Assembly: GCA_022605425.2 (NCBI GenBank) | Contig: CM061248.1 | Coordinates: forward strand, 124,001-188,000 | Direction of reading: 5' to 3' | Source of the DNA: Hamiltosporidium tvaerminnensis FI-OER-3-3 | Lineage: Eukaryota > Fungi > Microsporidia | DNA length: 64,000 bases | Part shown: piece after piece, positions 1-64,000 of the stretch | Numbering within the stretch: position 1 is the stretch's first letter | Layout of the letters: every line of letters starts with the position of its first letter | Notes under the pieces: generated by a model | Told to the model about the DNA's origin: nothing | Database searches by the model: none | What the model saw: only the letters and a program-made list of their open reading frames with translations | Made by a program: the position numbers and the translations under genes

Positions 1-193
1 CTGATGAAAAAATATACAAAAATACACCAAAAATAGAACTTAATAAGGCATTGACTATTTCCATGTTCTTTATAATAATCCTCCTTATAAAAATATTTTA
101 AACCAATGAAAAAAGACAACAAAAAAAGTATCAATTATATGACCGATCAAATATTTTTTTTAGTAATAAATTGTGTTTAGAGACCCATTTTAA

Positions 194-763
194 ATGAAAG
201 AAGGCGGTTTTTTATTAGAGAAAGACGAACAAAAGAAAATCGATCCAAAGAAAGATAAAGATATTATTTTGCCGTATGAGAACAACGCAAGTTGTAAATT
301 CTGTAGTAATTTAAATATCGATGATGAAATGCACAATATTTTCGGAATTTTTGTATGCAGAGATTGCAGATATAAAGAATTGAAATTTATTACCAAAACA
401 TCGTGTAAGAAAGACTATTTACTTACAGAAGAAGAAATATCAATATTTAGATATTTGGTTAGACCAAATCCGCACAAAGGGAATTGGAGTGATATGAATT
501 TATATTTAAAGAACGAAATAGAAGCGTTTTCATTGAATAAGTATAAATCATTTGACTTACTTGAAGAGGAAAAAAAGATACGATTGGATAATCGACAGAA
601 AAAAAATAAAAAAAAGTTTATTGGTAAAATTAGAGATTTAAAAAGAAGAACGCGTATATCTAAGAAAGAAATTAAAGAAGAAAAACATGTTCATAATTTT
701 ATTACTGTAGATGGAGTTACTAAATGTTCCTGTGGTATGGTTATTGAAATGGAAGATATTTAA
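194..763 (+). CDS. RAD14: DNA repair protein Rad14/XPA
   Basis: C4 zinc finger CKFC...CRDC, ITKT-CKKDYLL, NPHKGNWSDMNLYL motif, C-terminal HVH...CSCGM; CCC motif upstream of ATG. Confidence 0.93.
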   Translation: MKEGGFLLEKDEQKKIDPKKDKDIILPYENNASCKFCSNLNIDDEMHNIFGIFVCRDCRYKELKFITKTSCKKDYLLTEEEISIFRYLVRPNPHKGNWSDMNLYLKNEIEAFSLNKYKSFDLLEEEKKIRLDNRQKKNKKKFIGKIRDLKRRTRISKKEIKEEKHVHNFITVDGVTKCSCGMVIEMEDI

Positions 764-972
764 CAAATAATTCTTTTGTGATACTTTAACATGTGATTTT
801 ATTTTAAAAATGTTAAAAATATAAAATACCTGTATTAAATATTTCAATAAAGAAAGCCTTCTTAATGTGAATTAGAATAATTGGTTTCTACTGTTTTATA
901 GAATTGAAAAACAGCGGTGTTCAGTTTTTATTCATAAAATTATGGACTAGATGGCTATTATAAATTAATAAT

Positions 973-2648
973 TGTCACGGGTCAATAAACCATCGTGTCC
1001 AATAGAACCTACGTTATTTCTTCTACTCTTTATAAAGCTGAGAACACAGCCAACACCCTATACTTTTTATAAAGCCCTACAATTACCATACCCTTATAAC
1101 CTATTTATCCTGGTTATTCATATACATCTTCTGATTCATATTCCTTCCTATTATTTCTTTTTCATCCTTTCTTGTCATTTTTTTGTGTTAAAAATTTAGG
1201 ATGTGTTTAATATGAAATAATGTTCTCATTCTTTTTCCCATTTTATTTTTTTGCTTTTGTTATGTTTGTAAATTAAAGAACTCATTTTAAACTTATAGAA
1301 AATGCCCCTAAACAACTTAAATGGTTTAAAAATTTATTTAAAGTTTTACTTCCGCGTTTTTCTCTTCTTTTATGTTTTCATTTTACATATAAAAAAGTGT
1401 AGTGCATAGTAATTTCAATGCCAAAAATGTAAGTTGTAGAAAAATAAGTACCAACAACATATTTAAAGCTGCAAATATACAGGATTGTATAAACGTACGA
1501 ATACAAAAGTTAAAATGATTAAAATTCTGAATTATAATATAAGTGACTTATATACAAAAACTTTTCAAAGTAGTAAGATAACTAACAAGACTTCACAATA
1601 AACAAAATATTCATTAAATTTTCTGTTTTTAACTTTATTATTTCGATTGAAATATAATCTGAAAACAGCCAAAATTTTAAAAAATTACTTTCGAAATCCT
1701 AATAACCTGTTCTGTATCAAAGTTATACAAGAAAGATTTCTCGAGCCAAAGGCAAATCGAATGCACCAATCAGATCATAAAATGATGGCTTGGAAGTACA
1801 TTGCAAAAAACTTGTAAGAAAGATGGATTGAAAATCTTAAATATGTTGTATAGGTATAACAAAACAATGCATAGAGCAACAAACAATCTATATTTATGCT
1901 TTGCTTCGAAGTAGAACGGTTTACTAATTCAATTTCAGGATGCATAATGACTAAACGAAATGGTATAATCGTATCTTCTATTGTAATAGATTTTTATACA
2001 ATTTTTACTGAAGAAAATGGGAGTTTTACACAGTGGAACCTTGAAATCGTCTTGGATGTGCATGAAGAATTGAATGGCAAATAACCCGTACAACTATCAT
2101 AATAGCTAATATTTCGAAAACGATAGCAAAATTGCAGCAGATGTTGCTAAGCATTTTAAAAACTATAGAGGAGGAATCGCAGAGATAAAAATTCAAATAA
2201 AATATCGACTGATTTTTCTATTAGAGATAAAGTTTAAAAAAACTTTTCATGAATTAGAGACGAATAAAGCCTCCTTTTCACATTTTGTTCAATTTTCAGT
2301 TTTTATAGGTACAGAATTTGATAGATAACATGATTGAAATGAAAAACAACGAAAGTAACTCAAGAACGGTTTTCTGGGGAGTAATAAAACGTATTTGAAT
2401 CATTTTGCAATTATAATAATGCATTTTTATTAATTAAATGTTGACATAAAAAGTTTTTTTAGGCTATCAAAAATTCAAAGTATTTTTTTCCGGGGATTTC
2501 AATATAAACAATATATAAGCGCCTTTAAAACCGCCTTTATTCGGTTCTAAATTAAAATTGCTTTTATTTTGCAAATATAGGGCTTTAGGTGTAGGATATC
2601 GAAATTAACGGGGTTCTATTTGGAATGGAAGTTTATTGGCCCGTGACA
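973..2648 (+). mobile_element. Decayed TIR transposon with retroviral-type integrase remnant (Ginger-like)
   Basis: Imperfect ~48-bp terminal inverted repeats TGTCACGGGTCAATAAAC.../...GTTTATTGGCCCGTGACA; 5-bp direct flank ATAAT on both sides; broken SQxQIExxNQxIK*W...RWIENL...YNKTMHRAT integrase-core residues at ~1740-1890. Confidence 0.75.
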
Positions 2649-3369
2649 ATAATTATCATATCAATATGCATTTTTTTATTTGCTTGCACAAATAATTAAA
2701 ATTTCCAAATTATGATGTACCTAAAAATTTTGTATGAAATATTTTATTTTTATTTCCTTGGAATCGTATTGTTTACCTCACTAAAATCTAATTGCAAGAT
2801 TGGGATTTAAGTATTTTGTAATTGATAATACTCAAAAAAAAATTCAAACCAATTTTCACCTGCAGATAATATTAAAGCATGAAAAACCACACAATAGCCG
2901 AAAACAAAATATTGTTAATATATTACGCTTTTACCCATCACAAGGTCAACTTATAAACATTTGAAATTTAATTAGAATTATTTATTAGAATTTTATCACG
3001 AGCATTGCATTTTTAGATACAAATTTATAATTAAAAGAAAAGATTTTACATGAAAAACCGGTGAAATAATATTTTTGTTACAAATGTTACAAAATTATAT
3101 ACAAATCTTTATAAAAATAGAAAAATGTGTTAAAATAAACTCAATGAATTAAAAAAATATGATTTGTTTCTAATTTAATTCATTTTCCCTTTTTTTAACA
3201 AATATTTAGATTTTAACAGTAAATAAAAGAATGTATTGGTTTTTCCATATTATTCATACCAAATATTTCAATACAACCCAATCATCTTCTTTATTGAACA
3301 CTTAAAAGAATTATAAGTGAATGAAAAGGAGATTTTTTATTTTATAAACTATACAATAAATATTTAAAA

Positions 3370-3745
3370 ATGTTTATTTCTATTTACATATTTGCGTTTC
3401 TATTTATTCTATTTCAAATACTAAACATTAAAGCTACTTCGGGAAACAAAACCAATTCAGATCTGACTGAAAATGTTTCTGACAAAACGAATAAAACAAA
3501 AGATTGTATTCAGAAAAGTGAAGCTAATAAAAAATTACAAGATCATGTCGATACAGAAAAAGTAAAAGATACTTCTAAACAAGTTGCTGATAAAATTGGG
3601 GGTAAAAAAGATCAAGCTATCAATAAATCAAAGGAAATCACTAATAATGCAACGAAAAAAACCTGCCAAGATTGCAAAAGGAAATACTAAAAAAGCGATA
3701 GAAAAAATTGAAACTAAACTTAATGACGCCAAAAAAGATCTTTAA
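3370..3745 (+). CDS. Small secreted Lys/Asp-rich helical protein (LEA-like); apparent extra A in the run at ~3655-3661
   Basis: Hydrophobic N-terminal signal; KVKDTSKQVADKIGGKKDQAINKSKE pattern; removing one A continues ...KKPAKIAKGNTKKAIEKIETKLNDAKKDL* to TAA at 3743-3745. Confidence 0.6.
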
Positions 3746-3805
3746 AATGAATTAAAAACAATTAAATTTGACTTTATTATTGTTTAATTTTTATATTAAT
3801 TTATA

Positions 3806-4029
3806 TTTACTTACTTACTTATTCCCTTCCTCTTTTTCCTCTCGGTGTCTAAGATTAACAAATGGAAATTTTCCAATTGCTTCTTTAAATCTGTCTAACT
3901 CATAATTATAGGAGATTAGGCTATAAATCCGGTTTGGTTTATATCCCACAAAAATTTCAACAATGATTTTCACACATCTAATACACTCAATGCCAAGCAG
4001 TGTTTTTAAGTGGTTATCCTCCATCACCT
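3806..4029 (-). mobile_element. SINE-like family B copy
   Basis: Head GGTGATGGAGGATAACCAC...CTTGGCATTGAGTG shared with family A; body similar to 8641-8869; ends in (TAAG)n. Confidence 0.65.
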
Positions 4030-4681
4030 ACTTAAATTAAAATGAATCTCAATTATTGAACTATTTTCTTAGGTAAGAGAGCTATAATTTAAATTAATTT
4101 TAGAAACGGTCAAAGGCTAAATATAAATCTAGAAGTGAGTTAAGTTGTTTTGTTGGTGAATCTAAGTAATATAATCGAAGAGATCATCTTATAAATAATA
4201 ATAAAAATTTTGAAATAATTACTTAAAAATACTTGATAAACATATATTCTGAATTTTTTTTTGAGTCTAAAACATCTGAAACTTATTTTAGTCTTTGACC
4301 CTATTTTAACTTTAAAATTTTCTTAAAATATACGTTTTGTATTATTTTTTTTACGTTAATTTAACTTCCAATAAGAAAAATACAGTAGGAAATATTTTCA
4401 TCACGAATTGGATTTACACAACTAAATTTATTTTTATAAAATTGCTCTTTGTATATTTAAATCTTTTTTTTAATGCCTATTACGAAATTGATGTAAATTT
4501 CCATTTAAGCAAAAATTATGTTCATTTTATAAGTTAACTCGGTCATTTCAACCTTCCGTTCTTTAATTTTTTTTAAAAAATTTTGTTTTTAATTTATCAA
4601 ATTATTAAACAAATTAGATAACAAATTATTTTTTAATTAAAAAATTAAAAATATTTAAAAATACTTTTTTTGCAACTCCGT

Positions 4682-7033
4682 ATGCACATCGGAAAGAAAA
4701 ATTCGGATATAGTTCACATTTTGATTTGCTTTTTTTATATATCGATGGTTTTAGATTTTATTACAGCTTATAAATATACTTATGTGTTTAAAAGAAACAA
4801 AAATTCAGAAATTTTATTTTTTGAGGAAAAAACAGAAAAAATGGTGGTAAATAAAGAAAGATTTGAAGATATAGAATTCAAAATATTGCTTTGCAGTGAT
4901 TCAAATAATATCACATCCAAAAATCCTATTTTTATATATACAAAAGAAAATTTTATTGAGTTTGAGATCTTAAACAATTTTTTATATATAAATTCGGCTA
5001 AAAATCAACATAGCTGTGGTGTGATAGAATGTAATTTTGAATTGCCTTATATTTTAAAATTGACTAAAGATATAACAGAAATAACAAACAAACCAACCAC
5101 ATATACATTTATTAGCTTGTTGACATTTTTAAGTCGTATGAAGGCAGCTAAAAACAAAAAAGTACGTAAGCTTTTACAAGAGTTAATGTTTATAAATCTC
5201 TTTCATCAAAATATATATCCTTTAAAGAATAACGATTTAAATTTCGATTTCATATTTAAATCCGGATTTTTTACTGGGATCGATATTTCTACAAAGATAA
5301 ATCTAATATCGGGATTTTTAAATATTTTTATGATCAAATTTACTTTTTATGATGATAATCTTATTTTACTAGATAATAGTAACGAATATTATGATACCTC
5401 ACTTTTTAATGAACATATTCCATACAAAAATTTATTGATAAATAACAACAAAGTATTTTATGATTTAGAAAATATTTTACAAAAAACTTATATTCTAAAT
5501 ATTTTTCAGATCTTATTAAATATTCTTGATATTAATTCATTGATATTGAATAACAATATAGGATTTAAATTTTCAAATATGGATTTTCAATTTCTTATAC
5601 CTTTATTGGCTAATTTTATGTCAATATCTATTTCAAATTTTACGAAAGATTCATCTTTTTTGTTTTTGGAGAAGATAAGTAAAGTTATAAATGATGATAT
5701 TTGTTATTTAAGCCTCCGTAATATATTAGTCTGGGAAAATACACTTTTACAACTTTTGAGAAAAGAAAGTCTCAAAGGATTGGTACTTCAAGATGTTCGT
5801 ACAATTGAGAACGTTAATACCATTGAAAACTACACCATTTCGAATAAAAATTTAGATTATATTGAGTACAGTTCTGTGAAACTCAATATTATCTTATGGA
5901 ATAATTATTTTCAAACGGCAAAATTTGGTAAAATTATACTTATTTTTTATACATCGAAGGCCCAGGAATTTTTTGTTCAAGAATTTTCTAATTTCAGATC
6001 TTATCTCGAACTTTTGTATTTTAAAGTCAAATTTTTTAATTTTAAATTATCCGTTGAGTTTTGTGAAGTATTAGTAAATTTAACTAATTTGAAAACATTA
6101 AGACTCAATGGATACATAAGTTATGTGAATACGGAATCTTTTTTGTTAAACGCGATTGGAAATATGGTGAAGCTGGAGTATTTGCACATTCAACAACCAT
6201 TTTTCAGTGTGAAAAACAATCATATATTGTTCAAAATTCAAAAATTAAAAACCTTAATTTTGGAAAACGTTTTCTTGCAAAATGAAACTCCATTTATTCA
6301 CTTTTTCAACAATTATAAATTCTTTATTAAATTAGCTTTAATACGCGTAAAAATATGTTTATTGGATTTAGAAGAAATAATGAAACTTGAAAATTTATTA
6401 GATCTATCAATAGAATTATGTAAAATAGAACATATCAGATATCTACCAAAACCACAATATATCATACCAAGAAATATTATTTCTTTGTATTTTTCCGATA
6501 CCAATCTTGAGATTATGAATTATTTAGAATTTCTAAGTAATCTTGACCATTTAGAAAAGTTATATATATCAAACTGCAACCTGATAGCCGGATGTATCGG
6601 AAAATTGAGTTTAATGTGTAATAAAATATTAAAAACACTTTCATATCAATTCGGTACTTTGAATTCAAAAGATTTGAATAGAATAGAAAAATTTGAAGTT
6701 TTACAAGAATTAGATCTTTACAGATGCACATTTCAAAGGTGTAGTTTTCATAATTTAGGTAGTAATTGTAAGTTTTTTAATTCTTTGAAATCTTTAGATT
6801 TATTTAATGTCAATATAAATATAGAAGACCTTGAATATTTTATGAAGTTCAAAAATTTAAAAAAAATTTCATTAAAACTTTCTGGTTTAGATTTACTAAA
6901 AATTAAACATTTCTTAGTTTCTTTACCAATATATCAAGTCATTATAAATGATATAAGGAATGAAATACTTTATAAAAAAATACGTAAATACCTCCATGAA
7001 GAGAATATTGATATTTTGCAAGATTATTTATAA
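4682..7033 (+). CDS. Leucine-rich repeat protein with N-terminal hydrophobic segment (lineage-specific)
   Basis: Repeated LxxLxL motifs (NLKTLRL, KLEYLHI, HLEKLYIS, VLQELDL, SLKSLDL); first ATG at 4682 (the ORF track starts at a TTG, 4670). Confidence 0.8.
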   Translation: MHIGKKNSDIVHILICFFYISMVLDFITAYKYTYVFKRNKNSEILFFEEKTEKMVVNKERFEDIEFKILLCSDSNNITSKNPIFIYTKENFIEFEILNNFLYINSAKNQHSCGVIECNFELPYILKLTKDITEITNKPTTYTFISLLTFLSRMKAAKNKKVRKLLQELMFINLFHQNIYPLKNNDLNFDFIFKSGFFTGIDISTKINLISGFLNIFMIKFTFYDDNLILLDNSNEYYDTSLFNEHIPYKNLLINNNKVFYDLENILQKTYILNIFQILLNILDINSLILNNNIGFKFSNMDFQFLIPLLANFMSISISNFTKDSSFLFLEKISKVINDDICYLSLRNILVWENTLLQLLRKESLKGLVLQDVRTIENVNTIENYTISNKNLDYIEYSSVKLNIILWNNYFQTAKFGKIILIFYTSKAQEFFVQEFSNFRSYLELLYFKVKFFNFKLSVEFCEVLVNLTNLKTLRLNGYISYVNTESFLLNAIGNMVKLEYLHIQQPFFSVKNNHILFKIQKLKTLILENVFLQNETPFIHFFNNYKFFIKLALIRVKICLLDLEEIMKLENLLDLSIELCKIEHIRYLPKPQYIIPRNIISLYFSDTNLEIMNYLEFLSNLDHLEKLYISNCNLIAGCIGKLSLMCNKILKTLSYQFGTLNSKDLNRIEKFEVLQELDLYRCTFQRCSFHNLGSNCKFFNSLKSLDLFNVNINIEDLEYFMKFKNLKKISLKLSGLDLLKIKHFLVSLPIYQVIINDIRNEILYKKIRKYLHEENIDILQDYL

Positions 7034-7628
7034 AATAGAAAAAAGATTTAATATCAAAACTAAATTTAAACATTAAATTTGCCAATCATGAAACAATAAA
7101 GTATTTTGAAAAGTTTTCAGCTTCTTTTTTAATTATTTTGTTATATTGTGGTTAAATTTCCGTAAAAACTTATATAATTACAATGAATGAAATCACTTAA
7201 ACTCTCATACTAATAATTTCAAATCAGAATCTTAAAGAATTTTTGCAATTTTTTATAACCAAAGTATAATATTTATCTACAATGAAACGTATATTAAATA
7301 CAAAACATTATTAAACTTCTAATTATATCAGATTATGAATTCTAAAGTAATAAGATGGAATTTGTATTACATTAAATCATATTTCTATATTTATATGGAA
7401 AAAGACACAAATTTAATTTTGTTTTGTTTCTTGGGACTTCTAGAAGGATATGTATCTAATACTATCATGTTAGTTTATATGTTCTAGTAAAATATTTCAC
7501 TTCTTTCAAAAAAAATTAAACTAAGAAAAATATGAGTAATTGGTGAATATATGTTGTAATATCTTTTTAAAATAAATTTTTTACAACCAAGTTGATAGAA
7601 TCGAAAAAATGGCAAACAATGATTTTTC

Positions 7629-7723
7629 GATAAATTATTAATTATAATTACAGAATAATCATAATCAATGGATAAATTATTAATTATAATTACAGAATAA
7701 TCATAATCAATTGATAAATTATT
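7629..7723. repeat. Tandem duplication of ~42 bp
   Basis: GATAAATTATTAATTATAATTACAGAATAATCATAATCAAT occurs twice plus a partial third copy. Confidence 0.8.
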
Positions 7724-8640
7724 ACGACTGATTACAAAATACTCGTAGTAAATTCGTCAAAGTCGTTCCCCAATGTATTTCACCAATAAAATAAAATTAA
7801 TATAGTTAACTTAACAATATTCATAGTAGAAAATTCAGAAAAAATATCAAAAGCACAAAATTGCCATTATTTTAGTAGAATTAGTGGCTACAGAAACAAA
7901 CCTAAAAAATTTAAATTTGTCTTCCAAAAAGTACATCTAGATGTACCTTTAAAATTGATTCGTATCCATTATTTCTTAATCAATAATAAGCTGATAAAGT
8001 GATATATTAGGTATTGCGAATAAAAATAAATGTAAACAAGATCATTATATTGAAAAATAGCAACTAATGAGTTTAAATGATTATTATTTACCTATAGTTG
8101 TACTGAATTTTTAAATACACTTCGATATAGAAATATATGAAGTAAATAATTCTCAGGATACTAAGTCTGTGTTTTATTTTAATGATGAATAAACATCATG
8201 AGATGAATAAACAGAGTTTAATTTTAAGAATCATGGTACAAATTTTAAGTTTCCTAAAGTACTCATACTTTGTTGTAAATAAACATAATAAAATTCAAGA
8301 ATAGCTTCATATTTCACTAAATAACTTCATGATGTGATCTACAGTGACTTATCTGATATTTATAGTTATTATAATCAAAAATAAATTTTTCTATTGATCA
8401 TCTAGAAATAAAAATGTAACTAAGTTTTGAATTAAGATGTATTTTGAATATAAATTTTTACTCTGTATACTAGAGACTGGTTGTGTGGAAATAAGGAAGG
8501 CAGCTTTACTTCCCTGTCAATATTTAGTTCTTAACTTGTGTGAAAAACCCATAAAACCAATACTCTGGGTTTAAACATCAATACTTGATATTTTTAACTA
8601 AAATTCTTATAGATAATTAGAAAATTTGAAAATATTTTTT

Positions 8641-8869
8641 TACTTACTTGCTCATTCTACTTCTTTTATATCTCTTGGTATCGAGGATGAACAAATGAAA
8701 GTCTATTATTTGTTTATTTTAATCTGTTATAACTCGGGATTATAGGGGATCGGCATATAGATTCGGGGTGGTTTACTATCTACAAAACTAGCAACAATTA
8801 ATTACACACCAGTTGTAAGTACTCATTGCCAAAAAGAAAGTTTTTAATGTGTTTATCCTCTCTCCACCC
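8641..8869 (-). mobile_element. SINE-like family B copy
   Basis: Head GGTGGAGAGAGGATAAACAC...GGCAATGAG; tail CAAGTAAGTA; near-perfect flanking duplication AAAATATTTTTT (8629-8640)/AAAATACTTTTT (8870-8881). Confidence 0.7.
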
Positions 8870-9356
8870 AAAATACTTTTTTAATTAAATGTATTGCGAA
8901 GTATTTTTAAGATACTTTGATTTTTAATTTAAAAACTTCATTCAATAGTCCACTTTTATATTTTAATTGACTCTTTTTATTTATAATTTATTTGTCTTAA
9001 ACTTTGAATTATGAAGATTTTTTAGTTTTTTTTTACTTTTGATTTGTGAAGTCGTTTATGTGTTTACGTGCAAACATAAATATAAATTTATAGAAATTTT
9101 AACTTTCTGTTTTTTAACCTACTTGATATACTTTGTGTTGTTTTATTTATATGTAACTCCATTAAAAATTAAACATCAAATTTTTAGATGCTTAAATTGT
9201 AAAAACGAAAAAAGATCTGATTTTTTTTAAGAATTTTTGATGTATTAAGAATCGAGTGTATTTGTAAAAAAAAGTAAAAACTTTTTGATTTCAAAGAAAG
9301 AAATTTTTTATTAAAAATCTTTTAAATTCTTTATATTCACTGTCCCTTAAAAAACA

Positions 9357-10280
9357 ATGAAAAGTCGTATTTATTTAGAGAATTGGGTTATGTCATTGTT
9401 AGATTTAAAAGAAAAAAAGACAGTTGAAAAATTTGGATGTGGGGTTGAATATGCATTAGTATTGAGTAAAATATATAGTGATTTTCCTTTAAAACAGATA
9501 AATACTGCTGCTATACGAAGCGATGAATTTCTTTGTAATTTACGAGTTGTTAAAACTTTTTTAGATTCCAAAGGAGTAGTAGTTTATATGCCGATAGAGA
9601 AAATGGTAAATTGTAAAACTATGGACAATTTAGAGTTTACTCAGTGGCTCTACAAGCATTTTAATGATAATTCGGTATTAAAAAAAGAAAATAAAACCAT
9701 TGAAAATGAAATCTCACCTCAAAAAGATCAATTCAAAATTTCACCAAAAACTAAAAATTCACCAAATAATTTTAATGAAATTAAAAACCAAAATAACATT
9801 CAAACCGATAAAAATTTAAACACAAATAATTTTAATGAAATAAAAAAAGAAGATTTTTCTCACAAAAATGTAAATCAAATACAAAACGAAACACAAAAAA
9901 GCAATAATTTTATAAATAATGAGAATATTTATGAAAAAATGTTAAATGAAAAAGAAGAAGAAATTAAAAATTATTATGAAAATATTTTAACTGAAAAGAT
10001 GGAAGAAATAAAAAATTATTATGAACAAATTTTAAATGAAACAGGTTTAGAAAATCTAATGCTTAAAGCAGAACTTAAAAATAAAATGGACACTTTTGTA
10101 GAAGAAAAAGAAAAAAATATTAAAATGGAAGAATTAATTATTGCATTTGAAAAAGAAAGAGATTTTTATTTTAAAAAATTGTATAAAATAGAAGAAATAT
10201 TTTTAAATTGGGATTCTAATAACGTAAATATAAAAGAATTGTTTCATAAAGCTTTGTATGATGAAAATAATTCAGAATAA
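9357..10280 (+). CDS. BIM1: Microtubule plus-end binding protein EB1/Bim1
   Basis: N-terminal CH domain (GCGVEY, DNLEFTQWL) and C-terminal EBH motif EKERDFYFKKLYKIE; CCC motif upstream. Confidence 0.92.
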   Translation: MKSRIYLENWVMSLLDLKEKKTVEKFGCGVEYALVLSKIYSDFPLKQINTAAIRSDEFLCNLRVVKTFLDSKGVVVYMPIEKMVNCKTMDNLEFTQWLYKHFNDNSVLKKENKTIENEISPQKDQFKISPKTKNSPNNFNEIKNQNNIQTDKNLNTNNFNEIKKEDFSHKNVNQIQNETQKSNNFINNENIYEKMLNEKEEEIKNYYENILTEKMEEIKNYYEQILNETGLENLMLKAELKNKMDTFVEEKEKNIKMEELIIAFEKERDFYFKKLYKIEEIFLNWDSNNVNIKELFHKALYDENNSE

Positions 10281-11227
10281 TTTTTTTGTTTCAGTAATTT
10301 TTTTAAAAAAATAATTAAATAATTTAATATTGGGTTGTTTTGTAAAATTTGAAACTTATGTTTTCTAATCAATGTGATTGATTTATAATTATGAAATTTA
10401 AATTCAAAAAAAACTTTACTTCGACGCTTTTCCAAATCTTTTTATTTTTCTAACTCCTGTGATTAATTTTTATTCATAGATGTTGTAAACTCAGTTGAAT
10501 AACGACATTAAAACCCCCTAAATAATTATCTTTTTTACCCAAAAGAAAGAGTGAAAATGAAAAAAAACAGAAGACCTTCAAATCAATAAACAATCTTTCT
10601 TTAATACTTCTACAATGCCGGCACACGGCAATATAATTTAAGTCAAAAAAAAATTTACTTTCAAGTTTCTTTTATATCAATATCTTCGAATTTTATTATT
10701 TCTAATATTTAAATTTCTGATATAAGTTTCATTTTAATAAGTTTAATAAATATCATTCTTCTACAATCTTTTCAGAAAAAAAGTTAAATACTTTATAATG
10801 GTTTGTAAACTACGATAGCCTTGAAGATATGTCTTCTTATAAAACACAAATATATCCTATTTTAATTAATACAGATAATTAATATCCCGCGTATAAATAT
10901 ACCCTATTTTACACCTCAAGAATATTTTTTTCTCAATCTATAGAATACTTCAATGAGAGTTATCTTGTTTAATTTCTTATTAAAAACAAACATATTGATT
11001 ATATATGTACAAATAAAGAAATCAAGTTTTCCTTTTTTAAAGTCTAAATTCCTTAAACTTGCCTTTATTATTTTTTTAACGAATTGATTTTAAAATAAGT
11101 TTAAATACTTGGATTGGAATACTAGATACACAGAATATATAATGTAGTAATTACTATTTTAAAAGTTAAATATGTTCTATAAAAGATTCAGAATACTGTA
11201 CATTTTTTTTAAAAAAAACAAGTTAAT

Positions 11228-11349
11228 TTTTTTTATTTAATAAAATTCTGGGTTAAAATATTTTTACCATTTTTATATGTTTTCTTCTACTTCTTTAACC
11301 ACTTTTGTCTCTTCTTCAAAATCCGACTCTTTATTTATGTTATTGGTCG
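11228..11349 (-). mobile_element. Severely 5'-truncated copy of the RLE non-LTR element (3' ~120 bp plus A-tail)
   Basis: Near-identical to 17909-18028; flanked by AAAAAACAAGTTAAT (11213-11227)/AAAAAACAAGATAAT (11350-11364). Confidence 0.85.
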
Positions 11350-12006
11350 AAAAAACAAGATAATAGTAGATATTTTAATATAAATATATTTGAATTTAAA
11401 TTTGATATTTAGAAAGATACAAGAATGGTAAAAATAAAATAGAAAATGCTCTTTAAAGTTATTAGCAAGGTTTTTTTGATCTTCGAAGTAGAAACTCCAT
11501 AAAGGATTAAAATAATATCTATAAACTGATTTTATATAAAAATAATTGGTGTTTTAAAAAGTTCATAATTTATTAGAAATTCTGGTGAGAAAACTATAAC
11601 AAAAAAAATTTAAAACTTGATTCCAATAAAGATTATTATGAAGGTATAAAAGAATTTTAAGAAGTTTTGTAAGATATAATCTAATCATAATTTTATTTTA
11701 GTATACATTTGTGATTGTAAATAATTTACCATTTAAATTTCAATTACTTTGGTGATAAAAAAATAAGAGCTTACGATGTCTTAAACAATATGGATTAAGG
11801 GAGTAATTTCTAGAAAATAAGTAAAAAGAACTTAAATGCCCTTAAAAAGATGACCAAGCTTGTTTATTTAAGTGTTTGTACTAAATTCTAGGAGGAAACA
11901 ACTGAAAAAATATTTATATAATTGAATAAGTTGGATATTAAATCAGATGAATCATTTAGTTTTACATGAGAATAATATTATATATCCTATTATTTAGGAA
12001 AAATAA

Positions 12007-12124
12007 AACTACGGCACCAGAGGTTCCCAAGCGGTCGCCCTACTTAGTACTACCCTGGCTCTCGGAGGCTTAACTTCGGAGATCTGACGAGTTCCGGTGC
12101 TTTACTCTGGATATGGCCGTAGCT
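12007..12124 (-). rRNA. 5S rRNA (copy 1)
   Basis: AGCTACGGCCATATCC...GCACCGGAACTCGTCAGATCTCCGAAGTTAAGC...TAGTACTAAGTAGGGCGACCGCTTGGGAACC...GCCGTAGTT; paired ends; T-run terminator. Confidence 0.95.
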
Positions 12125-15100
12125 GAAAGAAGTAAAAACTAAAGTATTTATTAATTTTCTTATGCAGAGAAAATATGAGGTACTTGGATTAGGCTATTCT
12201 TAAATTATTTTGTCTTATTATAACGTTTATAATGGTAAAAACTTGTTTTGAATAAGTTGTTGATATTTTTTTTTCTGCTACAAAATCTAAATAAAGTGAT
12301 TTCATCTTTATTATTCTGAGTCTGTGGGTTTTCTCTTTCATTCTAATGCAATTTGAAAGTCAAAGAATTTTTTTATGTCTCATCCTTTCTTTTTAGTAAG
12401 ATCGTATAATTTTATTGAGTGTGTTTGTCAAAATACAGTCATCTTTTAGCTATCAAAATTCAAAAAATAAATTGTATTCCTATAATAAACTAGGTATGTT
12501 CCTTACTCTGACTGATAATCACGTTTATTGATATATAAAACATTATATACACATCCAATATAATGGTTTTTCATACATAAAGATAAATATACACACGAAA
12601 ATCTATCAATAAGACTTATCTTGTTGTTGTTGGCATCATAGATTTCAGATTTATAAGTTTGAGAGAATCTAAGAAAGTTTAAGAGCAAATGGTTTAATAT
12701 AAATTAATTCGCATATTATAGCATAGAAATCATCTGATGTGATTTTATATCGGTTTTTGTTTCGTTTTTCGCCTTTTTCTATTTGTATTCTTTTTTATAT
12801 ACTTCAAATTTTATAGCGGCGATTTTTTTCAATTGGAGTCAATAACTTGCGATCGGACTTTTTCGATCCATATTTTGGATCCGTTAACTTTATATTTGCT
12901 TTGTTCGTCCTTAATTGTGTATATGCTGCATGTTGATTCCGTGTATTTACACACACTATATTTGATTTATGGCTGTTTTTATTAGCTACTAGTATTTTTT
13001 CTGTGTAAATTCTTTTTATTTGAAAAAAAAATTTAATGACAGTATTTTTGAGTACAACCGACTGAATGTGGCCTTAGTTATATAGACTACTCAATATATT
13101 TAAATATACAACGTATGGTGATATTTTTACATAAACTTATGATATTAAGTAAAAAAATTACCGACGAACCACTTATAAAAGAATTCGGCCTTCGAAAAAC
13201 AGTCGTAAATCGAATGTAATAATTTTAACTTATTTAAGATCAAACAAAACAAAATTCTTCATTATACGAAATATGATTTTTTGCACTTACTCTTATTTCT
13301 GAATACTCGTTTCTAAGAATCTTTTGACCAGTTAACCTGTTCACTTTAAGACTTTGATTTATTTTTAATTAAAATAATATGTTGCGCTGATACACTTTAT
13401 TATCTTTTCTAGTATGGTTATGTCGAAGAATTTCCTACACTCTATGTAGAACTTTAATAATTTTGACACTTTCATTCTGTAACCCAAATATAATTCTATA
13501 TTAAAGTCTACCATGCGATTAGTTTCATGCTTACATTTTTTTACCTCACTTCGATGAAAACAAATATGCAAAGTTCGGCTTATATAATTGAATACCTCCG
13601 AGAGAGTTTTGGGTTTCTCCATTTAGTCATGAGATTTTTCTGGTATTATCTTTGCTAGTTTTTTTTATTTATTCATATTTACTATAAATATTGATTTCAT
13701 AATCCCAAGATTATTAGTAATCTAAGGATTTTTGCTAATTTCAGATTTGTCTTTTCTTTTCTTATTAAAATACATTTTTGATTTTTTCCTACCAATTGGA
13801 ATTCGAAGCTATACTTTAGCCAACTCAACACCATATAATCCTCTTTAAATATTTATTTAAGAAGATGAGATGTTTTATGTTCGAGACAAATGTACAAAGT
13901 ATTCTGCCATCAATTTCCTACTCGAAAATATCTAAGATAAAATCTATTTGTTAGGCGAAAAATCATATGCGATATTTTTTTGACCATTTCGCGTGGGTTT
14001 CAATGCAGTAAAGAATTCTTTGATATTTAATTTAGTCTTATGAAGACTATCAACTTTCGATTATTGTTTCACCAGTATATCCTTATACAATTTACAGCGA
14101 TATCTTTTTACATACTCAAATATTTATAGAAACAGATTCTTCTAAAAGTAGCATTTAATTTACTGCATTTATAAATAAATGGGGCTCTTTTTTTTTACTA
14201 AATCCTATGCCGATTCTTCGATAAACTTCAGTTTCTTCTATTCTGACTTTTCAACGTTTTTTTCATCTCTTCTAAGCATCTAAAAACCATCAATAAAACT
14301 ATTATGATTTGTAGGTCAAAAAATTGCATCTATACGTATAACAAATTTAATTTATCTCATTGTATTTAGTTTTCGAAGGTTTTTGGAATATAGTAAGCAA
14401 ATTTGAGAAATTTCTTGTCGCACTTTATGTCTATATATCTTTGATTATGCTCTTTTAAAGAATTTATTAAATGTAGACTTTTCTTTTTTATGACATACGC
14501 ACCTATACATTTGAGAATTGAAAAAATTCTGTTTGTTCTTAGAAGACATCTAATCAAATAATATTAATTGAAAAAAAACCTGAGGCTGCTCAAAAAATAT
14601 ATGTTAGTTTTTTGTTGCTTTGGTACCTTTCTAAAAAAAAGCATTATTTAAGCCTAGCTATCCGCTTTTAAATTATTTTTGTTGGAATAACTGTTTATCA
14701 GAAGCCGAAACTTCTATTTAATCAAACTTTAAAAAAAATATCGTAATCCCTACTGTTAACTTATACATATTTATAAAAAAGCAATTCGCCCGTATTGAGC
14801 GCCCCTAAATGCTGCGATTCTTTCTAAAAAAACCAATCTTAGTTATATCAGCGAGATAGATTGCTAGATCAAACCCAATACACAAGATAGTAAGTATAGT
14901 TGTCGACGCTTTGAAATTTTAAGATATAAAACCCACAAAGTATAATTTATTACGGCTTTTTGACTAGATATTCAACCGGAAATGTAATTAATTCATGAAG
15001 TAGTACAAGCATGGTTTAAGAAATATCGAATACCTAAGGCTGCAGATAGTCTATAAATGCAACCTTAGTATTTTCCTATGACATCTATGTTTTCATAAAT

Positions 15101-15779
15101 TTTACATTCTGCTTTAGGCACTATAACTTTCTGTTAATTTTACTTGATTAACTAAAATTGTAAATAAGTAGAAATATATTCGAACATACATTTATTTTTT
15201 GATACATATCACATTGAAGTTTATATGGGTATTAAGATGAATATCGAAGATTAAGGCTTGCTGACCAAACCTTTAGATCAATTATTCATCTGTTCAGATT
15301 TAAATTAAACCCACGTATAGTTTTTTGATTTTCTGCGAGCAGTAAAAGTCGAATTTTTTTTGTCTTTGTGTTTCAGCAAAAACTAATAGAAATTACTAAC
15401 TTAAAAATTATACACATTACGCTCCCTTTATAAGAGTTGTGTGGTTCTCATTAGGTTTGAATCATCATAAAATATTATTTCTGAATATTATTTACTACTT
15501 CTGATATCGTAATTTATGTCATACGATTCAAAACATTGGAAGATTATTCGATTTATGAAGTCTAGAATTAATTTATCCTGTTTCTTTAATAAATAAACGT
15601 TTAAATCACATCATCCCGATTTTCTACTCCGTGTGTCTTAATCTGTACAAAAACTTTACTGTTGAGCTAATTTCGAAATTCTGTCAGCCATAAAATATGG
15701 CCAGAGAGAAACATAGCGATACCGTACTGTGCGCTCTTCGTTTTCTCTTTTTATTTACATTTCTTGACTAATATGTTCC

Positions 15780-17896
15780 TATCGTTTACATACATCGATA
15801 GTGATATTACAAGTAATTTACCCTTTATATTATCTCAGAATTTAGAGCCACATGTTAACCAGTCTCTCAAACCCTTTCTGTAGTGTTAGAAATACAGATA
15901 TAAGCTACTGATTATTTAAATAAAATAAAATCAAGTGTTTTCTCCGAAAATATTACTATTTGAGAGTTCAAAGAACGCGATATTATGATAACATACTATA
16001 GCTGATCTAAAAAAAATCATTGAAGTCTAGAAAAAAAAATTACGTGGTTGGATTGGACCAGAATTTACCGTAGATAATCATTTAGAATATATATGATATT
16101 TTTGACTCGAAGTTGCATAGAACACCTGCCTGTATATATAGTACATCTTCGACACACTAGCTTTTATTTAAACTCTATTCCCAATTTCTTAAATTTGAAG
16201 ATCTACTATTATTTCAATTTGTGTAATCATGTTTTTTTCATTCAAGCAAACCGTTTATGTTTCATCTTAAAATTATTAAAATGTAATTTTAAGACTTAAG
16301 AAGTGCCAAAAGTATAGCATAGATTCCACGGATTAAATTAATTCATAGATTTCATATTCAATTATATGCTCGATTTTTTTGCAACAATTTTGAATAATCC
16401 AATAATTTCTAAGTCGAACATAGGCATATTTTAATTTTAAAAACCGGATATTGTCTGTTATTCATTCCATAATCACCCGAAAACAAATCCCATAACACTT
16501 TCTAATGCATTCATTCCCATCGTCAATTACTTAAAACCGAAAATTCCATTTTCTATAACTAGTGCCTAGTATATCGTAAAAATTAAAAAGTACTTAATCT
16601 ATTTATAGCTCGTGTAGAAGAAAAAATGAGATTTTAAAAAATCAATCTAATCTATAAAGAAATCGATTATATATCAGAATATTTAATATTTTGTAATTAT
16701 CTTGTATCTTCTTTATAAATCACAATTAATAATTTCAGATTGATGAGTTTAAATTTAATTTTAGTGATTTACCAATTTCGGTTAAAAACACATTTTCTTT
16801 CAAATATAATCTGTAAAACAAATTCAAATAAAAGAATTAAAAGTAGAGAATATGAAATATTGTTATTTATAATAATCGAAACTTATAGCATTAGAATTTA
16901 ACAGATTAAGATTGTAAAGGTGGCAATAGAATAATTGAAAGATCAAAATTTAACACCTGTGATTCTTCAATAATCTAGATTTCAAATAATTACATTTAAG
17001 GAAAAAAATTTGTATGAAAATCTTGGCACTACAACAGTATTTTCTTCAATTAAATTATAATCAGCTTTTCGAGATAAAAAAATCAAAATTTCTGTCAAAG
17101 TGTCGCTTTAAAATTTTATATCAAATAGTACGAATAGATTTTCTTAAAAAAATGAAAATTAAATTCAAATAATCGAATTGGTTCAATTAATAAAATTTTT
17201 TATTTGCTGACAATGAGAATAAATTTATTATTTTCTGATAAAACATATACATATTCCAACTCTATATCTATTAAAGAAGTGGAATTACTAATTCATCCCT
17301 CATATCCAAAAACAAAACTACGGCACCAGAGGTTCCCAAGCGGTCGCCCTACTTAGTACTACCCTAGCTCTCAGAGGCTTAACTTCGAAGATCTGACGAG
17401 TTCCGGTGCTTTACTCTGGATATGGCCGTAGCTGAAGCAAAAAAAAAATCCGGTATTTATAATATTTTATACAGAATAAGTCAACAATTTTTATGTTTTT
17501 CCTAAAATATTTCTTTATATTCTATCCTACCAATATTAAAACTAAAAGTAAATTTAAAATGTATTTCTTATAAATTTTTATAGTTTTATTTACGTTGAAT
17601 CAATCTAATTTTTTAATTCCCTAATTTATCTTCTTAAGACATTAAATAGTTTTCAATTCTATTTTTTTTTTATTTAAAACCAGTTTCTCTTCTATTATCT
17701 ACAATCTATTAAAATGTATATTAATTATATTTCAAATATACTTTATATTTCATATTTTGACTAATATTTAGAGTTTTCTTTAATACTTTATTATTCTTGC
17801 TTTCAACTGAATACTTCCTTATTTTAAAGGAATTATTTCAACAATAAATCTATAAATAAGACTTTAAATAGAAAAATTTAAATTTTCTATTTTTTA
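15780..17896. repeat. Left arm of high-identity long inverted duplication (partner ~55955-58055)
   Basis: Reverse complement matches nearly base for base, e.g. 16500-17300 vs 56555-57360 and 17434-17845 vs 56008-56420. Confidence 0.9.
17316..17433 (-). rRNA. 5S rRNA (copy 2, variant)
   Basis: Same as copy 1 with three transitions (CTTCGAA, CTCTGAG, GCTAGGG). Confidence 0.93.
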
Positions 17897-17908
17897 CACT
17901 TTTTATCA

Positions 17909-20900
17909 TTTTATTTAATAAAATTCTGGGTTAAAATATTTTTTACCATTTTTATATGTTTTCTTCTACCTCTTTAACCACTTTTGTCTCTTCTTCCAAA
18001 TCCGACTCTTCATTTATGTTATTGGTCGGTTCCTCTAAAGTGGTTCCTCCTTGTGAAATAAGGGGTGCTTTATTTTTTGGTTTAAAATTTTAACACCATC
18101 TTCCTCTCTCTTCTCTCCTTTTAAAGAGGGTGTTGGTTCCTCATGCATCTCTGATCTCATAATAACACCCATTGACGCTCTCTCCCAGCTCTCTTCGGCA
18201 TTTAGTCCTGACTCAAGTCCTCTTCGTCGATCAAAGGAAATTGTTTCGACTGTTTTCTTAAGTACTATAGACTGAATGTATGCCTCTACATTCATGGGTA
18301 TTTCTAGTCTTTTAAGATAAGATTTATGGTATTTTGTCACAATACCGTCCCAGGTCATCACATAAGGGATTATCTCAACACTACACTTATAAATAAGACC
18401 TAACTCATTGGCTAGCAGGTCATACTTCCTAAGTTTTTCAGTTTCAACTATTTGAAGTGAATCTTGCGAAGTGATTCCTACTTTAATGAGTGTTATCTTA
18501 TTCTTCTTCTTATCTAAAATAAATATGTCCGGTCTGTTATTCCGAATTTTAACATCAGTTTTAATTCTGGTGTCCACTCTTATCTCTGCATACTCATTAT
18601 CAAGAATTTCTTGAACTGAGTGACTCCTTATTCGTTTTGAGGACTTAAACTTATATCTATTTAAGAGAAGTAAGTGTAGGCATCTAACCACTTCATTATG
18701 CCGTCTAGTGTAATCATGGCCTAGCATTTTTTCACATATAGTTGCTAGATGATCCAGAGTCTTACCAGACTTTTCCGATGTTGACACATACCATCTGCTC
18801 CTCCAGAATACATTTCTATCCTGGATATAGCAGAACACAGCTTCATTTCGTGGCCTAATATTTCCTCTCTTTAGCCATCTTGAAGAGTCACTAACACTCA
18901 CAAGCTCATTTTTCTCTTGCTTTATATAACTTTGAATGGCATTTTCGTTTTTCTATTTCGTCATATAATTTTGCAAGTTGACTTCTTCTAAACTTTTCTT
19001 AGTGACTTCTTCTACCAACCTGTATTTTACTTTTAAGAAGCCTTTTATTAGTGCAAGATGGTTTTTATTATTATTCTCCACCTTGAGGATTGCTGCTCGT
19101 CTAGTGGATATTTCTTTACTTTTTTCCAGACAATCCAAGAGTTGCAGAAGCATATGTTCGCTTTGCAACTCAACACTTTGTAGGCCTCTTCCAAGTTCTG
19201 TTCTAGGAAGATACAAACGCTCTTTACATCCTGGGCAAAGATGTATCTTATTCTTCACCAACACCGCACGTACTGCATCATCTAACTTAGAGAAGTCAGC
19301 CGGTTCAAGTCGAAGTACTCCTATGTGGTAGTTGATTAACGATATCGCATGTTGATTGATTGCAGAAAATAAATTTTTTGCGTTTAATCTAGTGTGACAA
19401 AGTCTTTCAACTCTTGATATAAGTTTACTCTGTACTTCTTCAAATGAGCTACGTGTTGGGATTCCTCTGCTATCTTCTATTATTCCTAAATATTTGTAAA
19501 CACTAACACCTTCTAGAAGAGTAGCAGTATCTTCACAACGTGTATCATTTGTGGCTGACTTCTCTTTGTTAATCTCTAAGCCAATCACCTTTAAAAATTT
19601 CTTTGCCTCGCCTGTCATAGCACTCAATGTGGAGCTGTCTTTTGCAAGGAGCTTAAGATCATCAATAAACAAGAGATGATTAGTAGAATGGGATTCTGCA
19701 TCTGTTTGTACTGTCACTTTTGTGTATTTTTCATTAAGCTTTCGGCTTAATGGATCCATACACAACACAAACAACAATGGTGACAAACTATCTCCTTGTA
19801 GAATCCCTCTATCAATCTTCTTGCTCATGATTTTTTCAGGCCCTACTGATATATCAATTTTCCATTTTGTATATAATTACCTTAATAAATTTCAGGATCC
19901 AATCAGGTAAATTAAGGTTTTCAATGCATTGAGTTAAATAAGCATGATCTATTGAATCATAAGCTTTTTAAACATCAATCCATGCTGCCTTAAGATTATT
20001 TCCATACTCTTTATTTAAGGCAATATTCAGTAGAGCCTGCTCTTTCGCTCCCTCCACACCTCTTACCGCCCCTAGTTGGTTCTCTGCAAGCAACCCTCGC
20101 CTTTCCACTTCAAGTTGAACGACTTTCGTTACACACTTTGTCGTTAACTTATAGAGGTTGGACATACAAGTGATTGGCCTGTAGTCAGAGCCTCTTCGTG
20201 GAATTCCTTTCGGTATCAAATACGTAAGCCCGCAGTAAAACCAATCAGCTTGAGGTGTTCCTTCTAAACATATAACTTTCACAATATCATAAAGATATTT
20301 GTGAAGAGTTGTAAGTTTCTTAATGAAAAAATTGTAAATACCATCAATTCCAGCAGCTTTCCAATTAGGGAGCCAATTAATGATATTCACAAATTCATCA
20401 AGCGAAGGAAACGTGGTCGGATGATTATCTGATACAAATGGAATCAAATACTCATCATATGTAACTACTTTATCATTTTTATTCCACATTGTAGACCAAA
20501 ATTCTGAAATTTCGTCACGATAAACCACATGCTCGGATTCAACGCGCTCAGATAACCCTCGATAGAATCGACCTCGGAATAACTCAAACATACGATTCTC
20601 TTTTCGAAATTTTCTCCTACTTTCATACATCGTAATTTTTTTCTCGTACACATTCAAAGACTCATTCTTCTTAACTAAAGCCTCAGAAAGATCAGTTACA
20701 CTGCTCAAGTTTAAATTAAACTCTCGCATGATTTTCTTAAGGCTCTTCGTTTCCGAAGTGGAGAGCTTTTCCTGCTTACGAGCCTTCTCGAGAAGATCTT
20801 TGGAAAGTACTAACTTAGAAATTTTACTTTCTATGTTTTCCTTCCAAGCGGATCTAGGCTTTTCTTTACGTGTTGCCTCGTCATAGCATACCTGCGCAGC

Positions 20901-21714
20901 TTGCATGATATACGCGGCTTCCGTAATTGACTCAGGTACATGAGCTCTTACATATTCACCGACTACTCGATTAATGAGATCCAGAACTTTACTATCAACC
21001 AATTCATTTGGATGTTTTCTTGTTCGGACCACCACTTTTCCAATTTCCTTCATCGAGATTTCTTTGATTTTACTCAAGAATTTATCTCTCAGGTTTATGT
21101 ACTCCGTGGTGTCGGTCAAGGTGCATGTATCAGCGAGACAAGTGGCGATTCTACGTCGCTCTCCATTCTCTTCTGATTTTACATCCTTTCCCATCTCACT
21201 TTGTGCCAATTTTTTTAACACTTCGAGAGTTTCAGTGCAGCCGAATTTCTCATTATAGTACCTGTGAAGCTCTGTCCAGCCATTTCTTGGCATTCTTTCA
21301 AACCTTGTCTGTACTGCAAAAAAAACAATTCGAGGCCATTCCTTCGGGTCGGCTGTTACGGAATCGAATATCGTCCGCAATGCCATTAGCCTGTTACCTT
21401 CCGGAATAGCTAGAGTACAGGGGCTTGTCATGTCGTACGATGGCTCGCACGCAGAGACTTCAACCGAAGAGGGAACTGGTGCATTAGGCGAAGGTAAGGT
21501 GTCAAGCCCACTATTTTGCATTTTACTGCATGTTTGGCTTGGTGGTGGAGGTGTTATTGTTGTGTAGGGGGAGGAAGGTAGGGAAATCGCCGGTGGGTGT
21601 AGCTTACATTTTTTTATACCACTATCACTCTTTTTCACCTCATCAGCGTCGTTTGCAGCCTTTATTTTGGTATTATTCGATATTTCGCTGCTAATATTTT
21701 TCTTTCTACCCATC
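17909..21714 (-). mobile_element. Non-LTR retrotransposon with RT and C-terminal restriction-like endonuclease (R4/Dong/NeSL-like), near complete, ORF disrupted
   Basis: RT motifs YRPIT, AWID, GILQGDSLSPLLF, FIDD, YKYLG; CCHC/RHN region and RPDIxIxD endonuclease motif; 12-bp TSD CACTTTTTATCA at 17897-17908 and 21715-21726; ORF split into 19968-21713, 18953-19828 and 18035-18901. Confidence 0.93.
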
Positions 21715-22393
21715 CACTTTTTATCAAATAATTAGATTTAAGAAAATAAATATTCAAATTATTTCATAAACTATTATAGTTGATTTATTAGTTCAATTCG
21801 AATTATAATAAATAAGATATCAAGTTTTTAATTAAATAAAAGTTTTTGTATCAATCATTTACTTTTCTTTCAAACATAAAATTTTTAAAAATTAAAAATT
21901 TAATTCCTTAATATATGAATTTAGTATAAAAATAACCAAATTGTTTTATAAGAAATCTCAAAGTATAAAATAAAAAATTACTTCAGTATTGATTACCATT
22001 TAAATCTTTTTCATTTCGTTCTAAACCAAACAAATTTTTTTTTATTTATAATCTTAAGAATACTTTTAGAAAGTGTGTCTTAAATTTATTTAAAAATATT
22101 TTACTTAATTTTTGAACCAAATTCAAAGTTAAAACATTGTTATAGAATAATAAACTGTTTTCTTTTTCGTAATAAAACCAGCAACATCACACGTATTAAA
22201 TTCTTAACATAAAATTTATTTATTGTACTTTATATTTCTAGATTATTAAAATCACACAATAGAAAGGTATGGAGTATGCTTATAGTTATTTAAAGTCTTT
22301 TTTGATCACATAGTAAAACAAATGATTTATACATTGAATTATATTTTTAAGTCAAATTATTCTTTTAGTCGTTTTAAAAGATCTAAGAATATA

Positions 22394-22508
22394 TGAGCTA
22401 ATCAAAAAGTACTAATTATATAAATAAGGAAAATTAAAATTAAGAATCGATGAGCTAATCAAGAAAAAGTAATAATTATATAAATAAGGAAAATTAAAAT
22501 TAAGAATC
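22394..22508. repeat. Tandem duplication of ~58 bp
   Basis: TGAGCTAATCAA...TAATTATATAAATAAGGAAAATTAAAATTAAGAATC occurs twice. Confidence 0.8.
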
Positions 22509-22859
22509 AAAGAAAATATTAGATTATCCATGAAGAAATAATAGATTTTAAAATAAAAAAATATGAAAATTTTTTTAAGTGACAGAGTGAATATATAAGT
22601 TATTTACAAAATAAAATATAATTAATTCTGAATTAAAACCTTAATAATAAATTCTAAATGAAGATTAGAATTGAAATATTTATAATATATTGGTTTGAAT
22701 TATAGATTTTAAAAACTTAAGTAAAGAATTAAATTTACTTTAATGATTTCGTTTTTAAAGAATTTCTTTTAGTGCCTAACTATTTGAAATAAAGGATTTG
22801 TTACAATCTATTGACGAATTATTACAGCTTTTTAATAAAAATTGGAGTTTATATTTATT

Positions 22860-23400
22860 TTCAGACTTTAAAGCATTCCTACGTTTAACATACATAACTA
22901 CTTTTCCATAGTCTACAGTATACTTTAGATATCTAGATTCCAAAGATATTAAAATTATAAAGGTGATTCAAAGCAGTTTATGGGGCTATAGGTCACCTGG
23001 TACTTGTTTTATACTTGCATTTTGTGTGATCGAAAATCGAAAATTTACTTGGGACCCGTAAAACCAGCAGCGTATTTACTTACTCAGATGTTTATGAATC
23101 GGTTTATAAACAGCTAAGATATACCTGAGTAATTTATATGGAGCCTTCATTACCGTTTATATGGTATACTAACAGGTTTAATCTGTTACTCAACTTTACA
23201 TGCCATTAAAAGGATTCTATTTCTTCCTAGTTGTGATAATTATTCTTAAACAATTGAGCTTGGTTAGATTTCCATTCTTTTATATGACAATTACCTATAA
23301 TTTCGATTGCGGTTGACAATATGGTTACATAAAAAACTAAATTTTTAGAAGGAATTTTACTATTCGTTGACTTTCCTTCTCTTACAAATTCTCACTGAGA
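22860..23400 (-). mobile_element. Old degenerate copy of SINE-like family A
   Basis: Colinear motifs GTTTAACATA, GTGTGATCGA, GCTAAGATATA, TTTCCAT.CTTTTA.ATG.CAATTACCTA, TGGTTACATAAAAAACTA. Confidence 0.65.
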
Positions 23401-23619
23401 AATCCAAAATTTGTCTGCTTTTTATTCAACTGAAATTTTAAATAATAATTTCTTATACTCATTACCAAGATAATAATTTTTAATGAAGTTATCTCAGATT
23501 CATTATACTTTTCTAGAATATAAATTTTTTTTAATGAAATTCAGATTAATATGCCTTTCAAAATTTTTTTTATATTTGTTTCAATCTCCTGAGCTACTTA
23601 TTTCCTCTTTATAGAAAAT

Positions 23620-23840
23620 TTATTTACTTTTTCCTTTAACTTTTACCTCTCGGTACCAAAAATGAACAAATGAAAATTTCCATTTTTTTCTTTTAATCAG
23701 TATAAATAAGGATTATAAGAGATTGACTTATAGATGCAAAGTGGTTTATATCCCACCAAAATGGACAACTGGGATTTTCAAACTATTATAGACACTCATT
23801 ACTAAGCAGTTGGTTTTTTATGTGGAAATTACTCTCTTTA
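23620..23840 (-). mobile_element. Degenerate SINE-like family B copy
   Basis: CTCTCGGTACC..ATGAACAAATG, GGATTATAAG, CACTCATT.CTAAGCAG, TTTTTATGTGG match 8641-8869 and 3806-4029. Confidence 0.6.
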
Positions 23841-24273
23841 TCAACAAAGGATAAAAAATAATAAACTTATATTAATGTTTCTTCCAATATGTGGTTTTAA
23901 TTACTAAAAATATATTCAAAATCTTTTTTTATAAGGTATTTGTAAATTTTTGCATATGGAAATCTATTCTATTTATTACAAATATTTATTTCGGAGTTTA
24001 TTTTTTTCTGGAAATTTTCCTTTTTTATATTTTATTTGCCATAAATTAATTTTTTTCCTAAGTTTTTATTCTTTCTTTTTTTTATATTTTAATTAAATTT
24101 ATATAAAAATACAAATAAATGGATTTTTTATAACCAAAACAGATGTTAAATAAAAATTTAAAATATTTTCTTTTCTATTTATTTTTTTAGAGAGAAAATT
24201 ATTTCTTTTTACAGAAATATTGATGTAAAATATTTTTGAAAAAAATTCTTATCAACTTTATAAATAGAAAAAA

Positions 24274-24900
24274 ATGAAAGCCCTTATGCGAAGTACAGAG
24301 AACATTACAGATGAAGATATTTTGAAACAATTAAAAAACCAAGGATTCTCTGAAGAAATATCAAAAATGGCACTTAAAAACTGTAAGTCTAAAGATATTG
24401 AATCTATACTTGAGTACATTGAAGATATACAGAATATGGAAGAGGAACGTAGGAGGAGACAAAATGCTTCTGTAAAAAATGAAGCAGCCAATCAAATAGC
24501 ACGAGCACAGCTTGAAGAAAATGCGAGAAAAACGAGAGAACAGATGTTAAAAGATAAGTTATATGTTCAGAATTTGAAAGCAAAAATTGAAGCAGACAGA
24601 AGAGAAATGCAGTCAAATGTTGAAAATACTGCTGAAACAACTACGAAGTGTTCAGAATATGAAGGTGGTGATTCTCCCTGTAAAATCAATGTTAGATTCG
24701 AAACAGGATATACTCGAATATTTGGATTCAATACTGGTGACACACTAGAAAATTTATTTGCTAGAATTGGTATTGAAATGAGTGGAACGGTTTTTCGTGT
24801 TTTTAGAACAGGAACGTCAGAAGAAATTTTTAATGATGGAAGAACCCTTGAAGAAACTGGGCTTTCTCCACGTGGTTCTGTAATGGTTTCTAAGGATTAA
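24274..24900 (+). CDS. UBA- and UBX-domain protein (Cdc48/p97 adaptor, UBXN1-like)
   Basis: N-terminal UBA (QLKNQGFSEEISKMAL), central coiled coil (KAKIEADRRE), C-terminal UBX (CKINVRF...F...TLEETGLSPRGSVMV). Confidence 0.85.
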   Translation: MKALMRSTENITDEDILKQLKNQGFSEEISKMALKNCKSKDIESILEYIEDIQNMEEERRRRQNASVKNEAANQIARAQLEENARKTREQMLKDKLYVQNLKAKIEADRREMQSNVENTAETTTKCSEYEGGDSPCKINVRFETGYTRIFGFNTGDTLENLFARIGIEMSGTVFRVFRTGTSEEIFNDGRTLEETGLSPRGSVMVSKD

Positions 24901-25549
24901 AATGGTAAATTTCAATTTTTTTTTCTATTTTAAATTTCTTTAGTCTCTAATCTCGTAAAATATAAAAAAATTTATTTTTATAATTTAGTGTTTCTATCAT
25001 TTTTTTTTGAATTTTTAATTGATTTTAAGCTTTGATATTCTAATTATAGAATAAACAATCTGGTATTAAAATATCAAATTTCATATTTTCTTCGTTTATG
25101 AAAACCAAATTCTTTCTTTTTACCCCCTCAATGGCGAAGACAAATACAATAGCAGTAAAAGCCTAAAAATAAAAACAAATTAGACAATTGCATAAACAAA
25201 GCAGAAAGAATTATAACTTTAAAAAACCGAGTATATTTTATTATCTTATGAAGCAAAAAAACTATAATAAAGTATATTAGAATAAGCATTCGTAGTAGAC
25301 TTTCTATTTAACATTTCATTAAATGAATACTAAACATATAAAAGTTGCTATTTTAGGTCCTTTAAAAAATAAAATACATTTTTAAGGATAAAATGTAAAT
25401 TCCTTCATTTAACACATCGGAATTCATTTAATCATTTAAAAAACAGCTTATTGGAATTGTTTTTACCAGATTATACCGAATTTTATAATACCTTATACTA
25501 ATATTGAAATATCTCTGAATCAATCAAATAATTATTTTTTTTACAAAAT

Positions 25550-26284
25550 GATTTACTTTATTTAAAAATATCACATCTTTTTACAATAGTGGCAAGTGTT
25601 ATATTTGTTTTCATGACATTAATGCAGTTCTAGGTTTAACATAAATGACTGCTACCCCAACACTCCATCGGTAACCCCTGCGATACCTACGTCCCAAAGC
25701 CTTTCATCTACCAGGTGTGTAGAACCTAATTAATAGGCGAGGCAGTTGCCCGGAGTTCGTTAATGTCTGTTGCATGGAGTGTGATCGAAGGCCGAAGCCC
25801 ACCCTGGGCTCCCCCAAGACTATGCAGCATTCCCACTTACTCTACACTTTCCGAACCCAATAAACTTCTAGCTAAGATATATTTCAGAGATTTACATGGG
25901 GTCCACCTAGACAGTGCAATGTCATACCAACAGGTATAACCTGCTACTTAGCTCTCCCGGCTTTTAATGGGTTTTATTTTTATATCTCCCAGGCGCTAAG
26001 TCTTCTAACCCGAGTGAGCAAGGCTAGGTTTCCATGCTTTTACATGGCGATTACCTACATGTTCAGCTGCGGTCTGCAATCTGGTTACATAAAAAACTAC
26101 AAATAAATTCGTAGAAAAAGTTTCACCATTTCTTAGACCTCTCCTCCTCATAACAACTCCCATGGAACAACCGAAGATGTAGTGTGGTTGTATTCCCGCC
26201 AAAAATCCAAACAATGATCTCACACCAGTTTCACACACTCATTGCCAAGCAGAAAGTTTTTTATGTGGTTATCCTCCCTCCACC
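25550..26284 (-). mobile_element. SINE-like family A, full length (~735 bp)
   Basis: Highly similar to 43984-44724; no credible ORF; 14-bp TSD TTTTTTTACAAAAT at 25536-25549 and 26285-26298. Confidence 0.88.
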
Positions 26285-26723
26285 TTTTTTTACAAAATAA
26301 TTAATAGAGAAATATAAAATATGAATTTATTTATTCTTATAAAAGATAAGCAAAGTTAAATATCAGAAAGCCGAGAAAATATTGAGAAATTCTGGATAAG
26401 TAAAGTCTTATTTATAGATGTAGTGTAGAGATAATTCCTTATGTGATAAAAAAAAAGTATGATATTGTGTATGCTCATTATATTTAAATTCACCAAATAC
26501 TAGATAAAATAGAGGCATACATACAGTCAAGAGTACTTAAAAAGATTAATTAATTTTTAATAAAAACTCAGACAGAATCCTTGTCAAAAATTATATGAAA
26601 TTGCAATAAATAGGTTATATAAACCACTCAACACATCTCATACTCTCTAGCACACATTACTGAAGTATAAACTAGACCTTTATATAGCTTATATGAACCA
26701 ATTAAGTATTTTTAAATCAAAAT

Positions 26724-27097
26724 GGAAGGACTTTATTTAAAAGTATCACATCTTTTTTAAACAATGGCAAGTGTTATAATTGTTTTCATGATAGTAACGC
26801 AGTTCTAGGTTTAACATAAATGACTGCTACCCCAAAACTCCATCGGTAACCCCTGCGATACCTACGTCCCAAAGCCTTTCATTTACCAGGTGTGTAGAAC
26901 CTAATTGCTAGATGAGGCAGTTGCCCGGAGTTCGTTAATGTCCGTTGCATGGAGTGTGATCGAGGGCCGAAGCCCCCTGAGCTCCCATAAGACTATGCAA
27001 GATTCCCACTTACTCTACACTTCCTGAAACCAACAAACTTCTAGCTAAGATATATTTCAGAGACTTACATGAGGTCAGCCTAGATAGTGGAATGTCA
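26724..27097 (-). mobile_element. SINE-like family A, 5'-truncated
   Basis: Matches the 3' half of 25550-26284; 11-bp TSD TAAATCAAAAT at 26713-26723 and 27098-27108. Confidence 0.88.
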
Positions 27098-27737
27098 TAA
27101 ATCAAAATAATAATATTAAATAAAAATATAGGCTTTATAATCATAAAAGGGATAAATTTACAATGAAATCACAAATCAAATCTTTTATCTCTCATAAAAA
27201 ATGCTTTTAATTAATTCAATTACTTACAAACGTATAAACTAGAAAAGTTTTATTGTTGAAAATAGATTCACTCAAGAAAATGTATTTTATAGATTTACTA
27301 TTTTACCAGAAAAAAATGTAGAGATAATCTCACATCATATACTAAGAATACTTATAACCAGATTTAATAGTCACTACATACCACAAATTTTTTTCAACCA
27401 AAACACAAAATAAATATAAATTTCTTCATTCTTTATCACAAGATTTATTCTAATACCATATACTATGTGACCAAAAATAAAAAAAAATAAAATTCTTTTA
27501 AAATAAATGAAATACTTACACTTTTTATCACAAATTTTATTATTTATAATATATTGGTATATTCAACCAAAAATAAATACAAAATCTATATTTACTTATT
27601 ATTAGTTATATTTAATTAAAAGTACTTATAATTACACAATTTTCTTATATTTTCTACTACTTCATATATTTTCTTATATCCTCCTTCCCCCTTTAGTTAC
27701 CACTTACCTACTTCATTTCCATATAAATAATTACTGT

Positions 27738-27751
27738 AAACCCCATTAATG
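27738..27751 (+). promoter_or_regulatory. Microsporidian CCC motif before the start codon (representative; also at RAD14, BIM1, RPA2, DCP1, Sir2, LSM3, THOC1-like)
   Basis: AAACCCCATTAATG; others GACCCATTTTAAATG, GTCCCTTAAAAAACAATG, AACCCCTCATAAAATG, TACCCCAATG, AACCCTTAGAAATG, CACCCCTCAGAATG, GACCCATG. Confidence 0.8.
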
Positions 27752-29486
27752 TCACAACAAGTCCTCATAGAATTTTACGACACACAAAACAACAAAATAC
27801 GTGACAAACTACACGTACCACTCTCAATAACAAGAAAACACCTTCTTTCTCTTCTAAACCAACCAACACCTTCAAATTTATATCTTAACGATCAAGAAAT
27901 ACGCACAACGTTACAGGACGTAACCGACAGTCAAAAAATATGTTTAGAACAAATTCTAAAAATAAAAATTTTACCGTCCACCGACACACTTCCCATCCAA
28001 ACAACACACTGTTCCTCGTCGTATTCTGGGCATGAGTCACCTGTTCTGTGCATTAAATACAGCACATGCGGCGCATATATTTACAGTGGTGGTGGTGACT
28101 GTACACTCCGTGTCTGGCACGCACTAACCAAGACACAAGTAAAAGTTAATAAGCACCATACACACTGGGTACTCTGTATAGACTGTAGCATATACACTGT
28201 CGTCTCTGGCGACATGTCCGGCACAATATGCACGTACACCGTAACAGGCGACTTCATACACACCCACCAAATCCACAAAAACGCCATCACCGCACTTATT
28301 CTCCACCACGACCGTATATACACATCTTCTCGTGACAAAACAGTCAAAATATCCACACTCACGGGTACAATACTCTACTCATACACACATACACAACCAG
28401 TCACCTGTATAGCTCTAAATCCCTATTTCTTCATCTCCGGTTCCACAGATAAGTCACTTAAAATTTATACACATCACTATAAACACCTCAAAACACTCAC
28501 AAACCATAAAAATCGTATTAATTGTATTTTTTTAAATAATAAGTTTATACTTACAACCAGTGATGACCACACAGCACACCTCTACCACATCGAAGGATTA
28601 GAAAATACTAATTTTGAGAAATTGGATAATAAGTTAGAAAATAATTTGGATGGTAATAAAGAGGGTGTTAATGATAAGGAAGTAGAAGAGTGTGTTATTA
28701 ACAGTACTAATAAACAACATAGTGATATTAACGAGTTTGGTGAACAACAGGGTGATATTAAGGAGTCTAATACCAGTACTAATAAACAACAGGGTGTTAG
28801 TAATCTATCTAACAACACTACTAATAAACAACACCCTCTTAACAACAGTACTAGATAAACAACAGGGTGTTAGTAATCTATCTAACAACACTACTAATAA
28901 ACAACACCCTCTTAACAACAGTATAGATAAACAACAGGGTGTTAATAATGTATCTAATATAAGTATTGATAAACAACACCCTCTTAATACCAGTATAGAT
29001 AAACAACAGGGTGTTAATAATCTATCTAACAACAGTATTAATAAACAACACCCTCTTAACAACAGTATAGACAAACAACAGGGTGTTAGTAATCTATCTA
29101 ACAACACTACTAATAAACAACACCCTCTTATAACCATTACCTCTTCCTTTATAACATTAAACCACAATAGTATAATAACAACAGCCAGTATAAGTCCCAA
29201 CAACACAATAATAGCCACCGGTTCATTCGATAAAAAAGTAAAAATATGGAACACCACTGGTACTTTAATATCTGAATATTTACATTTAAACAGTATTTAT
29301 AAAGTACATTGTACCAACACATCTATCATCTCAGCTTCTAAAGATGGTATAATTAAGATATACAGTTATTATAATAAAAGTATTGTTAATGAGTTTATAT
29401 GTAAAAATGAAATATATTGTTTTGACATATACAACTCACAACTTGTATGTGGATGTAAAGACAAGAAGGTGTACTTCTTTATATAG
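27749..29486 (+). CDS. RSA4: Ribosome assembly WD40 protein Rsa4/Notchless with ~180-aa repeat insertion and a 1-bp frameshift at ~28851
   Basis: NLE domain (VPLSIT...LL.LLNQ, LEQILKI), CSSSYSGH, SGGGDCTLRVW, HWVL, SPNNTIIATGSFDKKVKIW, final GCKDKKVYF; ORFs 27749-28858 and 28692-29486 overlap within the repeat. Confidence 0.87.
28592..29135. repeat. Coding hairpin-motif repeat array inside RSA4
   Basis: ~72-bp units AAACAACAGGGTGTTAGTAATCTATCTAACAACACTACTAATAAACAACACCCTCTTAACAACAGTATAGAT. Confidence 0.9.
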
Positions 29487-29799
29487 GAGGAGGATTTTAG
29501 GGGATGTATTTAGGAAGAGGAGTGATAGAGAAAAGAGTGATAGAATAAGGGAGTAATAGAATAGGGGAGTAATAGAAGTATTATAAAGTATTTTTTTTCT
29601 ATTATATTTATTAATTAAATTATTTTTTTTCTATTATATTTATTAATTAAATTATTTTTTATTTCTAATAATATATATTAATTAAATTAAATCTCTAATA
29701 AAATATTAAATTAATTATTTTTTATTAATTCTTAAATATCTATTATTCTATTAATTAAACCCTTATTATATCTATTAAATCTTTAAAATAAATAATTTA

Positions 29800-30170
29800 A
29801 TAAATATAACCTCTTAAACATAAGTACTAATACTTATGATCTTGTAAATAACAATATTAGAAAATAACACATCTTAACTATCACTTCTAATATGTAACAC
29901 CTCTTAGACATAAGTACTAGTAAACAACACCTCTTAGACATAAGTACTAATACCTATCACCCTGTTAATAACTCTACTAGTAAACAACACCTCTTAAACA
30001 TATGTACTATACTTATCACCCTGTTAATAACGCTACTAGTAAACAACACCTCTTAAACATATGTACTATACTTATCACCCTGTTAATAACAATACTAGAA
30101 AATAACACCTCTTAACCATTACTTCATATAAATAACAACCCTATCACATTACTCTAATAAATAACCTTTT
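29800..30170. repeat. Intergenic array of the same motif family (~59-60 bp units)
   Basis: AACACCTCTTA(A/G)ACATA(A/T)GTACTA..TACTTATCACCCTGTTAATAAC..TACTAGTAAAC repeated between convergent RSA4 and RPA2. Confidence 0.85.
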
Positions 30171-30171
30171 A

Positions 30172-33100
30172 TCACATCACTTCTATCTTAACACGTATAT
30201 TCATTGCCATTAACTCACTACACAAATACTTAAAAACATAAGGCATCTTAACACCTCTATAACTACCACTACCACACTCACATACACCACCACATACAAA
30301 CATAACACTCTTACAAACACAACACCATAAAAACTCAGTACCATCACTACACTTCATACTTCTATCATTTAACAGGTAAGACACTCCATGTCCTATAAGT
30401 GCATCTCTTTCCATTTCTCCTAATCTTATACCACCCATTCTTTTTCTACCTCCTACTGGTTGTCTTGTCTGTGATTGTACAGGTCCTATACTACGTACTT
30501 GGTATTTGTCACTTACCATATGTCTTAGTCTTTGATAATATACTACTCCTGTATATACATCACTCTTAAACATTCTACCACTTATACCTGAATACATACA
30601 TTCAGTACCATAATAGTTATAACCATACTTTACCAGTAAATTACCAAAGAAGTCAATGGCAGAGGTATTAGTCGTATGGTTAGTAGGGTGATAAGTATTA
30701 GCACAGTTATTAACACCCTTATAATTATTAGTACTGTTATTAACACCCTTATAATTATTGGTACTCTTATTAACACCCTGTTGTTTATCTATACTGTTAT
30801 TAACACCCTTATAACTACTAGTACTGTTATTAAGACCCTGTTGTTTATCTATACTGTTATTAAGACCCTGTTGTTCAATTGTACTGTTATTAACACCCTT
30901 ATAACTACTAGTACTGTTATTAAGACCCTGTTGTTTATCGATACTGTTATTAAGACCCTCTAAACTACTATCCTTATCACTAACACCCTCTAGCATATCA
31001 CCACCTAACACATCACTACCTAACATATCACTACCACACACTATATCACTCCACCCTTTAAATGCTGTACCATCCTCTATCTTTCCTCTAAGACACCCAC
31101 TCTTACCACTAAGACTCTCAATAAACATACCAATACTCATTCTACTAGGAAATGCATGTGGATTAATAATAAGATCAGGACATTCTCCATTCTCCATAAA
31201 CACCATATCACTACTTTCATATAAATAAGAACAAACACCTTTTTGTCCATGTCTACTACAAAACTTATCCCCTATATATGGATTACGTTGTATACGTAGT
31301 GTTATCACTGCTCCTTTAGAATATACTCTTATGTTACTAACAATACTTTTCTCTGTATTTTTATAAAAATATTGTTTATCTGTAAAATAATACTCACAGC
31401 CATAATATAACACCTGACCAACCAAAGGAAGTTTAACACTAGAAAAGCAATTATTAACACTATTGTTATTGTTATCTGACTTACCATCCCTACTACCATC
31501 TAACCTACTATCCCTACTACTCTCCCTAATGATATTATCAAATTCTATTATCTCGTTCTTATATATAAAACCATTAAATAATCCCCTTTCTATACTTCCT
31601 TTATTAAGTACCATAGCATCTTCCATATCATAACCTGTATAACTTAAAACACTAACCATACAATTAACACCTGTTGGATAATCACTAAGAATATATTTTT
31701 TATAAAATTTAGTTTGTACGATTGGTGTTTGGTTATATGTTATTTCATATAATTTGGAATCTGATCTGTCGTTTATGTTGTAACACCCCCATCCCATAGA
31801 TTGTTTAGCCATTTGGCATTGGTACATGTTACGAGGTGATTGGTTAAAGTCTGAGAAGGGTGTTAGTGCAGCTGTAAGTGAAAGGAAATAAGAGGGGTCT
31901 AATTCAGAGTAGAGAAAGGTGTTATTTGAGGTGGAGGTAATAGGGTTATAATTATAGGTAGTAATAGTAGTATTGTTAACAGGGTTATAATTATTAGTAG
32001 TATTACTGGTGATATTAACAGGGTTATAATTATTAGTAGTATTACTAAGACCCTGTTGTTTATAAGTAGTATTAGTAGTGTGGTTAAGACCCTGTTGTTT
32101 ATTATCCATATTACTAAGACCCTGTTGTTTACTATCCATATCAATAACACCCCTATAATCATCTATACTGTTACTAACACCCTCCTCCTTATCAATATAA
32201 TCATTTCTACATAACTCTATGTCTAAGTAGGGTTGTTCCATAATACCTATAAATTCTGGTTTACCTATTATTTTATTATAAATAGGTCTTATAAATCTAT
32301 TAGGTGTTGTACATATATTAATAAGGTTATTTGTATTTAAAGGGTAACATACTATTTCAAATGATAAGTTATTAAGACATCTGTATGTTCTAAGAGTATC
32401 TGTAAGTTTAAAAGGTGTTAAAGTATAACCTATTACTTTACCGTCAAGGGATATAAAGTATGGGGTGTTATATAGATTATTGGGTTTAGAGGGGTGTTGT
32501 TTATTAAGGTTAGTGTTAACAGGGTGTTGTTTATTAGATAGGTTGTTAACAGGATGTAAGGTATTAGTAGTGTCACTAACACCCTTAATATTATCTATAT
32601 TGTTACTAACACCCTTTATATCACTATCCTTATCACTAACACCCTCTACCTCCCTAGTATCACTAACACCCTCTATCATCATATCCTTATCACCCAAAAG
32701 ACACTCTATTGGTATAACACCCATACCATACAAAACACTGTCACTAAGACTTTCTGTCTCTCCAATTCTACATTCCATACAAAGATGCATAATAAGACCA
32801 CATGGTGATCCATCAGGAGTATGTACAGGACACATAAACCCCCAACTTTCTGCTTTTAACTTTCTAACTGTTGTAGTCTTAAGTGTACTAAAAAATGCTC
32901 CTCTGTTTATGCTACGGAAATATGATAAATATCGCATAAAATTTATATTTTCTGCATAAACACTAAAACCACTGCTTTGCATTATATCTGACGCATAAAC
33001 AAACTTTGCATTTCCTGTGCTTAAAAATTTTTCTATTTTAAGACCTATGTTAGTGTCTACCTTATTTAACACCCATCTTAACACTTCATCTATACTTTTA

Positions 33101-34743
33101 CCACCAAGGGTCTTAGCATAAGGATTAGTATTTTTAACAGGGTGTTGTTTACTAGTACTAATATTAACAGAGGGTTGTTTACTTGTACTGTTGTTAACAG
33201 GGTGTTGTTTACTAGTACTGTTGTTAACAGGGTGTTGTTTACTAGTACTAATATTAACACCCTCTAATATATCTCTACTATCACTAACACCCTCTACCTC
33301 CTTACTGTTCTTAACACCCTCTAATATATCCCTACTGTTACTACTCTTACCACCTATCTTACTAACCATATAACTAACACCCCTTAACATCTCTTCTAAC
33401 TTCTCTCTTACTAAACTACATAACATATTACTAACACCTAACACTTCATGATTAGCATAACAATCAGGATCTTCACTTTCTAAAGATCCACTTACCAACA
33501 TAAATAACTTTCTAATACCTAACAATAAGAAATACTCTTTATGTATAACACTCTCTACATGTGTACATATTATAGATATTAGTGTTTTAAAAGGTATACG
33601 TGTGTCTCTTTCTAACACCTCTTTACAAACATCAGTAGAGTAACAGGTATCACTTAATAGGAATTGATTAACAAGTTTAGTAAAGGTGTTATTAATAAAG
33701 GGGTGATGGGTATTGTTATTAACAGGGTGATAGTTGGTATTGTTATTAACAGGGTGATAGTTGGTATTGTTATTAACACCCCTATAATTACTATCCTTGT
33801 CATTAACACCCCCTACTCCCTCTATATCACTATCACCCTCTAATACACTATCTCTATCACTAACACCCCCTACTCCCTCTATATCACTAACACCCCCTAC
33901 CCCCTCTATATCACCCCCTTTATTCCCTGTACAGATAAAAGTGTACATATCTTTATCCGTATAAGAGGTTAATGCTCTAAGTAGTATAATAACAGGTATT
34001 CTAATTTCATTTCTATTAAAATAAAAACGAGCTGTAACCCCTCCATCTCTCTGATAATGTAGTGTTAGTGTATGTCCTATCTCATTATAAACAGTACGTG
34101 TTGTAACAGAGAAGGGTGTAAATAAAGGAGATTTCTTTTTGTGTGTTGGTTTTGTATAAGCAAACCAGTAATTCCTCTTTGGTGCTATTAATAGTCTTAC
34201 AACCTTTTGATGGCCATTTATTATAAAATAGCCACCTGGGGATACAAAAATTGAGTTATTTTTATTATTATTGGTATTAGATATAGTGTTAGTACTATTA
34301 GAGTTAGATTTATTATCAATCTTACTACCCTTAATACCCTTAGTATCTAACTTATTACCCTTAGTATCTATTTTATTACCTGTTGTGTTGCATAGTACTG
34401 ATCCTATCATGATAGGAAGATTACCACATTCGAGTTGGTGTGTACGTGTGGTGTTGTTATATGTTAAAGTATATTCAATGGTAATTCTACCTTTATATGT
34501 AATATTTCTGTGTGTACATTCGTAGGGAAACAATTTAATACCAGAATGTAAATATTCTGTGTCTGAGAGATGTGGTTTGTGTAATTTAAATGATGTAAAT
34601 TTTAGGTGGATTTGTGTGGTGTTGTATGTTAGTTGTAGTGGTGGTAGTTGTGATATTATGGCTGGTAGTGTTGATATGAAGGTGTTGTATGATGATATGT
34701 GGGGATAGAAGAGTGATTTTAGTTTTTTGTAATCTTTTTGCAT
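30172..34743 (-). CDS. RPA2: RNA polymerase I second-largest subunit (Rpa135/RPA2) with seven low-complexity in-frame insertions
   Basis: GGYFIING, RGAFF..LKTTTVRKL..ESWGFMCPVHTPDGSPCGL, FNQSPRNMYQCQMAKQ, SYTGYDMEDAM, GDKF.SRHGQKG, QRLRHMVSDKYQVRS, GGIRLGEMERD; Pol I-type residues. Confidence 0.96.
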   Translation of the reverse strand: MQKDYKKLKSLFYPHISSYNTFISTLPAIISQLPPLQLTYNTTQIHLKFTSFKLHKPHLSDTEYLHSGIKLFPYECTHRNITYKGRITIEYTLTYNNTTRTHQLECGNLPIMIGSVLCNTTGNKIDTKGNKLDTKGIKGSKIDNKSNSNSTNTISNTNNNKNNSIFVSPGGYFIINGHQKVVRLLIAPKRNYWFAYTKPTHKKKSPLFTPFSVTTRTVYNEIGHTLTLHYQRDGGVTARFYFNRNEIRIPVIILLRALTSYTDKDMYTFICTGNKGGDIEGVGGVSDIEGVGGVSDRDSVLEGDSDIEGVGGVNDKDSNYRGVNNNTNYHPVNNNTNYHPVNNNTHHPFINNTFTKLVNQFLLSDTCYSTDVCKEVLERDTRIPFKTLISIICTHVESVIHKEYFLLLGIRKLFMLVSGSLESEDPDCYANHEVLGVSNMLCSLVREKLEEMLRGVSYMVSKIGGKSSNSRDILEGVKNSKEVEGVSDSRDILEGVNISTSKQHPVNNSTSKQHPVNNSTSKQPSVNISTSKQHPVKNTNPYAKTLGGKSIDEVLRWVLNKVDTNIGLKIEKFLSTGNAKFVYASDIMQSSGFSVYAENINFMRYLSYFRSINRGAFFSTLKTTTVRKLKAESWGFMCPVHTPDGSPCGLIMHLCMECRIGETESLSDSVLYGMGVIPIECLLGDKDMMIEGVSDTREVEGVSDKDSDIKGVSNNIDNIKGVSDTTNTLHPVNNLSNKQHPVNTNLNKQHPSKPNNLYNTPYFISLDGKVIGYTLTPFKLTDTLRTYRCLNNLSFEIVCYPLNTNNLINICTTPNRFIRPIYNKIIGKPEFIGIMEQPYLDIELCRNDYIDKEEGVSNSIDDYRGVIDMDSKQQGLSNMDNKQQGLNHTTNTTYKQQGLSNTTNNYNPVNITSNTTNNYNPVNNTTITTYNYNPITSTSNNTFLYSELDPSYFLSLTAALTPFSDFNQSPRNMYQCQMAKQSMGWGCYNINDRSDSKLYEITYNQTPIVQTKFYKKYILSDYPTGVNCMVSVLSYTGYDMEDAMVLNKGSIERGLFNGFIYKNEIIEFDNIIRESSRDSRLDGSRDGKSDNNNNSVNNCFSSVKLPLVGQVLYYGCEYYFTDKQYFYKNTEKSIVSNIRVYSKGAVITLRIQRNPYIGDKFCSRHGQKGVCSYLYESSDMVFMENGECPDLIINPHAFPSRMSIGMFIESLSGKSGCLRGKIEDGTAFKGWSDIVCGSDMLGSDVLGGDMLEGVSDKDSSLEGLNNSIDKQQGLNNSTSSYKGVNNSTIEQQGLNNSIDKQQGLNNSTSSYKGVNNSIDKQQGVNKSTNNYKGVNNSTNNYKGVNNCANTYHPTNHTTNTSAIDFFGNLLVKYGYNYYGTECMYSGISGRMFKSDVYTGVVYYQRLRHMVSDKYQVRSIGPVQSQTRQPVGGRKRMGGIRLGEMERDALIGHGVSYLLNDRSMKCSDGTEFLWCCVCKSVMFVCGGVCECGSGSYRGVKMPYVFKYLCSELMAMNIRVKIEVM

Positions 34744-35204
34744 TTTATGAGGGGTTTAAATATGTTAAATAAAACGGTTGTGGAGTGATTTTTTGTGGTT
34801 TTTATTTTAGAGTGGATTTGGGGTGTAAATGATAAGAGTAGTCGATTGTGGGGGTCGTATAGTAGTGGTAAGAAGGTGTTGTCTAGCAATATGTTATATA
34901 GTAGTGGTTAGTAGCAATATATAAGAAAGTGGTAAGATATAAATAGTAGTAAGAAGATATGGGTAGGAATATAGTACGAAATTTAGTAGTTAAAGAGTGT
35001 TAGAATTAATAGAAAACGGATTGAATACATACGAAAATTTATAATGCAAACTTGTTCTTCGGTTGTAATCATAAACGGGATGTAAAAAGTGTTTGTATCT
35101 TCATTGAATTGAATTATAAAGAGGTGTATATAGTGTTGTGTTGCCGAGTGAACATATTATGTGGTAATTGTTGGATCGTTTGGAAAAAGTAAAGAAATAT
35201 CAAC

Positions 35205-36330
35205 TTAAAATGTCGCCATACTAAAGGCAGAGAATACTAATAAAACCCATCTTGCACTAATAAAAAGCTTCTTAAAAGTAATAAATAGGTTGGAAGAAAG
35301 AGCTACCAACAAAAAATTGGAAAAGGTCTGAATTACTAAGTTATATAACGAAATAGAAACCCAAAACTACATTAGAAACTATAAATGTGAGTTTGTACGG
35401 GACCCTTCTTGTGGTTAAGAAAGAGAATAATTGGTTACAAGATAAAGTAGTGTGCTGTTATATCTGTACAGAGTTATTCTGGGAAGCAGAAGATATGTAT
35501 CAACACTGTGATGCGCCTGGTGATAGTATGGCTTGTTCAACTACTCGATTCGAGGAAAGATTCGTGTATAAATGTGTCAAGTAGCACATTTAAAATGAAT
35601 GCTTACACTCAATCTTTCATATAAATAAAAATTTTGGTATTTTAAACAAATTTTTAGTTACATTTCATGAAATTATGGAAAAGGATATATTTAAATAATA
35701 TCAAACTTTAGAACAAAAAACATTGTTGAGATTTGTAAATTATATCTTAAATTTTTATTTAATATACGAGTTAAAGTGTGATAGCACTTATTTTATTAGG
35801 AATGGTTTCATATGATTCACTTCGGATACTTGCGCCAGATAACTTGGGAAGTATGATCTATGGGTCAAAACCTTGGGTCGTATTTATAGGTATAGGATTG
35901 AAACGATTTTTTATGTAATAAAGAAGAGCAAATCATAACAATTATGGTAAAAAATAGGTCACAGTATTGCAGATATCCATAAATGCAGTAGTATATTAGT
36001 CTATAATAACCTGTAGGACGGCCAAAACGATTTATTTTGATCGATAGAGAATATTTGAATCAGCAAAAAATGCCGAATTGTGCTGGTTAAGAAGATCTAC
36101 GTATACTATTGTGAAATCTAAGAGCTATGAGGAACCAACACCCTTTTCAAAGCAAGCAAGCATCTAGAAATACGATGTTTAACATATAAAAACAAATAAT
36201 AACCTACTCTTTATTATAATATGACGAAACATGGTTAAGTAACCTACAATAACTAACTATAAACAAAGAATTGAATAAAAAAAAGAAATATTGGGGTGTT
36301 AATAGGTATAAGAAAGTATAAAAGAGTAAA
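35205..36330 (+). pseudogene. Highly decayed remnants of the RLE non-LTR element 3' half
   Basis: CATCTTGCACTAATAAAA.GCTTCTTAAAAGTA (HLALIKxFLKV), GGAAGTATGATCT (RKYDL) and TTTGATCGA match the element. Confidence 0.6.
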
Positions 36331-36433
36331 AAACTTTTTTTACTCAGATTTAAATTGATATAATATAATTCTAATGTTAATATACATATATAATCAAATG
36401 TTTACAAAGAATCAAAAATAGAAAAATCTTTAC

Positions 36434-38113
36434 TTATTTTCTGAGAATATAGAATATCACTCCACACACAGTTCCTATAACAGTTAATATAATCAGTACA
36501 CAAATTAAATCTGGTAAATTGAATTTTTTATTTGAACTTGATGCGTTGACTGTTATATGTCGAGTTAAATCAAGTTCCTTAAATACCAAATAAATAATGT
36601 AATCATTCATTGCATCCGAAGAATCATTAAACCGAATTATATTCTTCTCATCAAGAAACTTTCGAATTTTCAACTCTAAGAATCGCTTAGATGAATAATC
36701 TAGGAAAAATATTGTTACAAGCATCAATTTTATATCAATAAAAGCCTTCATAATTCTTTTTCCTACCAAAATACTATCATTTCGATCTAAATTATACCTG
36801 ATTTGAAAATTTTCCAATGTTTTTCTTATATTGTTATTTATGGTTTGAACTTGATGTAGAACTTTACTTTCGATATTATTTTCTACATATACTTGTGATA
36901 CAATATCAACCAAAAATATTATTTCAAATATAATTCTAAGATATGCTTCAAATGAAATATTTTTAGGTATTAGACATGAAGATTTTATACAAACCAAAAT
37001 CTTGATGTATTCGTGATATTTTATGTCAATTATTTCTGCTAAGAATTTATAAACAGAAATTATTTTGTTAAATTGATCGTTTGCTACAAATAAAACTAAT
37101 ATATATTCTGGAAAAAACAAGTCCGGTTGATTAAAATAACAGTCTGGTCTTTCTTTTGCAAATCTAAAAACCTTTTCGAATATATTGACGTCGCTTGATA
37201 ATCTCTTGAACGTTCGATCAAATATATGATTATAGAGAATTTCTTGACACTGCAAATCAAATTGAGTAATTAATTCTTGAGGAAACCATAGAGATGTCTT
37301 TACTAAATTTTGGTATAAATCATCATCTAAGGTAAAATTATAAACGAAGAAAGGCTGCTCCAGAGTATATGTATTATTCTTGAACAGCAAATGATATTTA
37401 AGCGTGATTATCAACGAAAAGAGTCTCTCAAATGAGCTTTTTGAAACATGGTCTAGGATTTTTTTATTTATGCTATCATCTCTTGAATTAGCTAGCACGA
37501 ATCTATCTAATTTACTTTCATAAAGAACTCGATTCATACTTTTAAATTTTATTGATTCGTTAAATATGATCCTAAAAAGGTCTTTTTGCTCCTCAACTGT
37601 ATATTCTGTTCTAAATATACCCGAGGTTATCTTATTGATTTCAACATTGATTAAGCCTTCTTCCATAGCAGCTAGAAAATCGTAAAATATAAGATTACTT
37701 TTACATAATTCATAGAGTTTACAAGCCGCTAATATATTAAAAAGGAATTCTATATTACACGTTATTCCCTCTCCTTCATTGCGATTCGATTTAGAGCCAT
37801 GACCAAGTAAACTACAAAGAATGCAAGTATAATATAATATAAAACCGTGCATATTCTGATCAAAATATTTGTACACTTTTCTAATATAAAATTCAACTTT
37901 TGGTATAACACGTTCGTAATATTCATTGGAACAATAAGGAGTTATTTTTTGCAATACATCACTTACATTCGTATCATATTCGCATTCACACTGGACAGAC
38001 AGGTTATTTATATCAGATACTAAAGGATCCACTAATAAAGCATCGAAAATGTAATTCCCCGTAGCATTTACCACATAATAGTAAAGAAACATGCAAAAAA
38101 TAATTAAATTCAA
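36434..38113 (-). CDS. Hypothetical protein with N-terminal hydrophobic leader and C-terminal TM helix (type I membrane/surface protein)
   Basis: 559-codon ORF; C-terminal LICVLIILTVIGTVCGVIFYIL-RK; start uncertain (TTG at 38113, first ATG at 38092). Confidence 0.72.
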   Translation of the reverse strand: MNLIIFCMFLYYYVVNATGNYIFDALLVDPLVSDINNLSVQCECEYDTNVSDVLQKITPYCSNEYYERVIPKVEFYIRKVYKYFDQNMHGFILYYTCILCSLLGHGSKSNRNEGEGITCNIEFLFNILAACKLYELCKSNLIFYDFLAAMEEGLINVEINKITSGIFRTEYTVEEQKDLFRIIFNESIKFKSMNRVLYESKLDRFVLANSRDDSINKKILDHVSKSSFERLFSLIITLKYHLLFKNNTYTLEQPFFVYNFTLDDDLYQNLVKTSLWFPQELITQFDLQCQEILYNHIFDRTFKRLSSDVNIFEKVFRFAKERPDCYFNQPDLFFPEYILVLFVANDQFNKIISVYKFLAEIIDIKYHEYIKILVCIKSSCLIPKNISFEAYLRIIFEIIFLVDIVSQVYVENNIESKVLHQVQTINNNIRKTLENFQIRYNLDRNDSILVGKRIMKAFIDIKLMLVTIFFLDYSSKRFLELKIRKFLDEKNIIRFNDSSDAMNDYIIYLVFKELDLTRHITVNASSSNKKFNLPDLICVLIILTVIGTVCGVIFYILRK

Positions 38114-38779
38114 TATATATATAATTTATTTTTTTCTTAATATGATAAAATTGATAAAAATATCAATTATCGTTAAAACTATTTGATAAAAATATTTTTC
38201 GGTTGTTTCTTAATTAATTTTTTATTAATCAAATCATTATATTCTACAGTGCTCATAGAACCATTAATTTGTCTTTTATCAAATTCTAAGAAAGTTTGTA
38301 ATTTTTTAGTATTTTATAACAACTAAACCTTTCCATATTTTTGGCCTCTTTTGAATTTGATTCTGGCGAAAAGTAAAATCTACCAGCCACAAACCTGCTA
38401 AATCGAATTGTGTCTTTATAAAATTTGAGTTTTATGTTTTTTTTGGCAAAAACGAATGTTCAGCGAGAAAATAATTTTTTTGTGGTAATTAAAGGTTATT
38501 ATTTTGAGCATATTTTAAACTAAAAGAAATTGAAACTTATTTAAAAAAAGTAAAAAAGTAAAATTAAAAAAATTATACGAAAAAAAATTGTTAAAAAGAA
38601 CAAAAACATAAAAAAAAATTTTAATCATTATGTTTAATCATAGTTCTATGATATATTTGGTTTCTCCTATCCTTTTTATTTTTTCTACAAATATGCCCAC
38701 TCTTTTGTATTATAAAGGATAATATAAAACTTCAAAAGTAAAGAAAATAGATTTAAATATTGAAATGAATAATCATTTT

Positions 38780-39330
38780 CTAGGATTCAATTCAAATAGT
38801 TGAATCTAAAAATCTTAGAAGTATGACCATCTAGCTAATGAGTTATGTCTTGTTTATAATCGTAATGTTGAGATAGTCCTTTATGTGATAAAATCTGATT
38901 GGAGTGTGGCAAAATAAAATAAACACACCCAAAAATGACGGCAAATACTCCATAATATAAAGGCATAGATTCCTTGAAATACTTACGAAGACGGTCGAAA
39001 CATTTTCTCAGATCGACGAAGAAGACTTAAGCTGAGAAAAAATGCTGAAGAGAGCTAAAAAGGTGCGTCAATGGGTGGTATAAAGAGATCTGGGATGCAT
39101 AAGGAAACAAACCCACCTTTAAAACAAGCCAGCAACGACAATAATTGTGCTAAACATGCTAAAACTAAAAATTATAGACCCTTTTTCAGAAGGAGGACCT
39201 CGTTAGATGAACCGACCATAAACATAAATGATGAGTCAAATTTAGAAGACGAAAGATGTTAGTAAAAGAGGTAAAAGAAAATATAAAAATAAGTGAAAAT
39301 CGAGTTAACTCAAAAATCTTTTAAATAAAA
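38780..39330 (+). pseudogene. Decayed 3' fragment of the RLE non-LTR element
   Basis: TTCAAATAGTTGAA.CT.AAAA.CTTAG.AAGTATGACC.CTAGCTAATGAGTTA, GATCGACGAAGA.GACTT and GAACCGACC match 43220-43760. Confidence 0.8.
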
Positions 39331-39904
39331 GAAATATTTCTAAGTTACTAAAAAGCCTTTTAAATTATAAGGTTTAGCAAAACACCTTTTTTTCTGGTTT
39401 TATTTACATGCTTTTATCTCGAGTTATGCAATTTAACAAGGGAATGCACTGGAGAACAACGAGTGAAGAATAAAATAATTTCAAAATTTATGTAAATTTC
39501 TATGAAGAAATTCTTTCAATGCCGATCAAATAGAATAAGAGAATCTTATTTAAATTGAAAAGGTTTTAAATTTAAATGCGAAAACATTGGTTCAGGAGTG
39601 ACAATGTCATTTTATAACAGCTTTTATATTTTTGGAAGAGAACGCAGAAAAAAACGACATTTGTATCATAAATGAAAATCTTTTTGACATAATTTTATTC
39701 CTTTATTGCTATATTAAGCTGGTATATATCGAAATAGAAAAGAAAAATAAAATTGTTCTAAATTACAAACCAAATTAATAATAATTCCTTTTTTTTCTCG
39801 ATCGGAATAATAAATTTTAAGCTTTTATTTCTAAAAGCTCAAATTTTTTATTTTAATATAATGATTTCTATTTTAATTTTTAAGATAAAACTTTATTTTT
39901 AAAC

Positions 39905-40950
39905 CAAAGCCATGAAAGAATTTAGTATTCCTCCTAAATTGATTAGATTAACTAAAGTGACAATGTCTGGATCGAATTGCAGAATCGGAGTAAAGTCGAC
40001 TCTATCAGAACAAGTTAAAATCATTAAATGATCTAAAGCAGGATGACGTACTGGCGTGTCAACTATTTAATTTGTCTCTAGAAAAAGTAGTCCGTGATTC
40101 AGGTCTGCAGATTGTAGGTCACATATTTAACGAGCAAATTCAAATCCTAGTACACCTGATTATATTGACCTTATTGCAAGATCAGAAGCTAGTCTACAAA
40201 GAGCGTTCATAGCCTTGGAATCTGCAGCCAAGAAAATGGGCCTGATTATTAACATCTGAAAGACCAAATATATTACATTATGTAATGGCCGAAGACCCCC
40301 ACAATTCCAAGTCTGGTATTATATCTTTGAAACAGTAGAAGATATTGTTTATTAGAAACCCGAATAGACGTAAACAACAGCTTTTCTATAGAAATTGAAA
40401 GAAGAATTCGGCGGCCAACAAGTGCCACTATAGTCTCTTTGAACACTTTAAGTCCAAGCTCATCTCTAGGAAGAAAAAAGTCATGCTCTATGAAACGCTG
40501 CTGAGACCTATTCTTATGTATAGGTCAGAATTTTCAGTTTTGAAGAATATTGATGAGCAGAGAGTAGCGGTGTTCGAAAGAAAAGTAATGAGACGTATTT
40601 ATGGATCTAAAGAAGAAAATGGCAGGTGGAGGAAACGCCACAACAGGGAATTCTACACCGAATTGAGGAATATGTCAGTATTAGACTTAATCTGCCTGAA
40701 CAGACACCGTTGGGTAGGACATCTGCTAAGAATAAGACAACATCGCATACCTTCCAAGGTTTTGAACCCTATACCAGTCTAAAAATGGAAAGTGGGAAGG
40801 CCCAAGACTCGCTGAATTGATCAAATCGAAATGACCGGCCGATTTATGAGATTAGAAGACTGGTGGAAGGTTGCGCTAGAAAGAAACCGGTAGGCGACAT
40901 TGCTGAGGGAGGCCAAGGCTCATGCAGGGATGTAGTTAGGATGATAAAAA
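39905..40950 (+). mobile_element. RTE-clade non-LTR retrotransposon, 3' fragment (pseudogene)
   Basis: AMKEFSIPPKLIRL, LKQDDVLACQLFNL.LEKVVR, IDLIARS, MGLIIN..KTKY, LYETLLRPILMY, FERKVMRRIYG, RWVGH, GRPKTR; stops and frameshifts present. Confidence 0.88.
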
Positions 40951-41420
40951 AATATTTTTTGTATTGCTAGTGCAATAGAAAGTTGAAAGTTTGTTAAATA
41001 TATATAATTTGTAAGGATTTTTTCTATTTTTTTAATCTACCAATTTCAAGTCTGTAAAAAACTGTACAAATATGAAAATCTACTGATTGGAAAAGTGCTT
41101 CATTAAATTCCCTTTTGTAACAAACACAGCATATTTTACCCTTCACTTACTTGTTAATAGAATTAATTAGCTTAAAAAATAGCATTGTTTAAATTTTTCA
41201 TTATGTAACCTTTGAGAAGCAATTTTGTTCTTTTGATATTCTGGAGGCACTATCCCTAGTAAACATATAATTTTCATATCAAAATTATTTATACGTAAGT
41301 TTGTAATTCTTTTCATTAATTCATTCTCTTATCAGCCAATCCACTCTTTTAACATTATTTTTTTCTGTTTTAATTTTCCTTTAAATTTTTTGCAAATAAA
41401 AATAATTCTTAATTACCCCA

Positions 41421-42021
41421 ATGAATGATGAACTCAAAAAAAATATATTAAAGTCGGTTCTAAATAAGAAAGATAAATTATTTCTAGAAATTATTTTTAG
41501 CGCAGAATATTGCGCAATTTACAATTTTAAAAATGATAAATGGGAAGATGTAAACGTAGAAGGTTCATTACATTTATATCAAAGAAAATCCAATCTACAA
41601 AAAGCTTATATATGTGTTCAATAGAAAAGGACGAAATGATATCTTATTAAATATAGAAAATGGATGTAGTTACTGTTTACAAGATAGTTTTGTCATATTT
41701 AAAGATTACCATTACAATTTTACAGGTATTTGGTTCAGTAAAATAGAAGAAGCAAAAAATTTCTGTGAAAATATAAAAATAATTTCCAACGAAAATAAAA
41801 TTTCTACAACAGATTCTGAATGTAAATTGTATTGCCCAGATGATGTAAGTATTAGAGACAATCATTCATTTAATAGTGAAACATTTCAATCTATATCCTG
41901 CGATAATATTTATTTTGATGAATCAAACTCTTCCAAAAATTTTTGTATCTATGAAAATTCAAGCGATAAAAATGATGTCTTAGAAAGTGAAAGTGTCCTG
42001 ACTCATGGATCAAAAACGTAA
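41421..42021 (+). CDS. DCP1: mRNA decapping subunit Dcp1 (EVH1 domain), frameshifted at ~41595
   Basis: AEYCAIYNF...KWEDVNVEGSLHLYQR, then in the next frame LIYVFNRKG...GIWF...E; CCCC immediately before ATG. Confidence 0.8.
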
Positions 42022-42092
42022 TATTATATTAATGTACAGTAAATGTAATTTATAGTTTCTTCTAAAAGTTAATTCTACAATAAATTCTAACA

Positions 42093-42123
42093 AATTTTAA
42101 CCCAGAATTTTATTAAATAAAAT
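42093..42123 (+). mobile_element. Minimal 3'-end remnant of the RLE element
   Basis: ATTTTAACCCAGAATTTTATTAAATAAAA identical to the element 3' terminus. Confidence 0.6.
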
Positions 42124-42688
42124 ATTCTCTTTTTTAATTTGGAATTCCATTGAATATAAATTTTATGGCTTTTTTGAATCTTAATTTAACTTCTATTCTA
42201 ATTTTAAATGTTTTTTTATAAATATTTTGATTGGTATTTCTATCTTAAAAAAATAAAGAATCTATCAAATTATTATTTTAAAAACTATATTTAATAAAAT
42301 TTTGATATCATAAGCAAATATAGAATATTTTTTTTAGTTCTGTAACTCACATTCCTCAATCAATTACTTTATATTTTTAATTCAAAGTAAAAGAAAATTA
42401 TATTTAAACACAAACTGAGCAGTTATAAGTTCTTTGGTATTAAATTAAATACTTTTATTTTACTAAATTATGGTCTTTGCATATTCAAAATATCTGAAAT
42501 ATGGATTGTTTTTAAATTATTTTAAAACTTTAAATTTAAACTTATTTTTTTTATAAATTAAAAGTTGAGTTACAAAATTTAATAAAGTCTTTAGTAAAAT
42601 TCATAAAAATACTTTGAAATTAAGAGAATGTATAAGAAATTAGAAATTAATAGATAAATTATTTTAAATACTTTTATTAAAGCTTTTG

Positions 42689-43766
42689 AGAAGCTCAACT
42701 TGCAAAACTATATAACGAAATAGGAAAACGAAAACTCCATTCAAAGTTATATAATACAACGAAAAATGAGGTTGTAAGTGTTAGTGCCTCTTCAAGATGG
42801 CTAAAGAGAGGAAATATTAGGCCACGAAATGAAGCTGTGTTCTGCTATATCCAGGATAGAAATGTATTCTGGGGAGCAGATGGTGTGTGTCAACATTGCG
42901 GGAAGTCTGGTAAGACTGTAGATCATCTAGTAATTAGATGTGATAAAATGCTAGGCGATGATTACACTAGACGGCATAATGAAGTGGTTAGATGCCTACA
43001 CCTACTTCTTATAAATAGATATAAGTTTAAGTCTTCAAAACGAATAAGGAGTCACTCAGTTCAAGAAATTCTTGATAATGAGTATGCAGAGATAAGAGTG
43101 GACACCAGAATTAGAAAATGATGTTAAAATTCGGAATAACAGACCGGACATATTTATTTTAGATAAGAAGAAGAATAAGATAACACTCATTGAAGTAGGA
43201 ATCACTTCCCAAGATTCACTTCAAATAGTTGAAACTGAAAAACTTAGGAAGTATGACCTGCTAGCTAATGAGTTAGGTCTTATTTATAAGTGTAGTGTTG
43301 AGATAATCCCTTATGTGATGACCTGGGACGGTATTGTGACAAAATACCATAAATCTTATCTTAAAAGACTAGAAATACCCATGAATGTAGAGGCATACAT
43401 TCAGTCTATAGTACTTAAGAAAACAGTCGAAACAATTTCCTTTGATCGACGAAGAGGACTTGAGTCAGGACTAAATGCCGAAGAGAGCTGGGAGAGAGCG
43501 TCAATGGGTGTTATTATGAGATCAGAGATGCATGAGGAACCAATACCCCCTTTAAAAGAAGCGAAAAGAGAGGAAGATGGTGTTAAAACTTTTAAAACCA
43601 AAAAATAATACACCCCTTATTTCACAAGGAGGAACCACTTTGGAGGAACCGACCAATAACATAAATGAAGAGTCGGATTTGGAAGAAGAGACAAAAGTGG
43701 TTAAAGAGGTATAGAAAACATATAAAAATGGTAAAAATATTTTAACCCAGAATTTTATTAAATATG
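42689..43766 (+). mobile_element. 5'-truncated copy of the RLE non-LTR retrotransposon (zinc knuckle, endonuclease, 3' end)
   Basis: Highly similar to reverse complement of 17912-18990; CQHC...H...C, RRHN, RPD; 12-bp TSD TTAAAGCTTTTG at 42677-42688 and 43767-43778. Confidence 0.92.
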
Positions 43767-43983
43767 TTAAAGCTTTTGCTTGTAAAAATCTTAGTAGTAA
43801 AGAAATCAAAAGAAAATATACTTTTTTTATTTTGTACTATCTAAGATTTTTAAACTGATAAAAATATTTTAATAAAGTTGGAATTTTAATTTGAAAAAAT
43901 GTAAAAGTGAATTCTTGAATTATAAAAGGAAATGAAAGATGGTTTTCCAGTCAATTTTTTTGGTTATATTTACTCCTTAAAGT

Positions 43984-44724
43984 TCATGAATAAGAACTTT
44001 ATTTAAAAGTATCACATCTTTTTTAAAATAGTGGCAAGTGTTATATTTGTTTTTATGACATTAACGCAGTTCTAGGTTTAACATAAATGACTGCTACCCC
44101 AACACTCCATCGGTAACCCCTGCGATACCTACGTCCCAAAGCCTTTCATCTACCAGGTGTGTAGAACCTAATTACTAGGCGAGATAGTTGCCCGGAGTTC
44201 GTTAATGTACGTTGCATGGAGTGTGATCGAAGGCCGAGGCCCCCCCTGGGCTCCCCCAAGACTATGCAGCATTCCCACTTACTCTACACTTTCTGAACCC
44301 AATAAACTTCTAGCTAAGATATATTTCAGAGATTTACATGGGGTCCACCTAGACAGTGCAATGTCATACCAACAGGTATAACCTGCTACTTAGCTTCCTG
44401 GCTTTATATGGTTTTTGTTTTGTATCTCCCAGGCGCTAAGTCTTCTAACCCGAGTGAGCAAGGCTAGGTTTCCATGCTTTTACATGGCAATTACCTACAT
44501 TTCAGCTGCGGTCTGCAATCTGGTTACATAAAAAACTACAAATAAATTTGTAGAAAAAGTTTCTCCATCTCTTAGACCTCCCCTCCTCATAACAACTCCC
44601 ATGGAACAACCAAAGATGTAGTGTGGTTTTATTCCCACCAAAAATCCAAACAATGATCTCACACCAAGTTTCACACACTCATTGCCAAGCAGAAAGTTTT
44701 TTATGTGGTTATCCTCCCTCCACA
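43984..44724 (-). mobile_element. SINE-like family A, full length (~740 bp)
   Basis: 16-bp TSD ATTTACTCCTTAAAGT at 43968-43983 and 44725-44740. Confidence 0.9.
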
Positions 44725-44899
44725 ATTTACTCCTTAAAGTAAATATTAATTAGGGTTATTTTTAAATTGGTATGAATGCAATTACGTTTATACATTATCC
44801 AATAGAAATTTGGTATAAAAAAGTAGAAATTTAATTTTTGTCAGCAAAAATAAAATATTTGGTTTTTTTAATTATGAAAAATATTTTTATTGCATAAAA

Positions 44900-46950
44900 A
44901 TGAAGAACAAACCTGCATTTCTATTTGAAAATAATCTAAAGAGTAAAGAACTGAGTATACCGTTTCATAAGCAAATCAAAACGAAGAAAGACGAGTTATG
45001 TGAGGAGTTAAATATTATATTGGAAGATATGGAAAATGAAAACTTTGAAGAAGATGTAAACAATGAAATAAATGAGAATTTGGAAAATGAAGAAAATGCG
45101 AAAGTTAAAGATATGAAAGTTGAAGATATGAAAGATAACGATTTGAAAAATGAGGATATGAAAAGTTGAGGATAGTAAAAGGTAACCATATGAAAGTTGA
45201 GGATAAAATTCCGAGTGACGGGGAAGATTCTATAATAAACTACTGGTATTGGGGAAACTTCTTTGTTACCAGATTTTGATACTTTTATATCTAAAAGTAT
45301 ATTTTTGCCTAAGAAAAATGAACTAATTAAAGATAATAATTTTAATGAAAATTTGTAAAAGTACAATACAAAGTGAGAAATCAAGAGAAAATAGTTCTTT
45401 GATATCTGAAAATAATTTTAATAAAATTTGTAAAAGTACAATACAAAGTGAGAAATCAAGAGAAAATAGTTCTTTGATATCTGAAAATAATTTTAAGTAA
45501 AATTTGTAAAAGGGAAAGACAATTCAATCTAGAGAGTGAAAATATGCTAATTAAGGAACAGTCAAATCGTGAAAATCAATGTTTAGATTTTTTAGAAGAT
45601 TTTATGGTAAATTTACCTTGCCGGGTTAAAAAATTGAGAGAGTATTGGAGATATTTAGAAAATGAAATTAAAATTTATAAAAAAAAATATATAGATTTAG
45701 AAAAATCGTATAATTCTACAAAATTTCTATGTGAAAATAAGACAAAAGAAAATTACAATTTGCAATCCAATATCAAAATGTTAGAAAATGAAACTCATAA
45801 ACTTAAAGATGAAAATTATAAGTTTACTACTGAGGTAGGTGTTCTTAGAAATGCATCTGATCAAATGAAAAATGACTTTAAAATGTTAGAAAATTTAAAT
45901 TTTAATTTGAATGAGCAAATAAAAAATGCCAATTATAAAAACAAAGTACTTTTAATCAATAAATTATTGGCTAAAAAAATCATTACCGATTCATTTTTTT
46001 TAAATGAAATTGTTTCATCAAAACTTACCAATTCCATGAATGAAAACAAGATTTTGGAACTTAAAGTGAAAAATATAAACATTAAATTAGACACTGAAAA
46101 AAACCATGTAGATTGTTTATTAGATACAATTAGAAATCTAGAGGATGAAGTTTTAGAATACAAAAAGAAATATTTTAACGATTTTTTTATTTTTAATACA
46201 GAAATTCAAGAAAAAAATATTAAATTTTCTGAATTGAAAAATAATTCAGATAAAGATACATCAAAGATATTTGAACTAACAAATTTAAACAAAAAATTTG
46301 AAGCGAAAATAAATAATAGCAAAGAAACCACGAAGGTGCTTGAAAAATCTCTATTAGATTTAAAAAATGAAAAAAATACCTTAGAAAATGAATTAAATGT
46401 TTTAAAGATAAATGAAGATAAACACAATACTCACCGAAAAGATTTGACTACAGAAATAGACAAACTAAAAGCTATAATTGAGGAAAATGAAAGCAAAATA
46501 AAATATTTAGAAAAAGAAAATGAAAAAAATATATTGGAAAAATCAAAATCAACCAAAATAATTCAAACAAAAACTTTTAATGAAAATGTTCTTTTAAAAA
46601 ATAAATTGCATGGAATAGAAAATCTTTTTCATAAAGAAAAGCGTAAAAATATTTTTTTGGTAAATTTAATACAAAAAATACAAACAGAAACTCAATCTTT
46701 AGAAAACGAAGTCAATTTTATAATTGACAATGTCTTTGAAAATACCAAAATATTCAAATTAGAATTTAATAATTTAATAAAATCGCATAAGAATGAAATG
46801 GAAAAAACAAAAAGTAATTCTGAAAGAAAAATCAAAGCACTAAACCTAGAACTTAGAAAATATAAGAAAAATTTAAAAAGTAAAAAAGTTAAACCCTCAG
46901 TTGAAGAACCACTGGATTCTGATCTTTGGAGTGTGTTTAATGAAGAATAA
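44900..46950 (+). CDS. Long coiled-coil protein; 5' part broken by several indels in A-runs and a ~75-bp tandem repeat
   Basis: ORFs 44900-45169 and 45544-46950 are joined by readable coding sequence (MKVED repeats, ICKSTIQSEKSRENSSLISENNF x2); heptad E/K/L/N composition. Confidence 0.65.
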
Positions 46951-47479
46951 TAAATTATTATTTAAATAGTTTTATATTGTAAATTTAATCTTAAACTTTG
47001 ACTTATTGTGAAAATAAAAATATCCTTAAAATAGTTTATATTCTAAATTAAATCTTAAATTTTAACTTATATTAAAAATTAAAATATCCTTAAAATGCTT
47101 ATCTTATAAAATAGTTCTGTGATTAAAATTTATTAATTAAATTCAGATTAAAAATACCCTTTTAATGCTTACCTTATAAAATATTTTTGAGAATAAAAAT
47201 TTATTTAATTAAATTCATATTAATAAAATACCCTTAAAATAATCTTGAAAGACTTATGACGGATGATTTAAAGAAATATTTAGAACAATAAAAAGTATAG
47301 AACTATGTAAAATATACACAAATTATATTTAAATCTAAAAAATCAAGTTTGGCTGTAGAATGGTTTATATGGAAATTTAATAATTATGAAACCAATGAAA
47401 AAAAATATATTTATAAAGTAAATATGACACTTAGAAACATAAATTGACAAAAATTTAACTAATACCATTAATTTTTAAC

Positions 47480-48150
47480 AGTAAAGCATATGGCATGTTG
47501 CTTTCTTGATATTGACGCAGTTCTAGGTTTAATATGGATGATACCTTTACAAAACACCATTGGTAGCCCATATATATTTACATAAAAATTTTAATAAGAA
47601 AACTGTTTAGAACCTACTAGATAGACGAGATATTTTTCGAGAATTGTTAATTCTCGTTTATCGGAGGATTATGAAGTAGAGAATCTCCTTGGGCTTCTCG
47701 ACGCAAGCAGCATTCACATTTACCTTATACTTACTTAACCGAATAAATCACCACCTAATATATATCTCGGAGACATATATAGGACCACCTAGACGTTTCA
47801 ATATCCTACACATAGGTAAATACTACTTACTCTTCCTGAAATTCCAAAGCAAATGTTTTTTTTATCTCTACAGAGATCAGATTCTTTCCAAGACCAAAAG
47901 GGCTAGTTTTCCATGTTTTTACATTGCAATTCTTACAAATATAATCCGGTTTTCACTCAATTCCATAAAAAACCACAAAACAACTTTACAAAAATTTTAT
48001 CATTTTTATACACGTTCTCTTCCATAAAAAATACTTAGAATTTTCGAAAAAAATGATGGTTTTTATTCCACCAGAATTATAAACATTTATTTCAAAACAA
48101 TTTTACCTAATTATTACCAAGAAAATGGTTTTAATTTTGTTATTTGCCTT
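47480..48150 (-). mobile_element. Old degenerate copy of SINE-like family A
   Basis: CGCAGTTCTAGGTTTAA, TAGAACCTA, TGGGCT, GCAGCATTC, CCACCTAGAC and GGCTAGTTTTCCATG are colinear with family A. Confidence 0.75.
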
Positions 48151-48234
48151 TCATATAATAGACAAATAAGATGTATAATTTATTTTTTTAAATCTTAAAT
48201 TAGTGAAATTTTAATTATGAGTTTTAGTTTGAAT

Positions 48235-48715
48235 TATTAGCAAATGAGTTAGGTCTTATTTATAAATTAAGTGTTGAAATAATTTTTTAAGTGATGAAAT
48301 GGGGCAGTATCGTAAGAAAATACCATAAGACGTATGTTAAAAAGAATACAAATACCCATAAATATAGAGGCTAGTCAGTGGTGCTCAGGAAGATAGTCGA
48401 GACAATTTCTTTTGATCAACGAAGAGTACCTGTATCGGAACAAAATGCCGAATAGAGTTTAGGGGAAGCGTCATTAGGTGTCGACGAAAGAGTCGAGAAG
48501 CATAAAGAACCATCACCCCTTTAAAAAAAGTGAATATCCAGGAAGATGGTGTTAAAAAAGAAAATCCCAAAAACATTTTGCTTTTTATTTTCGATAACGT
48601 AGCCACAGTGAAAGAATCGACAATAAACAGGAAGGAAAACTCCGCTTTAGGAGAGGATAACTAAGTGGTTAAAATAATGTAAAAGAGACAGATTTTTTAA
48701 CTTAGAATGTAATAA
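48235..48715 (+). pseudogene. Decayed 3' fragment of the RLE non-LTR element
   Basis: AATGAGTTAGGTCTTATTTATAA, AAATACCATAA, AAATACCCAT, CAATTTC.TTTGATC.ACGAAG, GGAAGATGGTGTTAAAA. Confidence 0.8.
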
Positions 48716-49749
48716 ACTTAAATTATGAGTTTATAATTATTTCAAACTGATTTGAAAAAAAATGTTTAAAAAAAAGCAAATATAAGAAAGGCAGTAATCT
48801 TAAAGGTGAAAATGACAATAAAATATATCATTCTCCGATAAAAAGTTTTATCAAACTTAAATATTCAAATTTGAAGGTCCGCGAGAAAGTAAAAGTTTAA
48901 AAATCGTTTTGCAAATGGAATAAAAAGATATAAAATTTAATCATAAATTTAATTAACTAGAAATGATCCGTTTGAATTGGTAATTCCTTCAGATGACTAA
49001 AATCTGGAAGTATCAAGTCGAGTGACAGAAGAGATCTTCTTTTAAATCCAAGGTATTTACGAATGCTAAGCAACGAAAATAATGTGTAAATATTTTGGTA
49101 ATTTTAATAATAAGTTAAACATTTACAATAAGCATGAAAAAAAAATCTGTATAACATTATTAAACTAAAAAATTAGGTATTTTGTTGCCTGAATCTAGTT
49201 AATATAAATAATTCGAAGATATTGTATCAAATAGAGGTAAAGATTCCATTTGGTTATGACGTTCTCGAAATAAAATCTTAAAACAAGAAGAATATCAGAA
49301 TATAACCCGTTCACAAAATTCTAGGTCAAAGCTTGATTATTTATTTGAATAAGAAAATAGAAAAAATAAAGCGTTGAAATCAGAATTATTTCACTTAGTC
49401 AAACCCTAATGAGATTATTGAGACTAAAAAGACGAAAAATTAAAACTAGTTAATAAGATATTTACGTCTGGTTCCATTAATTTGTTTTCAAGTATTTATT
49501 TATGAGATAACAGAATTTAATATCCACAAAATATCATCATAGGAGGCTCCTTAAATATGATTAAATATTATAAGATTAAGATATTTAATATAGTCAATCA
49601 TGTTTAAAAAGTTAGAAAAAAATGTGGTTTGGACCGAAATAGAAGATAGAGTAAAAATCAAAAGCCCACTAAATTCCTAAAAAGGATTCTGAATGTAATC
49701 TATGAAGCAAATACACAGGAAGCTTATATACGTTATTACATATATGCAG

Positions 49750-49975
49750 ACAGATGGAGACTAACCAACTTAAAAACTATCTGTTTGGCAATGAGAATGT
49801 AGAATTGATGTGAAAATCATACTTGGTATTTTTGTAAAATATAAACACCACTGGATCTATAGGCCGATCCCTTATAATCCGGAGTTATAACAGATTAGAA
49901 GAAATAAATGGAAAACTTCTATTAGTTCATCTTCGTACGCCTATAGGTAAAAGAAGAGTACAACAAGCAGACATA
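49750..49975 (+). mobile_element. SINE-like family B copy
   Basis: TTAAAAACT.TCTGTTTGGCAATGAG head; GCCGATCCC.TATAATCC.GAGTTATAACAGATTA body as in 8641-8869. Confidence 0.7.
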
Positions 49976-50546
49976 TATATGCAAAATAACAAGAAACCAT
50001 TTAAATAATCAACATCATTGTCCCTTTCATTATGAATGAAAAAAATGCATCAACTTTAAGTATAGAAGAAAATTTAAATAACAAGAACAAGCTAAATTAT
50101 CTGCAGAGTAATAATTTGAAGAAAACAAATATAAAGAAAAATATTTTATTATGAAATATATTATATCCTATAAAATATATAGTATGATACAGCCTACAAT
50201 TTTTAAAAGATATATAAAAATATATCTAATATACTCTAACCCACTTCAAAGAATTTATAAACGATGCCATACAACCAATATAATTGTAAATAAATGTATT
50301 TTTAATTTTAGCTAAACACATATTAAATTAAATTTAACGGAATAAATTTTTAGAAACTTTTATATTCAACTAACAATTTATTCGTTTTTAATATAAAAAA
50401 TAATATAAAGAAAAATGAACAATCTAATCATCTCTAAAGTATAATTCACCTATAATAAAACTTGGATTTAAAATAAATCAAAGACAAAGCAAATTTATAA
50501 AATCTAAATATTTTTAAATCAAAAAAATTATTTCTTAAATTTTAAA

Positions 50547-50695
50547 AGTAAAAAATAGTAAAAATAGTTAAAATAGTAAAAATAGTAAAAATAGTAAAAA
50601 TGGCTAAAATAGTAAAAAATAGTTAAAAGAGTTAAAATATTTAAAAGCAATAGAAATGGTTAAAAGAGTTAAAATAGTAAAAAGCAATAGAAATA
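50547..50695. repeat. Degenerate 9-bp tandem repeat (AAAATAGTA)n
   Basis: Directly visible downstream of the Sir2 gene. Confidence 0.8.
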
Positions 50696-50719
50696 TAGTT
50701 TTGAGAAATTTTATTTTTT

Positions 50720-53335
50720 TTACTTTTCATTTGTCTCTTTACTTACCACCTTTGTAAATGCTTTGATTCCTTTTTCTTTTGTAGGTTCTCCAACAACAAA
50801 ACTACCTTCTCGTTTATAATCTTCACTATTTTCTGTCGTAAGTGGTTTTTTATTATCAACTGGTTCACTGATAACTTCTGATTCGTTTATTTTCTGTTTA
50901 GAAGCAGGTATACTCTTTTTCTTCTTATTACCGGTCTTTTTAGTTGTTCTGTAATAGGAAGTACTGAATCTTTTACTAGATTTTCTTTTTGGCCTGGTTT
51001 TGATAGCCACATCCTGTTCCTGTTCATCCTCGGTTTTTTCATCCCCTGTATGATTTATTGATGATTCAATTTGACTTTCTGAAATTTTTATTTCTGGTTC
51101 ATTTACTTCATGAAATTCCTTTTCATCAATTAATTCACCATAACACTGATCTTCTTCGACAGGAGAATTATTTTCATCAATAATTATTTCAGGTGAGAAA
51201 AAATATTCAGTCTGCTTTTCTTCTTCACTTTCTTGATCTACCGAGTCTGTCTCTTCAACAGTGTATTCTCTTATAACATTGGTGTCTGCTTCTGAACAGT
51301 TTAGGTTTTCCGTATTTGAATACTTTGACATAAAACAGTTGCTACTTTCAGTATTGCTATCCACATAATCTACCTTGTTTACTGTCTCTGGCTTACTTTC
51401 CATAATATAAGCATTAGAAGACAAATCTGCAATATTTCTTACGACATTTTTAACATCATCAATACTAATCTTTAAATTTTCCTGTGTCTTTTTCTTTTCT
51501 GTATTTCCATTTTCTTCATTCTTTTCATCACTTTGTTCTCCCATTTTTAGATCATCACAATCCATACCTTCTATCTTTGAAGATTCACATTTATCAAAGA
51601 TAAATAGTTTCTCTTCTGATGAATCAGAATGAACTTTAGTTATCGCAGAATATTCATTGGTAAAAATTATTTCTGACTTGTTTTTCATTTTTTGTTTGGT
51701 ATTGTTTTTATTTTTATTTTTAACAAAATTTGAAACTTTGGTTTCATTTTCAAAATTTTTTGTGTTTAAATTTGTTTCAGAAATTTTATTTTGAATTTGT
51801 TTTTCATGAAAATTGTTTGAATTTATAGAAAATTCTTTGTTTTTTATAAAATTTTTGTTTTTTATTTCTGGTTTTTTCTTTATTTTAATGGTGAAAGGTT
51901 TTTTAGGTGTTGATAACTCCTGGATTTTTGATAGGTATTTACATGTTTTAACCTTTGATTCAGATGAAATAATAATTTCCTTATAAACATCTTTTTTATT
52001 TTCCACTTGTATTTCCTTTATAATTTCTTTTTTAATGTCCTCTTGGGTTTCCTTTATAATATCCCCTTGGGTTTCCTTATAAACATCTTTTTTACTCTCC
52101 ACTTGAGTTTCCTTTATAATCTCCTCTTGGGTTTCGTTTTTAATTTCTTTTTCAATTTCTTTTTCACTTTCTTTTTTATTATCCTCAAAGATATCTTTTT
52201 TATTTTCAATTTCCTTACAAATACCTTTTTTCATTTCCTTATAAACATCTTTTTTAATTTCCTTACAAATTTCTTTTTTTGTTTCCTCTTTGATTTCCTT
52301 TTTAATTCCTTTTTGTACTTTCGGTTGGTCTATTGACTTTTCAAGGCTTTTGTTTTGTGAAATTGTAAGTTTATCAAGCGATTTACGTATATTTTTTTCA
52401 TTTTTGGTTGTTTCTTTAATTTTAAGAATTGAACTGTGTGATTCGTTGGTTTCAATTGGTTTTGTTTCTAACAAATTCAATATTTCTTTACAAAACTCAT
52501 CACAGTCACCTTTCCATTGAAAATCAAAAACATCTTTAAATTCACTTCTAGGTTCTTCTTTATTAACATAAATCGATACTCCTTTGTTATTTCGATTAGA
52601 AAATCCAAAATATTTAACAATTTTTTTAATTCCATAAATTTGTAAACTGGTTCCCATAACAATAAAAAGATTTAAATCTGTGTCTTTGGAAACCATTTCA
52701 GATATAAAACTACTTTCAGGATGTGACTGATAATAATGTATAATTGTAGTATTCATAACACCAATTGGTGTACTTCGTTGATGATTTTCTTTTCTTTTTT
52801 TTTCTCTTTCCAAACAATTTATGCATTCAATTTCTTCAGATATTTTAAATTTTAAATTTTCCGTTTTTGTAAAAGGAATTTGATATCCACAATATGAACA
52901 TTTTAAAAATTTCATATTTCCGTGTAAATAAATTATTTCTGTATTTTTACTTTCTTTAGAAAATATCAACCCTGCTTTTTCTTCTAATCCATCAATATTT
53001 TGTGTGTAAATATGCATTTTTTTATTAAAATTTTTATATTTTACAAAAAAATTGTGTGTCTCTGTCGGTTTAGACTCGTCAGTAAGTTCTTTCAATTTAT
53101 AAATAAATTTTAAATATTTTGGACGCGTTTCAGGTTGTATAGAATACCGATACGTAAAAAGATCAGATCCTTGTACTTTCAAACTTTGCTTAATTTCGTT
53201 AAAAATACCATTTTTTGATCTAAAATCTGGAATACCACTATTTACAGAAATACCAGCACCAGTAATTATTACTACTCGTTTGTTATTAAAAATCTTATAA
53301 TTTTCCCGGACCCATTTACAATCTATAAATTGCAT
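50720..53335 (-). CDS. Sir2-family NAD-dependent deacetylase (Hst3/Hst4-like) with long charged C-terminal extension
   Basis: GAGISVNSGIPDFRS, PTETH, YTQNIDGLE, YLHG, CxxC...CxxC, GTSL; likely start MQFIDC at 53335 preceded by CCC motif. Confidence 0.92.
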   Translation of the reverse strand: MQFIDCKWVRENYKIFNNKRVVIITGAGISVNSGIPDFRSKNGIFNEIKQSLKVQGSDLFTYRYSIQPETRPKYLKFIYKLKELTDESKPTETHNFFVKYKNFNKKMHIYTQNIDGLEEKAGLIFSKESKNTEIIYLHGNMKFLKCSYCGYQIPFTKTENLKFKISEEIECINCLEREKKRKENHQRSTPIGVMNTTIIHYYQSHPESSFISEMVSKDTDLNLFIVMGTSLQIYGIKKIVKYFGFSNRNNKGVSIYVNKEEPRSEFKDVFDFQWKGDCDEFCKEILNLLETKPIETNESHSSILKIKETTKNEKNIRKSLDKLTISQNKSLEKSIDQPKVQKGIKKEIKEETKKEICKEIKKDVYKEMKKGICKEIENKKDIFEDNKKESEKEIEKEIKNETQEEIIKETQVESKKDVYKETQGDIIKETQEDIKKEIIKEIQVENKKDVYKEIIISSESKVKTCKYLSKIQELSTPKKPFTIKIKKKPEIKNKNFIKNKEFSINSNNFHEKQIQNKISETNLNTKNFENETKVSNFVKNKNKNNTKQKMKNKSEIIFTNEYSAITKVHSDSSEEKLFIFDKCESSKIEGMDCDDLKMGEQSDEKNEENGNTEKKKTQENLKISIDDVKNVVRNIADLSSNAYIMESKPETVNKVDYVDSNTESSNCFMSKYSNTENLNCSEADTNVIREYTVEETDSVDQESEEEKQTEYFFSPEIIIDENNSPVEEDQCYGELIDEKEFHEVNEPEIKISESQIESSINHTGDEKTEDEQEQDVAIKTRPKRKSSKRFSTSYYRTTKKTGNKKKKSIPASKQKINESEVISEPVDNKKPLTTENSEDYKREGSFVVGEPTKEKGIKAFTKVVSKETNEK

Positions 53336-53437
53336 TTCTAAGGGTTTTTTTTTCTTTTTTTTTCTTTTTTGGAGGGATTTTTTAATAAAAAAAAAGATTT
53401 TCAAATACAAATTTTAAAATCATTTATAAATTTTAGA

Positions 53438-53620
53438 ATTCTCTATATTCTTTATATTCTTTATATTATCTATATTCTTTATATTCTCTATATTCTTTAT
53501 ATTCTCTATAATCATTAATTCTCTATAATCATTAATTCTCTATATTCTCATATATTCTCTATATTCTCTATATTCTCTATATTCTTTATATTCTCTATAT
53601 TCTCATATATTCTCATATAA
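53438..53620. repeat. 9-bp tandem repeat (TATTCTCTA)n
   Basis: Directly visible. Confidence 0.85.
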
Positions 53621-53945
53621 ATATTCATAAGAATTTATATTTTTACTCATTAATCTATTTCTATTCCACTTCTTTAAAATTAAATATTTCTTACTTTTTA
53701 TTCTACTTTATTAAAATTAAATATTTCTTACTTTCTATTCTTCTTTAAAATTAAATAAATTTCTTAAAATTTTTATTCTACTTTATTGTATTTAAATAAA
53801 TTACTTACACTTTCTATTCTCAAGAATTTTAAAATTAAATAAATTACTTACAATTTCTATTCTCACGAATTTTAATTTACTGATTCTAATGAGAAATAAA
53901 AATCTGTTTTACTTATAAAAAAATACAAAAGAAAATTAAAAATAT

Positions 53946-54140
53946 TTATTGAGATACGTAAACTACCATTTCTCCTCGAATGAAAAGCGAAGAATCTTCC
54001 TTTCCTTCAATATCAGTTAATAAAATATTTAAATGTTCATCGAAACCATACAAAGTACCTATAATAGTATGAGAATCTCTTAATCTAACTGTTACTCTTT
54101 CTTCTAGATAGGTCTTCATTAGAAACATTGGGTCTTTCAT
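53946..54140 (-). CDS. LSM3: Sm-like protein Lsm3
   Basis: P..L.K..L.ERV.V.LR....GTL.GFDEHLNILL (Sm1) and LFIRGE.VV.VS (Sm2); CCCC motif upstream. Confidence 0.88.
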   Translation of the reverse strand: MKDPMFLMKTYLEERVTVRLRDSHTIIGTLYGFDEHLNILLTDIEGKEDSSLFIRGEMVVYVSQ

Positions 54141-55257
54141 TCTGAGGGGTGAATATATACATTCTTTTCAAATACAAATCTTTTGATTCTCTTTCTTCTG
54201 AATCTGATGTTTGATCTTCTTCGTTGTTTATAAGTGAAGTGTTTGGAGGTAAAATTTGGTAAATAATTTTATGTTCCTCTTCAACGATTTTATCTTCATT
54301 TTCTTCTATTCTACCTTCTTTATCTCTTTCTTTATTTCCTTCTTCTATTCGACTTTCTTTACCTCTTTCTTTATTTCCTTCTTCTATTCGACTTTCTTTA
54401 CCTCTTCTATCTATTCCTTCTTCACCTCTTCTATTATCTCCTTCATTTTCTTCTATTCTTCTTTCTTTACCTCTTCTATCTATTCCTTCTTCACCTCTTC
54501 TATTATCTCCTTCATTTTCTTCTATTCTACCTTCTTTATCTCTTCTATCTATTCCTTCTTCATCTCTTCTATTATCTCCTTCATTTTCTTTATCATTTTC
54601 TTTATATTTACATATTTCTTTATATTTTAGTAATTCTTCTTGTTTAGGAAATCCTATTTTTCTCCAAGTTTTCCATAACTGATCAATTTCTATAAAATTT
54701 TTGAAAATTTCATCGGGTTTTTCTACTTCTATTTTGTAATACCAAAGTTTGAAAAGAAGTAAATTCTTAAAATTTACATTTCTAACCAAACACATAAGAT
54801 GTTCTGGTGTAGTTAAAGTAAGTGCCCAAGAATCTTCAGTTTGCGGTATTTGTTGACAAATACCATATAAATCCAATAAAAACGGTGATTTAGGATCATC
54901 AAAATATTCAAAATTATTACCAAATAAATAAAAATCTTCATCAAATAAAAAATTTTTAAACGAATAAATTGTTTTAGAAATATTGTAATTACAAAACACT
55001 TTTCTTACTTTTTCTTCTTCACTACACAAATACAAACCAGAAATATCAAAAATATAATAATTTTTAATTAAATATTTAGTTACATATTTCTTATAAATAC
55101 CGGTTTTTTGAAGATAAATTATAAATTTTAATATGGAATTATTTTTTAATTTCTGGTTTAATATTCTTTTAAAAAGTATTTTTATATTTCTTTTTTTTGG
55201 AACAAATGTTTCTAAATATTTTGATATTTGCTCTTCGGTACGTAAACTTATTCGCAT
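54085..55257 (-). CDS. Probable reduced THO complex subunit 1 (Hpr1/THOC1)-like protein with 23-aa charged repeats
   Basis: LTTPEHLMCLVRNVNFKNLLLFKL and DQLWKTWRKIGFP resemble the recalled THOC1 motifs LTSxxLxxLQLxDxxFRRxxLxQ and ExxWxxWKxxGCP; CCC directly before ATG. Confidence 0.5.
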   Translation of the reverse strand: MRISLRTEEQISKYLETFVPKKRNIKILFKRILNQKLKNNSILKFIIYLQKTGIYKKYVTKYLIKNYYIFDISGLYLCSEEEKVRKVFCNYNISKTIYSFKNFLFDEDFYLFGNNFEYFDDPKSPFLLDLYGICQQIPQTEDSWALTLTTPEHLMCLVRNVNFKNLLLFKLWYYKIEVEKPDEIFKNFIEIDQLWKTWRKIGFPKQEELLKYKEICKYKENDKENEGDNRRDEEGIDRRDKEGRIEENEGDNRRGEEGIDRRGKERRIEENEGDNRRGEEGIDRRGKESRIEEGNKERGKESRIEEGNKERDKEGRIEENEDKIVEEEHKIIYQILPPNTSLINNEEDQTSDSEERESKDLYLKRMYIFTPQNERPNVSNEDLSRRKSNS

Positions 55258-55301
55258 GGGTCTACACTTTTTTTAAAAACAAATCTTTTTATAAATTTTT
55301 T

Positions 55302-55487
55302 ACTTCTAACACTAACACTTCTAATACTACATATCTAATACTTCTAACACTAACATATCTAGTACTTCTAACACTAACATATCTAATACTTCTAATACTT
55401 CTAATACTACATATCTAATACTTCTAACACTAACATATCTAGTACTTCTAACACTAATACTTCTAATACTTCTAATACTTCTAACAT
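55302..55487. repeat. 6/9-bp tandem repeat (CTAATACTT/CTAACA)
   Basis: Directly visible upstream of the 54085-55257 gene. Confidence 0.85.
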
Positions 55488-55882
55488 AAGTTGCTGGTTT
55501 AAGCATCTTTAAGTATATTATTGCAAGTTATATGTTTTGTTTGTTTTAATATTAAATATTAAATATAATCTACTTTAATTCAATATATCAGTTCTTAATT
55601 AACTTCTTTCTAATAAATAAATGATAAGAAAAATTATTTTAAAAGCTAACCTTTAATATTTCAAACATAACATTCTATACTTTTAATTTCATAATAGAAA
55701 GTGTTTAGAAACCGGTTGAAATTAAAAATAAATTTTATTATTTTATTAAATTTATATTCTTTGAATAGATTACGATTTGAATTGTTCATATTTTTTAATA
55801 AGGAATCATATTTATATAAAAAGACGTAGATTTTGAATGTGAACTCTTTTCTGAATATTTTATGTAATAAGATATAATTTAA

Positions 55883-58055
55883 ATAATAAATCAACTATAA
55901 TAGTTTATGAAATAATTTGAATATTTATTTTCTTAAATCTAATTATTTTTAAATTAAGTTTAAAAAATAGAAAATTTAAAATATTTCATAAATTATTATA
56001 GTTGATTTATTGTTGAAATAATTCCTTTAAAATAAAGAAGTATTCAGTTGAAAACAAGAATAATAAAGTATTGAAGAAAAACTCTAAATATTAGTCAAAA
56101 TATGAAATATAAAGTATATTTGAAATATAATTAATATACATTTTAATAGATTGTAGATAATAGAAGAGAAATGGGTTTTTAAATAAAAAAAATAGAATTA
56201 AAAACTATTTAATGTCTTAAGAAGATAAATTAGGGAATTAAAAAATTAGATTGATTCAACGTAAATAAAACTATAAAAATTTATAAGAAATACATTTTAA
56301 ATTTACTTTTAGTTTTAATATTGGTAGGATAGAATATAAAGAAATATTTTAGGAAAAACATAAAAATTGTTGACTTATTCTGTATAAAATATTATAAATA
56401 CCGGATTTTTTTTTTGCTTCAGCTACGGCCATATCCAGAGTAAAGCACCGGAACTCGTCAGATCTTCGAAGTTAAGCCTCCGAGAGCTAGGGTAGTACTA
56501 AGTAGGGCGACCGCTTGGGAACCTCTGGTGCCGTAGTTTTGTTTTTGGATATGAGGGATGAATTAGTAATTCCACTTCTTTAATAGATATAGAGTTGGAA
56601 TATGTATATGTTTTATCAGAAAATAATAAATTTATTCTCATTGTCAGCAAAAAAAAATTTTATTGATTAAACCAATTCGATTATTTGAATTTAATTTTCA
56701 TTTTTTTAAGAAAATATATTCGTACTATTTGATATAAAATTTTAAAGCGACACTTTGACAGAAATTTTGATTTTTTTATCTCGAAAAGCTGATTATAATT
56801 TAATTGAAGAAAATACTGTTGTAGTGCCAAGATTTTCATACAAATTTTTTGATTTATGGAAATGTAATTATTTGAAATTTAGATTATTAAAGAATCACAG
56901 GTGTTAAATTTTGATCTTTCAATTATTCTATGTCCACCTTTACAATCTTAATCTGTTAAATTCTAATGCTATAAGTTTCGATTATTATAAATAACAATAT
57001 TTCATATTCTCTACTTTTAAATTCTTTTATTTGAATTTGTTTTAAAGATTATATTTGAAAGAAAATGTGTTTTTAACCGAAATTGGTAAATCACTAAAAT
57101 TAAATTTAAACTCATCAATCTGAAATTATTAATTGTGATTTATAAAGAAGATACAAGATAATTACAAAATATTAAATATTCTGATATATAATCGATTTTT
57201 TTATAGATTAGATTGATATTTTAAAATCTCATTTTTTCTTCTACACGAGCTATAAATAGATTAAGTACTTTTTAATTTTTACGATATACTAGGCAATAGT
57301 TATAGAAAATGGAATTTTCGGTTTTAAGTAATTGACGATGGGAATGAATGCATTAAAAAGTGTTATGGGATTTGTTTTCGGGTGATTATGGAATGAATAA
57401 CAGACGATATCCGGTTTTTAAAATAAAATATGCCTATGTTCGACTTAGAAATTATTGGATTATTCAAAATTGTTGCAAAAAAACCGAGCATATAATTGAA
57501 TATGAAATCTATGAATTAATTTAATCCGCGGAATCTATGGTATACTTTTGGCACTTCTCAAGTCTTAAAATTCTATTTCAATAATTTTAAGATGAAACAT
57601 AAACGGCTTGCTTGAATGAAGAAAACATGATTAGACAAATTAAAATAATAGTAGATTTTCAAATTTAAGAAATTGGGAATAGTGTTTAAAAAAACAAGGG
57701 GGGTTTATATATACTATATACCAAAGGAGTTCTATGCAACTTCGAGTAATAACCATATATCCCCGATGATTATCTACGGTAAATTCTGGTCCAATCCAAC
57801 CACGTAATTTTTTTTTCTAGACTTCAATGATTTTTTTAGATCAGCTATAGTATGTTATCATAATATCGCTTTCTTTGTAGTCTCAAATAGTAATAGTTTC
57901 GGAGAAAACACTTGATTTTATTTTATTTAAATAATCAGTAGCTTATATCTGTATTTCTAACACTACAGAAAAGATTTGAGAATATCTAGATAGTGGGTCT
58001 AAATTCTGGGTAACTAATCAGTAATTTACTTGTAATATCAGTATCGATGTGTGTA
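55883..58055. repeat. Right arm of long inverted duplication (partner 15780-17896 plus 21727-21790)
   Basis: Reverse-complement identity; includes the empty site of the 17909-21714 insertion. Confidence 0.9.
56421..56538 (+). rRNA. 5S rRNA (copy 3)
   Basis: AGCTACGGCC...GCCGTAGTTTT; shares CTTCGAA and GCTAGGG with copy 2. Confidence 0.94.
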
Positions 58056-61000
58056 AACAAACAGTATAATATAGTCTACAAAAAAAATGCAAAAAACAAA
58101 TGACAAGCGAAACCACATCGTTCATTCCACCTATGTAGTATTTTATGACTGACACTAATTTCTAAATTAGCCTGACAGTAACTTATTTGTAAAAAAAAGA
58201 AAAACTCGAAGTAGGAAATTGACATATAGGTGTTCAAACATATACGTACAAAATAAATCGGTCGATATTAAAGTTTTTGACTTAAAAAATTTTATAAGCG
58301 TTAATAAGCAGAAACAGAGGAAATGACTACGACAATATACTTTACATGAAATCCTTAGAGAAACAGATAATTGAGTATGAGTTGAATTCAATGAGAAGCA
58401 TAGATTAATTGAAAGAAACGCAAAGACCGTAAGATTTATACGTTAGAAATTTTTATTGGTTTTAAAGAAAAATTAGATGAAAAAAATTTGTATTTTGATA
58501 TAATTGATACTTTTAAAAAAATTACACGGGAAATTTATTTGAAAAAGAATAAATAAATGATCGAAAGTGGCTTTTATTAAGAAAAATAAATGATTGATTG
58601 TTAATAATATGCATACCATTTTTTAAGGTACATATCAATTTTTAAAAAAAAGTAAGCTTAATAATCGTCATAATCTGTTTAAAATTGGTTATTCAAGTAT
58701 AATACCCGAACATATGATACTTGTAATATAATTGAAGGTTTCTGTTTCATAAGATGGCTCAAAAAAATGCCATGCATTCACGTATGGAGTATTTGAATTA
58801 TTCAGTATCAGATACTTCTCAAATCATGTTTTCACTATTTCAAGTAGTTATTTAAATTTTTAGTTGTTTATCTATCAAAAAAAACCATGGGAATTTTGGT
58901 AGTGTAATTTCTAAATCTAGATATTTCCAAGCAGACATAAACATCTTTATGATACTTTAAATTCATATTTTTAAAAACATTTTACCTGAAAAGTAGAACC
59001 AAAATCAACTTTTATTTTAATGTGCCGAGTATTTAAGGCTCTGAATACTAATCGTTGGAATTTATTTGAAATGTGTTTAGATTAACATCCGAGGGTGTCG
59101 TACAAATCCTTAGATCTTGTTATGAATGCGAGTTTTCGTTTTTTATAACCACTATTGTCCAGCCAAGTTATGCAAAAAGCCGATATATAGGGCTCAATAA
59201 ATTTATCCCCCGAATAAAGTACGAAAACAACTCAAAACCGAAGTTAAAAAATTTTACAAATGCCGATAGCCTTTTTGATAAATATTATTTGATTATATGT
59301 GTTCTAAGGCTTTATCAAATTTTTCGAATTCTGAAATTGTTTACATTAGTATATCAAAACAGAAAAATCAATACATTTAATGAATCGGTAAAATATCATG
59401 AGTAAGAATACTGAGAGAAAAAAAGTGTAAAAAATATTTTTTCACGGTTTCTTATTGTATTCTAAGAACTTTTTAGAACCGAACATAAATAAAATACATC
59501 AAATTTTTGTACATAAGGATGTAATTTTTTACTCTACCAATCAGGCGGTACTCATTGATAATCTTTAGATGTCTACAGGTGGTAACCGAATTTTGAAATG
59601 TAATAGAGAACATTAAGCTCATGGAATGATTAGCTAATGATTTAGCAAAAAAAAAACTTTGATAAATACAATTCCGGAAGCGAATACCTTTTTAGGCAAC
59701 AAAGATATTTATGGCTACAAAAATTAGAGTATATCAGCAGATATCACTTGTAAATAATTCGAGGAAAAACAACAAACTTATGATACGCATCGGATAGCCG
59801 TTTCACAGTAAATTAAAACAAAGAAAATGTTTAATTAATTATTATCCTGGAATATTTTAATGAATTATCATAAAAGCGTATTTTGGCTTGAACCTGCTAT
59901 ATCCTATCTTAGAGTATCTCGAAGGGGCTAATTTTGGCCGATTATTTGCATATTTGCCTATAATATAAAATATGTTCAGTTTCTTGACTAGACCTTTAGA
60001 GTGGATTACACGATGTCATGTTTGAGTGTAAATCTGTTTTTTTAACTCTTTAGTCTTTAAAAAAAATCAAAATTTTTTTATCCAAAAGAAAAACAAATGT
60101 AAAATAATCTTGACAAAAAATTTCATCTGATACAAATAAGCGCGAATTACAATCAAAATTATTTCACATGCAACGAATTATTTAAAATCAGAATTAGTTC
60201 CGCTAGTAAATTTAGCTAACGAAATAGAAAATAAAAAAAATACTAAAGAAGTTATTCAATTATATAAGAAAATGAGCTTGCAAAGTATAGTTATTCCTTC
60301 AAATTTATACAGCAAAGGAGCACACGAAAAGATGTTTTGGCAAAAGTTTATGCTTACTATATTTTGGTCTAGATTATGAAACTCTCGACTTTGTGGAAAA
60401 TTTACAACCAGATACGCTCTAATGCACAGACCAGATCATACTAGACAATATAATATAGTTTATCGAAGTAAAATTTTAATTTAATTAAGTATAAATAATG
60501 ATATTTTATATATAAGTATCACACTGTTTAAATGATTCTTAGAAAGAAGTATTCGGAGATAGGATTAGACCCAAAAGAACCGATTTAACATTTGAAATTT
60601 AGGTAAAATATTTCATATTGTATTGAAATTGAATATCGTATAATTATTGATCTTCTGTTTTGAACTGTCTATCCTAGGAACCGATTATTTTTATAATTTG
60701 GTTCATCAATAACTCTTTACATGATATTTACAGTTTGTGTAAAAGCTTCATATGTTGTATGTTTAGATATACTGCATATCCTAAAGAATCAAGCATATAT
60801 TTTTGTCAAGTATAGTTTAAAAGACGGTTATGAAAAAATGTTTTGCCCGAGGAGAGATAATTGGTGTATACTAAATATCCAAAGGTACGAAAAAATAATT
60901 CATAGATAAACCACAGTATCCATCACTTAACGAGCAATATATACAACACACAATCATAGCTTAGTCAAGAATAAGGCGAAAGATAACAAAATCCAGATTT

Positions 61001-61744
61001 TAAACCTAAAACATGAAGAAAGAACAGATTATGAGATATTGATCATAAATTAAAAAACACGGATATAAAAGATTAAGAAATAAAATATGGAAAAAATATA
61101 AAAGAATATCTAAAAGAAATATAAACCATATTAATTTTTTTTTGTATAAATTTGAAGCATTTATTATATAATTGAACTATTTATTGTATTCATTTCATTT
61201 AGAGTCTGAAAACCTAAAAAACGTCGAAAATATGAATCTATAAATAACACACAAAAGTTCATTTGCACATATAGTTAAAATTTTTATCTTTATGTAAGAA
61301 AATGAATTATGTAGATACCAAATCTCAGTTATGTGTCTTAATAAACTTAAAATATTCGTCGGATTACAACACAACATACATCTAATGTAATGAATTTTAT
61401 TTTTTTTATTTTATTGTACTAAAGAAAGAGAACAAGATCAGAACAAAAACCATGAATAAAAAATCTTCAATATCTACAAACAAACATGTAACAAGTCGCT
61501 TAAAATCGGATGAGCTTTAGAAATAAAGACTAATTATACATCTGTATTATAGAGATTGAGTCACTTTAGTTTGATTTTCGTGATTCTAGAACAAATTTAG
61601 CCTCACTAACTTCAGCAAAGCCAATTTTTAATATCTTACACGTTATAATATAATAAAAACAATAGGAAAGTGTATACTACATCCCTATGATGTGCTAATT
61701 GTCCTCAATTATACATTATAAATACTTAAGTTTTTACTGCTTTC

Positions 61745-61861
61745 AGCTACGGCCATATCCAGAGTAAAGCACCGGAACTCGTCAGATCTCCGAAGTTAAA
61801 CTCCGAGAGCCAGGGTAGTACTAAGTAGGGCGACCGCTTGGGAACCTCTGGTGCCGTAGTT
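61745..61861 (+). rRNA. 5S rRNA (copy 4)
   Basis: As copy 1 (CTCCGAA, GCCAGGG) but about 1 nt shorter at GTTAAACTCC. Confidence 0.93.
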
Positions 61862-63523
61862 TTGCTTTTTGGATATGAGGTATGATTTTTTTTTCTATTT
61901 TTTTAAAAGATACATTGGTATGATATGAATAGTTCATTCAGAAAAAATAAGATTACTACATTTTGTCTTAGATTCAAAAAAATATTTTTAAATTCTTAAA
62001 TTGTCAATGGACATATGCACTTTACCTTAAAATCTTTACAACTTTTCTTATAAAACTTTCGTTTTTAAATTAATTGCGGAATATTGCATTTTTTTCAAAT
62101 CTTCTCATCCTATCATCTTATTTCATCACAAGAAAAGGAAAATTTTATTTTAAGATTTATATTTTAAAGCTATATTGGATTCACGGGTCATCATTTTGAT
62201 AAAATACGTTGTATGACTTAATAAATCTTAGTATTTAATTTTAGTATAAATATTTGAAGTCCGATTTTTTTGAGATTTGTTGGAATTTACTTAGATTACG
62301 TTGAGGAAAACAATATTATTTAAAGTAAACATGAGTATTTAATTTTGTAACTTAATTAATTTCATAAATATGTATTTATTTTTTAAACTTCACTTGAATT
62401 TTTTTTTATAAAAAATTTTAAAATTTAATATTTTGCTTATTAGCTGGGTATTTAAAGATATTTAAATTCTGATTCGTGATAAATATCATAAAATATTAAT
62501 TTAATAGGTTTTTCAAATGAGTAAAGATTTTTTTAATTTTAAAAGTGTGTTTTTAAAATTTAGACTGCTTATATGACACAGATTTAAATAAAAAAAATTA
62601 AATTTAGAATATTAGAAATCTGTATTCTTAATCTCTATAGCCTCCATGAAATTATAAAGATTATTTGGTAAAAAATATATTTCATTTTGTACTTGGAAGA
62701 TAATTAATATTTTTTTAAGTCAAAGATGTAAAAAAAATGCTCTAATATTTTTTAAGGTAAAACATTGCCGTGTTTTACATTTATGGCATATTAATTCCAT
62801 TAAATAATAGTTTGAACAACAAATATTAAAGATAAAAAATTACTATATTCATAAAAAAATTCAACTACGTCGTGTCAAGGTAGATTTGGAATACAAAGAT
62901 GAAACCGATTAATTATAATTTTTATAATATACTATCTTACTCATTCCGGTTTATTTTGTATCTCTCGGTGCTGATGATATTCTTATACTAAAGAAATCTT
63001 TATTAAAATTTTAATTCTGAGATTTCATGATTTATTTGATATTTATCTTATAAATGATTCTTTTTTCGATTTAATTCAATACTAAAGATATTACAGTTCT
63101 TTAAATAATTTTATGTACGTTTTCTCCTTCATATTTTGTTTTTTGGTTTATTTTATATTTATTTTAATGTTTTAATTCGGATCTGTCTTTAAAATATTAT
63201 CGAATCCACCTCTTCTTCTATTTTTGTCTATTTTCCATTACTTTTTCTTCATCTCAATATATTTAATTACTTTATTTATGTAAATTTCAATCGGTTGCTT
63301 TTTTTGTAACGAATCAGAGAAATATTTATCCTAAAATTCTTTATTCTCGTATTTTATTTTTGAAATTAAATATTAAATTTATAAGCAAAATTACAAATCT
63401 ATATTCTAAAGAAAATAAAAATTCCAACCGCTTATATAATAGCCATTGGTTACAATTAAAATGAATACAAATTTAAATTCTAATTCCTATCCCGATTATA
63501 AGTTAAGTAGTAGCCAATAGTTT

Positions 63524-63827
63524 CAATCAACCTCAACAAAATCTATATTCTAAAGAAAATAAAATTTCTAAGCTTTTTTTAAAATTAATAGTACTTTCAA
63601 TCAACCTCAACACAATCTATATTCTAAAGAAAATAAAATTTCTAAGCTTTTTTTAAAATTAATAGTACTTTCAATCAACCTCAACACAATCTATATTCTA
63701 AAGAAAATAAAATTTCTAAGCTTTTTTTAAAATTAATATTACTTTCAATCAACCTCAACACAATCTATATTCTAAAGAAAATAAAATTTCTAAGCTTTTT
63801 TTAAAATAAATATTACTTTCAATCAAT
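63524..63827. repeat. 74-bp minisatellite, 4 copies
   Basis: CAATCAACCTCAACACAATCTATATTCTAAAGAAAATAAAATTTCTAAGC... starting at 63524, 63598, 63672, 63746. Confidence 0.9.
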
Positions 63828-64000
63828 TCAAACCTCTGCTATTTGAGTCGTAAATATAGTTTTATTCAATTACACTTACATAACCCATGATATTATACAA
63901 GAAAGATTATAACGATTTAGTTGTTAAAAATATAAAAAACAGTAATTTTATTTCATCTGAACAAATAAAAAATGTAATTATAAAGATTTTTATAAATGAT

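Follow-up and report, generated by a model that had tools for sequence, protein, structure and literature searches.

Rickettsia palindromic elements (RPEs) are single, discrete elements that measure about 100-150 bp and have defined ends; many are intergenic. The Asn-rich inserts of Plasmodium falciparum are simple codon repeats in housekeeping proteins, including RNA polymerase subunits, and have composition in common, not sequence. Minisatellite families with a common core are represented by the human "core" minisatellites and by the coding repeats of yeast cell-wall genes. To our knowledge, no coding inserts have been ascribed to two-ended addition of telomere repeats. Hamiltosporidium is a parasite of water fleas. 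The literature on in-frame inserts in this genus consists of one sentence, in which Asn-rich in-frame expansions in MCM proteins are mentioned as "data not shown", the authors being unable to decide between inteins and expansions that are tolerated (Haag et al., 2019; PMC6944219). Here we describe inserts in two essential genes, RPA2 and RSA4/NLE1, situated in a 64-kb stretch of the Hamiltosporidium tvaerminnensis genome (the window, to which all coordinates refer), and the repeat family to which most of them belong (Table 1).

Table 1. Coordinates of genes, inserts and tandem arrays in the window.
Feature	Position	Strand	Evidence
RSA4/NLE1 (Notchless), NLE domain and WD40 propeller	27749-29486	+	Pfam WD40 and NLE matches
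RSA4 insert, 539 bp, ~180 aa	28592-29130	+	not found in any orthologue; TRF
Extra C shifting the RSA4 frame	28851	+	stop follows at 28856-28858
G-rich 16-bp tandem repeat just past the RSA4 stop	29535-29577	+	TRF
Non-coding array, C-type on + strand, between two convergent stop codons	29798-30165	+	TRF period 59/30
RPA2, second-largest subunit of RNA polymerase I, 1523 codons	30172-34743	-	Pfam Rpb2 domains 1-7; PDB matches
RPA2 insert 7, 129 aa, long G-run (periods 30, 60, 90) plus one C-type tail unit	30664-31050	-	
RPA2 insert 6, 27 aa, 12/24-bp unit without the family core	31447-31527	-	
RPA2 insert 5, 95 aa, KQQGLSN units (G-run) followed by NYNPVN units (C-run, period 39)	31918-32202	-	
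RPA2 insert 4, 78 aa, G-run followed by C-run	32464-32697	-	
RPA2 insert 3, 86 aa, G-run followed by KQHPVNN units (C-run, period 30)	33100-33357	-	
RPA2 insert 2, 80 aa, DIEGVGGVSD-type units (G-run) followed by NYHPVNN-type units (C-run)	33688-33927	-	
RPA2 insert 1, 46 aa, 21-bp unit without the family core	34240-34377	-	orthologue alignment, TRF, frame analysis

Results

Inserts in RPA2 and RSA4

The best PDB matches of the RPA2 ORF are Pol I RPA2/A135 subunits with E-values between 1e-179 and 1e-186, the top solved structure being 7aoc_B (E 3e-186). Insert borders, obtained by aligning microsporidian orthologues that are free of inserts (985-1197 aa), agree within a few bases with those of a first-pass annotation of the window. 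That annotation was also right in describing a frame open over all 1523 codons, in stating that orthologues are devoid of such inserts (the RSA4 insert is missing in all of them as well) and in setting two RPA2 inserts apart, namely inserts 1 and 6, which are built from other units. Together the seven RPA2 inserts, each a multiple of 3 in length, sum to 541 aa. They fall between blocks that can be aligned to solved Pol I structures, and they are hydrophilic and rich in Asn, Ser, Gly, and Thr. The gene frame is free of stops in all seven, the other two sense frames are closed by 1-7 and 12-47 stops, and none of 2000 shuffles of the pooled inserts remains open in frame. The deposited RPA2 protein of the source contig corresponds to the unspliced product of 1523 aa. 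When the peptide of insert 7 is used as query, database matches are exclusively Hamiltosporidium proteins.

Orthologues named Notchless or NLE1 comprise 389-407 aa, and in other Hamiltosporidium assemblies RSA4 is a single ORF of 578-602 aa. In its insert, a lead-in of G-type units precedes about 4.9 copies of a 72-bp (24-aa) unit, each unit having a G-type half and a C-type half (TRF period 72, 91% match), and isolates differ by having between 1 and 6 such units. The insert is located between two blades of the propeller, and AF2 pLDDT is about 30 across residues 290-460 vs more than 90 in the blades, so that a disordered inter-blade loop is predicted, in line with the filtering towards loops that had been proposed previously. 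Just downstream of the gene, strains differ in the copy number of the 16-bp repeat, the indels measuring between 31 and about 60 bp.

On the source contig, RSA4 occupies two ORFs instead of one (27749-28858 and 28692-29486), and NCBI annotates a truncated product of 369 aa. The extra C at position 28851 is missing in two other H. tvaerminnensis and two H. magnivora assemblies and is, for this reason, probably a polishing error of the source assembly; short-read contigs leave the RSA4 array unbridged. The insert, which had been taken to be in frame, is therefore out of frame here and in frame in the four other Hamiltosporidium assemblies. A phospholipase gene is likewise split at its insert in the source long-read assembly alone, and the frame breaks of that assembly in RSA4, phospholipase, and PRP8 all lie in or adjoin inserts. 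Such recurrent breaks would, if real, be an argument against translation of the inserts. The first-pass annotation mentions neither the RSA4 frame break nor the uniform order of unit types described below.

A common repeat unit dispersed in the genome

A unit of about 30 nt with the core AACA-GGG/CCC-TGTT is common to the intergenic array, the insert of RSA4, and five of those in RPA2. The 11-mer AACA(GGG/CCC)TGTT occurs 10 times in the window, always between 28788 and 33236, with about 0.08 matches expected by chance, and a consensus flanking the core is common to different loci. Units of about 10-100 bp are arranged head to tail, as in coding minisatellites or intragenic VNTRs, with TRF periods of 27, 30, 39, 57, 60, 72, and 90 bp (77-100% match), while insert lengths (81-540 bp) and unit numbers differ and neither a fixed length nor fixed ends are apparent. 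Best identities between loci amount to 70-85% vs 89-100% inside one array. The non-coding array contains 8-18 stops in each of the six frames, and strains differ there by one 59-bp unit, appearing as 30+29. Across 685 units, variability displays no excess at third codon positions and no 3-periodicity.

Genome-wide, a 16-mer core has 809 matches vs 6 for a control, the matches listed being on contigs C1-C4, and the core family is present in at least about 77 long open frames. Claims of a DNA vocabulary common to both genes, of a non-coding array between them, of copies elsewhere in the genome, and of a unit defined at the level of DNA are thereby all borne out. A six-frame search with the insert 7 peptide yields 149 matches. 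They are distributed over all 17 contigs and fall into about 77 distinct open frames, of which about 93% have at least 300 aa. Genes affected include those for PRP8, IleRS, helicases, PI3K-like kinases, VPS13, DIS3, TAF2, and Rpb1. As the proteins matching the insert peptide in databases are from Hamiltosporidium in 27 of 27 cases, the repeat family appears to be genus-specific. Of the cores, 91% reside within frames of at least 300 aa, and annotated genes cover about 23% of the genome (3,573 genes, mean 1,391 bp, 21.64 Mb; PMC10542269).

G-type units precede C-type units

C-type cores are the reverse complements of G-type cores, and this relation extends to the variants of the core, which pair as QGV (106) with HPV (48), EGV (41) with HPL (21), and QGL (7) with DPV (2). 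A plain flip of the 3-nt centre is disfavored, because the EGV/HPL and QGL/DPV ratios are opposite to what it predicts. Inserts with marks read in frame have the order G then C in 35 cases vs C then G in 3, and in a frame-agnostic test 63 islands are G-then-C vs 1 that is C-then-G, among 89 islands with both unit types. This layout of one polarity is a new observation. In it, a G-strand is followed by a C-strand on both DNA strands, as in interstitial telomeric sequences, and inverted arms are made of tandem sub-repeats, as in foldback (FB) elements. The fixed order of G-rich and C-rich parts suggests a DNA-level insertion process rather than ordinary codon slippage, since slippage at the codon level alone is insufficient to explain a uniform polarity combined with a reverse-complement relation.

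The term quasi-palindromic, used from the outset for these inserts, fits the unit and the succession of G-run and C-run, but whole-insert hairpins are more stable than shuffles in just two of six inserts. RNA fold z scores vs shuffles are -3.85 (insert 4), -3.1 (insert 2), -1.7 (insert 3), -1.1 (insert 5), -0.8, and +1.8 (insert 7). As hairpins are not consistently stabler than shuffles, the foldback structure need not form physically.

Comparison of strains and species

All eight inserts occupy identical sites in H. tvaerminnensis and H. magnivora, and no presence/absence difference is found at these eight inserts or in six other gene families among 4-5 assemblies of the two species, nor is an empty site or a target-site duplication seen. 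Length does vary. In comparison with one other strain, RPA2 inserts differ by 57 bp (insert 2), 18 bp (insert 3), 39 and 21 bp (insert 5), and 90 bp (insert 7), and in comparison with H. magnivora by 48 bp (insert 3), 120 bp (insert 5), 6 and 9 bp (insert 6), and 30 bp (insert 7), these copy-number differences deriving in part from short-read assemblies, which can collapse arrays. Of the polymorphisms among isolates that had been anticipated, length polymorphism by whole-unit indels is thus present and presence polymorphism is not. The idea that selection filters for frame is well supported, as 10 of 10 RPA2 insert indels in the two other assemblies are multiples of 3 vs about 2 of 37 non-coding indels, and 154 of 165 coding cores share one reading phase; non-coding arrays vary by 59 and 16 bp. 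Between strains, 7 synonymous and 36 non-synonymous codon changes occur in the inserts vs 7 and 2 in the conserved blocks, and changes in the inserts are spread over the three codon positions (17/22/21). Divergence from H. magnivora amounts to 7.4% in the inserts vs 0.3% in the RPA2 core. Sequence changes within inserts therefore look neutral, and conserved blocks look constrained.

Discussion

It seems probable to us that the inserts are in-frame coding minisatellites of one dispersed Hamiltosporidium repeat family, of DNA-level origin, and that they are translated, presumably as disordered protein loops. The basic unit is a quasi-palindrome of about 30 nt centered on GGG or CCC, and in a typical insert G-type units form a first run and their reverse complements, the C-type units, a second one, a foldback or head-to-head arrangement that reads the same on both strands. 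At the level of DNA, either a duplication in inverted orientation or a palindromic cassette that became inserted might have given rise to such arrays, and their arrival in loop positions of numerous long housekeeping genes would predate the separation of H. tvaerminnensis and H. magnivora. Later change may have consisted solely in gain, loss, and local re-duplication of units by replication slippage or unequal exchange. Selection would be limited to an open host frame and a hydrophilic peptide, the amino acid sequence drifting otherwise, and the inserts might persist as disordered surface loops that are tolerated under the weak purifying selection of the parasite. This explanation does not account for the concentration of cores in genes.

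The first-pass annotation had favored a micro-repeat that propagates itself, or a repair-insertion process, filtered by selection. An active selfish element, either RPE-like or a foldback non-autonomous transposon, which is still inserting and of which selection spares the in-frame, stop-free copies, would explain a dispersed family with inverted arms of tandem sub-repeats and unequal lengths that is found in frame within many essential genes, and a single foldback family would yield one polarity in either orientation of insertion. We nevertheless consider it unlikely, because sites are the same in both species and copy number alone varies, because neither the length nor the ends of the inserts are defined, and because identity between loci is low in comparison with that inside an array. 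Ongoing self-propagation is not supported. Furthermore, copies are concentrated in ORFs and not in the three quarters of the genome that are non-coding, which is the opposite of what is expected for a selfish element that is merely filtered by selection. This preference for genes is also left without explanation if the inserts are scars of double-strand-break repair, in which both 3' ends were extended with G-strand telomere-like repeats, rejoined head to head, and later amplified by slippage. The strand-symmetric polarity of 63 to 1 is that of head-to-head telomere junctions, the telomere repeat of the species is TTAGGG (PMC10542269), and hexamer additions keep the reading frame. In addition, sister in-frame inserts in PRP8, a DEAD helicase, UBP, and others contain literal (CCCTAA)2-4, with the C-strand always on the coding strand (21 to 0) and after a G-rich part with TTAGGG-like units. 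However, literal telomere dimers are absent from RPA2, RSA4, and the remainder of the window, the 30-nt unit has one GGG and resembles TTAGGG weakly, and literal head-to-head pairs number 1 genome-wide vs 3 in the opposite order. We doubt that repair of this type gave rise to the inserts.

If the inserts were non-canonical intervening sequences, removed either from RNA in an intron-like, self-folding manner or from protein like inteins, frame breaks would be harmless, and those in RSA4, phospholipase, and PRP8 of the source assembly, the inserts that fold better than shuffles, and the many introns of about 300 bp predicted by ab initio gene finders (PMC6944219) would find an explanation. Removal would, however, make needless the constraint on frame and stops, seen in seven of seven RPA2 inserts and in indels that are multiples of 3, and the breaks in RSA4 and phospholipase are missing in four other assemblies. 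The annotation of the source assembly based on Iso-Seq supports short introns alone (98 introns, mean length 28 bp; PMC10542269), and Pfam identifies just Rpb2 or WD40/NLE domains and no Hint/intein domain, the inserts being low-complexity repeats, and no Rfam family is found. We therefore regard splicing at either level as very improbable. Ordinary low-complexity expansions of the Plasmodium type, arising independently at each locus by codon slippage under AT and composition bias and without homology between loci, would produce hydrophilic Asn/Ser/Gly/Thr-rich tracts of isolate-variable length between conserved blocks. The recurrence of an identical 16-mer core (809 vs 6) and a flanking consensus common to loci speak against them, and as reverse-complement pairing of variants and uniform polarity cannot come from composition alone, such an origin is barely conceivable.

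Relation to known systems

The MCM expansions of Haag et al. (2019) evidently represent the same phenomenon in the same genus; their report deals with one gene family and gives no DNA-level unit, genome-wide family, polarity, or isolate comparison (PMC6944219). Like RPEs, the units described here are short palindrome-like repeats dispersed in the reduced genome of a parasite and are found in frame in conserved or essential genes, where the fold tolerates them. In contrast to RPEs, they form tandem arrays (27-90 bp period, 81-540 bp) without defined ends, which are concentrated in genes and display no insertion polymorphism in our sample. With FB elements they share two unequal inverted arms of tandem sub-repeats, little or no central loop, and a change of units from outer to inner positions, although no transposase, target-site duplication, or mobility is seen in the Hamiltosporidium copies, and they reside in frame in genes whereas FB elements are mainly non-coding. 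Interstitial telomeric sequences, which are left behind when telomerase repairs a break or telomeres fuse head to head, resemble them in having a G-strand followed by a C-strand on both strands, and CCCTAA runs exist in related inserts of other genes, but the units of RPA2 and RSA4 are not TTAGGG repeats. Head-to-tail units of 10-100 bp, their gain and loss between individuals, coding units in multiples of 3, and a core common between loci are features of minisatellites as well. In Hamiltosporidium, however, the arrays interrupt the catalytic cores of conserved enzymes, contain inverted half-arrays, and are apparently neutral rather than functionally tuned. As in Plasmodium, an AT-rich parasite genome encodes hydrophilic, disordered, fast-evolving inserts of variable length and no known function between conserved blocks, whereas here more than 70 genes carry one homologous unit of about 30 nt, which has a G/C core and is laid out in a fixed order of G then C.

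Results

The RPA2 ORF comprises 1523 codons with the complete set of Rpb2 domains (Pfam), and its best solved match is the Pol I second subunit 7aoc_B (E 3e-186), with Pol III and Pol II far behind. RPA2 of other microsporidia has 985-1197 aa. The first-pass annotation had placed seven extra segments in this gene, and alignments to orthologues agree with their positions to a few bases, giving lengths of 46, 80, 86, 78, 95, 27, and 129 aa (541 aa in sum), each a multiple of 3 nucleotides. These inserts separate blocks that can be aligned to solved Pol I subunits, and the deposited RPA2 protein of the source contig has the full 1523 aa. They are tandem-repeat tracts with periods of 27, 30, 39, 57, 60, and 90 (Tandem Repeats Finder), and when pooled they are rich in N, S, G, T, D, K, and V. 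The gene frame alone is free of stop codons in the inserts, the two other sense frames containing 1-7 and 12-47 stops, and shuffling the pooled inserts 2000 times never gave an open frame. When the C-terminal 579 aa were modeled with AF2, the result was poor (mean pLDDT 44) and gives no guide to the exposure of inserts 6 and 7. Two Leu/Cys-rich ORFs that run antisense through the arrays owe their existence solely to the absence of stops from one antisense frame of the repeat unit and are no sign of genes.

Coordinates of features in the window and at loci fetched elsewhere in the same genome (G000; L numbers designate the fetched loci)
Feature	Position	Strand	Remarks
RSA4/NLE1 gene	27749-29486	+	
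RSA4, first ORF of the split gene	27749-28858	+	
RSA4, second ORF of the split gene	28692-29486	+	
Extra C in RSA4	28851		
Antisense ORF	28805-29257	-	150 aa
Region with G-rich 16-bp repeats and AT-rich 32-bp repeat	29487-29797		past RSA4 stop
Intergenic array	29798-30165		period 59/30
RPA2 ORF	30172-34743	-	
Antisense ORF	32465-32959	+	164 aa
Segment compared between strains	25936-43420		17.5 kb
(CCCTAA)2-4 insert	L034:3281-3670		
(CCCTAA)2-4 insert	L031:4260-4500		
(CCCTAA)2-4 insert	L046:2683-2947		
(CCCTAA)2-4 insert	L047:6900-7190		
PRP8	L033:2119-9537 and L034:1-4661 (G000:C1:853119-865561)		
PI3K/PI4K-like paralogue	L036:2525-8017		1831 aa
PI3K/PI4K-like paralogue	L037:1911-7520		1870 aa

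RSA4 consists of an NLE domain and a WD40 propeller (Pfam), its orthologues carrying the names Notchless/NLE1. Its insert, with a period of 72 (Tandem Repeats Finder), sits precisely at the junction of two propeller blades, which measures 2-3 residues in orthologues; in the AF2 model the blades reach pLDDT values above 90, and residues 290-460, at about 30, lack secondary structure. The insert had been thought to be in frame in the window, which does not hold, as one extra C within a repeat unit splits the gene into two ORFs, and the NCBI annotation of the source contig has only a truncated product of 369 aa. RSA4 is a single ORF in two other H. tvaerminnensis assemblies (578 and 602 aa) and has 578 and 486 aa in two assemblies of H. 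magnivora, whose DNA is missing the extra C. Other genes break in the same long-read assembly. The annotation divides a patatin-type phospholipase into two genes of 248 and 1056 aa, with the break inside a repeat insert (database proteins P0173 and P0175); the same gene forms one ORF of 1287-1320 aa in four short-read assemblies of two species (P0148, P0174, P0176, and P0177). PRP8, of about 12.4 kb, occupies at least 6 frames, the changes occurring at repeat arrays or adjoining them. The assembly combines ONT and PacBio CLR data, with short reads used for polishing (PMC10542269). Since such short reads map to many places in the arrays, the breaks are most simply read as polishing errors, and the extra C and the other array frame breaks are probably of this kind. 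Contigs from three DNA runs break at every array, none bridging the extra C or sizing the arrays, and the depth of these runs at the inserts is 10-30-fold above normal, which fits many genomic copies.

The DNA vocabulary said to be common to the inserts is indeed shared, as the window contains 10 copies of the 11-mer core AACA[GGG/CCC]TGTT, all within 28788-33236, against an expectation of about 0.08 for the window, and 8-mers cluster in the same way. As had also been noted, two RPA2 inserts are built differently, inserts 1 and 6 carrying other units. The proposed genome-wide search (21.64 Mb, 17 contigs) with a 16-mer core and at most 1 mismatch yields 809 matches, vs 6 for the reversed control, and neighboring matches are typically 30 bp apart. 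With the insert-7 peptide, a six-frame search finds at least 149 matches among the 150 of 469 candidates that were scored; they lie on all 17 contigs and in at least some 77 distinct open frames, about 93% of the matches falling in frames of at least 300 aa. Exact cores at 18 fetched loci and in the window lie in stop-free frames of at least 300 aa in 165 of 182 cases, and annotated genes (3,573, mean 1,391 bp) occupy about 23% of the genome (PMC10542269). Host genes at the fetched loci encode a DEAD helicase, IleRS, two PI3K-like paralogues, an ATR-like kinase, a UBP, PRP8, a CPSF_A protein, and VPS13, and protein searches add SKI2, dynein-like AAA ATPases, Sec7, IKI3, TAF2, a sugar transporter, poly(A) polymerase, DIS3, acetyl-CoA synthetase, and Rpb1. 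Among 5.8 billion proteins the insert peptide has 27 matches, all 27 from H. tvaerminnensis or H. magnivora. Units are 89-100% identical inside one array, and the best matches at other loci reach 70-85% over about 100 bp. An assembly artefact is ruled out by the presence of the inserts in five independent assemblies of two species. The repeat family is real; it extends across the genome and far exceeds chance.

The main new result is the uniform layout of the units, in which G-type precede C-type. When units are marked in frame (G-type as ..GGGT.TT, C-type as ..CCCT.TT), 35 of the 46 inserts containing both types run from G to C and 3 from C to G; single-type inserts are G-only in 37 cases and C-only in 8. 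A frame-agnostic test employing GGGT and ACCC only gives 63 islands with G then C, 1 with C then G, and 25 mixed ones, many of which look like neighboring G-then-C inserts fused together. The reverse complement of G-then-C is again G-then-C, and the rule is therefore independent of gene orientation. The RSA4 insert fits this layout, with three G units followed by a 72-bp segment, spanning a G unit and a C unit, in about fivefold amplification. On coding strands the core variants number QGV 106 and HPV 48, EGV 41 and HPL 21, and QGL 7 and DPV 2, and C-type cores are reverse complements of G-type cores. A flip of the 3-nt center between otherwise similar flanks is ruled out, for it predicts more DPV than HPL (observed, 2 vs 21); the flanks of both types are alike because the whole unit is quasi-palindromic. 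Hairpin stability z-scores of -3.85, -3.1, -1.7, -1.1, -0.8, and +1.8 are inconsistent and speak against a whole-insert hairpin as the defining feature.

A non-coding array of the shared repeat had been described between the two genes, and it does lie between both stop codons, with stops in all six frames. Past the RSA4 stop, 16-bp repeats of variable copy number, G-rich on the plus strand, are followed by an AT-rich 32-bp repeat and then by the C-type array, so that the whole convergent intergenic region likewise runs from G to C. Equivalently, the 3' UTRs of RSA4 and RPA2 are both G-rich in sense.

A second in-frame repeat family consists of the literal telomere C-strand, (CCCTAA)2-4, and after it a short segment that is AT-rich and contains an ATGCAT palindrome, encoding NPNPN..KCIN peptides in PRP8, a DEAD helicase, a UBP, and another large ORF. 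In these inserts the C-strand lies on the coding strand in 21 cases vs 0, and TTAGGG-like units occur in a G-rich part that is always situated upstream.

Changes between strains and species clarify how the inserts evolve. Between two strains of H. tvaerminnensis, the 982 codons of the conserved RPA2 blocks show 7 synonymous and 2 non-synonymous changes and the 469 codons of the inserts 7 and 36, the insert changes being distributed 17/22/21 over the codon positions. From H. magnivora, the RPA2 core diverges by 0.3%, the inserts by 7.4%, and the intergenic region by 13.9%. Variability among 685 units is not raised at third positions, which bears out the earlier claim that the unit is defined at the DNA level. 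The unit is thus conserved as DNA, its peptide drifting as long as the frame stays open and the residues hydrophilic. The suspected frame filter on length was found as well: the five RPA2 indels between the strains (90, 39, 21, 18, and 57 bp) all lie inside inserts and are multiples of 3, whereas 24 of the 25 non-coding indels are not. Most of the 25 are single bases, and since the other strain is represented by a short-read assembly, some may be residual long-read consensus errors and not polymorphisms. Against H. magnivora, insert indels are 30, 6, 9, 120, and 48 bp, and 1 of 12 intergenic ones is a multiple of 3. All eight inserts occupy the same positions in both species and differ by whole units (6-40 aa), a comparison in which short-read assemblies can collapse arrays. 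Indels in phospholipase, DIS3, a TOG protein, poly(A) polymerase, acetyl-CoA synthetase, and Sec7 are 4-24 aa long, mostly about 7, 10, or 20, and presence or absence of a whole insert was not seen in these six families in the two Hamiltosporidium species. The two PI3K/PI4K-like paralogues, products of a segmental duplication, have four inserts in common, one of which differs by two units. The earlier idea of a self-propagating repeat is not borne out in the sense of ongoing spread, as fixed sites with changing unit number are the behavior of minisatellites and not of ongoing colonization.

Discussion

The inserts appear to be translated, for which the indirect evidence from sequence is strong. 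In 154 of 165 cases a coding core is in the phase that reads QGV or HPV. One RNA run (X24) yielded 0 reads from the organism, and no listed run with the stretch is recorded as RNA. Pfam detects no intein domain in RPA2 or RSA4, and Rfam gave no match; the frame constraint and the absence of a splicing domain speak against introns and inteins. The Iso-Seq-informed annotation of this assembly has 98 introns with a mean of 28 bp (PMC10542269), and the accompanying paper does not discuss the inserts. For Hamiltosporidium, Haag et al. (2019) mention that MCM motifs are split by Asn-rich in-frame expansions, which they were unable to assign either to inteins or to tolerated expansions; they also report ab initio "introns" with averages of 195-310 bp, numbering from hundreds to thousands, and doubted them (PMC6944219). 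Beyond that study, our literature search found nothing on Hamiltosporidium inserts.

The uniform polarity and the reverse-complement relation of the two unit types point to an origin at the DNA level. One candidate is that each insert was copied from a foldback-type element or cassette, whose polarity would be kept in either orientation. Another is that telomere-like G-strand repeats were added to both 3' ends of a break before these were joined to each other head to head; the telomere repeat of the species is TTAGGG (PMC10542269), and the one-sided (CCCTAA)2-4 inserts, with their C-strand always after a G-rich part, speak for it. Against this extension stand the lack of telomere dimers in the window and the rarity of literal head-to-head telomere pairs, although the genome-wide search (1 vs 3 in opposite order) is uninformative. 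Inverted duplication followed by ectopic conversion is a further possible route. None of the three accounts for the concentration in genes, which might reflect a trap, in that only precise in-frame deletions can remove an array from coding DNA. Tentatively, and with considerable doubt, the inserts could be scars of a polarity-setting DNA-level process, either two-ended extension or a foldback cassette, acting on or surviving in transcribed genes; if so, dozens of core enzymes in a microsporidian would owe their extra length to a mechanism not known from coding sequence.

The best reading of the present data is that the inserts constitute a repeat family restricted to the genus and made up of coding minisatellites that are translated, drift neutrally, and have a foldback (G-then-C) layout. 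This family is old and fixed in position, and its mode of origin may be new. In practical terms, array frame breaks in the reference long-read assembly, probably polishing errors, truncate gene models, as for RSA4 (369 vs about 578 aa), and the arrays provide highly polymorphic markers for population studies on this Daphnia parasite. They also offer a tractable system for asking by what route junk sequence gets into essential genes and stays there when selection is weak, to what extent conserved folds can accommodate disordered insertions, and whether a specific repair or mobile-element process seeds the inserts. Microsporidia are the textbook case of shrinking proteins and genomes. In contrast, hundreds of residues have been added in this microsporidian to core machinery such as Pol I, Rsa4, PRP8, tRNA synthetases, and helicases, and their source is a single family of homologous DNA repeats whose inverted layout is fixed.
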